From NCBI GenBank assembly GCA_965242525.1, contig OZ251459.1, forward strand, positions 480,001 through 544,000: DNA of 64,000 nucleotides, given 5' to 3'. Both the position numbers and the translations under genes were made by a program. The notes below the pieces were generated by a model. That model was given only the letters and a program-made list of their open reading frames with translations. It was not told the DNA's origin and did no database searches. The stretch is from an uncultured Candidatus Binatia bacterium. Lineage in GTDB: Bacteria; Desulfobacterota; Binatia; UBA9968; JAJDTQ01. Positions 1 through 64,000 of this stretch are shown here, one piece after another (position 1 is the stretch's first letter; each line of letters starts with the position of its first letter).

Positions 1-502
1 CGCCGGCGAGCACCGGTCCCGCGAGTTGCGACAGCTTCCGGCTCATGGCCGTCAGCGAGAGCGCGTTCAGGAGCGTCTCCCGGGGCACCAGTCCCGGTAC
101 CATGGCGTTGCGGGACGGCGCGCCCAGGGCGTTCAACGACGCGCTCATGCAGGCCGAGAAGTAGATGTGCCAGACCTGGAGGAGGCCCGTGAGCGCCAGC
201 GCCGCCAGCAGGGCGTTCAGGGCCCCGTTGCCCGCCTGCACCAGCATCACGAACCGGCGGCGGTCGATGCGGTCCGCCAGCACCCCGCCGCCCAGGGAGA
301 GGGCGAAGACCGGGAGCCCGCGGGCCAAGCCGATGAATCCCAGATGCAGGGCGGAGCCGGTCAGCTCGTAGATGAGCCAGAGCTCCAGGGTGCGCTGGAT
401 GTGGAAACCGAAGGAAGTGGCGAGGACGGCCAGCCAGAGCAGCCGGAAACCGCGGTGCGCCAAGGCGCCGCGGTTCGGCTGCCAGGACCGCCTACGCTGC
501 AC
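1..502 (-). CDS. MFS transporter (EntS/DHA3-like), runs off the left edge
   Basis: Manual translation from GTG at 502: ..ALAHRGFRLLWLAVLATSFGFHIQRTLELWLIYELTGSALHLGFIGLARGLPVFALSLGGGVLADRIDRRRF.. carries MFS motif A (GxLADRxxRR). Overlaps the stop of the upstream aldolase. Confidence 0.8.
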   Translation of the reverse strand, partial: MQRRRSWQPNRGALAHRGFRLLWLAVLATSFGFHIQRTLELWLIYELTGSALHLGFIGLARGLPVFALSLGGGVLADRIDRRRFVMLVQAGNGALNALLAALALTGLLQVWHIYFSACMSASLNALGAPSRNAMVPGLVPRETLLNALSLTAMSRKLSQLAGPVLAG

Positions 503-1451
503 TACGCCCGTTCTCGGCCTCCACCAGGGGACGGTAGCGCTCGTTCATCTCCATCCAGTGGGCGGCGCGTTTCTTCGCCCTGTCGATCTGGACGTCGGGG
601 AAATTCAGGAACGGGGTCCGCGTGGGGCCCACCTTGCAGTAGTCCGCGTACTCCGCGGGCCGCTTGAAGCCTTCGCCGGGCACGGGCTTGCCTTGGCTGG
701 CCGCGTTGAGGTCGGCGATGACCTCCGCGGCCTTGTCGTTCTCGCCGCGCCGGACCAGGTTCCGCAAGTGGAGGACCGGCCAGGGTCCCATCCATACCTC
801 GGTGGACCAGCAGCCCGCGGCGCCCATGCCGTAGTAGGGGTAGAGCTGGTTCTGGTTCACGAAGACGCTGATCCTGCCTCGGGTGATGCGTTGCAGGTTC
901 AGGAACGCGCTGGTGGTCCGGTGGCTGTCCTTCATGCCGACGATGGTGGGGTTCTTCACCAGTTCCCGGAAGGCCGGCACCGGCAGGGTGAACTTGTGGT
1001 TGCCGGGGTTGTGGTAGATCAGGATGTTCAGGGTCGGGAACAGGTCCGCCACGTCGTGGAAGAAGCGGATGGCGTCGGGCACCGGCAGGGTCTCGTAGTA
1101 GGGCACCCCCAGCAGCACCCCGTCCGCCCCCGAGTCCTTGACGAAGTTCATCTTGCGCACCACTTCCCTGGGGTTGGGGCTGGTGACGCCGATGAACAGG
1201 GGAACCCGTTTCCTCACCGCGTCCACCGTCGCCGCGGTGAGGGTCTCGAACTCTTCCCACAGCAAGTTGTAGCACTCGCCGTAGGTGCCGGTGGTGGACA
1301 GGACGTCGATGCCGTCCCGGATGATCCGGTCCACTCCCGCGGCCAGGTTGTCCACGGCGATGGTCCGGGTCGCGTTGATGTCCACGGCGTCGTCGGTGGC
1401 GAACGCGGGCATCATGCCCATGACTCCGCCTATGTCCTTTGCGGTCAGCAT
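492..1451 (-). CDS. DHDPS/NAL-family hydratase-aldolase, NahE/PhdJ-like
   Basis: MLTAKDIGGV..; GTYGEC motif typical of the NahE subgroup; IYHNP and GMKD (Schiff-base Lys). Confidence 0.8.
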   Translation of the reverse strand: MLTAKDIGGVMGMMPAFATDDAVDINATRTIAVDNLAAGVDRIIRDGIDVLSTTGTYGECYNLLWEEFETLTAATVDAVRKRVPLFIGVTSPNPREVVRKMNFVKDSGADGVLLGVPYYETLPVPDAIRFFHDVADLFPTLNILIYHNPGNHKFTLPVPAFRELVKNPTIVGMKDSHRTTSAFLNLQRITRGRISVFVNQNQLYPYYGMGAAGCWSTEVWMGPWPVLHLRNLVRRGENDKAAEVIADLNAASQGKPVPGEGFKRPAEYADYCKVGPTRTPFLNFPDVQIDRAKKRAAHWMEMNERYRPLVEAENGRSAA

Positions 1452-1492
1452 GGCACACCTCCCTGATGGAAAAGTCGTTGCGCACCCAACGT

Positions 1493-2659
1493 TTACGGCG
1501 CGTGCGCGCCCGGTCCCCCGGCCCGGGCGTCCGGGGACTCCAGGCCGTAGAGATGCGCCGCGTTCCGTCGCAGGATACGGTCGCGGGCTTCCGGGGCGAC
1601 GCCCCGGAAGCAGCGTTCCACGGTCTCCCGGGTCCTCGGCCAAGTGGACGTGGCCAGGGGAAAGTTCGTGGACCAGAGGATGTGGTCCACGCCCACGTAG
1701 TCGGCGAACGGCGCCACCTCGTCGAACCACGCCGTGAGAAAGCACTGGCGGTGGAACATCTCCGACGGTTTGAGGTCGTATCCTTCCCGGGCCAGCCCGT
1801 CGTGCTCGAACTGGTGGTCGGCCCACTCCATGTAGAGCATGCCCCAACTCAGGGCGCTTTCCGCCATCACCAGCCGCAGCCGGGGATGGCGCAGCAGCAC
1901 GCGCGAGAAGGACAGCAGCGACAGCACGAACACGCTGGACACCGGTCGGGTCACTGCGTCCACCGCGTCCGACAGGGCCGGTGACAGGCCCGGGAAGGCA
2001 GGGTACTGCAACTGCGGCGACGCTCCCGCATGGAGCGCCACCGGCACGCCCAGCTCCTCGCACGCGCTCCACACGCGGTCGTATTCGGGCTCGCTCACGT
2101 GCGGCACTTGGCGCAGGTGCATGGGGAGCGCGGGAAAGACGATGCCGCGGTGTCCCTTGCCCACGGCCCGCTGCATCTCCGCGATGGCGGCCTCCGGCGG
2201 CCAGATGGGCACGATGCATTGGGGCACGAAGCGCGGGCTGGCCGAAGCCCACTCCTCCACCAGCCAATCGTTGTAGGCCCGGACGCAGGCCGCCTCCAAC
2301 TCGGGATCTTCCAGCCGTCCGAAGGTCTCCCCCGCGAGTCCGGCCACGGTCGGGAACAGCACCGAATGGTCGATGCCCGCGGCGTCCATGGCCTTCAACC
2401 GTTCCCCGGGATGGTAGGCCGCGGCCGGCACTTCGTCCCAGTTGCGCGGCGCGCGGTTGCGGTCGGGCATGAGGGCCGCGGCCGCGGCTGCGGGCCCCAG
2501 GTCCCGCCCGTCCACGGACCAGCGTTCCACCCCGTCCGCGTCCCGCGCCAAGTGCGGGATGCGCTCACCGAAGCGGCTCCGCGAGAGACGACTCGTCCAC
2601 AGGTCCGGGGGCTCCTGGACGTGGTCGTCCACGCTGACGAGACCCCGGCAGGGCGTCAT
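1493..2659 (-). CDS. Amidohydrolase_2 family metallo-hydrolase/decarboxylase
   Basis: SVDDHVQEP, PVALHAG, AESALSW; final motif WSTNFP (Asn where Asp is usual). ATGA overlap with the upstream gene. Confidence 0.8.
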   Translation of the reverse strand: MTPCRGLVSVDDHVQEPPDLWTSRLSRSRFGERIPHLARDADGVERWSVDGRDLGPAAAAAALMPDRNRAPRNWDEVPAAAYHPGERLKAMDAAGIDHSVLFPTVAGLAGETFGRLEDPELEAACVRAYNDWLVEEWASASPRFVPQCIVPIWPPEAAIAEMQRAVGKGHRGIVFPALPMHLRQVPHVSEPEYDRVWSACEELGVPVALHAGASPQLQYPAFPGLSPALSDAVDAVTRPVSSVFVLSLLSFSRVLLRHPRLRLVMAESALSWGMLYMEWADHQFEHDGLAREGYDLKPSEMFHRQCFLTAWFDEVAPFADYVGVDHILWSTNFPLATSTWPRTRETVERCFRGVAPEARDRILRRNAAHLYGLESPDARAGGPGAHAP

Positions 2660-3819
2660 GCGCTCCGGGCCTCCGGCCGCACCGCGGCTTCCATGCCGTA
2701 CACCTTCATGGCGTTCTCGTACAGCAGCTTCCTGCGGTCCTCGGCCGGCACGCCCTCGAGCACGTGCTCGACGGACTCCCACGAACGCGGGTAGAAGGAC
2801 GCCACGTGGGGGAAGTCCGATTCCCACATGATGTTGTCGATGCCGATGTCGCGCCGCAGCTTGATGCCTTCGGTCTCGAACCAGAAGTTGGTGAACATCT
2901 GGCGCCGCACCGCCTCGCTGGGGCGGGTGGCGAGTCCTTCGGTCCACAGATGGCGGCATTCCCATTCGTGGTCGCAGGCGGCGAGGACGTAGTTGAGACC
3001 GCCGATGCCCGCCTCCGCGAATACGAACTTGAGCCGCGGGAAGCGCTCGGTGACGCCGCCGAAGACGAGCTGCGGGATGATCTGGGCGGGGGTCACCGCG
3101 GACGTGCTGGTCATGGCCGAGTGGGCCTGCCGCGGGGAATAGCCGCTCCAGAACCGCGTGGACCAGCCCGCGCGCACGCCGGCCGATCCGTGGAAGTGCA
3201 CCGGCGCCCCCAGGCTCTGGCACACGTCCCACACCGGGTCCCAGCAGGGGTCGGCCAGGTGAGGCAACGGGCTCGGCGGTTGCCCCTGCAGGTTGATGCC
3301 TCGATGCCCGGCCGCGGTGGCCCGTTCGATCTCGGCCCGGATGGTCGAGGGGTCGCTCAGGTAGGGGATGACGGTCACCGGGAAATACCGGTCGCTCACG
3401 GTGGTCCATTCCGCCAGGGCGTCGTTGTAGGCCTGCACCACGTCGAGTTCGAAGTCTGCGTCGTCGAACTCGTAGAACGTGCCTCCCGGAGGATTGGGGA
3501 ACAGGACCTCGGCGTCGATTCCGTCGGCGTCCAGCGCCGTCAGCCGTTCCTGGGGGTCGTACCCCTGGCGGGGCACTTCCTCCCAGCGCTGCGGATAGGT
3601 GGGGAACGGGTCGCCCATGAGGGCGGGGCAGTTGCCCACGTTGTCGCCCCGAGGCTTGCCGTACACGCACCAGCGGTGCACCTTGCGGCCCTCGTGCTCC
3701 ACCTCCACCACCCGGGGAATGCGCTCGCCCCACTTGCGGCTCTGCATGCGCGAGGTGAAGGCGTCCCGGTCGAAGCCGCAGTGGGAATCGGCGCTGATGA
3801 GTCCGTATCGGATTTCCAT
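2656..3819 (-). CDS. Amidohydrolase_2 family protein
   Basis: ISADSH, VHFHG, FAEAG, MWESDFPH. Confidence 0.85.
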   Translation of the reverse strand: MEIRYGLISADSHCGFDRDAFTSRMQSRKWGERIPRVVEVEHEGRKVHRWCVYGKPRGDNVGNCPALMGDPFPTYPQRWEEVPRQGYDPQERLTALDADGIDAEVLFPNPPGGTFYEFDDADFELDVVQAYNDALAEWTTVSDRYFPVTVIPYLSDPSTIRAEIERATAAGHRGINLQGQPPSPLPHLADPCWDPVWDVCQSLGAPVHFHGSAGVRAGWSTRFWSGYSPRQAHSAMTSTSAVTPAQIIPQLVFGGVTERFPRLKFVFAEAGIGGLNYVLAACDHEWECRHLWTEGLATRPSEAVRRQMFTNFWFETEGIKLRRDIGIDNIMWESDFPHVASFYPRSWESVEHVLEGVPAEDRRKLLYENAMKVYGMEAAVRPEARSA

Positions 3820-3836
3820 GAGGCTCGCTCCGTGCG

Positions 3837-4817
3837 CTATCTCAGCTTGCCCACGTACTTCCGTTCGATGACGAGCTTGAGCTCCTCGGTGGCCTTCCCG
3901 TCGAGGTCCAGGAACGGTTTCAGGGTCTTCTTGATGTCCTCCGGGCCGGTCCACTGCACGATGAGCTTCAGCTTGTCGGCTTCCTTCCGGGCCGCATCCA
4001 CCCGGGTGACCTTTTCCAGCGCCTCGCCAAGGAACTTCGTCCTGGCCTCCGGCACCCCGGGAGAGGTGATGACGGCGCCGAAGATCTCGGAGAAGGACAG
4101 CGCGTAGCTGCGCCACGGCTCGTTGGCCTGCATGGCCATCAGGTGGGGCGCGTCGGGCGTGCGGTCGTCCTCGAAGAAGGTGAACGCGACGTTGACCGCG
4201 TCCTTGTGCCTCCACGCGGTGGCCACCGAACCGGTGGTGGCGTCCAGCTCGCCCCGCCTGATGGCGGCGAGCCGCTCCGCGGAACCGCCGTAGCCGGGCA
4301 CGATGGTGATGGGAAGGTCGAACATCTCCGCGATCATTCCTTCGTTGAACGGGGAGGAAGCGCCGATGCGTATGCGCTTCAGCTTGCGCAGCCCCTCGAT
4401 GTCCGACGGCAGGTCCTTGCGCACCAGCAGGGCCGTGTTGGTGCGTACGACGCGCCCCAGGTACCGGAACTTGTCGAAGTCGTACTTCACCCCCTTGCGG
4501 CCGAAGAGGTCGAAGGCCACCAGCTTGGTGTGGGCGGTGAGGAGTGCGAGGCCGTCCGGCGGCAGCCGGTAGAGCCGGTTGTATCCGGCCACGCCGCCGC
4601 CCCCGGGCAGGTTCCGGACGATGGTCCGGGCGCCGGTGAGGGCCGGCAGGTGACGCGCCAGCCAGCGGGCGCGCAGGTCGAAGGTGCCCCCGGGCGAATA
4701 CTGCACCAGCAGCGTCATGCGCTTGCCGCGGTAGAAGTCGCGGACGTCGTTCTGTGCATGCGCCGGGGCGGCGGCCAGGGCGATGCCCGCACACAGGAGC
4801 CATAATGCCTTTTTCAT
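3837..4817 (-). CDS. tctC: Tripartite tricarboxylate transporter substrate-binding protein (TctC/Bug)
   Basis: Signal peptide MKKALWLL..AHA; YSPGGTFD, NLPGGGG, PPDGL, GYGGS..RGELD; GAGGAG RBS. Confidence 0.8.
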   Translation of the reverse strand: MKKALWLLCAGIALAAAPAHAQNDVRDFYRGKRMTLLVQYSPGGTFDLRARWLARHLPALTGARTIVRNLPGGGGVAGYNRLYRLPPDGLALLTAHTKLVAFDLFGRKGVKYDFDKFRYLGRVVRTNTALLVRKDLPSDIEGLRKLKRIRIGASSPFNEGMIAEMFDLPITIVPGYGGSAERLAAIRRGELDATTGSVATAWRHKDAVNVAFTFFEDDRTPDAPHLMAMQANEPWRSYALSFSEIFGAVITSPGVPEARTKFLGEALEKVTRVDAARKEADKLKLIVQWTGPEDIKKTLKPFLDLDGKATEELKLVIERKYVGKLR

Positions 4818-4904
4818 GGGGTTCCTCCTCGTCGGCAGGACACTTTGGCCTACGTAATCGCATTCGCCGCGGGATGTCAACATGGGGTCGGTCCGTCCTT
4901 CTGC

Positions 4905-5408
4905 TCAGGGCCGCCGGGCGTCCATGAGGCGCCCCAGCAGGCTATCGGGCCAGACCACGTGGAGGACGTTGTCGAACACCCCCACCACCAGGGCGGTCAC
5001 GAGACCCGTCAGCGCCAGCGTCACCCCCCACCCGGCCCGGCTCACGAACCGCAGGTAGAGCGCCAGGAAGAGGGCCAGGGCCGGTTGGAACCCCACCAGC
5101 AGCACCGACGCCAGGAGCGCCAGCGCGCACAGGTAGAAGGCGCCGGCCCGTCGGATCGCCTGGTCCGCGGGCACCGAGCGGTCCACCGCGATGTCGCGCA
5201 CGCGCTGGGGCGCCGGACTTTCCTCGCCGTGGTCCGGCCCCGCCACCGCGTCCCGCGCGAGCTGGACCAGGGCCACCAGCAGCACCGGGATGCCTACGGT
5301 CAACGGAAAGAGCCCGGTGGCGAAGGGCCACTGCCACGCCGTGGCCATGGCCGCGGCCAGCAGCACGAAGAAGAACCCGTCGAACAGCAGGACCACGGCC
5401 TTGCGCAT
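4905..5408 (-). CDS. tctB: TctB small membrane subunit
   Basis: About 167 aa with 4-5 hydrophobic segments, between tctA and tctC. Confidence 0.75.
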   Translation of the reverse strand: MRKAVVLLFDGFFFVLLAAAMATAWQWPFATGLFPLTVGIPVLLVALVQLARDAVAGPDHGEESPAPQRVRDIAVDRSVPADQAIRRAGAFYLCALALLASVLLVGFQPALALFLALYLRFVSRAGWGVTLALTGLVTALVVGVFDNVLHVVWPDSLLGRLMDARRP

Positions 5409-5413
5409 GCGCG

Positions 5414-6883
5414 TTACCCTCGGCTCGCTCGCTCCCGGATGGCGGGAACCGTCAGGGCGGCCACGATCAGGACGAACAGCACCACCACCCACGGCCGCGT
5501 GAGCCACGTCCAGCCGTAGGTCAGGATGGAGATGTACAGGTACTTCTCCACGGTGGAGCCCAGGACGAAGCCGATGATCAGGGGCGGCCGCGGCCATCCC
5601 AGCCGTTTCATGGACCAGCCCAGCAGTCCGAAGAAGAGGAAGCAGACCAGATCCGCCACGTGCCGGCGCGCCATGAAGGCGCCCAGGAACATGATGACCA
5701 GCAACACCGGCGCCAGGAGTTGCGCCCGGATGGTGGCGATGCGCGCCAGGTGGTCGGTGAACAGGAAGCAGGTGCCGGTGCCGATGACGTTGGCCAGGGC
5801 CAGGCTCCAGGCGATGGTGAAGATCACGTCCAGGTGCTGGTTCAGCATCTCGGGACCCGGGGCCAGCCCCTGTATCTCCATGGCGCCGAGGAACAGCGCC
5901 ATGCTCGTGCTTCCGGGGATGCCGAAGGCCAGGGTGGGGATCAGGCCGCCGCCGTCCTTGGCGTTGTTGGCGCTCTCCGGCGCGATCACCCCGCGCACGT
6001 CGCCGGCGCCGAAGCTGTCCGGGTTCTTCTCCGTGTGCAGCGCATGGCCGTAAGCGAACCAGTCCACCACCAGGGTGCCGAGGCCCGGGACGATGCCGAT
6101 CCACACTCCCAGGGCGCTGGAGCGGATCACCAGCCACCAGTGCCGGAACGCGTCCCGCACCCCCTCCCAGCGCCCCTTGAGTCGACCCAGGGCCGCGGCG
6201 TCGATGCTCTTGCCCGACACCAGCAGGTCCGTGGTCTCCGCCAGACCGAACAGCCCCAGGGAGAGGGGCACCACGTGGAACCCTTCCCACAGATAGACCT
6301 GGTCGAAGGTCCATCGCTCCACGCTGAGGATGGGGTCGGCGCCCACCGTGGCCAGAAGCAGCCCCGATCCTCCGGCCACCATCCCTTTCATGAGTGCGGC
6401 GCCGCTCAGGCTCGCCACCATGCACACCCCCAGCACCGCCATCATGAAGAACTCGGGGGAGCCGAAGGTGAGCACCAGCGGGCCGAGGACCGGGATGGAC
6501 AGGGTGAGCACCAGGGCGCCGAAGACGCCGCCCAGGGCCGACACCGTGAAGGCGGCGCCGAAGGCGCGCCCGGCCTCGCCGCGCTTGGCCATGGCGTGGC
6601 CGTCGAGGATGGTGGCCTGGGACCCCACTGTGCCCGGCACCGCGAACAGGACGGAAGGGATGGTGTCCGAGGTGGTGGTCACCGCCAGCATGCCGATGAT
6701 GAAGGCGAAGGCGGAAACCGGATCCATGTCGAAGGTGAAGGGGAGCAGCAGGGCCAGGCCGGTGACGCCCCCTATCCCCGGGACCACACCGAGCAGCAGA
6801 CCCAGCAAGACCCCGCCCAAGAGCATCAGGAGATGCGTCGGCACGAGGATCTGCAGGCTGGCCTGTGTGATGGCGTCGAGCAT
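5414..6883 (-). CDS. tctA: TctA permease
   Basis: PGIGG..LALLLP, ATILDGHAMAKRGEAGRA, GVIAPESANNA, LAFGIPG. Confidence 0.92.
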   Translation of the reverse strand: MLDAITQASLQILVPTHLLMLLGGVLLGLLLGVVPGIGGVTGLALLLPFTFDMDPVSAFAFIIGMLAVTTTSDTIPSVLFAVPGTVGSQATILDGHAMAKRGEAGRAFGAAFTVSALGGVFGALVLTLSIPVLGPLVLTFGSPEFFMMAVLGVCMVASLSGAALMKGMVAGGSGLLLATVGADPILSVERWTFDQVYLWEGFHVVPLSLGLFGLAETTDLLVSGKSIDAAALGRLKGRWEGVRDAFRHWWLVIRSSALGVWIGIVPGLGTLVVDWFAYGHALHTEKNPDSFGAGDVRGVIAPESANNAKDGGGLIPTLAFGIPGSTSMALFLGAMEIQGLAPGPEMLNQHLDVIFTIAWSLALANVIGTGTCFLFTDHLARIATIRAQLLAPVLLVIMFLGAFMARRHVADLVCFLFFGLLGWSMKRLGWPRPPLIIGFVLGSTVEKYLYISILTYGWTWLTRPWVVVLFVLIVAALTVPAIRERASRG

Positions 6884-6983
6884 GGATCGCCTGCCCGGCG
6901 GAACCCGGGGCCGGAGGGGTTCCCCACGGGCGTTCCGGGTGGACCGGGCCGGGGCGCGGACGGATCGCCGTCCCGTCCCGGAG

Positions 6984-8039
6984 TCAGCTCTCCTCGCCGT
7001 ACAGGTTCAGGCTCTCCATCACCGGGCGGTCCGTGACCGAGAAGAGGATAGCGGGCTCGGCACCGGACGCGTTGCGGAAGTGGTGCCAGTGCCAGGACGG
7101 CACGACGAAGCAGTCCTGCCGACTCCAGTTCATCGCGGCCCCCTCCTTCCGGTCCCGGCCGGCCACGGTGACGCCCTCTCCCTGCATCACGTGGTAGATG
7201 GTGCTGCCGGTATGGCGATGGCTCCGGGTGGCCTGACCGGGACGCAGCCACTGGACCCGGCAGTCGATGGTGGGCATGGTGGGGCCGCCGGTCACCGGGT
7301 TGGCGTATTGCAGGAGGACGCCGTCGAAGGGGTCGTCGTCTCCGGCCTCGGCCATGGCCTCCAGCACCGGCAGGGTGTCGCGCCACTTGTAGGTGTAGGG
7401 CAGCGCGCGGTTGCCGGGATGCTCGGTCCGGGGCCGCACCGGGCCCAGGCGGTGACGGCTGTAGCCTTCGGACTTGACCACGGGCTGGGCGGGTCCCTCT
7501 CCGTAGTTCTCGTGGAAGTTCGTGTCCAGGTGGTTCATCAGGTGGATGTCGAGCACGTCCAGCCACACGATGTTCCGCTCCCCGCGGTTGTAGTGGTCGT
7601 GCCACGTCCAACTCGGCGTCAGCACCAGGTCGCCGGGCTCCATGTGCATCTCCTCGCCCTCCACCGTGGTGTAGCCGGCGCCGTCCCCCTCCACCACGAA
7701 GCGCAGGGCCGCGGCGGTGTGTCGGTGGCACTCGGCGCGCTCTCCGGGCTTGACGAGCTGCACCGACATCTGGATGGTGCGGGTGGTGGACTTGAACGCG
7801 GTGAGACCGGGGTTCACCAACTGCACGGTGCGCCGTTTGGCCGCCTCGTCGATGTGGCCCAGTTGGACCACCTCGCCGGACTCCATGAGGCACGAGTGGA
7901 CCACCGGCCAGCGCCACAGGTGCGGCCGGAGCTCCGGGGGACGCTGGCGCGGCTGCCAGTGGCCGGCCAGGGAGTTCTCGGCCAGGGTCCGGTGCAGCGC
8001 CTCCAGGCGCGGGTCTTCGGCGTGGACTGCTTCACTCAT
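6984..8039 (-). CDS. Gentisate/1-hydroxy-2-naphthoate 1,2-dioxygenase-like bicupin
   Basis: ECHRHTAAALRFVVEG..WTWHDH..WLDVLD; YANPVTGGPTMPTI; second HRH..WHWHH. Confidence 0.85.
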   Translation of the reverse strand: MSEAVHAEDPRLEALHRTLAENSLAGHWQPRQRPPELRPHLWRWPVVHSCLMESGEVVQLGHIDEAAKRRTVQLVNPGLTAFKSTTRTIQMSVQLVKPGERAECHRHTAAALRFVVEGDGAGYTTVEGEEMHMEPGDLVLTPSWTWHDHYNRGERNIVWLDVLDIHLMNHLDTNFHENYGEGPAQPVVKSEGYSRHRLGPVRPRTEHPGNRALPYTYKWRDTLPVLEAMAEAGDDDPFDGVLLQYANPVTGGPTMPTIDCRVQWLRPGQATRSHRHTGSTIYHVMQGEGVTVAGRDRKEGAAMNWSRQDCFVVPSWHWHHFRNASGAEPAILFSVTDRPVMESLNLYGEES

Positions 8040-8085
8040 GGTCGCCTCCTCGATGGTGCAACGGCGCCCCCGGCCCGCCGACGGC

Positions 8086-9042
8086 TCAGACGCCTTCGAG
8101 CGCCGCGGCCTCCGGATGGAAGAAGCTCCGATAGTCGAGCTTCGTGGGCGTCAGGCCGAACTGGTGTGCGAACTCCATCATGGCTTCCAGGGAAGGGACG
8201 TTGTCCCGGACGTTGTAGGACCAGTAGTCGTCCCCCATGGCCGCGCGCTGCTCGTCGATGGCGGCCGCCACCCACGAGGTGACGAGGACTTCGGGGTCGG
8301 AGCCGTAGAGCCGGTCGAAGGCCACGTCCCGGGCCCGTCGGTACGCCCGCAGCAGCGCCACCGGCGCCTCCGGATGCCGCTCCACGAACTCCTGCCTGAG
8401 GGTCACCATGTGGCTGATGGGGAAGATCCCGGTGGCCTCGAAGTAGGCCAGCTCTTCGGACTTGTAGTCGCGGAAGAGCCGGCGTACCCGGGGGTCCCGC
8501 CGGCTGATGGACGGCAGGACGTTGGGCTCGATGACCGCGTCCACCTCCCGCTCCAGCAGCATGGCGTCCAGGGCGTCGGCGTCCTGCGGCCCGGATATGT
8601 GGGGCAGGGGCTCCACCCGGACTTCCGGGGACCAGCTCTCGGCCTCGGGTCCGGGCATGCACCAGCGCACCCGGGTGAGGTCCACGCCGTAGTGGTTCTG
8701 CAGCGCGCCCCGGGCCCACACTCCCGCGGTGCTGCTGACGAACACCCGCTTGCCTTCCAGGTCCCGGGGCGACTCGATGCCCGAGGCGTCGTTCACGAAG
8801 ATGTAGGCGAGCCGGAACTTGCGGTTGGGGTAGGCCGGGATCGACACGTAGGGATGCTCGCCGCGCCCCTTGGTCCGCATGAGGCCGCCGAAGCTGGCGT
8901 CCCACGCGTCGATGGTCTCCGGGCTGCGAAAGTGGCTGACCTCCAGGTCGAATCCCTCTACGGTGACAGCGCCGTCCACCAACGGCCGGTTGGTGTCCAC
9001 CTCGGGCTCCCGGAAACCCATCCGCAACACGGGGTTCGCCAT
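8086..9042 (-). CDS. 4,5-dihydroxyphthalate decarboxylase-like protein (periplasmic-binding-protein fold)
   Basis: RPLVDGAVTVEG, IPAYPNRKFR, TAGVWARGAL, YFEATGIFPISH; no signal peptide. Confidence 0.75.
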   Translation of the reverse strand: MANPVLRMGFREPEVDTNRPLVDGAVTVEGFDLEVSHFRSPETIDAWDASFGGLMRTKGRGEHPYVSIPAYPNRKFRLAYIFVNDASGIESPRDLEGKRVFVSSTAGVWARGALQNHYGVDLTRVRWCMPGPEAESWSPEVRVEPLPHISGPQDADALDAMLLEREVDAVIEPNVLPSISRRDPRVRRLFRDYKSEELAYFEATGIFPISHMVTLRQEFVERHPEAPVALLRAYRRARDVAFDRLYGSDPEVLVTSWVAAAIDEQRAAMGDDYWSYNVRDNVPSLEAMMEFAHQFGLTPTKLDYRSFFHPEAAALEGV

Positions 9043-9064
9043 GACGTTCTCTCCCCGGACGGCG

Positions 9065-10102
9065 TTACGCCCGCGCGCCGGAGCGGTGGTCCGCTTCCTC
9101 CTTCAGGAAGAAGCCGAGCCTGGTCTGGGCCGGCCAGTCGTCGATGGAGAAGAGGACGGACTCCCCCTCCGTGCCGTTCTCGTGATGGTGCCAGCTCCAC
9201 GCCGGAACCGCGAAGATGTCGCCCTGTCGCCATTCGAGGCGCTGGCCTTCGATGACCACTGCGCCGGCGCCTTCGAACGCATGGTAGAAGGTGTTGCTGT
9301 TGTGCCGGTGGCCGCGGGTCCTCTGTCCCGCCCGCAGCAGCGATGCATGCCAGGCGATGGTGGGCAGGGTGGGGCCGCCGTCCACCGGGCTGGCCAGCAT
9401 CAGGTGGACCCCGTCGCAGGGGTCCTCTTCTCCCGCTTCCTGCAGAGCGGCGAGCGCGGCCCGGGTCTCCTCCCACGGATAGTGCATGGGCGGCAGGGGG
9501 AAAGGCGCCTCCCCGGTCACGGGTCGGGCGAGGCCGCGGGTGCGGACGCCGTACTGCGGGGGCTTGCGGACGTCCTGGTAGGGCCGGTCCTCCGGCAGCC
9601 GCTCGTTCAGGTTCACGCCGCCGTTGTACCCGTTGTCGTAACCGTCCACGTACAGGGCCGGCGCCGAGCCTCGGTTCCAGTGGTCGTGGAAGGTCCAGGA
9701 GGGGCTGATGACGACGTCCCCCCGATTCATGGGAAAGGCTTCGTACTGGCACACGAACACGGCGTCCCGGGGCGCTTGGCACACCAGCCGGGTCTCGTTC
9801 CGCATGTTGCGGTGTCCCTGGGTGCGCTCTCCGGGCATGAGGATCTGCACGTTCATCCAGATGGGGAAGCGGCGCGCCTCGATGCCGGTCACGGAGCGCA
9901 TGCCGGTCATGCCTCCGGGTCCCACGGTGACGATCTCGCCGGAGCGCATGAGTCCCTTGTAGATGTCGTCCCAGCGCCAGTGGGCCGCGGCGGGTCCGGT
10001 GCGGGATGGCGCCGCGTCGTCGCGTTGCAACCCCGCGCCCACCAAGTGGTGCTCGGCCAGGAACCGCCCCAGGTCCTGATGCGTGGCGCCGACGTCGCTC
10101 AT
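9065..10102 (-). CDS. Gentisate 1,2-dioxygenase-like bicupin (divergent)
   Basis: HWRW, PGE..GHRN..WTFHDH; ASPVDGGPTLPTI; C-terminal HRH..WSWHHH. Confidence 0.8.
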   Translation of the reverse strand: MSDVGATHQDLGRFLAEHHLVGAGLQRDDAAPSRTGPAAAHWRWDDIYKGLMRSGEIVTVGPGGMTGMRSVTGIEARRFPIWMNVQILMPGERTQGHRNMRNETRLVCQAPRDAVFVCQYEAFPMNRGDVVISPSWTFHDHWNRGSAPALYVDGYDNGYNGGVNLNERLPEDRPYQDVRKPPQYGVRTRGLARPVTGEAPFPLPPMHYPWEETRAALAALQEAGEEDPCDGVHLMLASPVDGGPTLPTIAWHASLLRAGQRTRGHRHNSNTFYHAFEGAGAVVIEGQRLEWRQGDIFAVPAWSWHHHENGTEGESVLFSIDDWPAQTRLGFFLKEEADHRSGARA

Positions 10103-10109
10103 GGGGCTC

Positions 10110-11264
10110 CTATCCGTCCAGGTGGAAGTACCGCACGCAGTTGTCCACGAGCATGGCCTGCCTCTCGTGGGCGGGCACCCCCTCGAAGTCCCGTTCCATG
10201 ACCTCGATGGAGTGCGGGTACTCGCTGGCGGCGTGGGCGAAGTCCGTGCCCCACATGAGCTTGTCGTAGCCGATGCACTCGCGCCGTTTGATGCCGATGG
10301 GGTCGTGCAGGAATCCCCAGTAGTTGTGCTTCCGCAGGTACTCGCTGGGCTTCCGTTCCAGGTAGCGGAGTCCCCAGAACTCGCGGATCATGGGCATGTA
10401 GCGCTGGTAATGGTCGTCTATCTGCCACAGGCCGTACTCGAACCAGCCGATCATGGTCTCGGCCCAGTACATCTTCAAACCGGGGAAGCGGTCCCACACG
10501 CCGGCGAAGGCCATCTGGGTGGCGCCCACCATGGCGCTGTTGGTGAAGCGGAAGAAGTAGTTCATGGGCTCCTTTACGTGGACGTCGGGACCGGGACTGC
10601 GTTCGTAGGGAAACGCCGGTTCGCCGTTGCCGGAGCCCATGTTGCCGGTGTTGTGGTTGGTCAACGCCACGCCCAAGTCCAGGGCCGCCTCCCAGAAGCG
10701 GTCGTCGTCGGCCGTGGGATGGCCCCGGCCGCTGGGGAAGCGGTCGAGCTTGACCCCCTTGAGCCCCAGGTCGGCGCAGTGCCGGAGCTCCCGGAGGGCG
10801 TCGTCTGCGCCGCTGGTCGGGATCACGCCCATGGGGATGATGCGGTCCGGCGCCGGCGCCATGTATTCCTCGGCCAGGAACTCGTTGTAGGCGCGCAGCA
10901 GCTCCCGGTAGAGGTCCCGGTCCGCGGCCTGCTCCAGGACGAAGGAGATCTGGGAGAAGACCACCTCGGCGTCGATGCCGTCCCGGTCCTGTTCCTCGAG
11001 TCGCTGCTCCGGCGGCCCGGTGCCGGCACAGGTCTCGAAAGTCGGCACCTGTGTGGCCATCTCTTCCTTGTTGACCCGGACGCTTCGTGTGACGCCGATG
11101 GTGTTGGGCTTGCCGCCATCCACCACCACCGCGTCCGAGCCGTTGGGCATCTTGACCCTCCGGGGCGCCCGGTCCCGCCACTTGGCCGCCACCCGGTCCC
11201 GCCATATGTCCGGGTTCAGGTCGATGTGGCCGTCCGCGGATATCACGTTGTACTCACGCGCCAT
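10110..11264 (-). CDS. Amidohydrolase_2 family protein
   Basis: ISADGH, LTNH, WAET, MWGTDFAH. Confidence 0.85.
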   Translation of the reverse strand: MAREYNVISADGHIDLNPDIWRDRVAAKWRDRAPRRVKMPNGSDAVVVDGGKPNTIGVTRSVRVNKEEMATQVPTFETCAGTGPPEQRLEEQDRDGIDAEVVFSQISFVLEQAADRDLYRELLRAYNEFLAEEYMAPAPDRIIPMGVIPTSGADDALRELRHCADLGLKGVKLDRFPSGRGHPTADDDRFWEAALDLGVALTNHNTGNMGSGNGEPAFPYERSPGPDVHVKEPMNYFFRFTNSAMVGATQMAFAGVWDRFPGLKMYWAETMIGWFEYGLWQIDDHYQRYMPMIREFWGLRYLERKPSEYLRKHNYWGFLHDPIGIKRRECIGYDKLMWGTDFAHAASEYPHSIEVMERDFEGVPAHERQAMLVDNCVRYFHLDG

Positions 11265-11572
11265 GAGCCGCTCCCTTGCGGAGGATTTTCCCGCCCTCCC
11301 CAACGCCGTTGCGAACTCATAGTATCTTTTTCCAGGGCTGACAACCCGTGTTGGCGCCCTTTTTCCGTCCCGGGTTCGCCATGCTTTTCGTCGTTGCATC
11401 CATCGCCGTCCTCGCAAGGGCGTTGAGTGTCTTCCATCGAGGATGATAAGCTGATAGGGAGGGTTTCGGAAGAGGGTGACGCATGGCGGCATGCGCCGCG
11501 GCTGGCCGACGCCTTCGGGATGCGACGCGGGGACAGTCGGGTGCGCACGCGCCGGAAGGGAGGTTCCCTGGC

Positions 11573-12079
11573 ATGGCGGAATACGGATTCGATACGCTGG
11601 AGGCGGCAGAGGCATTGGCTGCGGCCGGCATGGCGGAAGCCCATGCCAAGGCCATCGCCGTGACCATGCGCAAGGCGGTCACGCAAGGCGTGGCCACGAG
11701 CGGCGACGTCCGGCGCGTGGAAGACCGGATGGCGAGCCTCGAAGACCGGATAGCGACGGTCGAAGAGAACATGGCGACCAAGGCCGACGTCCGGCGCGTG
11801 GAAGACCGGATGGCGAGCCTCGAAGACCGGATGGCGACGGTCGAAGAGAACATGGCGACCAAGGCCGATCTCAGGCGTCTCGAAGACAAGATAGCGACGG
11901 TCGAAGAGAACGGGGCGACCAAGGCGGATCTCATGCGTCTCCAGGACGGGATGACCAACATCGAGGTCCGTGTCGATAACAAGCTCGCCCGTCTCGAGAC
12001 CCGGCTCGTGCTGACGGTCTTCGGGGCGGCGGGGTTGCTGTTCGCCGCCTTGAAGCTGTTTCCCGCGGGCGCGCCTTGA
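11573..12079 (+). CDS. DUF1640/CCDC90-like coiled-coil protein with C-terminal TM anchor
   Basis: FDTLEAAEALAAAG head, repeated (M)ATKAD motifs, heptad stalk, hydrophobic C-terminus; GGGAGG RBS. Confidence 0.75.
   Translation: MAEYGFDTLEAAEALAAAGMAEAHAKAIAVTMRKAVTQGVATSGDVRRVEDRMASLEDRIATVEENMATKADVRRVEDRMASLEDRMATVEENMATKADLRRLEDKIATVEENGATKADLMRLQDGMTNIEVRVDNKLARLETRLVLTVFGAAGLLFAALKLFPAGAP
11705..11930 (+). repeat. 81-bp (27-aa) intragenic tandem repeat plus a shorter third unit
   Basis: gacgtccggcgcgtggaagaccgg..gcgaccaaggcc at 11705 and 11786, near-identical. Confidence 0.9.
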
Positions 12080-12132
12080 CGCGGTTTCGGGATCGAGCCT
12101 GCAAGGACGGACGGCGGAGGAGGCGCCCGGTC

Positions 12133-12986
12133 ATGACGAAACGGGAAATCCTGGAAACCCCGGCGGATTCGGTGGAGGCGGTGGTGAACTACCTGCTGGA
12201 CACGGGGGTGAAGCCCGTCACCCACACCGCGGAGTTCGGCGCCACTCCGGTGGAGCGCTCCGGGACCTTCGAACCCCGCACGGTGACGGTCCACAACGCG
12301 CGTCCCGCGGCGGACGGTCTGTCGCTGGAGCGGGAAGGGTTCGTCTTCGTGCGCCACGATACCCGCGTGGCCGACTTCTACGACGAGGAACAGGTCCGCT
12401 CCGTTTACTACCCGGAGGTGGACGCTCTGGTGAAGCGACTGACCGGCGCCTCCCGGGTCGTCATCTTCGACCATACCCTGAGGGCCCAGGACGACGGTCT
12501 CCGGGCCGAGAAGAAGGTCCGGGAGCCGAACCGGTCCGTGCACAACGACTACACCGAGTGGTCGGCGCCCAGGCGGGTCCGGGACCTCCTGCCCGAAGAC
12601 GAGGCGGAGGCGCTGCTCCGGGGCCGGTTCGCCATCGTCCAGGTGTGGCGGCCGATCCGGAACCCGGTGCGGACCAACCCCCTCGCCATCGCCGACGCGC
12701 GCACCCTCTGGAGCCGCGGGACCTGGTCCCGGCCCAGCGCAGCTATCCCGACCGCGTGGGCGAGACCTACCGGATCACCTACAACCCTGCCCACCGCTGG
12801 TTCTACTTCCCGGCCATGACGCGGAACGAGGCCATCGTCTTCAAGGTCTTCGATTCCGAGAAGGACGGGCGGGCGCGGTTCACCGCCCACACTTCCTTCG
12901 ACGACCCCGCCAGCCCGCCGGGGGCGCCGGCCCGGGAGAGCATCGAGATGCGGACGCTGGCGTTCTTCGAGGCGCCGGCGTCGTGA
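12133..12986 (+). pseudogene. CmcJ/NvfI/AsaB-family Fe/2OG-like oxidoreductase, frameshifted near 12706
   Basis: N-half LEREGF..FDHTLR..VHNDYT..VQVWRP..NPLAIADART; C-half in another frame HRWFYFPAM..FKVFDS..FTAHTSF..RESIEMR. Removing one CT from ACCCTCTGGAG joins them. Confidence 0.8.
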
Positions 12987-13044
12987 CGCGGGAGGCGCGC
13001 CGTGGGGAGGCAGGGGCCTCGACCGGCGGCCCCGGGGAGCGAAC

Positions 13045-13938
13045 ATGGAAAGCCTGAGAGGCATCTACATCCCGTTGCCGACGCCGTTCACCGACGCCGG
13101 CGCGGTGGACGAGGGCGCGGTCCTGGCGCTGGCGGACTTCTACGTGGAAGCCGGCGTCCACGGCCTGTTCGTGCTGGGCACCTTCGGCCAGGGTCCGGCG
13201 CTGACCCCGGACGAACGCAAGCGCACCGCGAAGCTCGTCATCGACCGGGTGGCCGGACGCATTCCGGTGGTGGTCCACGCGGGCGCCGCGGACACGCCCA
13301 CCACCATCCACCTGTCCCTGGACGCCAGGGACCGGGGGGCCGACGTGGTGGGCGTGGTGCCGCCTTATTATTTCGACCACCTGGACGACGAGGTGCTCGC
13401 CCACTACGTCAAGGTATATGAGGCCATCCGGTATCCGATGTTCATCTACAACAACGCGGTGAACAGCGGCTATCGCATGACCGCGCCGTGGACGGCGCAG
13501 TTGGCCCGGGAAGTCCCGGAAGCCTGCGGCATCAAGATGTCGTTCATCCCGCTGGAGCAGCAACTGGCCTTCGTGCGCGCGCTGCCCGCGAGCTGCGCGG
13601 TGTTCTCGGGCTCCGCCACCCTCCTCATGCCGGGGGCCTTGTGGGGCCTTGCCGGATCCATCCACCCGCTGACCGTGGCCGTGCCCGAGCTGCTGGTGAA
13701 CCTCTGGGACGCCACCCTGGCGGGCAGGCTCCGGGAGGCGGTGGAGCTGCAGCGGCGGGTGGTCGAGTTCACCGCGGTGGTCAGCGACCTCCAGCGGGTG
13801 GTGGGCCGCTCGGTGCTGCGGGAGTCCCTCAAGCTGCGGGACCTGCCGGTGGTGTCTTTCCCCAGGTGGCCCACCAGGGACATGAGCAGCGAGCAGGCGG
13901 CCAGGTTGAAGAACGCGCTGGCCGCGGCCCGGGACTGA
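13045..13938 (+). CDS. Dihydrodipicolinate synthase/NAL-family aldolase
   Basis: PTPF, GLFVLGTFGQG, VVPPYY, IYNN, GIKMS. Confidence 0.85.
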   Translation: MESLRGIYIPLPTPFTDAGAVDEGAVLALADFYVEAGVHGLFVLGTFGQGPALTPDERKRTAKLVIDRVAGRIPVVVHAGAADTPTTIHLSLDARDRGADVVGVVPPYYFDHLDDEVLAHYVKVYEAIRYPMFIYNNAVNSGYRMTAPWTAQLAREVPEACGIKMSFIPLEQQLAFVRALPASCAVFSGSATLLMPGALWGLAGSIHPLTVAVPELLVNLWDATLAGRLREAVELQRRVVEFTAVVSDLQRVVGRSVLRESLKLRDLPVVSFPRWPTRDMSSEQAARLKNALAAARD

Positions 13939-13996
13939 CGGGGACGGGCGCAGCCATGGCCGGACCGGCGATGTCCGGGCGTCGGAGGGAACCGCT

Positions 13997-14704
13997 ATGA
14001 ATCCGAAGGAATGGCGCAAGGAGCTCGGAGGGATCGTCCGGGAGTTCTTCCTCTCGCCGGAGATGGCCCAGTTCTACGGCACGAAGGTCACCCTGGAGCG
14101 GGCGCGGCTCTACCTGTCGCAACTGGGGATCTACGTCCGGCAACGGCGGCACTACTGGCCCCAGGTGGCCGCCAACTGTCCGGAGTTCGTGGTGAAGCAG
14201 CGGATCCTGTCCCACGAGTACGAGGAGCTGGTGGAGGACGAGTACTCCTCCGCGGGACACTTGGACCTGATCTTCCGGCAGGGGAGGGAAGTGGGCCTCA
14301 GCGAGCGGGAGGTGCTGGACGCCGAGCCCCTGCCCACCACCCGGGCGGCCATCTACGGCTGGTGGTGGATCGCCCGGACCCGCCCGTGGCAGGAGGCGCT
14401 GGCCGCGTCCACCATCGCCGAGTGGACCAACGACGACCGCCTGTTGGGGGACATCGGCGGCGGCAACTGCGGCCGGCTCTACGAGAGCTGGAGCCGCGAC
14501 CTGGACTTCACCGACGAGCAGATGCCCAACTTCACCGCCCATCGGGCCGCGGACGAGAAGCACTCGGAACTGTTCCTGGACATCTTCGAGCGCTTCGTGC
14601 CCGCGGGCGCGGAGGAGAGCCTGCTGAAGACCGCCAGGGAGTCCATGGACATCCACCGGGCCTATTTCGGAGGCATGGCCGCGGCCATGGCGCGGCTGTC
14701 GTGA
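13997..14704 (+). CDS. Heme-oxygenase-like diiron oxidase (CADD/PqqC/TenA fold)
   Basis: EEL..GH, AEW and H-x3-D-x2-H (HRAADEKH) ligand set; PLPTT motif. Confidence 0.75.
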   Translation: MNPKEWRKELGGIVREFFLSPEMAQFYGTKVTLERARLYLSQLGIYVRQRRHYWPQVAANCPEFVVKQRILSHEYEELVEDEYSSAGHLDLIFRQGREVGLSEREVLDAEPLPTTRAAIYGWWWIARTRPWQEALAASTIAEWTNDDRLLGDIGGGNCGRLYESWSRDLDFTDEQMPNFTAHRAADEKHSELFLDIFERFVPAGAEESLLKTARESMDIHRAYFGGMAAAMARLS

Positions 14705-14717
14705 GCGGGGGCGGCGG

Positions 14718-15719
14718 ATGAAGAGGGACCTGGAAGACCTGAACGAATCGCTGGCGCGGCGCGACCTGTCGGGCTTCTGGAACACGCGCATCCCCGAGCA
14801 CCGGGACGAAGCGCCCTATTTGTGGAAGTGGCGGGAGGTCTATCCGTGCCTCATGGACGCCCGAGAGTCCGTGGGGCTGGAGTTGGCGGAGCGCCGGGCC
14901 ATACGGCTGGTGAACCCCCAGAACCCGATCCGGGCCACGTCCCGGACCCTGCTCTTCACCTTTTCCGTGGTGAACCCCGGCGAGGTGGCGCGGCCGCACC
15001 GGCACAACATGGCCGCGGTCCGCTTCGTGGTGAAGGGGAGCGGCGCCTTCACCCTGGTGGAGGGGGAGCGGTTCCCCATGGGCGAGGGCGACCTGGTCCT
15101 CACCCCCAACTGGACTTGGCACGAGCACCACAACCGGTCCGACGAGCCCATCGTCTGGCTCGACGGCTTGGACGGTCCCCTCGTCAACGCGTTGAACGTG
15201 CTCTTCTTCGAGAACCACGACCGGGACACCCAGGGGGTGACCCGGTCCGATGGCCACGCCCTGCGGCGGTTCGGCTTCGCCCGGCCGCCGTCCCGCCCGG
15301 ACTCTCCGGGCCGGGGCCTGCCGTTCCGCTACCGCTGGGAGGACACCCATGCCTCCTTGCGGGAGGTGGAGGACCGGGACGCGGACCCTTTCGACGGCCA
15401 CTTGGTCCGCTACGTCAACCCCGCCACCGGCGGCTACACCCTGGCCACCATGTCCTGCGAGGCGCAGCTCCTGAAGCCGGGCTGGTCCACCGGCGCCCAC
15501 CGCCACACCAGCACCGCCCTCTACCACGTGTTCCGCGGCTGCGGCCGCACCGCGGTGGGGGAGGGCTTCCTCGAATGGGAGCAGGGCGACTCGTTCATGG
15601 TCCCCAACTGGCAGTGGCACCGTCACGAGAACCCCTTCGACCGGGAGGCGGTGCTCTTCTCCATCAACGACCGCCCGGTGCTGGAGGCCCTGGAGCTCTA
15701 CCGGGAAGAAGCGTCGTGA
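14718..15719 (+). CDS. Gentisate 1,2-dioxygenase-like bicupin
   Basis: AERRAIRLVNP, RPHRHNMAAVRFVVKG, WTWHEH, WLDGLD, YVNPATGG, HRHTS. Confidence 0.88.
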   Translation: MKRDLEDLNESLARRDLSGFWNTRIPEHRDEAPYLWKWREVYPCLMDARESVGLELAERRAIRLVNPQNPIRATSRTLLFTFSVVNPGEVARPHRHNMAAVRFVVKGSGAFTLVEGERFPMGEGDLVLTPNWTWHEHHNRSDEPIVWLDGLDGPLVNALNVLFFENHDRDTQGVTRSDGHALRRFGFARPPSRPDSPGRGLPFRYRWEDTHASLREVEDRDADPFDGHLVRYVNPATGGYTLATMSCEAQLLKPGWSTGAHRHTSTALYHVFRGCGRTAVGEGFLEWEQGDSFMVPNWQWHRHENPFDREAVLFSINDRPVLEALELYREEAS

Positions 15720-15734
15720 CCGGGAGGCGACCCC

Positions 15735-17213
15735 ATGGCGAGACCCCAGCGTAGGCAGGCGCCGGAACTGACGCCGTTCGACGACCTCCGGGCATGGCTC
15801 GGGCAGGTGGAGGGGATCGGCCAGTTGGAACGGGTCTCCGGGGCGCACTGGGACCTGGAGATCGGGGCCCTGAACGAGATCGTGTGCGAGCGGCTGCCGG
15901 CCCCGCCGGCGCTCCTGTTCGACCGGGTGGCCGGCCACCGCGGGGACGGGCGCGTGCTGGTCAACATGATGGAGACCATGGAGCGCACCGCGCTGACCCT
16001 CGACCTGCCCCTGGACCTCGGCGCCATCGAAGTCATCCACCGGCTGCGCACGCGGCTCGGACGGCTGGCGCCGGTGGAGCCCCGGGTGCTGGATACGGGT
16101 CCGGTGCTGGAGAACCGCCGCACGGGCAAGGACATCGACATCCTCCACGTCCCCGTGCCGCGCTGGCACTCGGGCGACGGCGGCCGCTACCTGGGCACCG
16201 CGCACCTGGTGGTCACCCGCGACCCGGAGACGGGGGCGGAGAACGTGGGCTGCTACCGGGTCATGGTCCACGAGCCGGACAAGGTGGCCCTCTACATCTC
16301 CCCGGGCAAGCACGGCCGCATGCACATGGAGAAGACCCTGCGGGCGGGCAAGCCGGTCCCGGTGGCCATGGCCTTCGGCCAGCATCCGCTGATGTTCGTG
16401 GCCGCGTCCCAGGCGGTGCCCCCGGGCATGAGCGAGTACGCCTGGGCGGGCGGGCTGGTGGGGCAGCCCCTGAGCGTCATCGAGGCCCCTCTCACCGGCC
16501 TGCGGGTGCCCGCGGCCGCGGAGATCGTCATCGAAGGGGAGATCGTTCCCGGCGACACCCGTCCCGAAGGTCCCTTCGGCGAGTGGACCGGCTACTACGC
16601 CAGCGCGCGCCGGGCCGAGCCGGTGGTGCAATTGAAGGCCCTCTACCACCGGGACGACCCCATCCTCACCGGGGCGCCGCCGTTCCGGCCCACGGTCCAC
16701 GGCATGTACCGCTCCATGCTGCGGTCGGCCATGATCTGGAACGGGGTGGAGCAGGGCGGCGTGCCGGACGTCCGCGGCGTCTATGTGCCGCCGCCGGCCC
16801 AGCGTTTCCTGATCGTGGTGGCGGTCCGGCAGCGCTACCCGGGCCACGCCAAGCAGGCGGCGCTCATGGCCGCCCAGTGCCACGCGGGCGCCTACCTCGG
16901 CCGCTACGTGGTGGTGGTGGACGACGACGTGGACATCACCAACCTCGACGAAGTGGTGTGGGCCATGTGCACGCGCTCGAACCCCGAGGAGTCCATCGAC
17001 ATCCTCCGCCGCACCTGGAGCGGCCCGCTGGACCCCATCATCCCCCGGGAGCGCAAGGGCCTGAACTCCCGCGCCATCATCGACGCAACCCGGCCTTTCG
17101 AGTGGAAGGAGCAGTTCCCCGCGGTGAGCCGCATGGACCCAGGGACCCGGGACCGGGTGTCCGCGGAGTGGAAGGACGAGCTCGACCGGGTGGTGCGGGG
17201 ACACCGGCGGTAG
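15735..17213 (+). CDS. UbiD-family (prFMN-dependent) decarboxylase
   Basis: DGGRYLGT, NVGCYR, VPAAAEIVIEG, EGPFGEWTGYY, VVVDDDVD. Confidence 0.92.
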   Translation: MARPQRRQAPELTPFDDLRAWLGQVEGIGQLERVSGAHWDLEIGALNEIVCERLPAPPALLFDRVAGHRGDGRVLVNMMETMERTALTLDLPLDLGAIEVIHRLRTRLGRLAPVEPRVLDTGPVLENRRTGKDIDILHVPVPRWHSGDGGRYLGTAHLVVTRDPETGAENVGCYRVMVHEPDKVALYISPGKHGRMHMEKTLRAGKPVPVAMAFGQHPLMFVAASQAVPPGMSEYAWAGGLVGQPLSVIEAPLTGLRVPAAAEIVIEGEIVPGDTRPEGPFGEWTGYYASARRAEPVVQLKALYHRDDPILTGAPPFRPTVHGMYRSMLRSAMIWNGVEQGGVPDVRGVYVPPPAQRFLIVVAVRQRYPGHAKQAALMAAQCHAGAYLGRYVVVVDDDVDITNLDEVVWAMCTRSNPEESIDILRRTWSGPLDPIIPRERKGLNSRAIIDATRPFEWKEQFPAVSRMDPGTRDRVSAEWKDELDRVVRGHRR

Positions 17214-17221
17214 CGGCCCCG

Positions 17222-18355
17222 GTGGACGGACCCCTGCGGCGGATCGTCCTGCTGGGCGTGGGGCACGCCAACGCCCACGTGCTGCGCATGTGGCGCCGGC
17301 AGCCCATCCCCGGCGCCCGGCTCGTGTGCGTCTCGAGCTTCCCCGTGGCCGCGTACTCGGGGATGTTGCCCGCGGTCCTGGCCGGCCAGTACCCCCCCGG
17401 AAGCCTGGAGATCGACCTCCGCGGCCTTGCCCGCGCCGCGGGCGCCGAGTTGGTGGCGGCCCCCGCCCGCGCCGTGGACCTGGGGGCGCGGCAGGTCCGC
17501 TTCGAGGGACGGGAGCCGGTGGGCTTCGATCTGCTGTCCGTGGGGGTGGGGTCGGTCCCGGCCGCCCCGGGCAGGGAGGCGTCCGGCGGCGCGCCGGTCC
17601 CGGTGAAGCCCATGCAGACCTTCGTCGCGCGGCTGCGCGAGCGCCTGCACGGGCTGCGCCCGCGGGGCGGCGACCCGGTGCGGGTGCTGGTGGTGGGCGG
17701 CGGCGTTGGCGGCATCGAGCTCGCCCTGTGCCTGCCCGGGTACGTGCGCCGGACCGCGGGCCCGTTGCGCCTGGGCCTGGTGGACGCGGGAGAGAGCGTC
17801 GGCGCCGGACTGTCGCCCGGGGCGCTGCGCAAGGTGGAGCGGCTGCTGCGGGCGAGGGGAGTGGAAGTGCTCACGGGCAAGCGGGTGGTCCGGGTCGCCC
17901 AGGGGGAGGCTGTGTGCGCCGACGGCCGCCGCATCCCCGCGGACGTGGTGGTGCTGGCCACTGCCGCGGCGCCTCCGCCCGTCCTGGAGAGCATGGCCCT
18001 GCCCAAGGACCCGAGGGGCTTCCTGCTCGTCCGGGACACCCTCCAGTCCACGGGCGCGGCCCACGTCTTCGCGGTGGGCGACAGCGCCACGCTGGCGGAG
18101 GGAGGCGCGCCCAAGGCCGGGGTCCATGCGGTGCGCCAGGGACCGGTGCTGTGGCGCAACCTTCGTTCGCTGGCGCGCGGCGAGCCCCTGGCCCGGTACG
18201 CGCCCCAGCCCGACTTCCTGCGGCTGCTCAACACGGGCGACGGCAAGGCGCTGCTGGACTACCGGGGATGGACGGCCCACGCCCGCTGGTGCTGGTGGTG
18301 GAAGCACCGCCTCGACAATCGTTTCGTGTCGCGTTTCCGGGTCTCCGGAGGCTGA
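17222..18355 (+). CDS. FAD-dependent oxidoreductase resembling the N-terminal domain of SelD fusions (NDH-2-like)
   Basis: LLGVGHAN, YSGMLPA, VVGGGVGGIE, FAVGD, PKAGVHAVRQGP, WKHRLDNRF. GTG start inferred. Confidence 0.75.
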   Translation: MDGPLRRIVLLGVGHANAHVLRMWRRQPIPGARLVCVSSFPVAAYSGMLPAVLAGQYPPGSLEIDLRGLARAAGAELVAAPARAVDLGARQVRFEGREPVGFDLLSVGVGSVPAAPGREASGGAPVPVKPMQTFVARLRERLHGLRPRGGDPVRVLVVGGGVGGIELALCLPGYVRRTAGPLRLGLVDAGESVGAGLSPGALRKVERLLRARGVEVLTGKRVVRVAQGEAVCADGRRIPADVVVLATAAAPPPVLESMALPKDPRGFLLVRDTLQSTGAAHVFAVGDSATLAEGGAPKAGVHAVRQGPVLWRNLRSLARGEPLARYAPQPDFLRLLNTGDGKALLDYRGWTAHARWCWWWKHRLDNRFVSRFRVSGG

Positions 18356-18378
18356 CGCCCGCCCGGTTCACCGGGGCG

Positions 18379-19656
18379 CTACGGCGCCGACAGGTCGGTC
18401 GTCCGTTTCGGCGGCCGCACTCCCAGGCCGGTGGCGACGCCGGTCAGGGACGCGAGCAGGCTCGCCAGGAACATGACTTCGTAGGATCCCGTCAGGTCGT
18501 GCGCCAAGCCTCCCAGGAACGCGCCCAGCGCGCCCCCGGTATGGTGCACCCAGAGGATGGCGCCGGTGATGAGGCCGATGTTGCGGACGCCGTAGTAGTC
18601 GCCGGTCATGGCCGCGGCCAGCGGCGCGGTGGCCATCAGCGTGAACCCCATCAGCCACGCCGCCGCGGAGATGGCGGTTTCCCCGGAGGACAGGGCCAGC
18701 AGCGCGAAGGCGACCGCGCGCAGGAGGAACATGAAGGCCAGGGGGAGGGCGTGGCCCGCCTTCTCCACCAGGATCGGGAAGGTCAGCAGGCCCAGGGCGC
18801 TGAGCAGGCCGGCCACGCCCTGGACGTTCGAGGCGTGCTGGTTGGTGAGGCCCACGTCGGTGGCGAAGGGGATGAACTGGGTCAGGAAGAAGAAGTCGTG
18901 GAAGCCGCAGATGAAATAGCTCAGGGCCACGAAGAAGAATCCCCAGGAGCGGAAAGCCTCCCGGGGCGCGGTCTCCGTCGCGCGGAAGGAGGCCGGGGAC
19001 GCGAGGCCCCGGGCGGCCCGTCGATAGGGCGTCTGGGACACCTCCGCGGGCTCCTTCTTCATGACCGCCAGCGCGATGGGGAGCACCACCAGGCAGACCA
19101 GCAGCCCCAGGCCGACCCACGAGCCGCGCCAACCGTAGTGTGCGAGGGAGTACGCCAACCCCGGGACCACGATGAAGTGTCCGAAGGACGTGCCGGTGAT
19201 GGCGATGCCGCCCATGAGTCCCCGCAGGCTCCGGAACCACCGGGAGATGGTGGATGTGACCACGCCGATGGTGATCCCCGATATGCCCACCGCGGTGACG
19301 ACCCCGTAGTAGAGGTAGAGCTCCGGGAGCGATTGGGTGCGGGAGGTGAGCAGGAGGCCCGCGGCGGCCACCAGGGCCGAGACCGAGAAGAGCAGGCGGG
19401 GTCCGTACCGGTCCAGCAGCCTTCCCGCCACCATCTGCCCGAAGCCGAACACGAGCATGTTCAGGGTGTAGGCGAAGGTGACCGCGCTCCGGTCCCATCC
19501 GAACTCCGCGGCCAGCGGCTTGACCAGTATGCCGAAGGAGAAGCGCACCCCGCCGTCCACCACCAGGACGAGGAAGCCTCCCAGCAGGATGACCCAGCCG
19601 TAGAAGAACGGGTACGTGGACGGCGGACGGACCCGGTGCGGCGTCGGGGGTTGCAC
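18379..19656 (-). CDS. MFS transporter (OFA/MCT-like)
   Basis: FFYGWVIL, GRLLDRYGPR, ISRWF..RG, about 12 TM segments. Confidence 0.88.
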   Translation of the reverse strand: MQPPTPHRVRPPSTYPFFYGWVILLGGFLVLVVDGGVRFSFGILVKPLAAEFGWDRSAVTFAYTLNMLVFGFGQMVAGRLLDRYGPRLLFSVSALVAAAGLLLTSRTQSLPELYLYYGVVTAVGISGITIGVVTSTISRWFRSLRGLMGGIAITGTSFGHFIVVPGLAYSLAHYGWRGSWVGLGLLVCLVVLPIALAVMKKEPAEVSQTPYRRAARGLASPASFRATETAPREAFRSWGFFFVALSYFICGFHDFFFLTQFIPFATDVGLTNQHASNVQGVAGLLSALGLLTFPILVEKAGHALPLAFMFLLRAVAFALLALSSGETAISAAAWLMGFTLMATAPLAAAMTGDYYGVRNIGLITGAILWVHHTGGALGAFLGGLAHDLTGSYEVMFLASLLASLTGVATGLGVRPPKRTTDLSAP

Positions 19657-19664
19657 TGCGGTGG

Positions 19665-20117
19665 TCAGAGCAGGGCGACCTCGTCGCCGGGCCGTATGAC
19701 GCCGCCCTTGACCACCAGCGCGCAGACGCCGCTCTTGCCCACGAGGGCCCGGGTGAGGCCCGGCTCGGTAATGGACTCGATGTAGGCGCACGGCGGCCGC
19801 GGCCGGTCGAAGGCCAGGACCGCTTCCCCCGCGCGAAAGGCGCGTCCCGCCAGGTCGGCAAGGCGGACGCCGCGGGTGACGATGTTGCGCCGGTGTTCGC
19901 CGTGGAGCACGCCCAGGCCCGAGGCGGCCGCTACCGCCTCCAGGTCCTCCGCCTCGATGAGGGTGACCTGGCACTCGTCCCACCCGCTGTAGTGGCCCAC
20001 CCGCTCGCAGTAGCGGTCGCCCTTGAGGCCCATGCTGGCCACGGCCTCCGCCTCATGGACTTTCTGCATGCGCGCGCCGCCTTCGGGCGCAACGTAGATC
20101 TCGTGAACCGTACCCAT
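19665..20117 (-). CDS. MOSC domain protein
   Basis: GLKGDRY, QVTLIEAE, RRNIVTRG, RPPC, GGVIRPGD. Confidence 0.88.
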   Translation of the reverse strand: MGTVHEIYVAPEGGARMQKVHEAEAVASMGLKGDRYCERVGHYSGWDECQVTLIEAEDLEAVAAASGLGVLHGEHRRNIVTRGVRLADLAGRAFRAGEAVLAFDRPRPPCAYIESITEPGLTRALVGKSGVCALVVKGGVIRPGDEVALL

Positions 20118-20314
20118 GCGGACTCCCGCGGCGGAGCGGCCCCGCCCGCCCAACCGGACAAGATCATCCGGCGGCCTTACGGTGGACACCCGCGCCAAGC
20201 GTGGCGTGGCGTCCCCGCCTACCCGAACGGACGAGGCCCTCGGCGTAGCGCGCCGAGTTGCTCGTTCGGCCCCATGTCCCGTTCAGGGTTAACGCCGGGT
20301 TTCCCGGTTTGTCA

Positions 20315-20584
20315 AGCGCGGTTGACTCGCGGGAACCCGGCTTCCGGAGGACGCGGACCCGATCATGGACTTTCGGGTTCCCGCGTGCGCGAGGGCCAGG
20401 GGTCTTCCCGCCTCGGCCCCGGGGTCGTCTTGCGCGGTTCCCCGCGTGCGCGGGGGCCAAGGTCGAGCGGCCGTCCGTCGCGTCCGGAGATCAGGCGGTT
20501 TCCCGCATATGCGGGAACCAAGGCGCGCCGTCATTCCCGCGAAAGCGGGAATCCACCGGATTCCCACGCAATCGAGGGCGCAGG
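20315..20584. repeat. Decayed array of TTCCCGC-N4-GCGGGAA hairpins, 60-61 nt period, with one intact GTCATTCCCGCGAAAGCGGGAATCCA copy (20530-20555)
   Basis: Related ~27-nt units start at 20376, 20436, 20497, 20558, with a partial one near 20315. Confidence 0.65.
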
Positions 20585-20630
20585 AAACCTCCGGTTGGCA
20601 ATCCTTGGCTCCCGGCTCTAAATTGGGGGC

Positions 20631-21290
20631 ATGGACATGGGCGCGGTTCTGCTCGTCATCCACATCGCCGCGGGTTCGGCGGCGCTGGCCGCGGCCGCGG
20701 CAGCGCTGCTCACGGTCAAGGGCGGCGCCCGTCACAAGGGGGCGGGGAGGGTCTATGCCGCGGCCATGGGACTGGTGGCGGTGACCGCGCTGCCGTTGGC
20801 CGTGGCCGCGTCGGACGCGCTGCTGTCGCTGGTGGCGGTGTTCAGTTTCTACCTCGTGTTCGCCGGCTGGCGCTTCGCCCGGAACGGCAGCGGGGTCCCG
20901 CAGGCGGTGGACTGGGCCGCGGTGGCGGTCATGGGACTCACCGGACTGGCCATGTGGAGCTACGGCGCCGCGCTCTTCGCGCAGGGCGACGGCCAATGGG
21001 TCACCATGGCCGTATTCGGGTTCATCGCGCTGGCGCTGGGCGCCGTGGACCTGCGCTACCACCGGACGCGGCCCCGGTCCGGCCGCCAACGCATCGCCCG
21101 GCACCTCACCAACATGCTGGCCGGGACCATCGCCACCGTCACCGCGGTGGTGGTGGTCAACTTCGACACCCGCCCGGCCTGGCTGGCCTGGATCCTCCCG
21201 ACCCTCCTGATCACGCCGCTCATCGTCTGGTGGAACTGGCGCGTCCGACGCGAGCCCCGGTGGGGTCCGCCCCCTCGACGGGAGCATTGA
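20631..21290 (+). CDS. DUF2306-like integral membrane protein
   Basis: HIAAG..KGGARHKGAGRVY..RHLTNMLAGTIATVTA; 6-7 TM segments. Confidence 0.7.
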   Translation: MDMGAVLLVIHIAAGSAALAAAAAALLTVKGGARHKGAGRVYAAAMGLVAVTALPLAVAASDALLSLVAVFSFYLVFAGWRFARNGSGVPQAVDWAAVAVMGLTGLAMWSYGAALFAQGDGQWVTMAVFGFIALALGAVDLRYHRTRPRSGRQRIARHLTNMLAGTIATVTAVVVVNFDTRPAWLAWILPTLLITPLIVWWNWRVRREPRWGPPPRREH

Positions 21291-21402
21291 CGCAGGCTTG
21301 CGGCAAGCTACGGAACGCCAAGTTCCCGGGCAGTACTCCCGCGCCCGCGGGCGGCCTCGCGGGTTGCCGAACCGTCGGTCGCGCAAGCATCCGGTCGGGG
21401 AG

Positions 21403-23565
21403 TTACCAGACTACGCCCACGCCGCCGCGAACGCTCGCGTCGTCGCCGCTGGCAAGGGCTGCTCCCGCGTTGACGAACACGTGGCGCCCGACCCGGGCGC
21501 TCATGCCGATGGCCAGGGCCTGCTCGCTGCTGTAGTGGCCCGCGCCCACCCCGAGGAAGAACCGGTTGTCCCCCGGCACCACGTTGGGCAACGCGCTCAA
21601 CGCCGCCGACATGGCAGTGGCCTTGTTCAGACGGTCGCCGAGCGAGGTCATTCGCTGCTCCACTCCCGCCAACCGCCGGTCCATTCCGGACAGGTCACCG
21701 AAGTCCAGGGTGCGCAGGCGCACCGATCCGTCCCGGTTGGTGTCCTGCACCACCACCCGCCGCTGTTCTGCGGTTTCCGGCGCCTCGGGACCCGAACCGA
21801 TGGCGGGGGCCTTCTCGTAGTCGGCAGCGTCCGTCCGGGTCCCGAGGTCCCGGTTCAGGGGGGTCACCTCGGAGGAAAGCACTGCGGCGCCCCGCAGGGA
21901 GGCGCTCCGGGAAGGGGAGGCAGGGGAAGAGGTTGCGGCCTGTGTGGAGAGCCGCCCGTTGCTGTCCACGGTCACCACCCGGGTCCCTGAAGTGTGCTTG
22001 GCCAAGCCCGGCAACTCGTAGGTATGGTCATTGGTGCCGATGACCACCTTGTTCTGTCCGGCCGAAACTCCCGAACCGATGGCGATGCCCTTGTTCCCAG
22101 TAGCCGACGCGCCCTGGCCCAGAGCGATGCTTCCCGCGCCGGTAGCCCAGGCCGACCGGCCCAGGACGACACTGTTCTGGCCCCTAGCCTGAGCGTCGAC
22201 GCCCACGGCGACGCCGCCCGTGGTGACGGTCAACGCGACGACAGAAGAGAGTTTGCTATCGGTGAGACCCGAGACCGCATCCAGCGCGGTCACCTTATAG
22301 ACCTTATTCCCGATCCGAACATGGGTGGTGCTGCCGGTCCGGGTCGTGTCTTTCACATACGCATCTGCGTCGTCGTAGGTATTTCCCACCTTCACGGCGA
22401 GACCCCCAGAGCCGCCGGCCACCGCGCTTCTCCCGACAGCGACCGTGTAGTCACCGTGAGCGTGGGAGTCCTGGCCCACGGCGGTGCTGCGCGAGCCGCC
22501 GGCCTTGGCGGCCGCACCGAGGGCGGTGCTCCGTTCGCCGCTGGCTCGGCTCGTGCCGCCGACGGCTGTACTACCGTAGAGACCGGTTGCCCAGGACGAG
22601 TACCCGAGTGCCATGCTGGTACGGGTGGTGGCTCTGGACGAGGACCCGAGTGCCGTACTGGTGGGGGCGGTGGCTCCGGAACGGCTTCCCACTGCCGTGC
22701 CCCCGACTGTGTTAGCACCGTTGCCCAACGACACACCGCCATTAGCGTCAGCGCGCGCGCCCAAGGCGATGCCACCATTGGCTCGGGCGTTCCTTCCCAT
22801 TGCAATCGAAGTCCCGTCGGTGGCGTTGGCGTATGAGCCTATGGCTATGGCCTTCCAACCGGAGGCTTGGGATTGTTGGCCGATGGCGACGGCGCCGCGG
22901 CTCGTTGCGCTGGCTCCGACGCCGATGGCGGTGGCCCTGTACTCTGTTGCGCTGGCCCACTTGCCGATGGCCGTATTGTCCCCGGGGATCTCCGTTACAA
23001 GGCCTCGAAGGACTATCGAGCCGCCCAGAGGGGTCTCACTACGCGCTTTCTCGAGCTCGGTGACAAGGTATACGCCCTTATCCCCCTCAGGTTCCTCAAG
23101 GTAGGCATAGAGATAGGGGGGGTCGTTACGTTGGGTGGCTCTTTCCTGGGCGCGAATATAAGCCTGAGCATTACGATGCCGGTGGATCAGGTTGTCGCGC
23201 GTCAGGGTGTTGGTCTTATGGAACGCATCCAGGTGCCCCCGCCTAAGGGTGTAGGTGTATTCTGTGCCTGTGCTTGTGTCCGAATGTTTGATCTTGACAT
23301 AACCGTAGTCCGGACTATCGCCCGCCGGCTTTGCAATGTAGGCGGCGACGTCCTTGAATATCGGGATGTGGGTCGTGTCATTGGCGTCCTCTCCGAGCTT
23401 GACTGCCCAGGCCGGAGAGGCGGCGAAGCAGGAGAGGCCGAGCAGGACGGACAGGACACCCGCGGCAATGCGCCGGCGAGGTCGCAGGTGGGTTGGAGTT
23501 GGGAGGGGGATGCGGCGGTCAGGGGCTGCGCAGTCGGGATCATTCGTCATGGGTTCTGGATTCAT
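21403..23565 (-). CDS. Trimeric autotransporter adhesin (YadA-like)
   Basis: Signal peptide ending ..SPAWA; many 14-aa head repeats (AxAIGxxAxA); coiled coil then YadA anchor (AMSAALSALP..GVGAGHYSSEQALAIG..GGVGVVW); AAGGAGG RBS before ATG 23565. Confidence 0.92.
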   Translation of the reverse strand: MNPEPMTNDPDCAAPDRRIPLPTPTHLRPRRRIAAGVLSVLLGLSCFAASPAWAVKLGEDANDTTHIPIFKDVAAYIAKPAGDSPDYGYVKIKHSDTSTGTEYTYTLRRGHLDAFHKTNTLTRDNLIHRHRNAQAYIRAQERATQRNDPPYLYAYLEEPEGDKGVYLVTELEKARSETPLGGSIVLRGLVTEIPGDNTAIGKWASATEYRATAIGVGASATSRGAVAIGQQSQASGWKAIAIGSYANATDGTSIAMGRNARANGGIALGARADANGGVSLGNGANTVGGTAVGSRSGATAPTSTALGSSSRATTRTSMALGYSSWATGLYGSTAVGGTSRASGERSTALGAAAKAGGSRSTAVGQDSHAHGDYTVAVGRSAVAGGSGGLAVKVGNTYDDADAYVKDTTRTGSTTHVRIGNKVYKVTALDAVSGLTDSKLSSVVALTVTTGGVAVGVDAQARGQNSVVLGRSAWATGAGSIALGQGASATGNKGIAIGSGVSAGQNKVVIGTNDHTYELPGLAKHTSGTRVVTVDSNGRLSTQAATSSPASPSRSASLRGAAVLSSEVTPLNRDLGTRTDAADYEKAPAIGSGPEAPETAEQRRVVVQDTNRDGSVRLRTLDFGDLSGMDRRLAGVEQRMTSLGDRLNKATAMSAALSALPNVVPGDNRFFLGVGAGHYSSEQALAIGMSARVGRHVFVNAGAALASGDDASVRGGVGVVW

Positions 23566-23631
23566 GGTTTCCTCCTTTTCGGAACACCTGGGTTTGTTCG
23601 AGACCTCTTGCATGAAGCGGGTCTCTTTCCG

Positions 23632-23691
23632 TTACTGGCAACCACGATTCTCCGGCTCCAGTGAACGGCGACGCCTCCTGATTTCGTTCAT
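23632..23691 (-). CDS. Putative 19-aa leader peptide MNEIRRRRRSLEPENRGCQ
   Basis: Strong SD (GGAGGTGA) just before the ATG; stop lies 66 nt upstream of the adhesin start. Confidence 0.3.
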   Translation of the reverse strand: MNEIRRRRRSLEPENRGCQ

Positions 23692-23929
23692 GGTGTCACC
23701 TCCGTCGTATGTTGTTGCGAAAGGCGCCCTTGAGAATGGAATACAGAGGTCCGGCCCGGGTTCGGCGCCGGGACCGGGACCGGGGCGCGGAACCGGAGGT
23801 CGGACGGAGTCCGGGTTCGGAACGGAGCGGGACGAGGGCCGGAAAGCATCGGCCCGGCAGATGGATAAGAGGGGAAAGGGTAGAAAAAACCCTTGTAAGT
23901 CGAACGGTTAGAGGATTTCCGGAAAATCT

Positions 23930-23956
23930 GGGGGGGGGGGGGGGGGGGGGGGGGGG
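23930..23956. repeat. Homopolymer G27 tract upstream of the adhesin
   Basis: Counted directly: 27 consecutive G. Confidence 0.9.
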
Positions 23957-24291
23957 TGCCTCTCGTGGAGAGTCCTACGGTCTTGTGCGGGAATGATCTT
24001 CGAACCTGTCATGGGTTCCGGTCGGGTTACGGTCAACCGACCTGAGCTTGCCGGGAGCATCTACACACAAATCCCGGCGGGTGTCAAGGGGAGATTCGGC
24101 CCATGTGGGTCAGCGCAAGGTGACCCGGTATCGAGCGCCAGGAGGAACAGGACTTTATCCACCGGAATCGGCCCAAGTCTTCGATATCCGGTTCGCGGAA
24201 CGCGCGGAATCGCTCCGGCTTCAGACTGTGGATCTCGATGGGCATGGCGTTCTCCTTGCGGCGTCCCCGCGGCCCGGCGCCGTCCGTTGGG

Positions 24292-25167
24292 TCAGGGTTG
24301 GCCCGGGTCCGCGTAGTAGTGCTCGTAGTACCAGTCGGCGATCTCGCTTCCGGTGGCGCGCCAGACGCCTTCGTGGCCGCAGATGTATTCCAGGGCGAGG
24401 TCCAGGTACCGGATGCGGAGGGGGACGCCGATGATGAAGGGGTGGAGGGGGAGAGCCATGACGACGCCGTTGCGCTCGCCGTCCCGGTAGAGCACGTCGA
24501 ACTGGTCGCAGACCTGCCGGAAGTACTCCCGCGGCGTGTAGTGGGAGCGCAGGAAGAAGTTGATGTCGTTGAGGCCCTGCTCGTAAGGCATGGCGATCAT
24601 GCGCCCGCTCCGCACCCGCATGGCCACCGGCTGGTCGTCGAAGCCCCAGTCGCACAGGTAGTCGAAGCCCTCGGCCGCCAAGTGGTCGGGGGTGTCGAAG
24701 GTCTCGGCCAGGGCGGGTCCGAGCCAGCCCCGGGGCGCCTGTCCCGTGGCCGCGGCGATGTCGTTCCGCACCTGCCGGATCACGGAGCGCTCCTCTTCCG
24801 GGGGATAGTCGGTCAGGGGCCGGTTGTTGGTGACGCCGTGCCCCAGCCATTCCCAGCCCCGTTCGTTGCCCTCCTCGATGATCTCCGGGTGGTGGGCGCA
24901 GACCTCGGAGTTCAACTGGGCGCTGGCCCGGACGCCGTGCCTGTCCAGCACCTCCATCATCCGGAAGACGCCCACCCGCGCGCCGTAGTCGCGCTGGGCG
25001 TAGCTGCGCACGTCCGGCGCCTTGGACAGCCCGAAGTTGGGTATGGTCCGGTCGATGTGGAAGTACTCGATGTTGGGGCTCACCCAAAGGGCGAGCCTTG
25101 CGTCGTCGGGCCACCGGAGTGGCGGCCGCGTGACGATGGGTCGATAGTCGTAACGGCGGTTCTCCAT
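24292..25167 (-). CDS. Polysaccharide deacetylase family, PuuE/allantoinase-like
   Basis: YRPIVTRPPLRWP, RDYGARVGVFR, WEWLGHG, GWLGPALAET, DDQP, LHPFIIG. Confidence 0.88.
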   Translation of the reverse strand: MENRRYDYRPIVTRPPLRWPDDARLALWVSPNIEYFHIDRTIPNFGLSKAPDVRSYAQRDYGARVGVFRMMEVLDRHGVRASAQLNSEVCAHHPEIIEEGNERGWEWLGHGVTNNRPLTDYPPEEERSVIRQVRNDIAAATGQAPRGWLGPALAETFDTPDHLAAEGFDYLCDWGFDDQPVAMRVRSGRMIAMPYEQGLNDINFFLRSHYTPREYFRQVCDQFDVLYRDGERNGVVMALPLHPFIIGVPLRIRYLDLALEYICGHEGVWRATGSEIADWYYEHYYADPGQP

Positions 25168-25339
25168 TGGCAACCCTCCCCCGAACGCCCGGCGGTCAGG
25201 ATAGCATCGACCTTGCGGCAACGCGACAAGAGGCCATGAGCGGGGCCGCTTGCGGGTCATGGCCCGCACCCCGGCGCCGCGGCCATGCCGCGGATCCGGC
25301 GGGACCTCGCCGGTTGGCAATGGCCGCGGTTCGCGTTAG

Positions 25340-25511
25340 AGAAACCCGGAAGGATCGGGACAGAGGCAAGAGCGCGTCCTTCGACTCCGCTACGCTACGC
25401 TCAGGACGAACGGAGAACTTCGCTACGCTCAAGATGAACGGAGGACGAACGGGGATAGGAAGGTCAGGGTGAGGGAATCCATCCCGGATGTCCCGATCGT
25501 CCAGGGGTTCC
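25340..25511 (-). repeat. MITE-like repeat family A (degenerate TIRs, partly duplicated core)
   Basis: Reverse complement of core CCGTTCGTCCTGAGCGTAGC..GTCGAAGGACGCGCT at 25371-25413. Confidence 0.85.
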
Positions 25512-25557
25512 CCGGGGCATGGGGCACGGCCGCGGAGTATCAGCGGGAGGAAACGTC

Positions 25558-27795
25558 ATGGACATGGATCCGGTCCGGTACGAAGTGTTCCTGCATCGGT
25601 TGTGGGCCATCGGGGAGGAGGGGCGCCAGACCCTCCAGCGGGTGACGGCCTCTCCCATCGTGGCCCAGGGCGGCGAGGTCATGAGTTCGTTCTACGACAC
25701 CGGGGGGAAGATGGTGCTGGCCTGCTCGGGCCACCTGCGGTTCGCCGGCGCCACCTCCGACGCCATCAAGTACCTCATCGAGTGGTACGGCGAGTCTCCG
25801 GGCTTCTTCGACGGGGACCAGATCTTCTTCAACGACCCCTACGTGGCCGGCTCCCACACCTACGACATGATGGTCATCAAGCCCATATTCCACCGGGGCG
25901 AGCTCATCGCCTGGACCGCCACCAGCACCCACACCGCGGACACCGGCGGGCTGCTCCGAGGCGCGGCCTCCGAGATCTTCCACGAAGGCATCCGCATCCT
26001 CGGGGTCAAGGTGGTGGAGAAGGGCGAGTTCCGCGAGGACGTCTTCCGGACCCTCACCGAGCAGTGCCGCGACCCGCAGTACGTGGGGCTGGACCTGAAG
26101 GCCATGATCGCGGGCAACAACGTGTGCGGCAGACGCTACCTGGAGCTGCTGGAGAAGTTCGGGCCGGAGTTCCTGGAGGCCGCGGGCCGGAAGACCATCC
26201 GGGACTCCGAGGACATGGCGCGGGCCAAGCTCCGCTCCCTGCCGGACGGCCGGTGGGTGTCGCGCATCTACACCACGGCGCTGGACAAGCGGACCGGCGC
26301 GGCCATGCCCATCCGGGTCATGTGCTCGGCCATCAAGGAGGGGGACCGGCTGAAGCTCGACTTCGACGGCAGCAGCCCGCAGATGGCCAACGACGCCAAC
26401 TCCACGTTGCCCAGCACCATCGCCCACGTGGGCGTGGCCCTCACCAACACGCTCTTCTGGGACGTGCCCTGGAGCGACGGGAAGCTCGCGCCGGTGGAGG
26501 TGTCCGTGCCCGAGGGGACGGTGCTCAACTGCGTGTTTCCCGCGGCCTGCGGTTTCGCCCCCTGGATCGGCGAGAAGCTGGTGGCCGCGGTGGTGGAGTG
26601 CATGGCCAAGATGCTCTACGCCGCGGGCCGGCTGGAAGACGTGAACGCGAGCTGGTACGGCCTCTGGGCCGCGGGCGGGCCGGGGTACTTCCCCGGCGGC
26701 ACCAACCGGGAGGGCATCCGCACCGCCCAGGGGATCTACGACATCCACGGCGGCGGCCTGGGCGCCGCGCCGCACCGGGACGGGGTCAACACCGGCGGCC
26801 ACATGAACATCCCGTCCGGCGGCATCAGCGACGTGGAGCGCATCGAGATGCAGTATCCGCTCCTCTATTTCACCCGCAACCACAACATGGACGGCCCCGG
26901 CGCCGGCCGGCACAGGGGCGGCCTCGGCAGCTTCCGCGTGACTATGGTCTATGGCTCCCGGGACTTCACCAACGACTACAAGCCCTACGGCGGCATCCCC
27001 CAGGGCGCCTTCGGCCTGTTCGGCGGCTACCCGGTGGGCAGCGGCGCGTTCCGGGCCATATTCGACCCGGCCGGGGACGCGTGGGAGCGCATGAGGGCCG
27101 GCGACTACCCTACGCATCCCGCCCAGGCGGCGGGGGACGGCTGGGGGAAAGTGCGCATTCCCGAAGGCGCTCCGGAGCGGGTGGCGGTGCCGGAGTTCAG
27201 CCTCATGTCCGACTTCACCGCCAGCGGCGGCGGTTTCGGCGACCCCCTGGAACGGGAGCCCGAGCGGGTGGCCCGGGACGTGAAGATCCGGGCGGTGTCG
27301 AAGGAGGCCGCGGAACGCCTCTACGGCGTGGTCCTCGGCCCGGGGGCCCCGTCCGTGGACGCGGAAGCCACCGGGGAGAAGCGCCGGCAGATACGCGCCG
27401 AGCGCCTCGCCGCGGGAACGCTGCTGGCGCCGCCCGGCGTCGCCGACCGGGGGCGGAGCTGGCGTTCATGGCTGCGGATGCACGAGTACCTGGAGGTCGT
27501 GTCGGACGACGCCGGCGCCCGGGCGGTGCGCTGCGTCTGCTGCGGCTACCTGTTCTGCAGCCCGAGGGAGAACTACAAGAAGCACAGCGTCCGTCTCGTG
27601 GCCACTCCGGAGGAGCTTTCGGGGACTCGGCTCCCCTCGGGCGAGGACTATCTGGGGCGGTTCCACCTGTACGTGTGCCCGGGGTGCGCCACCCTGCTCC
27701 AGGTGGACGTGTACTGTCCCGCCCTCGGCGGCGAGGAAGACCTCATGGACATCTCCGTGGGCGGCCAGGGTCCCGGGGATGAGGCGCCTTCGTAG
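25558..27795 (+). CDS. Hydantoinase B/acetone carboxylase alpha-type subunit fused to an acetone carboxylase gamma-like Zn domain
   Basis: FFNDPY..SHTYD, HTADTGG, IFHEG, GAGRHRGGLG, GGGFGDPLER; C-terminal MHEYL..RCVCCG..ENYK..CPGCATLL. Confidence 0.85.
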   Translation: MDMDPVRYEVFLHRLWAIGEEGRQTLQRVTASPIVAQGGEVMSSFYDTGGKMVLACSGHLRFAGATSDAIKYLIEWYGESPGFFDGDQIFFNDPYVAGSHTYDMMVIKPIFHRGELIAWTATSTHTADTGGLLRGAASEIFHEGIRILGVKVVEKGEFREDVFRTLTEQCRDPQYVGLDLKAMIAGNNVCGRRYLELLEKFGPEFLEAAGRKTIRDSEDMARAKLRSLPDGRWVSRIYTTALDKRTGAAMPIRVMCSAIKEGDRLKLDFDGSSPQMANDANSTLPSTIAHVGVALTNTLFWDVPWSDGKLAPVEVSVPEGTVLNCVFPAACGFAPWIGEKLVAAVVECMAKMLYAAGRLEDVNASWYGLWAAGGPGYFPGGTNREGIRTAQGIYDIHGGGLGAAPHRDGVNTGGHMNIPSGGISDVERIEMQYPLLYFTRNHNMDGPGAGRHRGGLGSFRVTMVYGSRDFTNDYKPYGGIPQGAFGLFGGYPVGSGAFRAIFDPAGDAWERMRAGDYPTHPAQAAGDGWGKVRIPEGAPERVAVPEFSLMSDFTASGGGFGDPLEREPERVARDVKIRAVSKEAAERLYGVVLGPGAPSVDAEATGEKRRQIRAERLAAGTLLAPPGVADRGRSWRSWLRMHEYLEVVSDDAGARAVRCVCCGYLFCSPRENYKKHSVRLVATPEELSGTRLPSGEDYLGRFHLYVCPGCATLLQVDVYCPALGGEEDLMDISVGGQGPGDEAPS

Positions 27796-27813
27796 GGTTC
27801 GACCACCGTTCCG

Positions 27814-28695
27814 TCATTCCCGGGCCTTCCCGTCCGGGGTCCGGTAGTAATGCCGGTAGTACCAGTCGGCGATCTCGCCCGCGGTGGTCTTCCACACGCC
27901 GTCGTGGGAGCAGATGTAGTCCAGGGCCCGGTCCAGGGCGCCGATGCGGAAGGGCAGGGCGGTGACGTACGGGTGCAGCGGGATGGCCATGACCCGTCCG
28001 CCCCGTTCGCCTTCCCGGTAGAGGGTGTCGAACTGGTCGCAGACCATCCGGTGGTACTCCGCCGGCGTATGGTTGGCGTGGACGAACAGGGAGATGTCGT
28101 TGATCCCCTGCTGGTAGGGGACCGTGACCATGCGGCCCGCCTTGACGCGCATGGGGACGGGCTGGTCGTCGCAGCCCCAGTCGCACAGGTACTCGAACCC
28201 CGCGGCGGCCAGGTGGTCCGGCGTGTCCCAGGTCTCCGCGAGGCCCGGACCCAGCCAGCCCTTGGGGGCCTTGCCCGTGAAGTGGGCGATGAGGTCGCGC
28301 ACCTTGCGTATGACCTTGCGCTCCTTCTTGGCGCCGTACGCGTTCATCCGCGTGTTGTTGTTCATGCCGTGGCCCAGCCATTCCCAGGAGCGCCGGTTGC
28401 CTTCCTCGATGATGGCCGGGTGCCGGGCGCACACCTCGGCGTTGAGCAGCACGCTCGCCCGCAGGTCGTAGCGGTCGAACACCTCCATCAGGCGGAACAC
28501 CCCTACCCGTGAGCCGTAGTCCCTCAGGGAATAGGACTGCACGTCCGGCAGCGGCTCGTGGACCCGGGGCAGGGCCTTGTCCACGTGGAAGCATTCGATG
28601 TTGGGCCCGAGCCAGAGGGCGACGCGTGCGCCCCCGGGCCATTCCAGCCGGGGCCGGTGGACGATGGGACTGTAGTCGTAACGCGTGCTGTGCAT
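27814..28695 (-). CDS. Polysaccharide deacetylase family, PuuE-like (paralog of 24292-25167)
   Basis: Same motif set: YSPIVHRP, RDYGSRVG, WEWLGHG, GWLGPGLAET, DDQP, LHPY. Confidence 0.88.
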   Translation of the reverse strand: MHSTRYDYSPIVHRPRLEWPGGARVALWLGPNIECFHVDKALPRVHEPLPDVQSYSLRDYGSRVGVFRLMEVFDRYDLRASVLLNAEVCARHPAIIEEGNRRSWEWLGHGMNNNTRMNAYGAKKERKVIRKVRDLIAHFTGKAPKGWLGPGLAETWDTPDHLAAAGFEYLCDWGCDDQPVPMRVKAGRMVTVPYQQGINDISLFVHANHTPAEYHRMVCDQFDTLYREGERGGRVMAIPLHPYVTALPFRIGALDRALDYICSHDGVWKTTAGEIADWYYRHYYRTPDGKARE

Positions 28696-28899
28696 CGGCG
28701 TCGCCTCCGTGTGCGAGTGGTTTGCGAGATGTCCGATCGCGGGGACGGTCCATCCGGTCCCGCGGGGGCGGCGATGGTCGGTCCGGGACGGCCTTCCCGC
28801 GGTTTGCCCGCCGCCAACGTCGGGTGTAGCATGGGGAACCCGTGACCGTCTAATGGCAAAGGGGCGTGCGACCGCGATCGCACGCGAAGGGGAAACCCG

Positions 28900-30327
28900 A
28901 TGAAGCGGTTCTGGTGGATCTTCGTCCTGGTCCTGGTGGGAGCGGGCGGCGCGGGCGTCTTCTGGTACCGTCCCGCCCTCGTGGAGAGCAGGGTCGGCGC
29001 CCTGACCGGCGACATCTCCTCGCTGACGAGCCGGCTCCTCCCCGCGGAAGCGGAAACGGTCATGCCCTTCCAGCTTGCGGCGGTGGAGAAGGGGCGGATC
29101 TTCGCCCGCATCACCACCACCGGCACGGTGAACCCGGTGTCGTCCGTAACCGTCTCCACCCAGGTCTCCGGCACCATCGAGGACCTTCCGGTGGACGTGC
29201 CCATGCGCGTGAAGCAAGGCGACCTCATCGCGCGCCTGGACCAGGACCTGTTCCGCGCCGAAGTCCTGAAGGCGGAAGCGCGTGTGGCCAAGGCCGGGGC
29301 GGACCTGGCCCGGGAGCGCGCCGGCGTGCAGATGCTGAAGTCCCGCATCGCCGCCAGCATCGAGGGGTCCCGGGCCCAGTTCCGCAAGCTGGAAGAGCGG
29401 TACCGGCGCAACAAGGACCTAGTGTACCGCAACCTCATCTCCCACGACGAGTACGAGTCCGTCAAGGCGGACTTCGAGCTGGCCTCGGCCCGTTTCCGGG
29501 AGGAGTCCGCCCGGGTGGACGAGGTCAAGGTCAAGGAGGCGGTCATCTCCGGCCTCCGGGCCCAGCTCCGGCAGGCGGAGGCCGAGCTGGAGATCGCCCG
29601 GGTGCGGCTGAACCGCAGCGTCATACGGGCGCCGGTCTCGGGCATCGTCATCCACAAGACCGTGGAGGCCGGACAGACGGTGGCCGCGAGCCTGTCGTCG
29701 CCGCCGCTGGTGAAGATCGCGGAGCTCACCCACATGAAGGTGGACGCCTGGGTGGACGAAGCGGACATCGGCAAGGTGGAGGTGGGGCAGGACGTGGAGT
29801 TCCAGGTGGACTCGTACCCGGGCCGCGTCTTCGAGGGCAAGGTGGTGCGCATCTTCCCGTCCCCCGAGATCAAGGACAACGTGGTGACCTACGACACCGA
29901 GATCCGGGTGGCCAACGACGACTTGGCCCTCAAGCCCGGCATGACCGCCAACGTCACCGTGGTCCTGGCCCGGAAGGACGGCGTGCTGGTGGCGCCCAAC
30001 GCCGCCCTGCGGGTGCAGGGCCGGGCCATCCGCCAACTCTACCCGGACCTGGGCGGCGGCCCGGGCCGCCGCGGCCGCCGGCCGAGCCCCGAGCAGCGCC
30101 GCCGCCGGCGGGCGGAAGGACGGGGCGCGGTGTGGGTTTACCGGGACGGCCGGCCCCGGCGGCAACGCATCCGTTTCGGCGCCACCGACGCCCGGAACAT
30201 GGAGGTGGTGTCGGGTCTCCGGCAGGGGGACCAGGTCATCGTGGGGATCCGGGCGGAGGCCATGCAGGAAGCCGCGGCCGCGCCGCGGCGGTCCTGGGTG
30301 CGTTCGCGGATACTGGGAGGCCTCTAG
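28900..30327 (+). CDS. macA: Efflux membrane fusion protein, MacA-like
   Basis: N-terminal TM, TGTVNP..VSTQVSG, IRAPVSG, VDEADIG, LKPGMTA. Confidence 0.85.
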   Translation: MKRFWWIFVLVLVGAGGAGVFWYRPALVESRVGALTGDISSLTSRLLPAEAETVMPFQLAAVEKGRIFARITTTGTVNPVSSVTVSTQVSGTIEDLPVDVPMRVKQGDLIARLDQDLFRAEVLKAEARVAKAGADLARERAGVQMLKSRIAASIEGSRAQFRKLEERYRRNKDLVYRNLISHDEYESVKADFELASARFREESARVDEVKVKEAVISGLRAQLRQAEAELEIARVRLNRSVIRAPVSGIVIHKTVEAGQTVAASLSSPPLVKIAELTHMKVDAWVDEADIGKVEVGQDVEFQVDSYPGRVFEGKVVRIFPSPEIKDNVVTYDTEIRVANDDLALKPGMTANVTVVLARKDGVLVAPNAALRVQGRAIRQLYPDLGGGPGRRGRRPSPEQRRRRRAEGRGAVWVYRDGRPRRQRIRFGATDARNMEVVSGLRQGDQVIVGIRAEAMQEAAAAPRRSWVRSRILGGL

Positions 30328-30333
30328 CCGCGG

Positions 30334-32310
30334 ATGGAGCAGCAACCCGTCATCGAAGTGGAGGACCTCACCCGGGTCTATGACCTGGGCGAGCAACAGG
30401 TGGCCGCCCTCAAGGGCGTCTCCCTGAAGGTCTTCCCGGGCGAGGTGGTGGCCCTCATGGGGCCGTCCGGCTCCGGCAAATCGACCCTCATGAACGTCCT
30501 GGGTTGCCTGGATCGCCCCACCTCGGGCCATTACCGGCTCCGGGGGAAGGAGGTCGCGGCCCTGTCCTCCGACGAGATGGCGGCGCTGCGCAACCGGGAG
30601 ATCGGTTTCGTCTTCCAGAACTACAACCTCCTGGCCCGGACCACGGCCATGGAGAACGCCGAGCTGCCGGCCCTCTACAACGACACTCCGTCCACGCAAG
30701 CCAGCCGCAAGGCCCGGGAGGCCCTGCGGCTGGTGGGGCTCGGGGACCGGGAAGGGCACCGGCCCACGCAGTTGTCCGGCGGCCAGCAGCAGCGGGTGGC
30801 CATCGCCCGGGCCCTGCTCAACGACCCCCGCATCATCCTGGCGGACGAGCCCACCGGGAACCTCGATACCCGCACCGGCGCGGAGATCATCGAGCTCTTC
30901 AAAACCCTCAACCGGGAGCGGGGCATCACCATCGTCTTCGTCACCCACGACCCCGAGGTGGCGTCCCACGGGCAGCGCGTCATCCACTTCAAGGACGGGG
31001 CGGTGGAAAGGGAGGAGGCGGGGAGCGAGGGGCTCCCGGCGGAGTCGGCCCCGGCGCCGGAAGCCCGCGCCCCGGGCCGGGGGGGCCGGGGCGCGGGCCT
31101 CCGGGCCAACGTCCGTATCGCGTTGCGCGCCGTCCGGGTCAACAAGCTCCGGTCGGCCTTGACCATGCTGGGGGTCGTCATCGGCGTGGGCGCGGTCATC
31201 GCCATGGTGGCCATCGGCGAAGGGGCCAAGGCCCGGGTGGCCAAGCAGATGGAGCGCCTGGGGAGCAACCGGGTGTCGGTCTTTGCCGGGGCGGTGACCC
31301 GCGGCGGTCGGCGTCTGGGCGGGGCGAGGATCACGACCCTCACCGAGGCGGACGCCCGGGCCATACTGGAGGAGGTCCCGGACGTCACCGCGGTGGCGCC
31401 CGGGGTGCGGGGGTCGGCGCAGGTGGTGTACGGCAACAGGAACTGGCATTCGGCGCTCACAGGGACCACGCCGGACTACCTCGGCATCATGAACTGGGGC
31501 GTGGAGTCGGGCGACAACTTCACCGAGGACGACGTGCTCCTGAACCGGAAGGTGGCGCTGGTCGGCAAGACCGTGGCCAGGGAGCTCTTCGACGGCGCGT
31601 ACCCGGTGGGCCAGACCATCCGCATCAAGCACATACCGTTCGAGGTGGTGGGCGTGCTCAGGGAGCGGGGCACCTCCTCGTTCGCCGGGGACCTCGACGA
31701 CGTGGTGGTGGTGCCGTTGCGCACGGCCCAGAGAAAACTGTTGGGCATCCGTTACCTGCGCAACATCGAGATGAGCGCCCGGAGCAAGGAGGCCACCCGG
31801 AAGGTGCAGGACGACGTCACCGCGCTGCTGCGGGTGCGCCACAAGATCACCGGCGCCAAGCTGGACGACTTCCGCATCCGCAACCGCACCGAGATCGTCG
31901 AGGCGGCCAACGAAGCCGCGAGCACCCTGGGCTACCTGCTGGCGGGCATCGCCGGGGTGGCGCTCATCGTGGGCGGCATCGGCATCATGAACATCATGCT
32001 GGTGTCCGTGACCGAACGCACCCGGGAGATCGGCGTGCGCCTGGCGGTGGGCGCGAGGAAGCGGGACATCCGCCGCCAGTTCCTCACCGAGGCCCTGGTG
32101 CTGAGCCTGCTGGGCGGGGTCGCGGGAATCCTGGCCGGCTCGCTGGCCTCCCTGGGACTCTCCTGGTTCGGCGGCTGGCAGATCGTCGTCTCCACCGGCT
32201 CCGTCCTGCTGGCCTTCCTCTTTGCCGCGGCCATCGGCGTCTTCTTCGGCTTCCAGCCGGCCAACCGGGCCGCGCGCCTCAACCCCATCGAAGCGCTGCG
32301 CTACGAGTAG
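30334..32310 (+). CDS. macB: MacB-family ABC transporter (ATPase + FtsX-like permease)
   Basis: GPSGSGKS, LSGGQQQRVAIARAL, ADEPTG, NIMLVSVTERTREIG, LNPIEALRYE. Confidence 0.92.
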   Translation: MEQQPVIEVEDLTRVYDLGEQQVAALKGVSLKVFPGEVVALMGPSGSGKSTLMNVLGCLDRPTSGHYRLRGKEVAALSSDEMAALRNREIGFVFQNYNLLARTTAMENAELPALYNDTPSTQASRKAREALRLVGLGDREGHRPTQLSGGQQQRVAIARALLNDPRIILADEPTGNLDTRTGAEIIELFKTLNRERGITIVFVTHDPEVASHGQRVIHFKDGAVEREEAGSEGLPAESAPAPEARAPGRGGRGAGLRANVRIALRAVRVNKLRSALTMLGVVIGVGAVIAMVAIGEGAKARVAKQMERLGSNRVSVFAGAVTRGGRRLGGARITTLTEADARAILEEVPDVTAVAPGVRGSAQVVYGNRNWHSALTGTTPDYLGIMNWGVESGDNFTEDDVLLNRKVALVGKTVARELFDGAYPVGQTIRIKHIPFEVVGVLRERGTSSFAGDLDDVVVVPLRTAQRKLLGIRYLRNIEMSARSKEATRKVQDDVTALLRVRHKITGAKLDDFRIRNRTEIVEAANEAASTLGYLLAGIAGVALIVGGIGIMNIMLVSVTERTREIGVRLAVGARKRDIRRQFLTEALVLSLLGGVAGILAGSLASLGLSWFGGWQIVVSTGSVLLAFLFAAAIGVFFGFQPANRAARLNPIEALRYE

Positions 32311-32356
32311 GCCGCAGGTCCGGGGAGCCGGCCCCGGCGCCACTGGGATCCGTATG

Positions 32357-32487
32357 GGAACCTCTGAACAATCGGGAGAGAGCGTCCTTCGACTTCGCTT
32401 CGCTACGCTCAGGACGAACGGGGATAGGGGCGTCAGGGTGAGGGAATCGGGAATCCATCCCGGGTGTCTCGATTGTTCAGAGGTTCC
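32357..32487 (-). mobile_element. Intact MITE, family A (131 bp)
   Basis: TIR GGAACCTCTGAACAATCG..CGATTGTTCAGAGGTTCC flanked by direct repeat TATG. Confidence 0.85.
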
Positions 32488-32563
32488 TATGGAAAGAAAG
32501 ACGAGACGCCGGCCCGCCGCGGGCGGCCTCACCGGGGAGCCGAGGCCCCACTGGGGACGCCGG

Positions 32564-32593
32564 TTGACAGCCTGCCGGGACCTCGCATAGATT
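32564..32593 (+). promoter_or_regulatory. Putative sigma70 promoter
   Basis: TTGACA-N18-TAGATT upstream of the VOC/DoxX/apaH genes. Confidence 0.5.
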
Positions 32594-32727
32594 GGCTTTT
32601 CCGGCTTTCGTGTGGCAGGAGGGGCAAGATATTACGGCTTGTCGTCCCCTCCCCTCAAGGCGGGAGGGAATCGGAGGCCTTCGCGTGGGAGGGGAGTGTC
32701 ACAACCCACACGAATTCCTGAAGCGCC
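32594..32727. mobile_element. Second MITE-like element (family B)
   Basis: 22-bp imperfect inverted ends (17/22 match): GGCTTTTCCGGCTTTCGTGTGG..CCACACGAATTCCTGAAGCGCC. The right end recurs at 39111-39147 and 41484-41520. Confidence 0.6.
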
Positions 32728-32829
32728 AAGGAAATCATCTCCGTTCGTCCTGAGCGTAGCGAAGCGGAGTCGAAGGACGCGCTTTCCCGCAGCGAGAGGG
32801 ATTCGAGCCGGGATCGACCGGACGTTCCC
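32728..32829 (+). repeat. Repeat family A copy directly upstream of the VOC gene RBS
   Basis: Core at 32741-32783. Confidence 0.85.
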
Positions 32830-32845
32830 GGAAGGAGGTTTGCCC

Positions 32846-33244
32846 ATGGACGCCGCCAAACACGGCGCTTTCGGTTGGTGCGAGCTCATGACCACGGACG
32901 TGGAAGCCGCCAAGCGGTTCTACTCCGAGCTCTTCGGTTGGACCACCCAAACCGTGACCCACGATTGCGTCGAGGGCATGGGGAAGGTGGAATACAACCT
33001 GATCAAGATGGGCGAGACCGAGGTCGGCGGGATGATGGCGTGGCCGCCGGAAGCCCGGGGGAACCCGCCGTACTGGGGCGTGTACGTGACCGTGGACGAT
33101 GTGGACGCGGCCGCGGACAAGGCCCGGGAGCTGGGCGGGAGCATGGTGGTTCCGCTGACGGACATCCCGGGGGTCGGGCGTTTCTGCGTCATCCGGGACC
33201 CACAGGGCGCGGTGATCTCCATGATCACCGAGAAGCACGAATAG
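32846..33244 (+). CDS. VOC/glyoxalase family protein
   Basis: WCELMTTDVEAAKRFY, YVTVDDVDA, GRFCVIRDPQGA; AAGGAGG RBS. Confidence 0.9.
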   Translation: MDAAKHGAFGWCELMTTDVEAAKRFYSELFGWTTQTVTHDCVEGMGKVEYNLIKMGETEVGGMMAWPPEARGNPPYWGVYVTVDDVDAAADKARELGGSMVVPLTDIPGVGRFCVIRDPQGAVISMITEKHE

Positions 33245-33343
33245 GCGGTCGCTCCGGCGCGTTCGCGCCGACCTCCCGGTGGCCGCAGGGAAGGCCGGAC
33301 CGGGAGCCGGGCGCGGGCTTCCGGAGCGGAGGAGGGACGGGTC

Positions 33344-33727
33344 ATGGGACGTTTGCTCGAAGGTATTTCCAACTACGCCTACGCGGCCATGCGGATCGTG
33401 GCCGGGGCGGCTTTCGCCCAGCACGGCGCCCAGAAGCTGTTCGGCGTCTTCGGCGGCGACGCGCCGGTGGAGTGGCTCTCGCTCATGGGCCTTGCGGGCG
33501 CCATCGAGCTTTGCGGCGGCGTGCTGGTGGCCGCGGGGCTTCTCACGAGGTACGCCGCCTTCGTCAGCAGCGGTCTCATGGCCGCAGCCTATTTCATGGC
33601 CCACGCGCGCCGGGGGTTCTGGCCCATCGAGAACGAGGGCGAGCTCGCGATGCTCTTCTGCTTCCTGTTCCTCTACATCGCGACCCGGGGCAGCGGCCCG
33701 TTGGGCCTCGACCGATCCCGCGGTTAG
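33344..33727 (+). CDS. DoxX family membrane protein
   Basis: RIVAG..HGAQKLFG, IELCGG, NEGELA, GSGPLGLD. Confidence 0.9.
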   Translation: MGRLLEGISNYAYAAMRIVAGAAFAQHGAQKLFGVFGGDAPVEWLSLMGLAGAIELCGGVLVAAGLLTRYAAFVSSGLMAAAYFMAHARRGFWPIENEGELAMLFCFLFLYIATRGSGPLGLDRSRG

Positions 33728-33886
33728 CCCGCGGCCGCCGAGGGCGCAAGGCCCCGGGCCCGGCGTTCGCCCAGGATCTACCTGGACCTGTCCGGGACCC
33801 GTCTGGCGGCCGCCGAGGGCGCAAGGCCGCGGCCGCGCCGCCCGGAACGCGCCGGCGCCGGGCAACGCCTCGGCCGAAACCCATCC

Positions 33887-34687
33887 ATGGCAACCTACGC
33901 CATCGGTGACCTGCAAGGTTGTTACGACCCGCTCCGGCGCTTGCTGGACCGGGTGGGGTTCGATCCGGGGGCCGACGGGCTGTGGCTCACCGGCGACCTG
34001 GTGAACCGCGGCCCCCGCTCCCTGGAGGCGCTGCGCTTCGTCAAGGGGCTCGGGGCTTCCGCGGTGACGGTGCTGGGGAACCACGACCTGCACCTCCTGC
34101 GCCGGGCGGAGGGTCTCGCGCCCGGGAAACGGCTGGACACGCTGGGCCCGGTGTTGTCGGCCCCCGACCGCGACGAGTTGACGGGCTGGCTGCGCCGCCG
34201 GCCGCTCCTGCACCGGGACCGGGGGTACGTGCTGGTCCACGCCGGCCTGCTGCCCCAATGGAGCGCGGACAAGGCCGCGGCCCTGGCCCGGGAGGCCGAA
34301 TCCCGCCTGCGCGCGCCGGACTACCGGGACTTCCTGCGGGACACCCTCGCCCACGAAGCCGTCCCCTGGTCCGAGGACCTGGACGGACCGGCGCGCGGGA
34401 GTTGCGCGGTCGGCGTGCTCACGCGGCTGCGCTGCTGCACCGCCCGGGGCGAGGCGGAGGCGTCGTTCTCCGGCCCGCCTAGGGACGCCCCCGAAGGGTT
34501 CCGCCCCTGGTTCGACCTGCGCCGGGAGCCCCAAGCGGAGACCATCCTGTTCGGCCACTGGTCGGCCCTGGGCCTGCATTTCGCCGACCGCGCGGTCTGC
34601 CTCGACAGCGGCTGCGTGTGGGGCGGTTCGCTGACGGCGCTGCGGTTGGATGACGGCCAAGTCTTTCAGGTCCCTCGCGACGAGTGA
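33887..34687 (+). CDS. apaH: Symmetrical bis(5'-nucleosyl)-tetraphosphatase
   Basis: MATYAIGDLQGC, GDLVNRGP, LGNHDLHLL, VHAG, FGHWSALG, LDSGCVWG. Confidence 0.95.
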   Translation: MATYAIGDLQGCYDPLRRLLDRVGFDPGADGLWLTGDLVNRGPRSLEALRFVKGLGASAVTVLGNHDLHLLRRAEGLAPGKRLDTLGPVLSAPDRDELTGWLRRRPLLHRDRGYVLVHAGLLPQWSADKAAALAREAESRLRAPDYRDFLRDTLAHEAVPWSEDLDGPARGSCAVGVLTRLRCCTARGEAEASFSGPPRDAPEGFRPWFDLRREPQAETILFGHWSALGLHFADRAVCLDSGCVWGGSLTALRLDDGQVFQVPRDE

Positions 34688-35769
34688 GGGGCGGCGCGCC
34701 GTTTGCGGTCCTGTTGCGCCAGCGCCCATGCCGCGTGCTCCCGCACCAGCGGCGACGGGTCTCTGCTGCGCTGCCGCAAGGCCTCGACCACGAGGGGGTC
34801 GTAGGGCGCGTTGCCCAGCGCCACCGCCACGTTCCGCAGCCAGCACTCGTAGCCGATGCGGCGGACGGCGCTGCCCCGGGTGCAGCGGAGGAAGTCCGCC
34901 TCGCTCCAGCGAAAGAGCGCGAGCAGCTCCGGCGCGTCGAGCCCGTGCCGGGGCAGGAAGTCGGCTTCCCGCGTGGACTTGGCGTAACGGTTCCAGGGAC
35001 AGACCAGTTGGCAGTCGTCGCACCCGTAGATGCGGTTGCCCATGAGCGGCCGGAGCTCCACCGGGATGGAGCCGCGGAGCTCGATGGTGAGGTAGGAGAC
35101 GCAGCGGCGGGCGTCCAGGCGGTACGGTCCGGTGATGGCCCCGGTGGGGCAGACGTCCATGCAGGCGCGGCACGAGCCGCACCGGTCCTCCGCGGCCCGG
35201 TCCGCGGGCAGCGCCAGGTCGGTGTAGATCTCGCCCAGGAAGAACCACGAGCCCGCCTCGGTGTGGATCAGGTTGGTGTGCTTGCCGATCCAGCCCAGGC
35301 CGGCGTTGCGCGCCAGCGGCTTCTCCAGCACCGGCGCGCTGTCCGCGAACACCCGGTAGCCGAACGGCCCCGCGGCCGACTCGACGCGGTCCGCCAGGGC
35401 TTGCAGTCGCTTGCGCACCAGCCGGTGGTAGTCCCGCCCCAGGGCATAGCGGGAGACGTAGCCCAGCCGGGGGTCGCCCAGCACCCGCCAGGGGTCCGCG
35501 GCCGCTTCCGGGAGGTAGTCCATGCGGGCGGAGATGACCCGGACGGTTCCCGGAACCAGCTCCGCGGGCCGCGAGCGCCGGGTCCCGTGCCGCGCCATGT
35601 ACGCCATCTCTCCGTGCCGTCCGTGGGCGAGCCAGCGGTCCAGCAGCGCCTCGTCCGCTCCCAGGCCCACGCCGGCGATGCCTACCTGCCGGAAGCCGAG
35701 CTCGCGCCCCCACGCCTTGATGCGCTCGGCCAGACGGCCGAGCCCCGCCTCGGTCATCGCGGAGGACAT
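34666..35769 (-). CDS. queG: Epoxyqueuosine reductase
   Basis: RYALGRDYH, DSAPVLEK, CGSCRACMDVCPT, CVSYLTIE, GCDDCQLVCPWN. Confidence 0.95.
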   Translation of the reverse strand: MSSAMTEAGLGRLAERIKAWGRELGFRQVGIAGVGLGADEALLDRWLAHGRHGEMAYMARHGTRRSRPAELVPGTVRVISARMDYLPEAAADPWRVLGDPRLGYVSRYALGRDYHRLVRKRLQALADRVESAAGPFGYRVFADSAPVLEKPLARNAGLGWIGKHTNLIHTEAGSWFFLGEIYTDLALPADRAAEDRCGSCRACMDVCPTGAITGPYRLDARRCVSYLTIELRGSIPVELRPLMGNRIYGCDDCQLVCPWNRYAKSTREADFLPRHGLDAPELLALFRWSEADFLRCTRGSAVRRIGYECWLRNVAVALGNAPYDPLVVEALRQRSRDPSPLVREHAAWALAQQDRKRRAAPHSSRGT

Positions 35770-35772
35770 GGC

Positions 35773-36861
35773 CTACGAGGCCGGCGAGTAACCCCGGGCG
35801 AACCAGGGTTCCAGGTCCGCGGAGAACCACTCGCCCGGGACCTCCCGGCCCGCGCCCTTGCTCCGGGCCTTGTCCAGCACCGCCTTGCCCATGGCGGCGA
35901 ACTGGATCGCCATGCCGGAGTTGTTCTTGTAATAGACGATGTCCGAGTCGCGCCGGCGCCCGGGGACGGCCCGGTTCACCACCTGGCCGAGCTCCGCCAC
36001 CCGGTCCCAGGAGGTCTCGCCGGCCTCGATGGGGTCCAGCAACTCCTTCTGGCGGTTGGCGTGGACGCTTTCCCGGTCGTTGACCACGATCAGGTCGCTG
36101 CGCCGGAAGGTCTCCCGGTCCACCTCGTGGCGCTCGAACACCACGTCGCTGTTGACGATGGACACGACGGTCTGGCCCGGCTCCAGGTCCCTGCCGTCGA
36201 ACACCGGCCCCGACGAGTTGGTGGCGCAACAGACCACGTCCGCTCCCCGGACCACCTGGTGCGGCTCGTCGGCGCCCACCACCGGGATTCCCAACTCGGT
36301 TGCGAACCTCCGGCAGAAGTCTTCCCGGTGGGCCCGGGACGGGCTATGGACCGTCAGGCGTTCCAGGGGGAGGGCTTCGGCCAGCGCCCGGGCGTGCAGT
36401 TCGGCCTGGTGGCCGGTGCCGAAGAGGCCGGCCGTCCGGGAGTCCGCCCGCGCCAGCAGACGGACCGCGGCGCCGCTGGTGGCCCCCACCCGCAAGGGCG
36501 AGATGGTTCCGTCCACGATGATCCCCAGGAGTTCCGCGGTCTCCAGGCTGTAGATCAGGAAATGGCCCCAGTAGCGCCGGGTGGGGTGCCGGAACTCCAC
36601 GCGCCGGGTCGCGTGGTCCTTCTCCCGGGCCAGCCGGGAGTTCAGGCGCAGCGCGGCCACGCCGTACTTGGGCAGGGCGCCGGCGTGGACGTTGGCGAAG
36701 TACCGGGCCTCCGGGTCGGGCGTCGGGCACGAGTAGCGCAGCCGCGGCCGGTTGACCCCGTTGCCCCGGCCGATCTCCCGGAACACGTCCTCCATGAGGT
36801 CGATGCACTCGCGCATGGCGAGCAGGTCCCTGCCCTCATCCTCGTTGACGATCATCACCAT
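35773..36861 (-). CDS. Ornithine cyclodeaminase/mu-crystallin family protein
   Basis: LRVGATSG, GLFGTGHQA, VCCATNS, NNSGMAIQ. Confidence 0.88.
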   Translation of the reverse strand: MVMIVNEDEGRDLLAMRECIDLMEDVFREIGRGNGVNRPRLRYSCPTPDPEARYFANVHAGALPKYGVAALRLNSRLAREKDHATRRVEFRHPTRRYWGHFLIYSLETAELLGIIVDGTISPLRVGATSGAAVRLLARADSRTAGLFGTGHQAELHARALAEALPLERLTVHSPSRAHREDFCRRFATELGIPVVGADEPHQVVRGADVVCCATNSSGPVFDGRDLEPGQTVVSIVNSDVVFERHEVDRETFRRSDLIVVNDRESVHANRQKELLDPIEAGETSWDRVAELGQVVNRAVPGRRRDSDIVYYKNNSGMAIQFAAMGKAVLDKARSKGAGREVPGEWFSADLEPWFARGYSPAS

Positions 36862-36906
36862 GGAACCCGCTCCTTTCCCCGATGCGGCGCTTGGCGGGGA
36901 ACTTGC

Positions 36907-37262
36907 GGAACCCCTGGACCATCGGACATCCGGGATGGATTCCCTCCCCCCGATCCGCTATCCCCGTTCGTCCCGAGCGTAGCGAAGCGAAGTCGAAGGA
37001 AGCGTAGCGGAGCGGAGACCTCCGTTCATCCTGAGCGTAGCGAAGCGGAGTCGAAGGACGCGCTCACGCCTCCTGTCCCGATTGTCCGGAGGGAACTTAC
37101 TACGAAACCCTCGGACAGGTACAGTAGGAAACCCTGAACGATTTGTCCCCGTTCGTCCTGAGCGTAGCGGAGCGAAGTCGAAGGAAGCGTAGTGGAGCGG
37201 AGTCGAAGGAAGCGCTTTCCCACGGGGAGGCGGGGTTCGAGCCGGAATCGTCCGGGGTTTCC
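36907..37262 (+). repeat. Two adjacent family-A elements (36907-37096 and 37127-37262)
   Basis: Cores near 36964, 37022 and 37149. The second element is bounded by GGAAACCCTGAACGATT..AATCGTCCGGGGTTTCC. Confidence 0.85.
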
Positions 37263-37334
37263 GGCAGGAGGACGGCAGCGGCGAGGGGGCGCCCCGGCCC
37301 CGGCCTGCGGCGCGCCCCCGGCCAGGAGGGGTCC

Positions 37335-38951
37335 ATGTCCGACGAGCGCAGGGCGTTGCGGGAGGCGGTGTCGCGGTTCATGCCGCCCAGGACCGCGGCC
37401 GACTTCTGCGACGACAACGCGCGCCGCGCGGGCGCGAAGGAGGCGCTGGTGGACTCCCGCCGCCGCCTCACCTGGGAGCGGACCGCGGAGTTCTCCGACG
37501 CCCTCGCCCTGGGGCTGCTGGACCTGGGGCTGGAACGCGACTCCCGCGTGCTCATCCAGATGCCCAACTCCGCGGAGCTCTTCCTCGCCCGGCTGGCGTG
37601 CGAGAAGGCGGGGCTGAAGCTGGTCACCGCGGCCCCGAGCCTGCGGCGGGCGGAGCTCGGCCCCATCGTCCGCTTCACCCGCCCCGAGGCCGCCATCGTC
37701 CCCGCCGCGTACCGTGGGTTCGACCACCTGGAGCTGCTGGAGCAGGTCCGCGTGCCCGAGCTGCGCCACGTGCTGGCGGCGTGGGACGAGGTCCCCCGGG
37801 GCTGCCTTTCGCTGGAGCGGGTCCTGTCCGCCGCGGTTTCGGACCACGGCCGGCGGCGCCTGTCCGCCACCCGGTACGGCGTCGAGGACGTGTGCCAACT
37901 GGCCACCACCAGCGGCTCCACCGGCCGGCCCAAGTGCGCCGCGGTGCCCCTCTACACCCGGCTGCTCACCGCCTGGAGCCACCTCCGGCGGTTCCGCGTG
38001 GACGGGGGCGACACCCTGTGCGCGGTCACCGCCATCATCTCCGGCGTCGCCGACGGGTTGATCTACAACGGCGTTTGCCAGGCGGGGGCGCGGGTGGTGC
38101 TCATGGACCGCTTCGACCCGCGCCGGACCTGCGAGACCGTGGCGCGGGAGCGGGTGGACGTGCTCCCGTTGGTCCCCACCATGATCTCCCGGCTGCTGGC
38201 CCTGGACGACCTCGACGGCCGCGACCTGGGTTCCCTGCGCATGGTGGTGAGCCACGGGTCGCTGCTGCCCCACGAGCTGGGGGTCGAGGCCGAGGCGCGG
38301 CTGGGTTGCCGGATCATGCAGGGCTACGGCAGCGTGGACTGCGGCGGCCTGTGCGCCACCTCCTGGGACGACCCCCCCGACGTCCGCATCCGGTCCGTGG
38401 GCCGGCCCCTGGAGGGCAACGAGTTGCGCGTGCTGGACGAGAGCGGCAACCAGGCGCGTCCGGGAGAGCCGGGCCGCCTGTGGGTCCGGGGCCTGCCCTC
38501 GGACGCGCGGTTCTTCGACGCCCCGGAGCTCGACGCCCGGCGGCGGCCCGACGGCTTCCTGGACCTGCAGGAGTGGGGCCGCATGGACCGCGGGGGCAAC
38601 GTCTATCTCATGGGCCGGGACCAGGACCTCATCATCCGCGGCGGACGGAACGTCTTTCCCGCGGACCTGGAGAACCTGCTGCTGCGCTGCCCCGGGGTGA
38701 AGGACGCGGCAGTGGTGGGCTACGCCCACGCGGACCTGGGCGAGGGCATCGCCGCCTGCGTGGTGCCGCAGCAAGGCGCGCGGCCGACCCTGGAGCAGGT
38801 GAGGGAGTTCCTCCGGCAACAGGGGCTGGCCCCGTTCAAGCGCCCCGACCGGCTGGAGTCGATGGACGGGTTCCCCAGGGTCGCGTCGGGAGACAAGGTG
38901 GACAAGCGGGCGCTGCGGGAGCGGGTGGAGGCGCCGAAGGCCGGGGACTGA
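37335..38951 (+). CDS. AMP-binding enzyme (acyl/aryl-CoA ligase family)
   Basis: TTSGSTGRPK, QGYGS, GRDQDLIIRGGRNV, FKRPDRL, KVDK. Confidence 0.85.
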   Translation: MSDERRALREAVSRFMPPRTAADFCDDNARRAGAKEALVDSRRRLTWERTAEFSDALALGLLDLGLERDSRVLIQMPNSAELFLARLACEKAGLKLVTAAPSLRRAELGPIVRFTRPEAAIVPAAYRGFDHLELLEQVRVPELRHVLAAWDEVPRGCLSLERVLSAAVSDHGRRRLSATRYGVEDVCQLATTSGSTGRPKCAAVPLYTRLLTAWSHLRRFRVDGGDTLCAVTAIISGVADGLIYNGVCQAGARVVLMDRFDPRRTCETVARERVDVLPLVPTMISRLLALDDLDGRDLGSLRMVVSHGSLLPHELGVEAEARLGCRIMQGYGSVDCGGLCATSWDDPPDVRIRSVGRPLEGNELRVLDESGNQARPGEPGRLWVRGLPSDARFFDAPELDARRRPDGFLDLQEWGRMDRGGNVYLMGRDQDLIIRGGRNVFPADLENLLLRCPGVKDAAVVGYAHADLGEGIAACVVPQQGARPTLEQVREFLRQQGLAPFKRPDRLESMDGFPRVASGDKVDKRALRERVEAPKAGD

Positions 38952-38996
38952 AGGGCCGCGGTTCGAGAGGCGGGAACCGCGGCGGAAACCGCACCA

Positions 38997-39185
38997 GGGA
39001 AAACCCTGAACGATCATCCCCGTTCGTCCTGAGCGTAGCGAAGCGAAGTCGAAGGACGCGCTTGTTTGCTCGCAAGGTCTGGATTCCCGCTTTCGCGGGA
39101 ATGACGGGATGGGGAGTGTCGCAACCCACACGAATTCCGGAAGCGCCGCTTTCCCGCAGGTGAGGGACTTCGAACCGGAATGGAC
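38997..39185 (+). repeat. Composite repeat: family-A TIR and core, ATTCCCGC hairpin (39080-39105), family-B end (39111-39147)
   Basis: Direct matches to the other copies; lies between convergent genes. Confidence 0.85.
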
Positions 39186-39203
39186 CGGGCGGGGCGCCGG
39201 GCG

Positions 39204-39398
39204 TCAGCCCTCGTTGACGTGGACGCGGATGGCTCCGTAGGCGCAGTCCCACTGGCAGACGAAGCATCCCTGGCAGTCCTGGGGGTAGGCCATGCGGGCC
39301 TTGCGGTCGGGGTCCAGGCGCAGGACGTCGGTGGGGCAGGTCTCGACGCAGACGCCGCAGCCGGTGCACGCCCGCTCGTTGACTTCAACCCGCGGCAT
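39204..39398 (-). CDS. 2x[4Fe-4S] ferredoxin (AprB-like)
   Basis: CTGCGVCVETCP and CQGCFVCQWDC; overlaps the end of the flavoprotein gene. Confidence 0.88.
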   Translation of the reverse strand: MPRVEVNERACTGCGVCVETCPTDVLRLDPDRKARMAYPQDCQGCFVCQWDCAYGAIRVHVNEG

Positions 39399-41115
39399 GG
39401 GACGGCTCCCGGTTGCGGAAGACCAGGTGCAGGTTCCGGGTGGGCCGCACCGGGATGGGGTCGTGCCAGGAGTCGGGCAGGGGCTCGTCCCACAGCTTGA
39501 GGTCCCCGTCCTCGCGCTTGACCACCACCATCCTCACCCAGTCCACGTTGTCGATGACCGGATAGTCCTCGCGGATGAACGCCACGCGGCTTTCCGTCCG
39601 GCGCCGGTAGGCGCGCAAGGTGGCCTCCAGCACCTGCAAGTACTGCTTGAGGCCCCAGGCCTTGGCGAGCTCGTGGGGGTCCCGGGCCATGAGCCGGGGC
39701 GCGTCGTGGGCGCGTATCTCCGCGAGCTCGTCCAGCGCGGCGTCGATGCGGTCGGCGTGGAGCACCAGCCCGACCTTCTCCATGAGCAGCCGTCCGAGGC
39801 GCCGGTGCACGCGGTCGAAAGCCGCTCCGTCCCGTTGCCGGAGGGGCCCATGGATATCTTCCGCCACCCGTCGGAGCTGGTCCGGTTGCGGCGGGACGGG
39901 GTTCTCCGGACGCGGCTCCCGGCCCGCGGCCCGTCCGGTCCAGTCGCCGGTGACCGAGCAGAAGGGGAGGTGGCCGCCCGGCAGCCAGGTCATGTCGGTG
40001 CAGGTGCCCGCGGCGTAGAGCCCCGGCACGGTGGTCTCGCCGCGCTCGTTGACCCGGGCGCCGGCCCCGAAGATGCCGCTGGTGCCCGCCACCTGGTAGG
40101 TATAGGGCACCGGCGTCTCCGTGAGGTCGCCGGCCACCGCCTCCTGGTTCGCCGCCACGATGGGGATCACCCGCCGGATGATCTCCATCCGTTCGGGCGG
40201 CACGTCCCGCAGGTCCATGGCCGGGACCCGGCCCCGTTCCTTCTGGTGGGCGACGGCGAAGTAGAGCAGCGCCCGGCTGGTCATCTCCATGCGCTTGGGG
40301 TCGTAGTCTTCCAGGAACCGGCGGCCGTCCCGGTCCACCCACTTGGCCCCCGAAGGCATCAGCGACTCCAGGCCCGGCGCGGACAGGGCATGGTCGGGGT
40401 TCAGGTTGATGCCCCCCAGCTCCAGCCGCGACAGCTCCGCGCCCGCGCGCATCATCATGGCGATGCCGTCGCCGGAAAGGTCGATGGGCATGTAGCCCAG
40501 GGTGCTTCCGGGCCACGGGTACGGGAACTTGTAGGGGCCGGTGCAGACCACGGTGGCGTGGGCCGCGAACTCGTGGACCTCCCCGGTGCGGGTGTGGAAC
40601 CCCGCGGCGCCCACGACCCGCCCGCGGGTGGGCAGGCGCCCGTCCGACGTGAGCAACTCTGTGAGGGCCACGCGGTTCACCACCTCCACGCCGCTGCCCA
40701 CCACCCCCGAGCGCACCGCCATCATCATCTGCGGGCCGCCTTCGGCCATCCACACGCCGTTGGCGAAGGAACGCCCCGGGGCCCCCATGCGGACGATCTT
40801 CCGGCCCTGCTTGAGCCACTTGACGCCCCAGCCGTCCATGAGCATCACGTGCTCGTGCATCACCGGCAGGGACTTGGCCAGCAGGGGCTGGTTCACCAGC
40901 GGGCCGCCGAAGGCCCGCATCCAGGCGTCCACGTCGTCCCCCGGCATGTACGACGGATAGACCCCCGACGCCAGAGCGCTGCACCCGCTGCGGCCGAAGT
41001 ACGAGCGGTCCACCAGCAGCACCCGCGCCCCGGCCTCCCGCGCCCGGTAGGCCGCAAACGCCCCGGCGATGCCGCCGCCGACCACCAGCACGTCCGTTTC
41101 CAGGCGAACCGCCAT
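39385..41115 (-). CDS. SdhA/FrdA/AprA-superfamily flavoprotein
   Basis: DVLVVGGGIAG, GRSGCS, LSGDG, TTVPGLYAAG, RTESR..REDYP. Confidence 0.85.
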   Translation of the reverse strand: MAVRLETDVLVVGGGIAGAFAAYRAREAGARVLLVDRSYFGRSGCSALASGVYPSYMPGDDVDAWMRAFGGPLVNQPLLAKSLPVMHEHVMLMDGWGVKWLKQGRKIVRMGAPGRSFANGVWMAEGGPQMMMAVRSGVVGSGVEVVNRVALTELLTSDGRLPTRGRVVGAAGFHTRTGEVHEFAAHATVVCTGPYKFPYPWPGSTLGYMPIDLSGDGIAMMMRAGAELSRLELGGINLNPDHALSAPGLESLMPSGAKWVDRDGRRFLEDYDPKRMEMTSRALLYFAVAHQKERGRVPAMDLRDVPPERMEIIRRVIPIVAANQEAVAGDLTETPVPYTYQVAGTSGIFGAGARVNERGETTVPGLYAAGTCTDMTWLPGGHLPFCSVTGDWTGRAAGREPRPENPVPPQPDQLRRVAEDIHGPLRQRDGAAFDRVHRRLGRLLMEKVGLVLHADRIDAALDELAEIRAHDAPRLMARDPHELAKAWGLKQYLQVLEATLRAYRRRTESRVAFIREDYPVIDNVDWVRMVVVKREDGDLKLWDEPLPDSWHDPIPVRPTRNLHLVFRNREPSHAAG

Positions 41116-41211
41116 CGCGCGATCTTAGACGGGCGCGGACGATTGTTCAAGCCGGGTTCCGCGGGCCATCCCCTTTGACGGACGCGCCCCCGGGCAGTAG
41201 AACAGTGCAGA

Positions 41212-41520
41212 GGAACCTCTGGACGATCGAGCCGTGGATGGGGGTATTCCCTCACGCGACCTTCCTGTCCCCGTTCGTCCTGAGCGTAGCGAAGCGGGAC
41301 CTCCGTTCATCCTGAGCGTAGCGAAGCGGAGTCGAAGGACGCGCTCATGCTCCCTCCGATTGTTCAGGGTTTCCCGGAGTCCATGGATTCCCGCTTTCGC
41401 GGGAATGACGTGGGTGGGGCGTCCGCGACGCCAACCGATGACGGCATGGTCGGAATGGGAGGGAGCAGCCTCATTGCGGGGGCGGGGAGTGCCACTACCC
41501 ACACGAATGCCTGAAGAGCC
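41212..41520 (+). repeat. Composite repeat: family-A MITE (41212-41374), hairpin (41384-41409), family-B end (41484-41520)
   Basis: GGAACCTCTGGACGATCG..CGATTGTTCAGGGTTTCC around a duplicated core. Confidence 0.85.
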
Positions 41521-41585
41521 GGACCGTTCCGGGTTTCCCGGAGGCCCGGACGGGCAAGCATACGGACAGGGGAGGGGGACGTTTC

Positions 41586-42539
41586 ATGGGCGCGATACTG
41601 GGAAAGGGCGCGTTTCGCTACGAGGTCCGGGAGGGGTGGGCCAGGCTGCCGGACGGCATGGCCTTCAGGGAGGTGGCGGGAGTCGGCGTGGACAAGGCCG
41701 ACAACGTGTACTGCTTCACCCGGGGCGACCACCCGGTGATCGTGTTCGACCGGGACGGCCGCTTCCTGCGGACCTGGGGGGAAGGGGTCTTCACCCGCGC
41801 CCACGGCGTCACCATGGGGCCGGACGACACCATCTTCCTCACCGACGACGGCGACCACACGGTGCGCAAGTGCACACTGGACGGCAAGGTGCTGATGACG
41901 CTGGGGGTCCCGGGCAAGGCCGCGGCCTTCCAGGGAGGCGAGCCCTTCAACCGCTGCACCCACGTGGCCTTCTCGCCGCAAGGCGACATCTACGTCTCGG
42001 ACGGCTACGGCAACTCCCGGGTGCACAAGTACTCCCCGGACGGCAGGCTGCTGTTCTCCTGGGGCGAGCCCGGCACCGACCCGGGCCAGTTCAACCTGGT
42101 GCACAACGTCTGCACCGACGCGGACGGCTGGGTCTATGTGGCGGACCGGGAGAACCACCGCATCCAGGTGTTCGACGGCAAGGGCCGGTTCGAGACCCAG
42201 TGGTGCGACAACCTGCACCGCCCCTGCGCGCTGTACATGGAGGCCGGCCCCAACCCCGTCTGCTACATCGGCGAGCTGGGTCCGGGGGCGTCGCAGAACG
42301 CGGCCTACCCGAACATCGGCCACCGCATCGTGGTCCGCAGCGCCGACGGCGTGGAGCTGGCGCGCTTCGGCCATCCGGTCATGGGCGAGGGGCCGGGCCA
42401 GTTCATCGCTCCCCACGGCCTGTGCCTGGACTCGCGCAGGAACCTCTACGTGGCGGAGGTCTCCTGGACCATCATGGGACGCCGGCTGGACCCGCCCCGG
42501 GAGATGCGCAGCCTGCAGAAGCTGGTCAGGCTGGACTGA
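41586..42539 (+). CDS. NHL-repeat beta-propeller (PAL-like)
   Basis: YVSDGYGNSRV, GQFNLVHNV, YVADRENHRIQVFD, GQFIAPHG. Confidence 0.9.
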   Translation: MGAILGKGAFRYEVREGWARLPDGMAFREVAGVGVDKADNVYCFTRGDHPVIVFDRDGRFLRTWGEGVFTRAHGVTMGPDDTIFLTDDGDHTVRKCTLDGKVLMTLGVPGKAAAFQGGEPFNRCTHVAFSPQGDIYVSDGYGNSRVHKYSPDGRLLFSWGEPGTDPGQFNLVHNVCTDADGWVYVADRENHRIQVFDGKGRFETQWCDNLHRPCALYMEAGPNPVCYIGELGPGASQNAAYPNIGHRIVVRSADGVELARFGHPVMGEGPGQFIAPHGLCLDSRRNLYVAEVSWTIMGRRLDPPREMRSLQKLVRLD

Positions 42540-43752
42540 CCGGGTCCGCGTCCTCCCGCTCCGCCCGGGGCAGGAGCCAGGGGAGCGCCAGCCCCACGGC
42601 CAGGGCGCCGGCGCCGCCAATGAGGTAGGGCGCCCGGGCGCCCGCGCGGTCGAGGATCCAGCCGGACGCGGTGTTGGAGGCGATGCCCCCGAGCCCGAGT
42701 CCCACCATGGCCACCAGGGACTGGGCGGTGGAGCGCAGCCGCCCGGGAGCCACGCTATCGACGTACAACGGGCCGCCCATCATCAGGCCCGTGACCATCA
42801 CGCCGTGCAGGGTCTGCACCGGGTAGATCCAGTAGGGGTTGGCGGTGAGTCCGCACACCGTCCAGCGGACGCCGCCGGCCAGCACGCCCGCGGCCAGCAG
42901 CCCCCGGGAGCCCACGCGCTTGAGGCCCATGCCGGTGCACAGGATGAGCGGGACCTCCACCACCAGCATCAGGATCCACATGTGCTGCACGGTCTCCAGT
43001 GTGCCCCCTTGGGAGCGGACGTACACCGGCAGCAGCCCCATGGGGCCGGTGACGAACAGGTAGGCGCTGAACGAGACCAGGAGCAGGCGGCGCATGGGGC
43101 GGTTGCGGAGGAGGACGCGCCACTCCCCCCGTGCGGCCCGCAGCGCCGCGACCCCCTCCCGGGGCAGGGCGAGGGCCAGGACCCCGGCCAGCAGCACGAT
43201 GCCGGCGGCGCCCTGGAACATCACCCCCAGGCCCGGCTCCGACGGCCCTCCCGGCGCCGGGGCCAGCCCCTGCCAGCGCTGCACCGCGTCCAGCGCCCCG
43301 GGGAAGGCCAGCACCGCGGCCAGGAAGCCCACGGTGCCCCAGGCCCGGGCGAAGCCGTACGCGTGGGGTCCGGAAAAACGGAAGGCCGCCAGTGCGACGG
43401 ACACCGAAAGCGGGATCACCGGGGTCGAGAACGACGCCAGGAAGACCGCGGCCAGGAGGATGAACGCGAACCCCCGGGCCAGCCCCAGCAGCGCGAAACC
43501 CGACGCGGACGCCAGGGTCAGGAAGGCCACGAGCCGGCCCCGGGCGCCGGTCCGGTCCGCCACCTGGCCCCAGAACGGCTGCGCCGCGATCCCCACCAGG
43601 GGCATGACCGAGAGGACCATGCCCAGTTGGGCGCCGCTCAACCCGGCGTTCTCCTTGAGGTAGAGGCTGTAGTAGGGGAAGAAGACCCCCAGGGCCCCGA
43701 AGAAAGTGAACCAGAACAGGGAGATGGACAGGCCGTGGCGCCGGAAGCTCAT
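42526..43752 (-). CDS. MFS transporter (MFS_1-like, HcaT/YwbF type)
   Basis: GVFFPYYSLYL, WGQVADRTG, YGFARAWGTVGF, LRSTAQ. Confidence 0.88.
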   Translation of the reverse strand: MSFRRHGLSISLFWFTFFGALGVFFPYYSLYLKENAGLSGAQLGMVLSVMPLVGIAAQPFWGQVADRTGARGRLVAFLTLASASGFALLGLARGFAFILLAAVFLASFSTPVIPLSVSVALAAFRFSGPHAYGFARAWGTVGFLAAVLAFPGALDAVQRWQGLAPAPGGPSEPGLGVMFQGAAGIVLLAGVLALALPREGVAALRAARGEWRVLLRNRPMRRLLLVSFSAYLFVTGPMGLLPVYVRSQGGTLETVQHMWILMLVVEVPLILCTGMGLKRVGSRGLLAAGVLAGGVRWTVCGLTANPYWIYPVQTLHGVMVTGLMMGGPLYVDSVAPGRLRSTAQSLVAMVGLGLGGIASNTASGWILDRAGARAPYLIGGAGALAVGLALPWLLPRAEREDADPVSPA

Positions 43753-43890
43753 GGAGCCTCAAGTCTATCCCAACGCGCCGGCAATGGACACCCGGCCGTC
43801 GGGAATGAAACTTGCACCGTTATGCGATAGAGTATTCCCGGGAAGGCGGGAGTCCCGCCCGTGCGCCGGCGAAGGCCGCTTCGCCCGAAG

Positions 43891-43999
43891 GGAACCCGGA
43901 ACGATTGCCTCCGTTCGTCCTGAGCGTAGCGAAGCGAAGTCGAAGGACGCGCTTTCCCGCAGCGGGATGGCGTTCGAACCGGAATGGGACAGACGTCCC
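43891..43999 (+). repeat. Family-A element upstream of the second VOC gene
   Basis: Core at 43911-43953; GAAG on both flanks (possible target duplication). Confidence 0.8.
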
Positions 44000-44013
44000 G
44001 AAGGAGGGTTGGA

Positions 44014-44403
44014 ATGGCAAGACTCAAGCACGTTGCGATCAGGACCGGAGACGTGGCGAAGACCGCGGCCTTCTACAAGGAGGCGTTCGACCTCCGGGAG
44101 GTCGGCAAGGGCCGGGCCGGCGTCTATCTCTCCGACGGCCACGTGAACTTCGCGATCCTGGACCTCAAGACCCCCTCATCTCCCGCGGGGGTGGACCATT
44201 TCGGTTTCCAGGTGGACGACCTGGAGAAGACGGTGGAGCGGGTGTCCGAGCTCGGCGGCGGGCGGCTCACGGATCTGGCGCGGCTGACCCCCGGCGACCC
44301 GTCCCATCCCCAGTCCTACTTCGAGGTCAAGGTGACCGGCCCCGACGACCAGGAGATCGACGTGTCCGACACCGGATGGGTGGGCGCTCCCCGTGGAACC
44401 TAG
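44014..44403 (+). CDS. VOC/glyoxalase family protein
   Basis: LKHVAIRT..FY, LSDGHVNFA, GVDHFGFQVDD, FEVK..GPD. Confidence 0.88.
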   Translation: MARLKHVAIRTGDVAKTAAFYKEAFDLREVGKGRAGVYLSDGHVNFAILDLKTPSSPAGVDHFGFQVDDLEKTVERVSELGGGRLTDLARLTPGDPSHPQSYFEVKVTGPDDQEIDVSDTGWVGAPRGT

Positions 44404-44433
44404 CGGCCGTTGCGGCGGCCGGACGGAGGTCTC

Positions 44434-45252
44434 GTGAGCCGCGGCAAGGACGGGAGCGCCGGGGAGTTGTTCGAAGAGCTCGTGGGGGTCATGGCCCGTC
44501 TGCGGGGCGAAGGCGGGTGCCCCTGGGACCGGGAGCAGACCCACGCGTCGTTGAAGCGCTACGCGCTGGAGGAAACCTACGAGCTCCTGGAGGCCATCGA
44601 CGGGGGCGACGACGACGCCATCCGGGAAGAGCTGGGCGACGTGCTGCTGCAAGTGCTGTTCCATTCCCGGATTGCGGAGGAGGAGCGGCGGTTCGCGGTC
44701 GAGGGGGTGATGGCCGGCCTGCGGGACAAGCTGGTGCGGCGGCATCCCCACGTGTTCGGCGGCGAGCGCGCCGAGGACGCCGACGCGGTGCTGCGGAACT
44801 GGGAGAAGATCAAGGCCATGGAGAAGCAGCCCGGGAGCCGCGGGCAGGGGCGCTCCCTCTTCACTTCCGTGCCCCGGGCCATGCCGGCCCTGGCCCGGGC
44901 CCAGCGGACCGGCGACAAGGCCGCGGGCGCGGGGTTCGACTGGCCCGACGCGGAGCCGGTCTGGCGCAAGGTCGAGGAAGAGCTGGAGGAGCTCCGGGAG
45001 GCGGCGGGGAGCGGCGAGGCCGGGCGCGTGGAGGCGGAGCTCGGGGACCTGCTGTTCTCTGTGGTCAACCTGGGCCGGTTCCTGGAGGTGCAGGCGGAAG
45101 AGGCCCTGGCCGGCGCGGTCGAACGGTTCCAGCAGCGCTGCGCCCGGGTCGAGCGCGAGCTCGCGGGCCGGGGCAGGACGGTGGGCGAGGCGTCGCCGGA
45201 GGAGCTAGACCGGGCGTGGGAACGGGCCAAGGCTCCCGGGGGGCCGCGGTGA
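44434..45252 (+). CDS. mazG: Nucleoside triphosphate pyrophosphohydrolase
   Basis: GCPWDREQTH, EETYE, EELGDVLLQV, RRHPHVF, GFDW, ELGDLLF. Confidence 0.95.
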   Translation: MSRGKDGSAGELFEELVGVMARLRGEGGCPWDREQTHASLKRYALEETYELLEAIDGGDDDAIREELGDVLLQVLFHSRIAEEERRFAVEGVMAGLRDKLVRRHPHVFGGERAEDADAVLRNWEKIKAMEKQPGSRGQGRSLFTSVPRAMPALARAQRTGDKAAGAGFDWPDAEPVWRKVEEELEELREAAGSGEAGRVEAELGDLLFSVVNLGRFLEVQAEEALAGAVERFQQRCARVERELAGRGRTVGEASPEELDRAWERAKAPGGPR

Positions 45253-46217
45253 GGGCGCTCCGCACGGCTTTCCTGGACGCGGCCACTTTCGGCGTCGTCT
45301 CCCTCGCCCGGTTCGAGGAAGCCGGCGAGTGCGCGGCGCACGAGCTGACGGACGCGGCCGAGTTGCCCGAACGGCTCGCCGGTTGCGAGGTCGTGGTGGT
45401 GAACAAGTTCGTCCTCGACCGGGAACGGTTGGAGCATCCTTCGGCCCGGGGTCTCCGGCTCATCGCGGTGGGGGCCACGGGCACCGACAACGTGGACGTC
45501 GGGTGCGCCCGGGAACTCGGGATCGCGGTGTGCAACGTGCCGGGCTACGCCGCCGCGGCGGTGGCGCAGTTCACCCTGGCGCTGATCCTGGAGTTGGCCA
45601 CCCAGGCGGCCCGGTACGCCCAGGGCACGCGCATGGGCCGCTGGCAGGAGAGCACGACCTTCACGCGGCACGACTACCCGAGCTTCGAGCTGCGGGGGCG
45701 CGTGCTGGGGATCGTCGGGTACGGCGCCATCGGGCGCAAGGTGGCGGAGACGGCCCGGGTCCTCGGCATGAAGGTGGCGCTGGCCGACCGGGTGGGGGAC
45801 CGACGGCGCCGGCCGGACCGCCTGCCCCTGGAGGAAGTGCTGGGGCAGGCCGATTTCGTGAGCCTGCATTGCCCGCTGACGCCGCTCACCGCGGAGCTCG
45901 TCAACCGGCGCACCCTGGCGCTGATGAAGCCCACCGCCTACCTGGTCAACACCGCCCGCGGCGGCCTGGTGGATGAGGCGGCGTTGATCGAGGCGCTGGA
46001 GCAGGGCCGGCTCGCGGGCGCGGCCCTCGACGTCATCTCGCAGGAGCCGCCGGACGAAGGCCATCCGATGATGGCCGCGGCGGCCCGGCTGGACAACCTC
46101 CTGGTAACCCCCCACTGCGCCTGGGCCGCGCGGGAGACGCGCCAGCGGCTGATGGACGAAGTGTTCGAGAACGTCCAGGCGTTCCGCCGCGGCCACAGGC
46201 GGAACCGCGTGGACTAG
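45249..46217 (+). CDS. D-2-hydroxyacid dehydrogenase (glycerate dehydrogenase/HprA-like)
   Basis: ATGTDNVD, GIVGYGAIG, SLHCPL, NTARGG, TPHCAWA; GTGA overlap with mazG. Confidence 0.9.
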   Translation: MRALRTAFLDAATFGVVSLARFEEAGECAAHELTDAAELPERLAGCEVVVVNKFVLDRERLEHPSARGLRLIAVGATGTDNVDVGCARELGIAVCNVPGYAAAAVAQFTLALILELATQAARYAQGTRMGRWQESTTFTRHDYPSFELRGRVLGIVGYGAIGRKVAETARVLGMKVALADRVGDRRRRPDRLPLEEVLGQADFVSLHCPLTPLTAELVNRRTLALMKPTAYLVNTARGGLVDEAALIEALEQGRLAGAALDVISQEPPDEGHPMMAAAARLDNLLVTPHCAWAARETRQRLMDEVFENVQAFRRGHRRNRVD

Positions 46218-46235
46218 TTGCGGGACCGTCTCCCC

Positions 46236-46427
46236 TTACGCCCGGCTGCCTCGGATCTCCCCTCGCAGTTCGGAAAACTCCCGCGCCAGGTTGTGGATGT
46301 CCTTCCGCAACTCGTTGACCTGTTCCTGGAGCCGGTCGATCCTGGTGTCGAGTCGTCCGGTGATTCGCCAGACGAACAGGCCGAGGGCGATTCCGAGGCC
46401 GATCATGGTCAGTATCTCGCTGCTCAT
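46236..46427 (-). CDS. Small N-terminally anchored coiled-coil protein, 1 heptad (63 aa)
   Basis: MSSEILTMIGLGIALGLFVWRITG-RLDTRID-RLQEQVNELRK.. Confidence 0.75.
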   Translation of the reverse strand: MSSEILTMIGLGIALGLFVWRITGRLDTRIDRLQEQVNELRKDIHNLAREFSELRGEIRGSRA

Positions 46428-46544
46428 CTTCGGGGCCTTCCCTTCATGCGTCCTGTTTCGTCCGTTCGATCCGGCCCGGCCCGTGGAGACGTTCCGGCGC
46501 CGCGGAAGACGGAACCGCGCGGCCCGGTTTCCGACCGCCTTTCG

Positions 46545-46757
46545 TCACGCGTGGCTGCCTCGGATCTCCCCTCGCAGTTCGGAAAACTCCCGCGCCAGGT
46601 TGTGGACGTCCTTCCGCAACTCGTTGACCTGTTCCTGGAGCCGGTCGATCCGGTTGTCGAGCCGGTCGATCCTGGTGTCGAGTCGTCCGGTGATTCGCCA
46701 GACGAACAGGCCGAGGGCGATTCCGAGGCCGATCATGGTCAGTATCTCGCTGCTCAT
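46545..46757 (-). CDS. Small coiled-coil membrane protein, 2 heptads (70 aa)
   Basis: ..RLDTRID-RLDNRID-RLQ..; same upstream sequence as the other copies. Confidence 0.75.
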   Translation of the reverse strand: MSSEILTMIGLGIALGLFVWRITGRLDTRIDRLDNRIDRLQEQVNELRKDVHNLAREFSELRGEIRGSHA

Positions 46758-46875
46758 CTTCGGGGCCTTCCCTTCATGCGTCCGGCTTCGTCCCCTCGAC
46801 CCGGCCCGGCCCGCGGAGGCGTTCCGGCGCCGCGGGAGACCGGAACCGCGCGGCCCGGTTTCCGACCGCCTTTCG

Positions 46876-47130
46876 TCACGCGTGGCTGCCTCGGATCTCC
46901 CCTCGCAGTTCGGAGAACTCCCGCGCCAGGTTGTGGACGTCCTTCCGCAACTCGTTGACCTGTTCCTGGAGCCGGTCGATCCTGTTGTCGATCCGGTCGA
47001 TGCGGGTATCGAGTCGGTCGATGCGGGTATCGAGTCGGTCGATCCTGGTATCGAGTCGTCCGGTAATTCGCCAGAGGAACAGGCCAAGGGCGATTCCGAG
47101 GCCGATCATGGTCAGTATCTCGTTGCTCAT
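46876..47130 (-). CDS. Small coiled-coil membrane protein, 4 heptads (84 aa)
   Basis: (RLDTRID)x3-RIDNRID-RLQ.. Confidence 0.75.
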   Translation of the reverse strand: MSNEILTMIGLGIALGLFLWRITGRLDTRIDRLDTRIDRLDTRIDRIDNRIDRLQEQVNELRKDVHNLAREFSELRGEIRGSHA

Positions 47131-47234
47131 CTTCGGGGCCTTCCCTTCATGCGTCCTGTTTCGTCCTCTTGACCTTGATCGGTACTTTTTCCCGTGACTT
47201 TAGTCCATGTCGTGGATTTTCTCTGTTCAAGGGG

Positions 47235-47264
47235 AAGTTAACCCAAGGATTTCGGCCCTGTCAA
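47235..47264 (-). promoter_or_regulatory. Putative sigma70 promoter for the triplicated array
   Basis: TTGACA-N18-TAACTT on the minus strand, about 100 nt before ATG 47130. Confidence 0.55.
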
Positions 47265-47355
47265 TCGAGTCCGCGGAACGACGCGACGGACCGCGGCCCC
47301 CGGCGGGCGTGGCGGCGTCGGCGGTTGCGCGCCCTTGCCGGCCGGGCGCGAGCCG

Positions 47356-48219
47356 CTACCGGCCGGTGATGAGGACGGCGCCGCCGAGGAGGGACAGGGC
47401 CCCGAGGACGACGTTGAGTGTGACCTTCTCCAGGTCCCGGAGGAAGACGAGGCTGAAGAAGAGCGAGAAGAGGGGCGTGGTATTGAGCAGGGGGACCATG
47501 ACCGAGACCTCGCCCAGGCTCAGGGAGACGAACACGAGGAGTTGCGAGCCGGCCGAGACGAACGCCGCGGGCAGGAAGTAGGGCATGCTTTCCCGGCTCG
47601 GCGCCACCACCGGGAACTGCCGCTTGATCCAGAGGTACAGGGCAAAGATGGTGAGGGAGGTCCCCGTGGTCACCGCGCCCCCGACGAACGGGTTGGGCAG
47701 GATGAGCAGCCCCGCCCTGCGGAAGTTCTGGGACACCCCGGCCAGCAACCCCCCGGCCATGGGATAGAGCGCGTCCACGAGCCGCCAGTCGCCCGCGGCG
47801 GCGCCCCTCCGGTAGAGGACCATCCACCCTCCGGCGACGATGAGCAGCGCTCCGAGATAGACCGGCGCGGTGGGCCGCTCGTGCAGGAAGAGCACCGCGA
47901 CCGCCACGGAGAAGAGCGGTCCGGTGCCGCGAAGGGGCATGGCCCGGGCCACCCCCAGGCGTTCGATGCCGATGTAGAGCAGTATCCGCGCCAGCAGGGG
48001 CTGGAGCGTGCCGCTGGCCATGAAGTAGAAGGCCGCGGGGGACCGGACCACGGACAAGGGGTAGCGGAGCGCCACGTAGGACCACATCAGCACGGCGGTG
48101 GCCACGTAGCTGAGGAAAGCCGCGCTGAGGACGCTGGAGGCGCGCGCGCCCCGGCGCACCAAGATGGAGTCCACGGCCCAGCCCATGGCCGAGATGATGG
48201 GGACGATTTCGGGGCGCAT
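47356..48219 (-). CDS. EamA/DMT family transporter
   Basis: About 10 TM segments in two repeats; GIERLGVAR, FLHERPT, LGEVSVMVPL. Confidence 0.88.
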   Translation of the reverse strand: MRPEIVPIISAMGWAVDSILVRRGARASSVLSAAFLSYVATAVLMWSYVALRYPLSVVRSPAAFYFMASGTLQPLLARILLYIGIERLGVARAMPLRGTGPLFSVAVAVLFLHERPTAPVYLGALLIVAGGWMVLYRRGAAAGDWRLVDALYPMAGGLLAGVSQNFRRAGLLILPNPFVGGAVTTGTSLTIFALYLWIKRQFPVVAPSRESMPYFLPAAFVSAGSQLLVFVSLSLGEVSVMVPLLNTTPLFSLFFSLVFLRDLEKVTLNVVLGALSLLGGAVLITGR

Positions 48220-48324
48220 CGCTTCGGGTCTCGGGAGGATGCAGTCCGCTGTAGCCGATACCGCCCGGATAGGCAAACCGGACAGGCGAACGAGGGGCTG
48301 CGGCCCCGGCGTTTCGGGCGCCGC

Positions 48325-48354
48325 TTGACGACCGTTGCCGCGGGACGCTACGGT
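48325..48354 (+). promoter_or_regulatory. Putative sigma70 promoter for the coxMSL-like operon
   Basis: TTGACG-N18-TACGGT. Confidence 0.35.
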
Positions 48355-48398
48355 AGCTTCCCGTACCCGGCGCCGCCGCACGCGCCCCGGCACCCGTC

Positions 48399-49364
48399 AT
48401 GAAACCGCCGCCCTTCCGTTACCACTCCCCCCGGTCGCTGCCCGAGGCTCTGGATCTCCTGCGGGACCTGTCCGGGGACGTCCGGGTGCTCGCCGGCGGA
48501 CAGAGCCTTGCGCCGCTGCTCAACCTGCGCCTTGCCCGTCCGGATGCGCTGGTGGACCTCAACCGGGTGGAGGGGCTGTCCTACATCCGCGAAGCGGACC
48601 CTCACGAAGCGGACCCTCACGAAGCGGACCCTCACGACGGAGGCGCTCACGAAGGGGGCGTCCACGAAGCGGGGGGCGCACGGCTTCGCCTGGGCGCCAT
48701 GACCCGGCAGCGCGAGGCCGAGTTCTCGCCCCTGCTGGCGGAGCGCTGCCCGCTCCTGGTGGAGGCCCTGGTCCAGGTGGGCCATCCCGCGGTCCGCAAC
48801 CGCGGCACCATCGGCGGCAGCCTCGCCCATGCCGACCCGGTGGCCGAGCTCCCCTGCGCCATGACCGCGCTGGAGGCCGAGTTCGTGCTGGCCGGCCCCC
48901 GGGGCGAGCGGGTGGCGCGGGCCCGGGACTTCTTCCTGGCCCCCTACGAGACCGCGCTGGCCCCCGGCGAGCTGCTCGTGGAGGTCAGGGTCCCGGCGGC
49001 CGCGGCGCCGCGGGGCGCCAGCTTCGTGGAGTTCAGCCGCCGGCACGGCGACTTCGCCCTGGCCGCGGCCGCGGTGGTGCTGGACGGCGACCGCCGCTGC
49101 ACCGGCGCGCGGGTGGCCGCGGCCGGTCCGGCGTGGACGCCCTCGCGGCTCGACGCGGTGGAGCGGCTGGTGGCCGGGTCCCGGGTGGCCCGCACGGACC
49201 GGGCCGCGCAGCGCGAGCTGGCGGAAGAGGCGGGCCGGGCCGCGGAAACCGAGGCCGCGGCCCTGGCGACCCGTGACGACGCCACCGACTACCAGCGGCG
49301 CCTGGCCGGGGTGCTGGTGAAGCGCGGGGTGGCCAAGGCGCTGGAGCGATGGAGCAGCCGGTGA
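48399..49364 (+). CDS. Molybdo-hydroxylase FAD subunit (CoxM/CutM-like)
   Basis: MKPPPFRYHSP, LAGGQSL, RNRGTIGGSLAHADP, RRHGDFA. Confidence 0.92.
   Translation: MKPPPFRYHSPRSLPEALDLLRDLSGDVRVLAGGQSLAPLLNLRLARPDALVDLNRVEGLSYIREADPHEADPHEADPHDGGAHEGGVHEAGGARLRLGAMTRQREAEFSPLLAERCPLLVEALVQVGHPAVRNRGTIGGSLAHADPVAELPCAMTALEAEFVLAGPRGERVARARDFFLAPYETALAPGELLVEVRVPAAAAPRGASFVEFSRRHGDFALAAAAVVLDGDRRCTGARVAAAGPAWTPSRLDAVERLVAGSRVARTDRAAQRELAEEAGRAAETEAAALATRDDATDYQRRLAGVLVKRGVAKALERWSSR
48591..48680 (+). repeat. 15-bp intragenic VNTR (EADPH x3 plus degenerate units)
   Basis: gaagcggaccctcac x3 followed by three diverged units. Confidence 0.9.
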
Positions 49365-49861
49365 CGGACCCGACCCGCAGACGCGCCGTCTCGGTGACGG
49401 TCAACGGAGCGCCCTGCGCCGCGGAGGTGGACGTGCGCAAGACCCTCGCCGACTTCCTGCGGGAGGACGCGGGCTTCACCGGCGTCCACGTGGGCTGCGA
49501 GCACGGCGTGTGCGGCGCCTGCTCCGTGTTGATGGACGGCGAGGTGGTGCGGTCGTGCATCCTGTTCGCGGTGCAGGCGGACGGCCACGAGGTCGTCACG
49601 GTCGAAGGCCTCGGCAGCGGCGAGGGGATCAGTCCGCTGCAACAGGCGTTCGTGGACCATCACGCGCTCCAGTGCGGTTTCTGCACTCCGGGCATGCTGC
49701 TGGCCGCGGTGGACCTGCTGAAGCGCTGTCCGGACCCCACCGAGGCGCAGGTCCGCGAGGCCCTGTCCGGCAACCTGTGCATGTGCACCGGCTACACGGG
49801 CATCGTCCGGGCGGTGCGCGCCGCGGCGCCGCAAATCGCCGCGAACGAAAGGAGACGCTGA
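49349..49861 (+). CDS. Molybdo-hydroxylase 2x[2Fe-2S] subunit (CoxS/CutS-like)
   Basis: [27 protein letters not shown]. Confidence 0.93.
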
Positions 49862-49942
49862 ACGACCGTTCGGTTCGTCCCGAGGGTAGCGAAGTCGAAG
49901 GACGCGCTTTCCCGGGGAGGGCCGGCATCGTGCAGACGTTCC
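49851..49942 (+). mobile_element. Degenerate family-A MITE between the coxS- and coxL-like genes
   Basis: Degenerate TIRs, shortened core, GAAA on both flanks; the coxS TGA lies inside the left TIR. Confidence 0.7.
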
Positions 49943-49961
49943 GAAAGGCTGACCTTCGGGC

Positions 49962-52376
49962 ATGGAAACGGCATCGAGGCAATGGAAGGGCCGGCGGGTC
50001 CCGCTGCGCGAGGACCTGAGGTTCGCCACCGGCAAGGGGACCTACATCGACGACATGAAGTTCCCCGACATGCTCCACGTGGCGATGCTGCGCAGCGTCC
50101 ACGCCCACGCGCGCATCCTGCGGGTCGATATGGGCGAGGCGCTGCGGGCCCCCGGGGTGGCGTGCGGCCTCACCGGGGAGGACGCACGCCGCATGACCGA
50201 GCCGCTGCGCTCCCTGGTCCCCATCCCCGCCCGGCTCGACGCCTATTGCCTGGCCTACCGCAAGGTGACCCACGTGGGCGAGCCCGTGGCCGCGGTGGCC
50301 GCGGCGAGCCGTTACCTGGCGGAAGACGCGCTGGAGAAGGTCCGGGTCGAGTACGAGCCCCTGCCCGCGGCGGTGGACCCCGAGGCGGCCATGGAGCCGG
50401 ACGCGCCGCTGCTGTTCGAGTCCATGGGGACCAACCTCATGTGGCGGGACCGTTTCGACTACGGCGACGTGGAAGGGGCCTTCCGCGCCGCGGACCGGGT
50501 AATCGGGAAGCGCTTCCACATCCAGCGGTACTCTTCCACCGCGCTGGAGACCTTCGGCTGCACCGCGGTGTACGACCACCGCCGCGGGCAGCTCACCGTC
50601 TGGTCCAACGACCAGCGGCCGGGACAGGCCATGCCTATCGTGGCCCACAGCCTGGGCCTCACCCACGCCCAGATCCGTTTCGTCACCCCGGACGTGGGCG
50701 GCGGCTTCGGCAACAAGCGCAAGGCCCAGTACCTGATCGTCGCGGCCCTGTTGTCCAGGCTGAGCGGCGGCCGGCCGGTGCAGTACCTGGAGGACCGCCG
50801 CGAGAACCTCATGGCGCTGGTCCACGCGTGCAACGGCGTGATGGACCTGGAGGCCGCCCTGGACCGGGACGGCCGCATACTCGGCCTGAAGGTGCGGGAC
50901 GTGGCCGACGAAGGGGCCAACGTCCTCAACCCCACGGTCCATTCGATCCTCAAGCTCGGCAACCTGACCAACTGCTACCGCATCCCGGTGGCCCGCTACG
51001 AGGTCAACTCGGTGATGACCCACAAGTGTCCGTCCGGGGCCAACCGGGGCATCGGCAAGCCCTTCATGTGCCTGGCCATGGAGCGGATGATGGACTACCT
51101 GGCCCGGGAGACCGGAGTGGATCGCATCGAGTTGCGGCGGCGGAACCTGGTGCCGCCGGAGGCCATGCCCTACACCGGACCCAGCGGCGCGTTGATCGAC
51201 AGCGGCGACTTCGGCGGCTCCCTGGACAAGCTGCTGCCGCTCATCGGCTACGAGGAGTTCCTGCGGGAGCAGCGGGAGGCCCGGGACCGGGGCCGGTTCC
51301 TCGGCCTGGGTCTCGCCCTGGGCCTGGAGCCCAGCACTTCCAACGCGTCGGCGTACATCCTCTCCTCGGGCAAGCGGAACGCTTCGGGCGCGGCCGAAGC
51401 CGCCATGGTGCGGGTGGAGCACGACGGCAGCATCCTGGTGCTGCTGGGCGACGTGGGCAGCGGCCAGGGGCACGAGACCGCCGCGGCCCAGATCGTCGCC
51501 GACGAGCTGGGCGTGCCCATGGACCTGGTCCGGGTGTCGCCGTTCTTCGACTCCCAGGCCGGCCCGTGGCTCTACGCCACCGGCAACTACTCCAACAAGT
51601 TCGCCGGCACCGACGTGGGCGCCATCCTCGGGGCCGCCCGCAAGGTCCGGAGCAAGCTCCTGGAGCTCGGGGCGCACCTGCTGCAGGCGCCCGCGGACGC
51701 CCTGGAGCTGGCGGACGGGGGCGTGCGCTCCCGCGCCCGTCCCGAGGACGGCAAGACCCTGGCCGAGCTCGCCTTCGTGGCCTACCGCGACCTGCTGTCG
51801 CTCCCCCCGGGGATGGAGCCCGGGCTGGAGGGGCGGTTCTACTACAAGCCGGACATCGCCAACGTCCCGGACGAGCAGCGGCGGGTGCGGAACCAGTTGT
51901 TCGCCAGCAACGCCGCCCACGCGGTCACGGTGGAGGTGGACCCCGACACCGGCGGCGTCGCCATCCTCAAGTACGCGGTGGTGCACGACTGCGGCACGGT
52001 GCTCAACCCGGCCATCGTGGAAGGACTGGTGCAGGGCGCCACCGCCCACGGCATCGGTGCGGCGTTGTACGAGGAGTTCGACTACGACGAGCAGGGGAAC
52101 CTGAAGGCCACCACCTTCGTGGACTACCTCAAGCCCACCGCGGTGGAGATCCCGGACGTGCGCATGGACCACCTGGTGACGCCGTCGCCGTACACGCCCC
52201 TGGGCATGAAGGGGGTGGGGGAGGGGGGCGCCATCCCCGCGCCCGCGGCCATCGTCAACGCGGTGGAGGACGCGCTGGCGCCCCTGGGCTGCACCTTCGA
52301 CCACCTGCCGCTCACCCCCGAGCGGGTGTGGGAGGCGATGGAGAAGGCCCGGGCGTCACGGCCCGCCCAGCCCTGA
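49962..52376 (+). CDS. Xanthine dehydrogenase-family molybdopterin subunit (CoxL-like, not form I CODH)
   Basis: DVGGGFGNK, GANRGIG, GQGHET, HDCG..NP, MKGVGEG; lacks AYxCSFR. Confidence 0.9.
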   Translation: METASRQWKGRRVPLREDLRFATGKGTYIDDMKFPDMLHVAMLRSVHAHARILRVDMGEALRAPGVACGLTGEDARRMTEPLRSLVPIPARLDAYCLAYRKVTHVGEPVAAVAAASRYLAEDALEKVRVEYEPLPAAVDPEAAMEPDAPLLFESMGTNLMWRDRFDYGDVEGAFRAADRVIGKRFHIQRYSSTALETFGCTAVYDHRRGQLTVWSNDQRPGQAMPIVAHSLGLTHAQIRFVTPDVGGGFGNKRKAQYLIVAALLSRLSGGRPVQYLEDRRENLMALVHACNGVMDLEAALDRDGRILGLKVRDVADEGANVLNPTVHSILKLGNLTNCYRIPVARYEVNSVMTHKCPSGANRGIGKPFMCLAMERMMDYLARETGVDRIELRRRNLVPPEAMPYTGPSGALIDSGDFGGSLDKLLPLIGYEEFLREQREARDRGRFLGLGLALGLEPSTSNASAYILSSGKRNASGAAEAAMVRVEHDGSILVLLGDVGSGQGHETAAAQIVADELGVPMDLVRVSPFFDSQAGPWLYATGNYSNKFAGTDVGAILGAARKVRSKLLELGAHLLQAPADALELADGGVRSRARPEDGKTLAELAFVAYRDLLSLPPGMEPGLEGRFYYKPDIANVPDEQRRVRNQLFASNAAHAVTVEVDPDTGGVAILKYAVVHDCGTVLNPAIVEGLVQGATAHGIGAALYEEFDYDEQGNLKATTFVDYLKPTAVEIPDVRMDHLVTPSPYTPLGMKGVGEGGAIPAPAAIVNAVEDALAPLGCTFDHLPLTPERVWEAMEKARASRPAQP

Positions 52377-52401
52377 CGCCCGGGCCCGCGGTTCCGCCCG
52401 C

Positions 52402-53313
52402 CTACACGGTGACGTTGCACACCAGCTCGCCGTACTCCGCGTCCCGGGGGATCAGGTCCCAGGTCAGCATCCACTTGTACTGGCGCTCGAACTCTTCCTC
52501 GGTGTAGGGCTCCGGGTCCACGTAGCGCAGCCGCGGCAGGTAGAAGTCGTCCGGCGCGAGCTCCCTGGCGTAGCGCTCGGGGATCTCGGCCAGCAGGTGC
52601 TTGATGTACTTCTTCGGGTTCCGGTTGATGTAGGCCACCGACTTCCGGATGGCCCGCAGCATGCCCTTGAGCAGGTCGGGGTCCATGTCCGCGGGGCCGT
52701 TCTCCACCCCCAGGTAGTGGCCCTCCACGAGCTTCTTGTACCCGCGTTTCTCGGCCAGCGCGATCCACGGCTCCATGAGCGTGGCCGCTTCCACCTCGCG
52801 GTTCTCCAGCGCCTCGAACCGTTCCCGTACCGTGCCCGCGTGGACCACGTTCATCTCGTCCCGGCCGAGGAAGCCTTCGAGCATGGACAGCGTGTGGTAG
52901 TGGGATCCCTGGTGGTACTGGACCCCGACGCTCTTGCCCGCGAGCTGCATGGGCGCGTTCACCGGGGAGTCCGGGAGGACGTAAACGCCCTGGCACACCA
53001 CCGCCGGGCGCTTGGTCCAGATGGGGCTGCGCCGCTCGCTGTCGTAGGCCCGCCGCACCTGCCCCCACGAGCACGCGCGGTAGATGTCCACCTTCTTCTG
53101 CTCGTACAGGAACTGGTAGTTGGTGGATTTCACCAGCCGGTGGTCGGTCCTGCGCGGGTCGTCCCGGTCGAACCGGGTCTCGCGGACCCCGGGCAGGAAG
53201 ATCTCCACCTCCATGCCCTCTTCCTCGAAGAGCCCCTCTTCCTGCGCCACGAACCAGTGCAGCCCGAGCACCGCCTCGGCGCTCTCCACGTTGATCTTGA
53301 CCCTTTCCGTCAT
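52402..53313 (-). CDS. NMT1/SsuA-like substrate-binding-fold protein, no signal peptide
   Basis: FVAQEEGLFEEEGMEVE, LAGKSVGV, EAATLMEPW. Confidence 0.7.
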   Translation of the reverse strand: MTERVKINVESAEAVLGLHWFVAQEEGLFEEEGMEVEIFLPGVRETRFDRDDPRRTDHRLVKSTNYQFLYEQKKVDIYRACSWGQVRRAYDSERRSPIWTKRPAVVCQGVYVLPDSPVNAPMQLAGKSVGVQYHQGSHYHTLSMLEGFLGRDEMNVVHAGTVRERFEALENREVEAATLMEPWIALAEKRGYKKLVEGHYLGVENGPADMDPDLLKGMLRAIRKSVAYINRNPKKYIKHLLAEIPERYARELAPDDFYLPRLRYVDPEPYTEEEFERQYKWMLTWDLIPRDAEYGELVCNVTV

Positions 53314-53408
53314 CTGTCCGGTCTCCTTTCCACTTTCGAGCGTTGCTTACAACCGAAAAGCACCCAGGGTCAAGGAACCGGAAAGTCCCGGCTGCCTGCC
53401 CGCCGCCG

Positions 53409-54773
53409 CTACCCGGCGTAGCGCGGCACGATGTTGACCGGCGTGTACTCCGCGGGCGCCTCGGTCACGAACAGTTCCGGCTCGATGCCGTAGAGCCGTC
53501 GGGCGTTGCCGCCAAGCAGCTTTTCCTGCGCTTCCCGGGGGACCCCGTGGCGGTTCATGTTGTCCACCGCCTCCCAGGTGTCGGAGGCGTCGTGGTGCGG
53601 CATGTCCGACGACCACAGGCCGATGTCCTCGAAGAGGTCCCACAGCCGGAGGGTGACGTCCTCGTCGCTCTCGAAGGCGATGAAGCACTGCCGGGCAAAG
53701 GTCTCCCGCGGGTCGGCCACCTTCTGGGGCGGCTTGGCCTGCTCCCGCACGAAGCGGTAGAGGTCCAGGTAGGTCTCGGCTTTCTCCAGGACCAGGGGCA
53801 GCCAACTGGAGTTGGATTCCAGGATGGCAACCCGGAGGCGGGGGAACTTCTCCAGCCATCCCGTGAGCAGCGCCACCATGGTCCAGGTCTGGGCCTCGCT
53901 GATGAAGCTCAGGGACTCGGAGCCCGGTTGCACCGATCCCATGCTCCGCATGATGTTCTCCACGAATTGTCCCGGCGAATAGACGTGCACGTCGTGGGCG
54001 GTAAAGGGCGAGCGCCGGGCGCTGCTCTGGCCCCGGGTGCCGGACGACATGCGTTCCGCCATGGCCTCGGTCACCGCCTCGCCGCCGGACGGGAAGGTGT
54101 GCATGCCCAGGGCCATGCCCAACTCCTCGAACTCCTTCCACAGGGGGTCGAACTCGGGGAACGTGGGGTAGCGGTCGTTGACGATCACCGGCCGGACCAC
54201 CGCGGACTTGAAGCCCATCTTGGCCGCCCGGCGGAGCTCCCGGACCGAGTGCCCCACGTCCTGGACGGGCAGCACCGCGCACGGAAACAGCCGCCTGCGG
54301 TCCGCGGCGCAATAGTCGTTGACCCAGTCGTTGTAGGCGGCGGCGCAGATGCGCGCCGCTTCCGCGTTCCTCACCAGGGGCATGCGCACGAAGGTGGAGG
54401 GGAACACCATGACCTGGTCGATGCCCGACGCGTCCATGTCCCGGAGGCGCACCTGGGGGTCGCGCTGGCTGGCGTTGCGGCCGACCTCCCGGTCCCATCG
54501 GGGGTCGCTGGGCGGGATGGACCCCAGGATCTTCTTGTTCATTCCCGGGTGCCAGCCTTGTCCGGGATAGGTGTAGGTCTTGGGGTTGCCGTAGCTGACG
54601 CGGCCGTTCAGGACCATCACGAGCCGGTCCATGTCCCGGTAGAAGTGCTGCTTGGCGAACGCCCGCTGCTTCTCCGGTATGTACTCGTCCCAGACCTCCC
54701 GGGGTTCGTGGATGTGGCTGTCGCAGTCGAAGACCGGAAAGTCCTTGGTGCGCCCCTGCGCCGTATAAGCCAT
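53409..54773 (-). CDS. Amidohydrolase_2 family protein
   Basis: FDCDSHIHEP, LGMHTF, ILESNSSW, WSSDMPHHD. Confidence 0.88.
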   Translation of the reverse strand: MAYTAQGRTKDFPVFDCDSHIHEPREVWDEYIPEKQRAFAKQHFYRDMDRLVMVLNGRVSYGNPKTYTYPGQGWHPGMNKKILGSIPPSDPRWDREVGRNASQRDPQVRLRDMDASGIDQVMVFPSTFVRMPLVRNAEAARICAAAYNDWVNDYCAADRRRLFPCAVLPVQDVGHSVRELRRAAKMGFKSAVVRPVIVNDRYPTFPEFDPLWKEFEELGMALGMHTFPSGGEAVTEAMAERMSSGTRGQSSARRSPFTAHDVHVYSPGQFVENIMRSMGSVQPGSESLSFISEAQTWTMVALLTGWLEKFPRLRVAILESNSSWLPLVLEKAETYLDLYRFVREQAKPPQKVADPRETFARQCFIAFESDEDVTLRLWDLFEDIGLWSSDMPHHDASDTWEAVDNMNRHGVPREAQEKLLGGNARRLYGIEPELFVTEAPAEYTPVNIVPRYAG

Positions 54774-54859
54774 GGTTCCCTCCATGTGTGGGAATGCGCC
54801 GCGCCGGCCCGCTCCGCGGCCCGGACGCCGCGGCTCCGGTCCGGCCGAGCCCCGGGCGG

Positions 54860-55306
54860 CTAGGACCTCGGCCTGAACTTCGGCAGCGTGTACTCTTCGT
54901 GGTCCTCGAAGACCACCTCCACCGCCATGCCGACCTTCACGTCTTCCGGCGCCATGTCCACCACGTTGCTCACCAGCCGGGGTCCCTCTTCCAGGTCGAT
55001 GAGCGACACGTTGTAGGGGATCCGGTCCTGGTAGTCTGGGTGCCACGCGCGATGGTAGGTGACGAAGGAATAGACCGTGCCCCTGCCGCTCACCGGGACC
55101 CATTCGTTGTCGGACGAAAGGCACTTGGCGCACAGGGCCTGGGGCGGGAAGTGGAAGTACGTCCGGCACGAGTTGCACTGCTGCGCGGTGAGCCTGTGCT
55201 CCTTCAGGTTGTCCCAGAAGGGCTTGGCCTCCACCTCCGCGAGGAACGGTTCGTTGCGCGGCGCCGCGCGCCCGCGCTTGTCGTGCGCCTGCTGTGGCTT
55301 GCTCAT
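54860..55306 (-). CDS. Zn-ribbon/OB-fold protein (DUF35/ChsH2-like)
   Basis: PFW, QCNSC..CAKC, SGRGTVYSF, LEEGPRL. Confidence 0.92.
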   Translation of the reverse strand: MSKPQQAHDKRGRAAPRNEPFLAEVEAKPFWDNLKEHRLTAQQCNSCRTYFHFPPQALCAKCLSSDNEWVPVSGRGTVYSFVTYHRAWHPDYQDRIPYNVSLIDLEEGPRLVSNVVDMAPEDVKVGMAVEVVFEDHEEYTLPKFRPRS

Positions 55307-56457
55307 TGTACCCCCAGTACCAGTGAGGCGTGCATGCACAGGCTGCCGCCGTGGCCGCTGATGATGCCCGTTCGGGCGCCATGCACCTGCCGCTCGGGCT
55401 CCACCTCGTTGCCGCGTAGCTGCTTGACGCCTTCGGTGACGTGCATGATCCCCTCCAGGTGGGCCTGGGAAAGCAGCCCGCCGTGGGTGTTGACCGGGAT
55501 CTCGCCGCCCACCTCGATGCGGCCGTCCTTGACGAAGTCCTTGCCCTCGCCCTTGCCGCAGAAACCGTAGTCCTCGATGGTGATCATCGTGGTGATGGTG
55601 AAGCAGTCGTAGATCTGGGCGAAGTCCATGTCCCCGGGTCCGAGGCCCGCCATGCCGTAGGCCAGCTCGGACGATTTCCGGCTTCCCAACGTGGTGAGGG
55701 TGGGCGCGTCCATGACGCTGGAATGGGGGTGGTGCTGCCCCATGCCCAACACCAGCACCGGCTTCCTGGGCAGGTCCCTGGCCCGCTCCAGGCTGGTCAC
55801 CAGCAGGGCGGCCCCGCCGTCCGACTCCAGCGAGCAGTCGAACAGGTGCAGCGGCGCCACGATCATGCGCGACGCTTGGTGGTCCTCGATGGTCATGGGC
55901 TTCTGCATGGCGGCGTTCCGGTTCATGCACGCGTGCTTGCGCGTGGACACCGCGATCTGGCCCAGGTCCTCGCTGGTGGTGCCGAACTCGTGCATGTGGC
56001 GCGTGGCCGCGAACGCGTGGTTGGCCACCGCGGAGAAATGGCCCCAGGGCTGCTCCCAGTGCTCATCGCCGCTGCGGATGGGGTACCCGGGCGTGGGGTC
56101 CGGCGTCGCCCGCTTGCGCGCGTGGACGCACACCACGTAGTTGGCCATGCCCGACTCGATGGCCATGACCGCGTTCTGGATCATGGCGATGGGCGTGGCG
56201 CCCCCCAGGGCCAGGTCCGTGGCGTAGCTGGGATCGATGCCGGCCATGTGCGCCAGGCGCACCGCATAGCTCCGATGGGCGTCCGTGAGCGGCTGGTTGG
56301 TAAGGAAACCGTCCACCTGCGAGGCCCGGACTCCGGCGTCCTCCAGGCAGGCGCGAATCGCTTCCAGGTGAAGCGAGTTGGTGGTGGCCTCGGGCCGCTT
56401 GCCCACCCTGGTCTCGCCCACGCCGACGATGGCGTACTTCCCCGACAGGTTCGACAT
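55303..56457 (-). CDS. SCP2/Ltp2-type thiolase-fold protein
   Basis: AIVGVGET, DCSLESDGGAA, IYDCFT, VNTHGGLLS; LGGATP in place of the catalytic Cys. Confidence 0.88.
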   Translation of the reverse strand: MSNLSGKYAIVGVGETRVGKRPEATTNSLHLEAIRACLEDAGVRASQVDGFLTNQPLTDAHRSYAVRLAHMAGIDPSYATDLALGGATPIAMIQNAVMAIESGMANYVVCVHARKRATPDPTPGYPIRSGDEHWEQPWGHFSAVANHAFAATRHMHEFGTTSEDLGQIAVSTRKHACMNRNAAMQKPMTIEDHQASRMIVAPLHLFDCSLESDGGAALLVTSLERARDLPRKPVLVLGMGQHHPHSSVMDAPTLTTLGSRKSSELAYGMAGLGPGDMDFAQIYDCFTITTMITIEDYGFCGKGEGKDFVKDGRIEVGGEIPVNTHGGLLSQAHLEGIMHVTEGVKQLRGNEVEPERQVHGARTGIISGHGGSLCMHASLVLGVQ

Positions 56458-56466
56458 GACCGCCTC

Positions 56467-57507
56467 CTACTTGTCCAGGCCGATGATCTTCCGCGTGCGG
56501 CTCACCACCTCCGGCGTCATCTGCGTCTTCATGTTGGCGATGAGGTCGGTGAGGTACTTGCCGCTCCTGGGGTTGATGTCCAGGCGCGTCCGCTTGGCGT
56601 CGGCCAGGAACTCGGGGTCCTCCAGCGTGGCCTCGAAGGCCTTCCGCAGGACCGCCACCCTGTCGCCGGGCGTCTTCGGGGGCACGGCCCAGGGCCGCAG
56701 CATGGCCGCGGGCAGGAGCAGGACCTTCATGAACGCGATGTCCGCGGGCTTGGTGATCCTCTCGTTCAGGAACGGCACTTTTCGTTCCTCCAATTCCGGG
56801 TGGCGGTTGTAGTCCAGGTAGGCGATGATCTTCGCTTCGCCGTCGTCGAGCAGGGACATGCCGGTGGACTTCACCGAGTCCCAGCTCCATCCGGTGAGGC
56901 CGTCCACCTCGTTCTGCAGCAGCGCTGCGCGGATGGGCGCGGTGCCCTTGTAGCCGGCCACGATCTCGGATGTCTTGCCGAAGATGTCGTTCATGGCCAA
57001 GGGGATGCTGCAGGTCAGGCTGTTGCGCGACGTGCAGCCGAAGATCAACGGCTTGGTCTTGGGGTCGAGCCACTGGTCCATGGTCCGGATGGGGGAGTCC
57101 TTGCGCACCACCGCGGTGATGGGGCCGCTGTTGGCCAGTCCCAGCCAGATGAACTTGGTGACGTCGTACTTGATCCCGGGGAAGTCCAGGTACTGGGCCT
57201 GGGCCACGCCCCAACTGGGCTGCACCAGCGCGAGGCCGTCCGGCTTGGTCACGTTATAGACGTAGTTGGTGCCGATGAGACCGCTGGCCCCCGGGATGTT
57301 GATGACGATGACGTTGGGCTTGCCGGGGATGTGCTTGCCCAGGTGGCGCGCGAAGAGGCGGGAGTAGGTGTCGTAGCCGCCCCCCGGCGAGTGTACCGAC
57401 ACGATCTTGACCGTCTTGCCTTCGTAGAACGACTTCGCTCCGGCCGCGCTCCCGACCGCCAGCAACGCCGCCATGAAGAGTCCCATCCATGCCATTCGTC
57501 GAGCCAT
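56467..57507 (-). CDS. TctC/Bug-family substrate-binding protein (orphan)
   Basis: Signal peptide; FYEGKT, SPGGGYD, NIPGASG, KPDGL, GYKG. Confidence 0.88.
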   Translation of the reverse strand: MARRMAWMGLFMAALLAVGSAAGAKSFYEGKTVKIVSVHSPGGGYDTYSRLFARHLGKHIPGKPNVIVINIPGASGLIGTNYVYNVTKPDGLALVQPSWGVAQAQYLDFPGIKYDVTKFIWLGLANSGPITAVVRKDSPIRTMDQWLDPKTKPLIFGCTSRNSLTCSIPLAMNDIFGKTSEIVAGYKGTAPIRAALLQNEVDGLTGWSWDSVKSTGMSLLDDGEAKIIAYLDYNRHPELEERKVPFLNERITKPADIAFMKVLLLPAAMLRPWAVPPKTPGDRVAVLRKAFEATLEDPEFLADAKRTRLDINPRSGKYLTDLIANMKTQMTPEVVSRTRKIIGLDK

Positions 57508-57710
57508 TTCCGTTCTCCTTCCTCGTTGGACAGAAAGACCTTCCCGTTTGCCGGACGCTACGATAGACCAGCGGGCGGGCCATTTCAACAGGGAAACGGG
57601 CGCCGCTCCCCGGTTGAACGGACCTTGCGATTGGAGTAGCTTTCCGGTAGCGAGTCCAGCGGAACGGAGCGCCGGAACGCCAACCGGGCGGGCATCCTCG
57701 GGGAGGAACC

Positions 57711-58835
57711 ATGTCAGAGGTCAAGGCCGGACTGGAAGGGGTGGTGGCGGGTGAGACGGCCATCTGTGCGCTGCGCGTCGAGGAGGGCCGGCTGCTCTAC
57801 CGCGGCTACGACGTGCACGAGCTCGCAGAGCAGGCGGCCTTCGAGGAGGCGGCGCACTTGGTGCTCTTCGGCCGGCTTCCCACCCGGGCGGAGCTGGATT
57901 CCTTCGATGCGGAGTTGAAGTCCAACCGGGCGTTGCCCGCGGGCGTGATGGACGGCCTCGCGCTGCTCCCGTCGGACGCCGTCCCCATGGACGCGCTGCG
58001 CACCGCGGTATCGGCGCTGGCCCTCCACGACCCCGATGCAGGGGATGATTCGCGCCCTGCCAACCTGCGCAAGGCCACCCGCCTGCTCGCCCGGACGGCC
58101 ACGGCGGTGGCGGCGCTCCACCGGCTCTCCCGGGGTCTCGACCCGGTTGCGCCGGACCCGGCGCTCGACCATGCGGCCAACTTCCTCTACATGCTGCGGG
58201 GGGAGCGTCCGGACGAGTTCGAAGCCAGAGTGCTGGAGGTGACGCTGATCCTCTACATGGAGCACGAGTTCAACGCCTCCACCTTCACGGCCCGGGTCAT
58301 CGCCTCCACCCTGTCCGACCTCTACGGCGCGGTGGTGGGCGCGGTCGCCGCGCTCAAGGGGCCGCTCCACGGAGGCGCCAACGAAAAGGCCATGGAGGTG
58401 CTCCTCGAGATCGGCGACCCCGCCCGGGCCGAAGCGTGGGTGCAGGAGAGCCTGCGGCGGAAGGAGCGCGTCATGGGGTTCGGCCACCGCATCTACAAGA
58501 CCGCGGACTCCCGGGTGGAGTTGGCGAAGAAGTGGGGCGGGTTGCTCGGCCGGCATATCGACGACAGCCGGTGGAGCGACGTCTGCGCCACAGTGGAGGA
58601 CGTCATGCGGCGGGAGAAGAACCTGTTCCCCAACGTCGATTTCTACGCCGCTCCCATCTACTACATGATGAAGATCCCGGTGGGCCTCAACACGCCCATT
58701 TTCGCCATGAGCCGGGTGGCGGGCTGGTGCGCCCACGTCATGGAGCAGATGGAGCACAACCGCCTGTTCCGGCCCAACTCCCGGTACGTGGGCCCGGAGG
58801 GTCTCGCGTTCGAGCCGCTGGACCGGCGCGGCTGA
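57711..58835 (+). CDS. Citrate synthase / 2-methylcitrate synthase (type I, PrpC-like)
   Basis: GLEGV, YRGY, EHEFNASTF, GPLHGGANE, GFGHRIYK, PNVDFY. Confidence 0.92.
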   Translation: MSEVKAGLEGVVAGETAICALRVEEGRLLYRGYDVHELAEQAAFEEAAHLVLFGRLPTRAELDSFDAELKSNRALPAGVMDGLALLPSDAVPMDALRTAVSALALHDPDAGDDSRPANLRKATRLLARTATAVAALHRLSRGLDPVAPDPALDHAANFLYMLRGERPDEFEARVLEVTLILYMEHEFNASTFTARVIASTLSDLYGAVVGAVAALKGPLHGGANEKAMEVLLEIGDPARAEAWVQESLRRKERVMGFGHRIYKTADSRVELAKKWGGLLGRHIDDSRWSDVCATVEDVMRREKNLFPNVDFYAAPIYYMMKIPVGLNTPIFAMSRVAGWCAHVMEQMEHNRLFRPNSRYVGPEGLAFEPLDRRG

Positions 58836-58869
58836 TCCGGAGACCGTGCGGACAGGATCGAGGAGGACC

Positions 58870-59655
58870 ATGGACTACCAAGCCATCGAGTTCGAGAGGA
58901 AGGACGGCATCGCCTACGTGACCCTCAACCGGCCCGAGGCGCTGAACGCCCGCAACCGGCGCATGCGCGAGGAGCTCATCGACGCGGTGACGGTGGTTCG
59001 GGCGGACCCGGAAGTGCGGGCGGTGATCCTGACCGGCGCCGGCGAGAGGGCGTTCTCGGCCGGACGCGACCTGAAGGAGGCGGCCCGGGAGAAGACCGGC
59101 GTGGTGGCCGCCCGGCAGCAGAAGCTGGAGGTCAGCGACACGGAGATGATCGCCCGGCTCCCCAAGCCCGTCATCGCGGCCATCAACGGCTACGCCCTGG
59201 GCGGCGGCTGCGAGTTGGCGCTGGCCTGCGACATCCGGGTGGCGGTGGAAGGCGCCAGGCTGGGTCTGCCGGAGGTGTCCCGGGGCATGATCCCCGGAAG
59301 CGGCGGGACCCAGCGCCTGTCCCGGGTGGTGGGGCTCGGCAAGGCCCTGGAGCTGATCCTCACGGGCGGGGTCATCGACGCCGAAGAAGCCCTCCGCATC
59401 GGGCTGGTCAACCGGGTGGCGCCCCGGGAAGGGCTCATGGCCGCGGCCGAGGAATACGCCCGGGCCATCGCGCGCCAAGCGCCGGTGGCGGTGGTGTTCG
59501 CCAAGGAGGCGGTGCGCGAGGGCTACGAGATGTCCCTGGACGACGGCCTGCGGCTGGAGACCGACCTGTCGGCGCTGCTCAGGACCACCGAGGACATCAA
59601 GGAAGGGGCCCGGGCCTTCGTGGAGAAGCGCCCGCCCCAATGGCGCGGACAGTGA
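58870..59655 (+). CDS. Enoyl-CoA hydratase/isomerase
   Basis: LNRPEALNA, AFSAGRDL, ALGGGCELALACD, LPEV..GGTQRL. Confidence 0.93.
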   Translation: MDYQAIEFERKDGIAYVTLNRPEALNARNRRMREELIDAVTVVRADPEVRAVILTGAGERAFSAGRDLKEAAREKTGVVAARQQKLEVSDTEMIARLPKPVIAAINGYALGGGCELALACDIRVAVEGARLGLPEVSRGMIPGSGGTQRLSRVVGLGKALELILTGGVIDAEEALRIGLVNRVAPREGLMAAAEEYARAIARQAPVAVVFAKEAVREGYEMSLDDGLRLETDLSALLRTTEDIKEGARAFVEKRPPQWRGQ

Positions 59656-59687
59656 CCGGCTGCCGCTGAAGCGGAAGGGGAGGGGAC

Positions 59688-61427
59688 ATGGCGGAATACG
59701 GCTCCGACGTGATCGTCGAACTGCTCAAGGCCCTGGGCGTCAAGTACGCGGCCTTGAACCCGGGGGCGAGCTTTCGCGGCATCCACGATTCCCTGGTGAA
59801 CTACAACCGCAACAAGGACCCGGAGATCATCGTCTGCTGCCACGAGGAGATCGCCGTGTCCCTGGCCCACGGCTACGCCAAGGCCACGGGCGAGCCCATG
59901 GCCGCCATCGTGCACGACGTGGTGGGTTTGCAGCACGCGGCCATGGCCATCTACAACGCGTGGTGCGACAAGGTCCCGGTGCTGGTGCTGGGGGGCACCG
60001 GACCCATGGACGCCACCCGGAGGCGGCCGTGGATCGACTGGATCCACACCGCGCTGGTGCAGGGCAACTTCGTCCGGGACATCGTCAAGCTGGACGACCA
60101 GCCCATGAGCCTGGGAGCGCTGTCCAACTCCATCCTGCGCGGGTACCGGGTGGCCATGACCGAGCCCAGGGGGCCGGTCTATCTCTGCTTCGACCTGGAC
60201 CTGCAGGAGGCCCGGCTGCCGGAGGCCATGGAGGTCCCCGCGCCGGACCGTTACCGGCCGCCGGCGCCGCTCCAGGCGGAGCAGGGCGCCATCGAGGAGG
60301 CCGCGGCGTGGTTGTCCGAAGCCGAGAACCCGGTGATCATCGCCGACTACCTGGGACGGCGCCCGCAGGCCATGCTGTCGCTGGTGGATTTGGCGGAGAC
60401 CCTGGGCGCGGCGGTGGTGGACCGGGGTGCGCGCCACAACTTCCCCAACACCCATCCCCTGGACCTGACCGGGAAGGAGAAGGAACTGGTGGCCGAGGCC
60501 GACGTCATCCTGGGTCTCGACGTCATGGACCTGTTCGGCGCGCTGTACCGCCACGACCCACGCACCCAGACCTCCGCGCCGGCCTTCCGTCCCGGCTGCC
60601 GGATCGTCAACGTGACCTTGGCCGACTTCGCCATCAAGAGCTGGTCCACCGAGTACATGGAGCTGGCGCCCGTGGACCTGCCCATCCTGGCCGATACCCA
60701 TGTGTTCGTGCCGGCCCTCACCGAAGCGGTCCGGCGCCGGGGCGGCCCTGCGCGGTCGGTGGTGGAAGACCGCAGCCGGGCCCTGGAGCGGCGCCACCGG
60801 GCCATCCGGGAGGAAAGCCAGGCGGTGCTCCGGAAGCGCTGGGACGAAAGCCCCATCTCGCCGCCGCGCCTGGCCCGGGAGGTCTGGGAGGTCATCGAGG
60901 ACGAGGACTGGACCCTGGTGGCCGGAGCCTTTCGCGGCTGGCCGCGGCGGCTGTGGACCTGGGAGAAGCCCAACGCGTTCCTGGGCGGATACGGCGGGGG
61001 CGGCCTCGGCTATGCCCCGGGCGCGTCCGTGGGCGCCGCCCTGGGGCTTCGGGACACGGGCACGGTGTGCATCGACCTGCAGCGCGACGGCGACCTGCTC
61101 TTCACCAACTCCGCCTTGTGGACCGCGGCCAGCTACGGCGTGCCGCTGCTCATGATCATGACCAACAACCGCACCTACTACAACGACGAGGAACACCAGG
61201 AGCGGGTGGCGCTGGCGCGCCGCCGCCCGGTGGAGAACAAGGGCGTGGGCATGCGCATGGAAACGCCCCCGGTGGACTTCGCGGCCCTGGCCCGGTCCTT
61301 CGGGGTGTACGGCGAAGGACCCATCGAGGATCCCGCGGATATCCAGCCCGCGGTCCGGCGGGCCTTGGCGATGGTCAAGGAGGAGCGCAAGCCGGCCCTG
61401 GTGGACGTGGTCATACAGGCCATCTGA
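59688..61427 (+). CDS. Thiamine diphosphate-dependent enzyme (ALS/benzoylformate decarboxylase-like)
   Basis: NPGASFRG, HEEIAV..AHGYAK, xDGD..NN ThDP motif. Confidence 0.9.
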   Translation: MAEYGSDVIVELLKALGVKYAALNPGASFRGIHDSLVNYNRNKDPEIIVCCHEEIAVSLAHGYAKATGEPMAAIVHDVVGLQHAAMAIYNAWCDKVPVLVLGGTGPMDATRRRPWIDWIHTALVQGNFVRDIVKLDDQPMSLGALSNSILRGYRVAMTEPRGPVYLCFDLDLQEARLPEAMEVPAPDRYRPPAPLQAEQGAIEEAAAWLSEAENPVIIADYLGRRPQAMLSLVDLAETLGAAVVDRGARHNFPNTHPLDLTGKEKELVAEADVILGLDVMDLFGALYRHDPRTQTSAPAFRPGCRIVNVTLADFAIKSWSTEYMELAPVDLPILADTHVFVPALTEAVRRRGGPARSVVEDRSRALERRHRAIREESQAVLRKRWDESPISPPRLAREVWEVIEDEDWTLVAGAFRGWPRRLWTWEKPNAFLGGYGGGGLGYAPGASVGAALGLRDTGTVCIDLQRDGDLLFTNSALWTAASYGVPLLMIMTNNRTYYNDEEHQERVALARRRPVENKGVGMRMETPPVDFAALARSFGVYGEGPIEDPADIQPAVRRALAMVKEERKPALVDVVIQAI

Positions 61428-61482
61428 AACGGACGCCCTGCGGCGGACCAACCGTCGGCAGGCCGCCGGATAAATATCGTAA

Positions 61483-61622
61483 GGAACCTCTGAACAATCA
61501 GGCAGAGGGCATGAGCGCGTCCTTCGACTTCGCTTCGCTACGCTCAGGACGAACGGAAATAGGGGCGTCAGGGTGAGGGAATCGGGAATCCATCCCGGAT
61601 GTCTTGATTGTTCAGAGGTTCC
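61483..61622 (-). mobile_element. Intact MITE, family A (140 bp)
   Basis: Perfect 18-bp TIR GGAACCTCTGAACAATCA..TGATTGTTCAGAGGTTCC flanked by GTAA direct repeats; internal sequence nearly the same as 32357-32487. Confidence 0.88.
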
Positions 61623-61626
61623 GTAA

Positions 61627-61690
61627 GGAAACTCTGAACAATTACCCCGTTCGTCCTGAGCGTAGCGAAGCGAAGTCGAAGGACGCGCTT
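61627..61690 (+). repeat. Abutting partial family-A element (left TIR + core)
   Basis: GGAAACTCTGAACAATT followed by the core. Confidence 0.85.
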
Positions 61691-61704
61691 ACGGAGGGTT
61701 CGTC

Positions 61705-63396
61705 ATGGCTTACGACCTGGTCATTCGCGGCGCCGCCATCTGCGACGGTTCGGGAAGCCCCGGCTACACCGGGGACGTGGCCGTCCAGGGGGAGACGCTG
61801 AGTCAGGTGGGGGGCAAGGCCGGCCCCGCTCGCCGCGAGGTGGACGGCGCGGGCCTGGTGGCGGCCCCCGGCTTCATCGACGGCCACACGCACATGGACG
61901 CGCAGTTGCTGTGGGACCCCCAGGTGACGAGCTCGTGCTACCACGGCGTCACCAGCATCGTCACCGGCAACTGCGGGCTGAGCCTCGCCCCGTGCAAGCC
62001 CGAGGACCGGGACGTCCTGCTCCAGACCTTCTCCCACGTGGAGGGCATGGACATCGAGCTCCTGCGGCGCGCAGTGGCGTGGAGTTGGACCGACATGGCC
62101 GGTTACATGCGCGCGGTGGAGGCGGCGCGCCCGGCCCTGAACGTGGGCATGCTGGTGGGCCACTGCCCGCTGCGCCAATACGTCATGGGAGACGACGCCG
62201 TAAGGCGGGCGGCCACCGCGGACGAGGTGGCCTCCATGCAGGCGTTGCTGCAAGAGGCCCTGGAGGCGGGGCTGCTGGGGTTTTCCACCAACCGCAACGA
62301 GCGCCATTTTCGTGAGGACGGCGAGCCGTTGCCGAGCCGGTTGGCGGAGTGGGAAGAGGTGGAAGCCCTGGGGCAGGTGCTGGCGGAGCTCGGGCGCGGG
62401 GTGATCCAGATGAGCTCGGCCTCCCAGAGCGCGGAACGGGTGGCGGCGTTGGCGGATTTCTCCCTGCGCACCGGCCGTCCGGTGGTGTGGAACTCCATCC
62501 TGCACCGGTGGTCCAAGCCGGACGAGTGGCGCGAGCTGCTGGAGGCCGCCGCGGCGGGTTTCGAGCGCGGCGCGCGGGCCTGGCCCAACACCAACGTCCG
62601 GCCCTTCAACAACCGCTTCAACCTCATCGACGGACAGGAGTTCGACGAGTTCCCCACTTGGCGCGGCCTCATGTTCAGCCCCGTGGAGGAGCGCCGGGCC
62701 GCGTTCCGGGACCCCGAAGTGCGGAAGAAGCTGCGCTGGGAAGTCGTGGAGGACCCCACGCCGGCCGCCTTCCACAAGCGCTGGGAGCTGGTCTATATCG
62801 TCAAGCCGGCGCGCGAGGAGAACGCCCGTCTTCGGGGCGAGAACGTGGCCGACTACGCACGTTCCCAGGGCAAGGACGTGCTGGACGCCTTCCTGGACCT
62901 GTGCCTGTCGGAGGACCTGGAGACCGGCTTCCAGACCGCCCACACCAACGGCGACCCCGACGCCGTGGGCGCCATCGTGTCGAGCCCCTACACCGTGCTG
63001 GGGCAGTCGGACGCCGGCGCCCACGTGGCCATCGACGCGGGCTTCGGCTACTGCACGATGCTGTTGTCCCGGTACGTGAGGGAGCGCGGCGACCTCACCC
63101 TGGAAGAGGGCGTCCGCAAGCTCACCTCCATGCAGGCCGAGATCTGCGGCATCGCCGACCGCGGCCTGCTCCGGCCCGGCATGGCCGCGGACGTGGTGCT
63201 GTTCGACCCCGATACGGTGGGTCCGCAGGAACCCGAGCTCGCGCACGACTTCCCCGGCGGCGCCGCCCGATTGGTGCAACGGGCGGACGGCATCCGCACC
63301 GTCCTCGTCAACGGACAGGTGGCGTTGGAGGACGGCGCCCCCACCGGGGAGCGTTCGGGCAGGCTGCTGCGCAGCCGCGGTGCGGAAGTGTCGTAG
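61705..63396 (+). CDS. N-acyl-D-amino-acid deacylase family amidohydrolase
   Basis: APGFIDGHTHMD, GVTSIVTGNCG, SDAGAH, RGLLRPGMAADVVLFD. Confidence 0.9.
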   Translation: MAYDLVIRGAAICDGSGSPGYTGDVAVQGETLSQVGGKAGPARREVDGAGLVAAPGFIDGHTHMDAQLLWDPQVTSSCYHGVTSIVTGNCGLSLAPCKPEDRDVLLQTFSHVEGMDIELLRRAVAWSWTDMAGYMRAVEAARPALNVGMLVGHCPLRQYVMGDDAVRRAATADEVASMQALLQEALEAGLLGFSTNRNERHFREDGEPLPSRLAEWEEVEALGQVLAELGRGVIQMSSASQSAERVAALADFSLRTGRPVVWNSILHRWSKPDEWRELLEAAAAGFERGARAWPNTNVRPFNNRFNLIDGQEFDEFPTWRGLMFSPVEERRAAFRDPEVRKKLRWEVVEDPTPAAFHKRWELVYIVKPAREENARLRGENVADYARSQGKDVLDAFLDLCLSEDLETGFQTAHTNGDPDAVGAIVSSPYTVLGQSDAGAHVAIDAGFGYCTMLLSRYVRERGDLTLEEGVRKLTSMQAEICGIADRGLLRPGMAADVVLFDPDTVGPQEPELAHDFPGGAARLVQRADGIRTVLVNGQVALEDGAPTGERSGRLLRSRGAEVS

Positions 63397-63502
63397 CGGA
63401 ATCGGTTCCGTCGATAGGCAGTAGTCCGAATGGCTTCTCACTCGAAACGTCGAACAGCGGGTAGCGCTGGCATGTGGCGCCTAGGCAACATGTGGGGGTG
63501 AT

Positions 63503-63760
63503 ATGGGAAACATACGCAAGACCATTACACTGACCGATCAGCAGGATGAGTGGATCAAGGCGCAGGCGACGGCTGGCAAATTCGCTGACGACAGCGAGTA
63601 CATCCGTGAACTGATCCGTCGCGATCAGGAGGAATCCGCCAGGGTTCAAGCCCTCGAGGCTGCGATTCAAGAGGGTTTGGACAGCGGGGTGAGCGATAAA
63701 ACCGTACCTGCGATTATGGAGGAAGTCGAAGCTCGGCTTCGAAAAGATGGCCGCCTATAG
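63503..63760 (+). CDS. parD: Type II antitoxin, ParD family (RHH)
   Basis: RKTITLTDQQDEWIKAQ..G..DSEYIRELIRRDQ..LEAAIQEGLDSG. Confidence 0.9.
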   Translation: MGNIRKTITLTDQQDEWIKAQATAGKFADDSEYIRELIRRDQEESARVQALEAAIQEGLDSGVSDKTVPAIMEEVEARLRKDGRL

Positions 63761-63914
63761 GTTGTCGAGGAAGGCGGCCGACCTCGATGGAATCCAGGAG
63801 GACACTCTGAACAATTACGGATACCCTGAACGACCATCCCCGTTCGTCCTGAGCGTAGCGAAGCGAAGTCGAAGGGCGCGCTTTCCCCCGGGGAGAAGGA
63901 ACAAGGCGCCGTGA
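63747..63914 (+). pseudogene. parE: Truncated ParE/RelE toxin
   Basis: Start overlaps the parD end; MAAYRLSRKAADLDGI is a ParE-type N-terminus; the frame then runs into repeat sequence from about 63800. Confidence 0.7.
63800..63890 (+). repeat. Family-A element (two tandem TIR-like ends + core)
   Basis: GGACACTCTGAACAATT, GGATACCCTGAACGACC, core at 63839-63882. Confidence 0.85.
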
Positions 63915-64000
63915 GGCTTTCCTGGAACGAGGTTCGGGCGCGGGCCGCGGACTTCGCCCGTGAGTGGGCGGACGCGGCTTACGAGAAGGGCGAGACCCAC
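63911..64000 (+). CDS. N-terminus of an MmeI-family (type IIL) restriction-modification enzyme, partial
   Basis: GTG start: MRLSWNEVRARAADFAREWADAAYEKGETH matches the LSWNE..F..W start of MmeI-like proteins; only 30 codons visible. Confidence 0.7.
   Translation, partial: MRLSWNEVRARAADFAREWADAAYEKGETH

Follow-up and report, generated by a model that had tools for sequence, protein, structure and literature searches.

Three tandem genes for putative sigma-28-linked, membrane-tethered coiled-coil stalks of differing heptad number in a Candidatus Binatia bacterium

Small bitopic coiled-coil proteins are common and mostly unstudied. In chemoreceptors, with their heptad classes, and in Braun's lipoprotein, the length of the coil comes in whole heptads and sets a distance from the membrane. 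The long direct repeats of E. coli, on the other hand, are tandem units of a few hundred nucleotides, each with a small membrane peptide. The locus described here lies in a 64,000-nt stretch of contig OZ251459.1 (hereafter the window, meaning the whole stretch that was analysed) and differs from both. Its proteins show no sequence relation to the length-quantised stalks, and their stalk length varies five-fold among orthologues at one site. Unlike the long direct repeats, the locus gave no antisense-RNA signal by Rfam, consensus scan or RNA folding, and it combines a conserved coil and tip with stable synteny.

In build, the division proteins FtsB, FtsL and DivIC are similar: they are bitopic, with an N-terminal membrane helix that is followed directly by a leucine-zipper-like coiled coil, and weak alignments to the window family extend over both parts. 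However, all scores are below cut-off (DivIC, 18.8 vs 28.9 bits; FtsL_COG5462, 14.9 vs 50), and FtsB/FtsL/DivIC face the periplasm and are encoded in division gene clusters, whereas the window family is predicted to be cytoplasmic and has unrelated neighbours. The Mu gp25 releasin (DUF2730, PF10805), as described in PMC9239132, is likewise small and has an N-terminal membrane helix, an N-out/C-in topology and a short cytoplasmic helical domain, a layout that the window family would share. What sets the family apart from releasin is a heptad-variable stalk, an invariant tip of its own, a core-genome site and the lack of an endolysin or Mu-like gene among the neighbours scanned.

The heptads of the family, R(g)-I/L/M(a)-D-R-L(d)-D/E(e), resemble the R-h-x-x-h-E motif of the trimers coronin-1, cc-beta and GCN4p-M3. 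The study defining this motif (PMC3653964) describes its Glu as strictly conserved and finds the motif in some dimers as well. Relatives carry an exact RIDRLE or RMDRLE and the predicted three-copy model (see below) is parallel and in register, as in these trimers, but position e is Asp instead of Glu in the window copies; the family is a candidate trimer. Our literature search found no described counterpart of a FliA-regulated single-pass coiled-coil protein, nor one for heptad-number variation in membrane-anchored coiled coils. Our reading is that the three tandem paralogues are coiled-coil stalks, tethered to the membrane and linked to sigma-28, in which slippage of heptads lets the length drift; we hold this with slightly better than even confidence.

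The array and its origin

The original prediction listed three near-identical gene and spacer units, and the genes, which lie on the minus strand, proved real, with translations of 84, 70 and 63 aa as given there (Table 1). The array is built of 330/331-nt units, for which Tandem Repeats Finder reported 2.1 copies at a period of 330 nt (95% matches, score 1271), and a repeat search of the window returned three-copy families of 197 and 183 nt. What sets the genes apart is how often a 21-nt R[LI]D[TN]RID heptad is repeated: 4, 2 and 1 times. This ladder, together with the claim that reading frame and coil register are kept across the three copies, is borne out by the codon layout. At the level of single heptads, Tandem Repeats Finder detected, besides the 4.3-copy array of gene 1, a second 21-nt array of 2.1 copies at 46638-46682. 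The repeat units, 1-4 per gene, are imperfect (86-91% identity).

Table 1. Features of the array and its surroundings, in positions of the window.
Feature	Position	Strand	Description
EamA-family transporter gene, upstream neighbour	47356..48393	(-)	Pfam EamA E 1.9e-21; start codon uncertain
Sigma-70-like promoter P1 (putative)	47235..47264	(-)	TTGACA-N18-TAACTT, read from sequence
Sigma-28 (FliA)-type promoter box (putative)	47176..47202	(-)	CTAAAG-N14-ACCGATCA; fits TAAA-N15-RCCGAT
Micro-ORF MKGRPRR-stop	47127..47150; copies 46754..46777, 46424..46447	(-)	Overlies Shine-Dalgarno-like AAGGGAAGG (47147..47139)
Gene 1	46876..47130	(-)	84 aa, four R[LI]D[TN]RID heptads; hmmsearch vs family profile E 1.4e-41
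21-nt repeat array inside gene 1	46969..47058	(-)	4.3 copies, two units identical
Spacer 1	46758..46875	(-)	118 nt: diverged 3'-flank copy, ~19 nt GC-rich filler, ~40 nt duplicated leader
Gene 2	46545..46757	(-)	70 aa, two heptads
Spacer 2	46428..46544	(-)	117 nt, ~92% like spacer 1
Gene 3	46236..46427	(-)	63 aa, one heptad
3' flank of array	46172..46235	(-)	Overlaps the end of the dehydrogenase gene on the other strand; contributed part of each spacer
D-isomer 2-hydroxyacid dehydrogenase gene, convergent neighbour	45255..46217	(+)	Pfam 2-Hacid_dh_C E 7.4e-56

The window locus is one of 8 syntenic loci of type A (see below), and since all 7 of the others contain a single family gene, the array represents a local triplication. 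It would have been made in place, a unit of the gene, ~75 nt of 3' flank and ~40 nt of leader being duplicated twice; in-frame slippage of 21 nt would then have given rise to four, two and one heptads. Duplication in place is supported by the copy of the dehydrogenase gene tail within the spacers, which a repeat search placed in one family at 73% (D4, 46172-46219 vs 46482-46529) and which was also seen on aligning the downstream sequence by eye. The picture of near-identical gene and spacer units needs one qualification: of the 5' leader no more than ~40 nt was copied, and the remainder of each spacer is like the 3' flank of gene 3, where the tail of the convergent dehydrogenase gene lies. A 41-aa ORF across spacer 1 (46754..46879) was considered as a further gene and rejected as coding because its counterpart in spacer 2 is truncated by a stop at 46444.

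A family of bitopic proteins with heptad-variable stalks

The family comprises 83 proteins at E <= 0.01 among 413 candidates, and its profile retrieved 35 cluster representatives at E <= 1e-10 among 1.84 billion. Among the 23 genome loci, 13 carry a Binatia title and a further 8, in which gene order is the same, a title of Deltaproteobacteria, Thermodesulfobacteriota or Syntrophobacterales; Binatia-type titles account for all but 2 of the 23. The members are very small bitopic proteins of the inner membrane, and the family, which is unnamed, was detected almost exclusively in Binatia-type MAGs. Its gene occupies two fixed core-genome sites across the lineage, which define the paralogue types A and B. 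At type-A sites the order of EamA, family gene and convergent 2-hydroxyacid dehydrogenase was kept in all 5 of the 8 loci that were scanned with Pfam, the two neighbours being common to L007, L008, L010 and L013. As the neighbours of the two types are unrelated (EamA vs NadE), gene context says nothing about function. The statement that mobile-element genes are missing from the vicinity was confirmed, none being present among the window proteins scanned (8 in one scan and 35 in another); the neighbours are metabolic, and 7 of the 35 proteins had no Pfam match.

Searches of Pfam, NCBIfam, PADLOC and PHROGs with the family yielded sub-threshold or coil-only matches, none of which fits. The sole score above cut-off, Prefoldin_2 on the 84-aa protein (29.5 vs 27.6 bits), was rejected as an identity, as it covers the coil only. 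With the family profile, the best sequence match in the PDB was 33 residues from the coiled coil of influenza HA2 (E 7e-4, 22.7 bits), which we took as convergent likeness, not homology. The nearest ESM Atlas clusters are unnamed or, at 0.91, a phage 'holin family' cluster, and of 29 candidates for longer proteins into which the 63-aa protein might be fused, none reached E <= 0.001.

Relatives are built alike: the N-terminal membrane helix is conserved, the heptad stalk varies and the tip, REFSELRGEIRG, is invariant. The helix consists of 16 residues, I5-W20, preceded by an invariant E4 and followed by an invariant W20-R21 and R25, and a 35-row alignment shows E4, G12, R21, R70, E71, S73, E74, R76 and G77 to be invariant. 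The rest of the protein is one continuous heptad coiled coil with I/V/F at a, L at d, R at g and D/E at e. On the conserved ends, pN/pS was 0.31 for type A (55 A-A pairs) and 0.21 for type B (153 B-B pairs). With relatives conserved and their ends under purifying selection, the three ORFs are genuine genes that encode a coiled coil anchored in the membrane, as had been proposed. Given E4 before the helix and W20-R21 after it, the positive-inside rule puts the N-terminus outside and the remainder of the protein in the cytoplasm, and from this we infer an N-out topology with a cytoplasmic stalk.

Complex prediction with three copies reached a score of 0.81 in 3 of 3 runs, compared with 0.00 for the best control; the runs were of three copies only and do not tell a dimer from a trimer. 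They agreed in at least 95% of contacts, with a partner pLDDT of 88-89, and the contacts are in register (30-30, 33-33, 58-58). In calibration, 20 of 30 proteins whose solved structure is a pair of one chain reached the mark, as did 1 of 23 solved as single chains; since the calibration used two copies and its own alignments, these counts hold only roughly. Complex predictors often assign coiled coils high scores. According to the prediction, the chains would form a parallel bundle packed in register.

Among 61 distinct sequences, stalk length ranges from 21 to 102 residues. Its value modulo 7 is 4 in 37 sequences, 0 in 18, 1 in 3, 5 in 2 and 3 in 1, a distribution that fits 7n + 4m, that is, heptad-compatible classes. 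The view that length changes by whole heptads, and fast on an evolutionary scale, was upheld: over 45 conserved codons genes 2 and 3 differ by one non-synonymous and no synonymous change, being nearly identical apart from the heptad, and the metagenome protein pairs P0091/P0088 and P0095/P0005 are identical save for one heptad. At the same time, the 12 different sequences of the 70-aa cluster are all 70 aa long and the 4 of the 63-aa cluster all 63 aa, so heptad counts are stable enough to gather substitutions. Tandem arrays have arisen independently elsewhere in the family, with 4 copies in L004 and 2 in L014, both of unequal lengths, and 2 copies with equal stalks in L019. The layout had been presented as one without a described precedent, a claim that finds no support, since unequal-length arrays recur in relatives.

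The leader and its putative promoters

The TTGACA promoter of the original prediction (P1) is present and conserved: in 7 of the 8 type-A loci a TTGAC[AG] box, followed after 17-18 nt by a T-rich hexamer, stands 134-194 nt upstream of the first gene's ATG, and the P1 box is nearly identical in the related locus L007. It was, however, missed by the sigma-70 consensus rule, because its -10 matches at 3 of 6 positions only. The consensus scan of 45900-47500 called no sigma-70 promoter on either strand and no intrinsic terminator, and neither a terminator nor an extra promoter between the copies. The first copy alone keeps the conserved putative promoters, namely the sigma-70-like box and, 33 nt downstream, a sigma-28/FliA-type box, so that one transcript probably covers copy 1 together with copies 2 and 3.

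The sigma-28 consensus is given as TCTAAAG / GCCGATAA in PMC12784957, which also prints the P. aeruginosa fliC promoter with TAAA-N15-GCCGA spacing. The window box fits this spacing, its -10 being ACCGATCA and not GCCGATAA. Like sigma-28 (FliA/SigD/WhiG) promoters, the conserved boxes before family genes have a -35 of CTAAAG and a -10 of (G/A)CCGAT(A/C)A; unlike them, the window -10 deviates at the first and seventh positions, and the box of type-B loci overlaps a sigma-70-like promoter. TAAA-N15-RCCGAT occurs once in the 64-kb window, compared with 0.01 matches expected by chance, and a TAAA-N15-(G/A)CCGA box is conserved upstream of every first gene, the promoter boxes of related loci having been located by pattern. 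In the window and the 23 loci together (326 kb, both strands) there are 24 strict sigma-28 box matches, 20 of them at most 150 nt upstream of family genes, whereas block shuffles gave a mean of 1.3 and a maximum of 4. Two of the four remaining matches precede a second gene pair for a membrane helix and coiled coil, in L005. The sigma-70-like promoter that the type-B box overlaps is a good one, TTGACC-N17-TAGTAT, and the conserved bases there could serve sigma-70 alone. Both promoter assignments are putative and draw on consensus and conservation.

As to motility in the lineage, a figure legend of PMC8262859 reports flagellar genes in all Binatota orders but three. The supplements of PMC8262859 contain no fliA, fliC, flagellin or K02405 entry, and no flagellar gene or fliA was detected among the window proteins scanned with Pfam.

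The micro-ORF ATGAAGGGAAGGCCCCGAAGATGA does stand before all three starts, as reported originally, but it is not a feature of the family: among orthologues it recurs in L007 only, with other residues, and it is absent from the remaining type-A and from the type-B leaders. Probably it is a mere by-product of the ribosome-binding site and the ATGA start.

From these observations, a role may be proposed in which the protein, produced along with the late motility regulon, would be a stalk tethered to the membrane and would keep a conserved docking tip ~6 to 9.5 nm beneath it; the length of the stalk would be free to drift provided that the heptad phase is kept. In a more specific form, which we regard as rather unlikely, the family would belong to the sigma-28 (late flagellar/chemotaxis) regulon as an uncharacterised part of it that is peculiar to this lineage, a membrane-tethered, parallel coiled-coil 'ruler' whose tip docks a cytoplasmic partner at a heptad-set distance, with slippage retuning this distance and unequal arrays co-expressed for several spacings or mixed bundles. 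Bolder still, and by analogy, such a ruler would act as Mu releasin does, on a wall hydrolase that is tethered to the membrane and required for building flagella.

Alternative interpretations and significance

The original prediction interpreted the array as a two-level contingency locus, in which gene copy number and heptad number combine to give graded or mixed rods for host interaction or phage defence. Heptad number does change faster than point substitutions, as genes 2 and 3 and the two metagenome pairs show, gene 1 contains two identical 21-nt units, and arrays of unequal length recur in L004 and L014; yet the repeat units are few and imperfect, and the 70- and 63-aa lengths are kept through the variants of both clusters. 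Phage defence found no backing, since the PADLOC matches (DruC the best at E 2.2e-5, with LmuB, JetC and PbeC) are coiled-coil noise against SMC-like models and the neighbours are metabolic. Host interaction fits poorly with a gene that lies at fixed sites between housekeeping genes instead of in a variable island, and with a rod that is predicted to be cytoplasmic. We consider this reading as a whole clearly improbable.

No more probable, in our judgement, is an N-in/C-out orientation, in which the stalk would project into the periplasm and work as a spacer or tether of the envelope, much like Braun's lipoprotein or FtsB/FtsL. Length-defining periplasmic coiled coils exist, and DivIC (E 0.0014-0.0099) and FtsL (E 0.015-0.018) align over both helix and coil, albeit below cut-offs. 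Against this, the charges around the helix (E4 before, W20-R21 and R25 after) favour a cytoplasmic C-terminus by the positive-inside rule, the proteins have neither a positively charged N-region nor a signal-peptide-like cleavage site, and a five-fold range of stalk lengths among orthologues is hard to square with a fixed periplasm width.

The releasin-like build described above raises the question of a domesticated or remnant phage lysis-type protein (Mu gp25 releasin DUF2730, holin/XhlA or Rz-like spanin) acting on the membrane or on a membrane-tethered cell-wall hydrolase, which we hold to be less probable again. Precomputed Pfam labels put PF10805 on several relatives, and the 84-aa protein scores 22.9 bits for DUF2730 against a cut-off of 24.9; however, this match spans residues 37-80 only, below the gathering score and short of the whole length, and DUF2730 matches 4 of 35 members at E <= 1e-3, over the coil and not the membrane helix, with Prefoldin_2 and XhlA doing equally well (4 of 35 each). 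PHROGs returned phrog_736 (1.3e-6), an XhlA-type hemolysin (3.6e-6) and an Rz-like spanin (4e-4), and one Atlas neighbour is the 'holin family' cluster mentioned above. Nevertheless, XhlA remains below its cut-off (27.3 vs 34.7 bits), the spanin matches range from E 4e-4 to 3e-3, and the sole PHROGs holin match, phrog_1296 (E 9e-6), is on a 137-aa relative only. No lysis genes lie nearby, no endolysin, transposase or other phage gene was seen among the 67 neighbours and 35 window proteins scanned, and the core-genome position is stable across ~20 genomes.

Small proteins with a membrane helix in tandem units of ~330 nt, conserved spacers and a holin-like cluster among the Atlas neighbours would also suit type I toxin-like membrane peptides of the long-direct-repeat kind, with antisense RNAs in the spacers, but this is highly improbable. 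No promoter was called on either strand in the array, although consensus scans can miss promoters of this lineage; spacer 1 folds no better than its shuffles (z +1.03), as does the 3' flank (z +0.33), and Rfam gave no match on 45500-48000 at E <= 1. Furthermore, the coiled coil and tip are under purifying selection, and the gene is fixed in its synteny, most relatives carrying one copy. Least probable of all is an assembly artefact in which strain variants of one gene were laid out in tandem: near-identical units are hard for short-read assemblers and the exact 84-aa protein was not found in the public protein collection that holds the other two, but the exact 70-aa protein (on a contig of 4,149,062 nt) and the 63-aa protein (on 3 contigs) are both recorded on one 4.15-Mb contig, the spacers contain a diverged (73%) tail copy of the neighbouring gene and junction filler, not expected from stacked strain variants, and another chromosome-level record, L004, has a four-copy array.

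We return to the reading of sigma-28-linked, membrane-tethered stalks. Should the link through the promoter not hold, what remains is a hypothetical gene that was duplicated in tandem in a lineage-specific way. The conserved sigma-28-type promoter offers a testable link to motility in an uncultured lineage and a handle on the sigma-28 regulon of that lineage. The unusually idealised R-h-D-R-h-D/E heptad could aid the study of coil length and of how register is kept up during slippage. The family provides a natural experiment, in which anchor and tip stay the same and the stalk between them ranges from 3 to ~15 heptads at one syntenic site, sometimes with several lengths side by side.

Structure and origin of the array

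The three tandem genes (genes 1, 2 and 3) share one plan and differ in the number of R[LI]D[TN]RID units, of which codon layout gave 4, 2 and 1, respectively; two of the four 21-nt units of gene 1 are identical. Tandem Repeats Finder reported a 330-nt period (2.1 copies, 95% matches, score 1271) together with intragenic arrays that have a 21-nt unit (4.3 and 2.1 copies), and a repeat search found two families with three copies each, 197 and 183 nt long. The ORFs, heptads, micro-ORF and TTGACA box are correctly described in the original prediction.

Coordinates of the features discussed (window positions unless a locus, L, in another genome is named)
Feature	Position	Strand	Basis or remark
Three tandem ORFs, 84/70/63 aa	46236-47130	-	ORF translation
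TTGACA-N18-TAACTT box	47264..47235		position confirmed
Sigma-28-like box CTAAAG-N14-ACCGATCA	47202..47176		pattern match
Arg/Gly/Pro-rich ORF, 41 aa	46754-46879	-	spacer 1
Its counterpart, 34 aa	46444-46548	-	spacer 2
Exact 84-aa protein	46876-47130	-	gene 1
Molybdenum hydroxylase FAD-binding subunit	48399-49364	+	in-frame insert near 48.57-48.60 kb
REP/MITE-like element	25388, 32396, 32742, 36965, 37023, 37150, 39021, 41272, 41304, 43912, 61531, 61648, 63841		25-nt starts
Four type-B copies	L004:5514-7523	+	
Distant homologue	L022:5325-6273	+	Gammaproteobacteria MAG
Membrane-helix and coiled-coil protein, 154 aa	L003:859-1323	-	weak family match, E 1.2e-8
Tandem pair of a second family, 120 and 127 aa	L005:1349-2244	+	

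The spacers (117 and 118 nt) record how the array arose. Only ~40 nt of leader is repeated ahead of genes 2 and 3; beyond it, each spacer is a diverged copy (family D4, 73%) of the sequence 3' of gene 3, where the convergent dehydrogenase gene has its tail, and is completed by ~19 nt of GC-rich filler. Such a combination of dehydrogenase tail, filler and short leader shows that the array was made by duplication in place, and argues against an artefact of stacked strain variants.

Spacer 1 is filled, from the gene 1 stop (GTGA) to the gene 2 start (ATGA), by an Arg/Gly/Pro-rich ORF, whose counterpart in spacer 2 is shortened by a stop; this ORF is probably non-coding. The exact 84-aa protein is absent from a collection of 15 billion proteins, in which the 70- and 63-aa proteins are present, on a contig of 4,149,062 nt.

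A gene family with two genomic sites

A word-indexed search with the 84-aa query gave 413 candidates, 83 of them at E ≤ 0.01, and the best ~35 of these are full-length relatives of 60–104 aa. In their alignment, a conserved hydrophobic N-terminal stretch (E4, G12 and R21 invariant, W20 nearly so) and an invariant C-terminal end (R70, E71, S73, E74, R76 and G77 within LAREFSELRGEIRG) enclose a middle part made up almost wholly of heptad insertions and deletions. For the conserved ends, uncorrected pN/pS was 0.31 (55 type-A pairs) and 0.21 (153 type-B pairs, the types being defined below), with pS near saturation. Searching 1.84 billion cluster representatives with the profile returned 842 matches at E ≤ 0.001, many to the coil only, and 35 at E ≤ 1e-10; the full-length small matches inspected have in common the membrane helix, the R-h-D coil and DHxxLARE[LF]SE[LF]RGE[IM]RG. 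No curated family in Pfam or NCBIfam fits: Pfam returned generic coiled-coil matches only, the sole score above cut-off being that of Prefoldin_2 on the coil (29.5 vs 27.6 bits), and no NCBIfam score exceeded its cut-off. On these comparisons, the mini-proteins constitute a real gene family.

Among described proteins, the closest in build is gp25, the releasin of phage Mu (DUF2730), which has an N-terminal membrane helix, N-out/C-in topology and a short cytoplasmic domain (excerpt of PMC9239132). Membership in DUF2730 fails, as the score is below cut-off and the match covers the coil only; DUF2730, XhlA and Prefoldin_2 are each matched by 4 of the 35 aligned members at E ≤ 1e-3, and Pfam revealed no endolysin or Mu-like context among the scanned neighbours and window proteins. 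Matches to XhlA, holin, spanin, FtsB/FtsL and the PADLOC defence models fall short likewise. In the PDB, the family profile weakly matched (E 7e-4, 22.7 bits) the influenza HA2 coiled-coil segment EKEFSEVEGRIQ over profile positions 36–68, a C-terminal portion that contains the REFSELRGEIRG tip; this match is likely a convergent likeness between coiled coils. No described counterpart was found within the open-access papers searched.

A genome scan yielded 23 loci, of which, by record title, 13 are in Candidatus Binatia MAGs (many chromosome-level) and eight are labelled Deltaproteobacteria, Thermodesulfobacteriota or Syntrophobacterales; the other two, from a gammaproteobacterium and a member of Dehalococcoidia, are distant relatives. 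Run on every ORF in the window and these loci, the family HMM recognised 31 genes at E < 1e-12, and they fall into two paralogue types, type A (GLFIW; 8 loci including the window) and type B (AAFNW plus RLEN; 15 loci). Neighbours were annotated with Pfam for 67 of 130 ORFs. All five type-A loci scanned (the window, L007, L008, L010 and L013) have a same-strand EamA transporter gene directly upstream and, downstream, a 2-hydroxyacid dehydrogenase in convergent orientation, with divergent molybdenum hydroxylase subunit genes further upstream; ORFs of matching size and position occur in the three type-A loci outside the scan. In seven type-B loci scanned, LigA (7/7) and a tetrapyrrole-type methylase (4/7) lie downstream, and NAD synthase (directly adjacent, 4/7) and a C-N hydrolase (6/7) upstream, the misses being ORFs that the gene caller did not produce. 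These recurring neighbours put the family at two fixed core-genome sites, flanked by convergent housekeeping genes. Because the seven other type-A loci carry one copy each (63–78 aa), the three copies in the window are a local triplication.

Elsewhere in the window the encoded proteins serve metabolism and transport, and 35 further ORFs scanned with Pfam (7 without a match) included no mobile-element, phage or flagellar families. The window has 13 copies of a REP/MITE-like intergenic element (core CGTTCGTCCTGAGCGTAGCGAAGCG) vs 0 expected by chance, none of them within the array; L007 has one copy between its two promoter boxes and another downstream of the family gene. The insert in the FAD-binding subunit, which contains a peptide repeated in tandem (three EADPH units followed by GGAHEGGVHE), splits the Pfam FAD_binding_5 match in two. 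The distant homologue in L022, with the same REFSELRGEIRG tip, immediately follows an Hsp20 gene and is without a sigma-28-like box.

Protein model and change of stalk length

The heptad register is unbroken all the way from membrane helix to C-terminus (a = I/V/F, d = L, g = R, e = D/E). The motif R-h-x-x-h-E is a trimerisation motif that certain dimers contain as well (excerpt of PMC3653964); relatives carry it exactly as RIDRLE or RMDRLE, whereas the window copies have Asp for Glu. When three copies of the 84-aa protein were modelled together (alignment A1), each of three runs scored 0.81 vs 0.00 for the best control, at least 95% of contacts agreed between runs, partner pLDDT was 88–89, and contacts were in register along residues 4–79. 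The mark was reached by 20 of 30 proteins solved as one-chain pairs and by 1 of 23 solved as single chains, counts that are only roughly valid here as the calibration used two copies and the proteins' own alignments. The model supports, short of demonstrating, self-association of the 84-aa protein and does not settle copy number. The membrane helix contains G10-x-G12-x-x-x-G16; the invariant E4 ahead of it and W20-R21 after it point, by the positive-inside rule, to an N-out, C-in topology. In the last two heptads core and surface positions are both invariant, a pattern compatible with a docking surface or with a folding trigger.

Stalks, measured from R21 to the residue ahead of REFSELRG in 61 distinct sequences, span 21–102 residues; their length modulo 7 is 4 in 37, 0 in 18, 1 in 3, 5 in 2 and 3 in 1. 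This pattern fits stalks that would be composed of 7-residue units (R-h-D-x-R-h-D) and zero to three 4-residue R-h-D/E-x stutters. With the textbook value of ~0.15 nm per residue, the window helices of 43, 50 and 64 residues, presumed cytoplasmic, would extend ~6.4, 7.4 and 9.5 nm.

Tandem arrays also occur elsewhere: L004 has four copies, with stalks of 50, 64, 47 and 75 residues, L014 has two (39 and 36) and L019 two older, diverged ones. In L004 every copy has kept a promoter region of its own along with part of the 3' end of the convergent neighbour, so this kind of duplication arose independently there. The length ladder is thus a property of the family. A second, different family in L005, with a membrane helix and an R-x-D-R coiled coil, is represented by a tandem pair one heptad (DRFKQID) apart, with CTAAAG-N14-GCCGATTC ahead of each gene.

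The original prediction was a two-level contingency locus making graded-length or hetero-oligomeric membrane coiled-coil rods, possibly for phage defence or host interaction. It is borne out in part: the evidence supports its length variation and conserved register, and supports neither phage defence nor host interaction. Compared with substitutions, heptad changes are recent: between genes 2 and 3, 45 conserved codons show one non-synonymous change and zero synonymous ones, and in two metagenome protein pairs (P0091/P0088 and P0095/P0005) one heptad is the sole difference. The 90% clusters, in turn, contain 12 different 70-aa and 4 different 63-aa sequences, so heptad counts last long enough for substitutions to build up, which counts against rapid switching. 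We read the heptad variation as minisatellite-like drift.

A conserved sigma-28-like box

Leaders of all family genes were aligned by eye and by pattern. Common to both types is TAAA(G)-N14/15-(G/A)CCGA(T/A), 68–99 nt ahead of ATG. In the 64-kb window TAAA-N15-RCCGAT has a single match vs 0.01 expected by chance, and in 326 kb (window and 23 loci, both strands) the strict pattern has 24 matches, 20 of which lie upstream of a family gene at a distance of ≤150 nt (block shuffles: mean 1.3, maximum 4); two of the other four precede the tandem pair in L005. With TAA[AT] permitted, 21 of the 31 family genes have the box. The ten misses comprise four downstream array genes (the window's genes 2 and 3, plus the second copy in each of L014 and L019), four genes whose TAAA has a single mismatch (two from L004, and those of L010 and L016) and the two distant outgroups. 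The sigma-28 consensus is given as -35 TCTAAAG and -10 GCCGATAA, and the P. aeruginosa fliC promoter has the same spacing as the family box (both from an excerpt of PMC12784957); the family pattern equals this consensus. A figure legend in PMC8262859 states that every Binatota order but Bin18, HRBin30 and UBA1149 has flagellar biosynthesis genes. The 154-aa gene of L003 has a perfect GCCGATAA ~30 nt ahead of its start and no TAAA at -35.

The main caveat on the sigma-28 assignment comes from type B, where a TTGACC-N17-TAGTAT promoter overlaps the box, so that sigma-70 alone could explain the conservation there. In type A, TTGAC[AG] with a T-rich hexamer 17–18 nt on is found in 7 of 8 loci, 134–194 nt ahead of ATG; the window's box, almost identical in L007, was not called by a consensus promoter rule. 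As genes 2 and 3 have neither box, a consensus scan of the array region called no terminator between copies and RNA folding found no unusual spacer structure, the simplest reading is that both would be co-transcribed from the gene 1 promoters.

The micro-ORF ATGAAGGGAAGGCCCCGAAGATGA, positioned as originally described, covers a Shine-Dalgarno-like AAGGGAAGG, and its ATGA overlap results from the Met-Ser start. Outside the window only L007 has it (as MKGRLRT), the other leaders being without it; we treat it as probably incidental.

In the array, the gene of an uncharacterised mini-protein has been triplicated in tandem in a lineage-specific manner; the protein's stalk changes in length by heptads, and the conserved sigma-28-type promoter is a new, testable lead.
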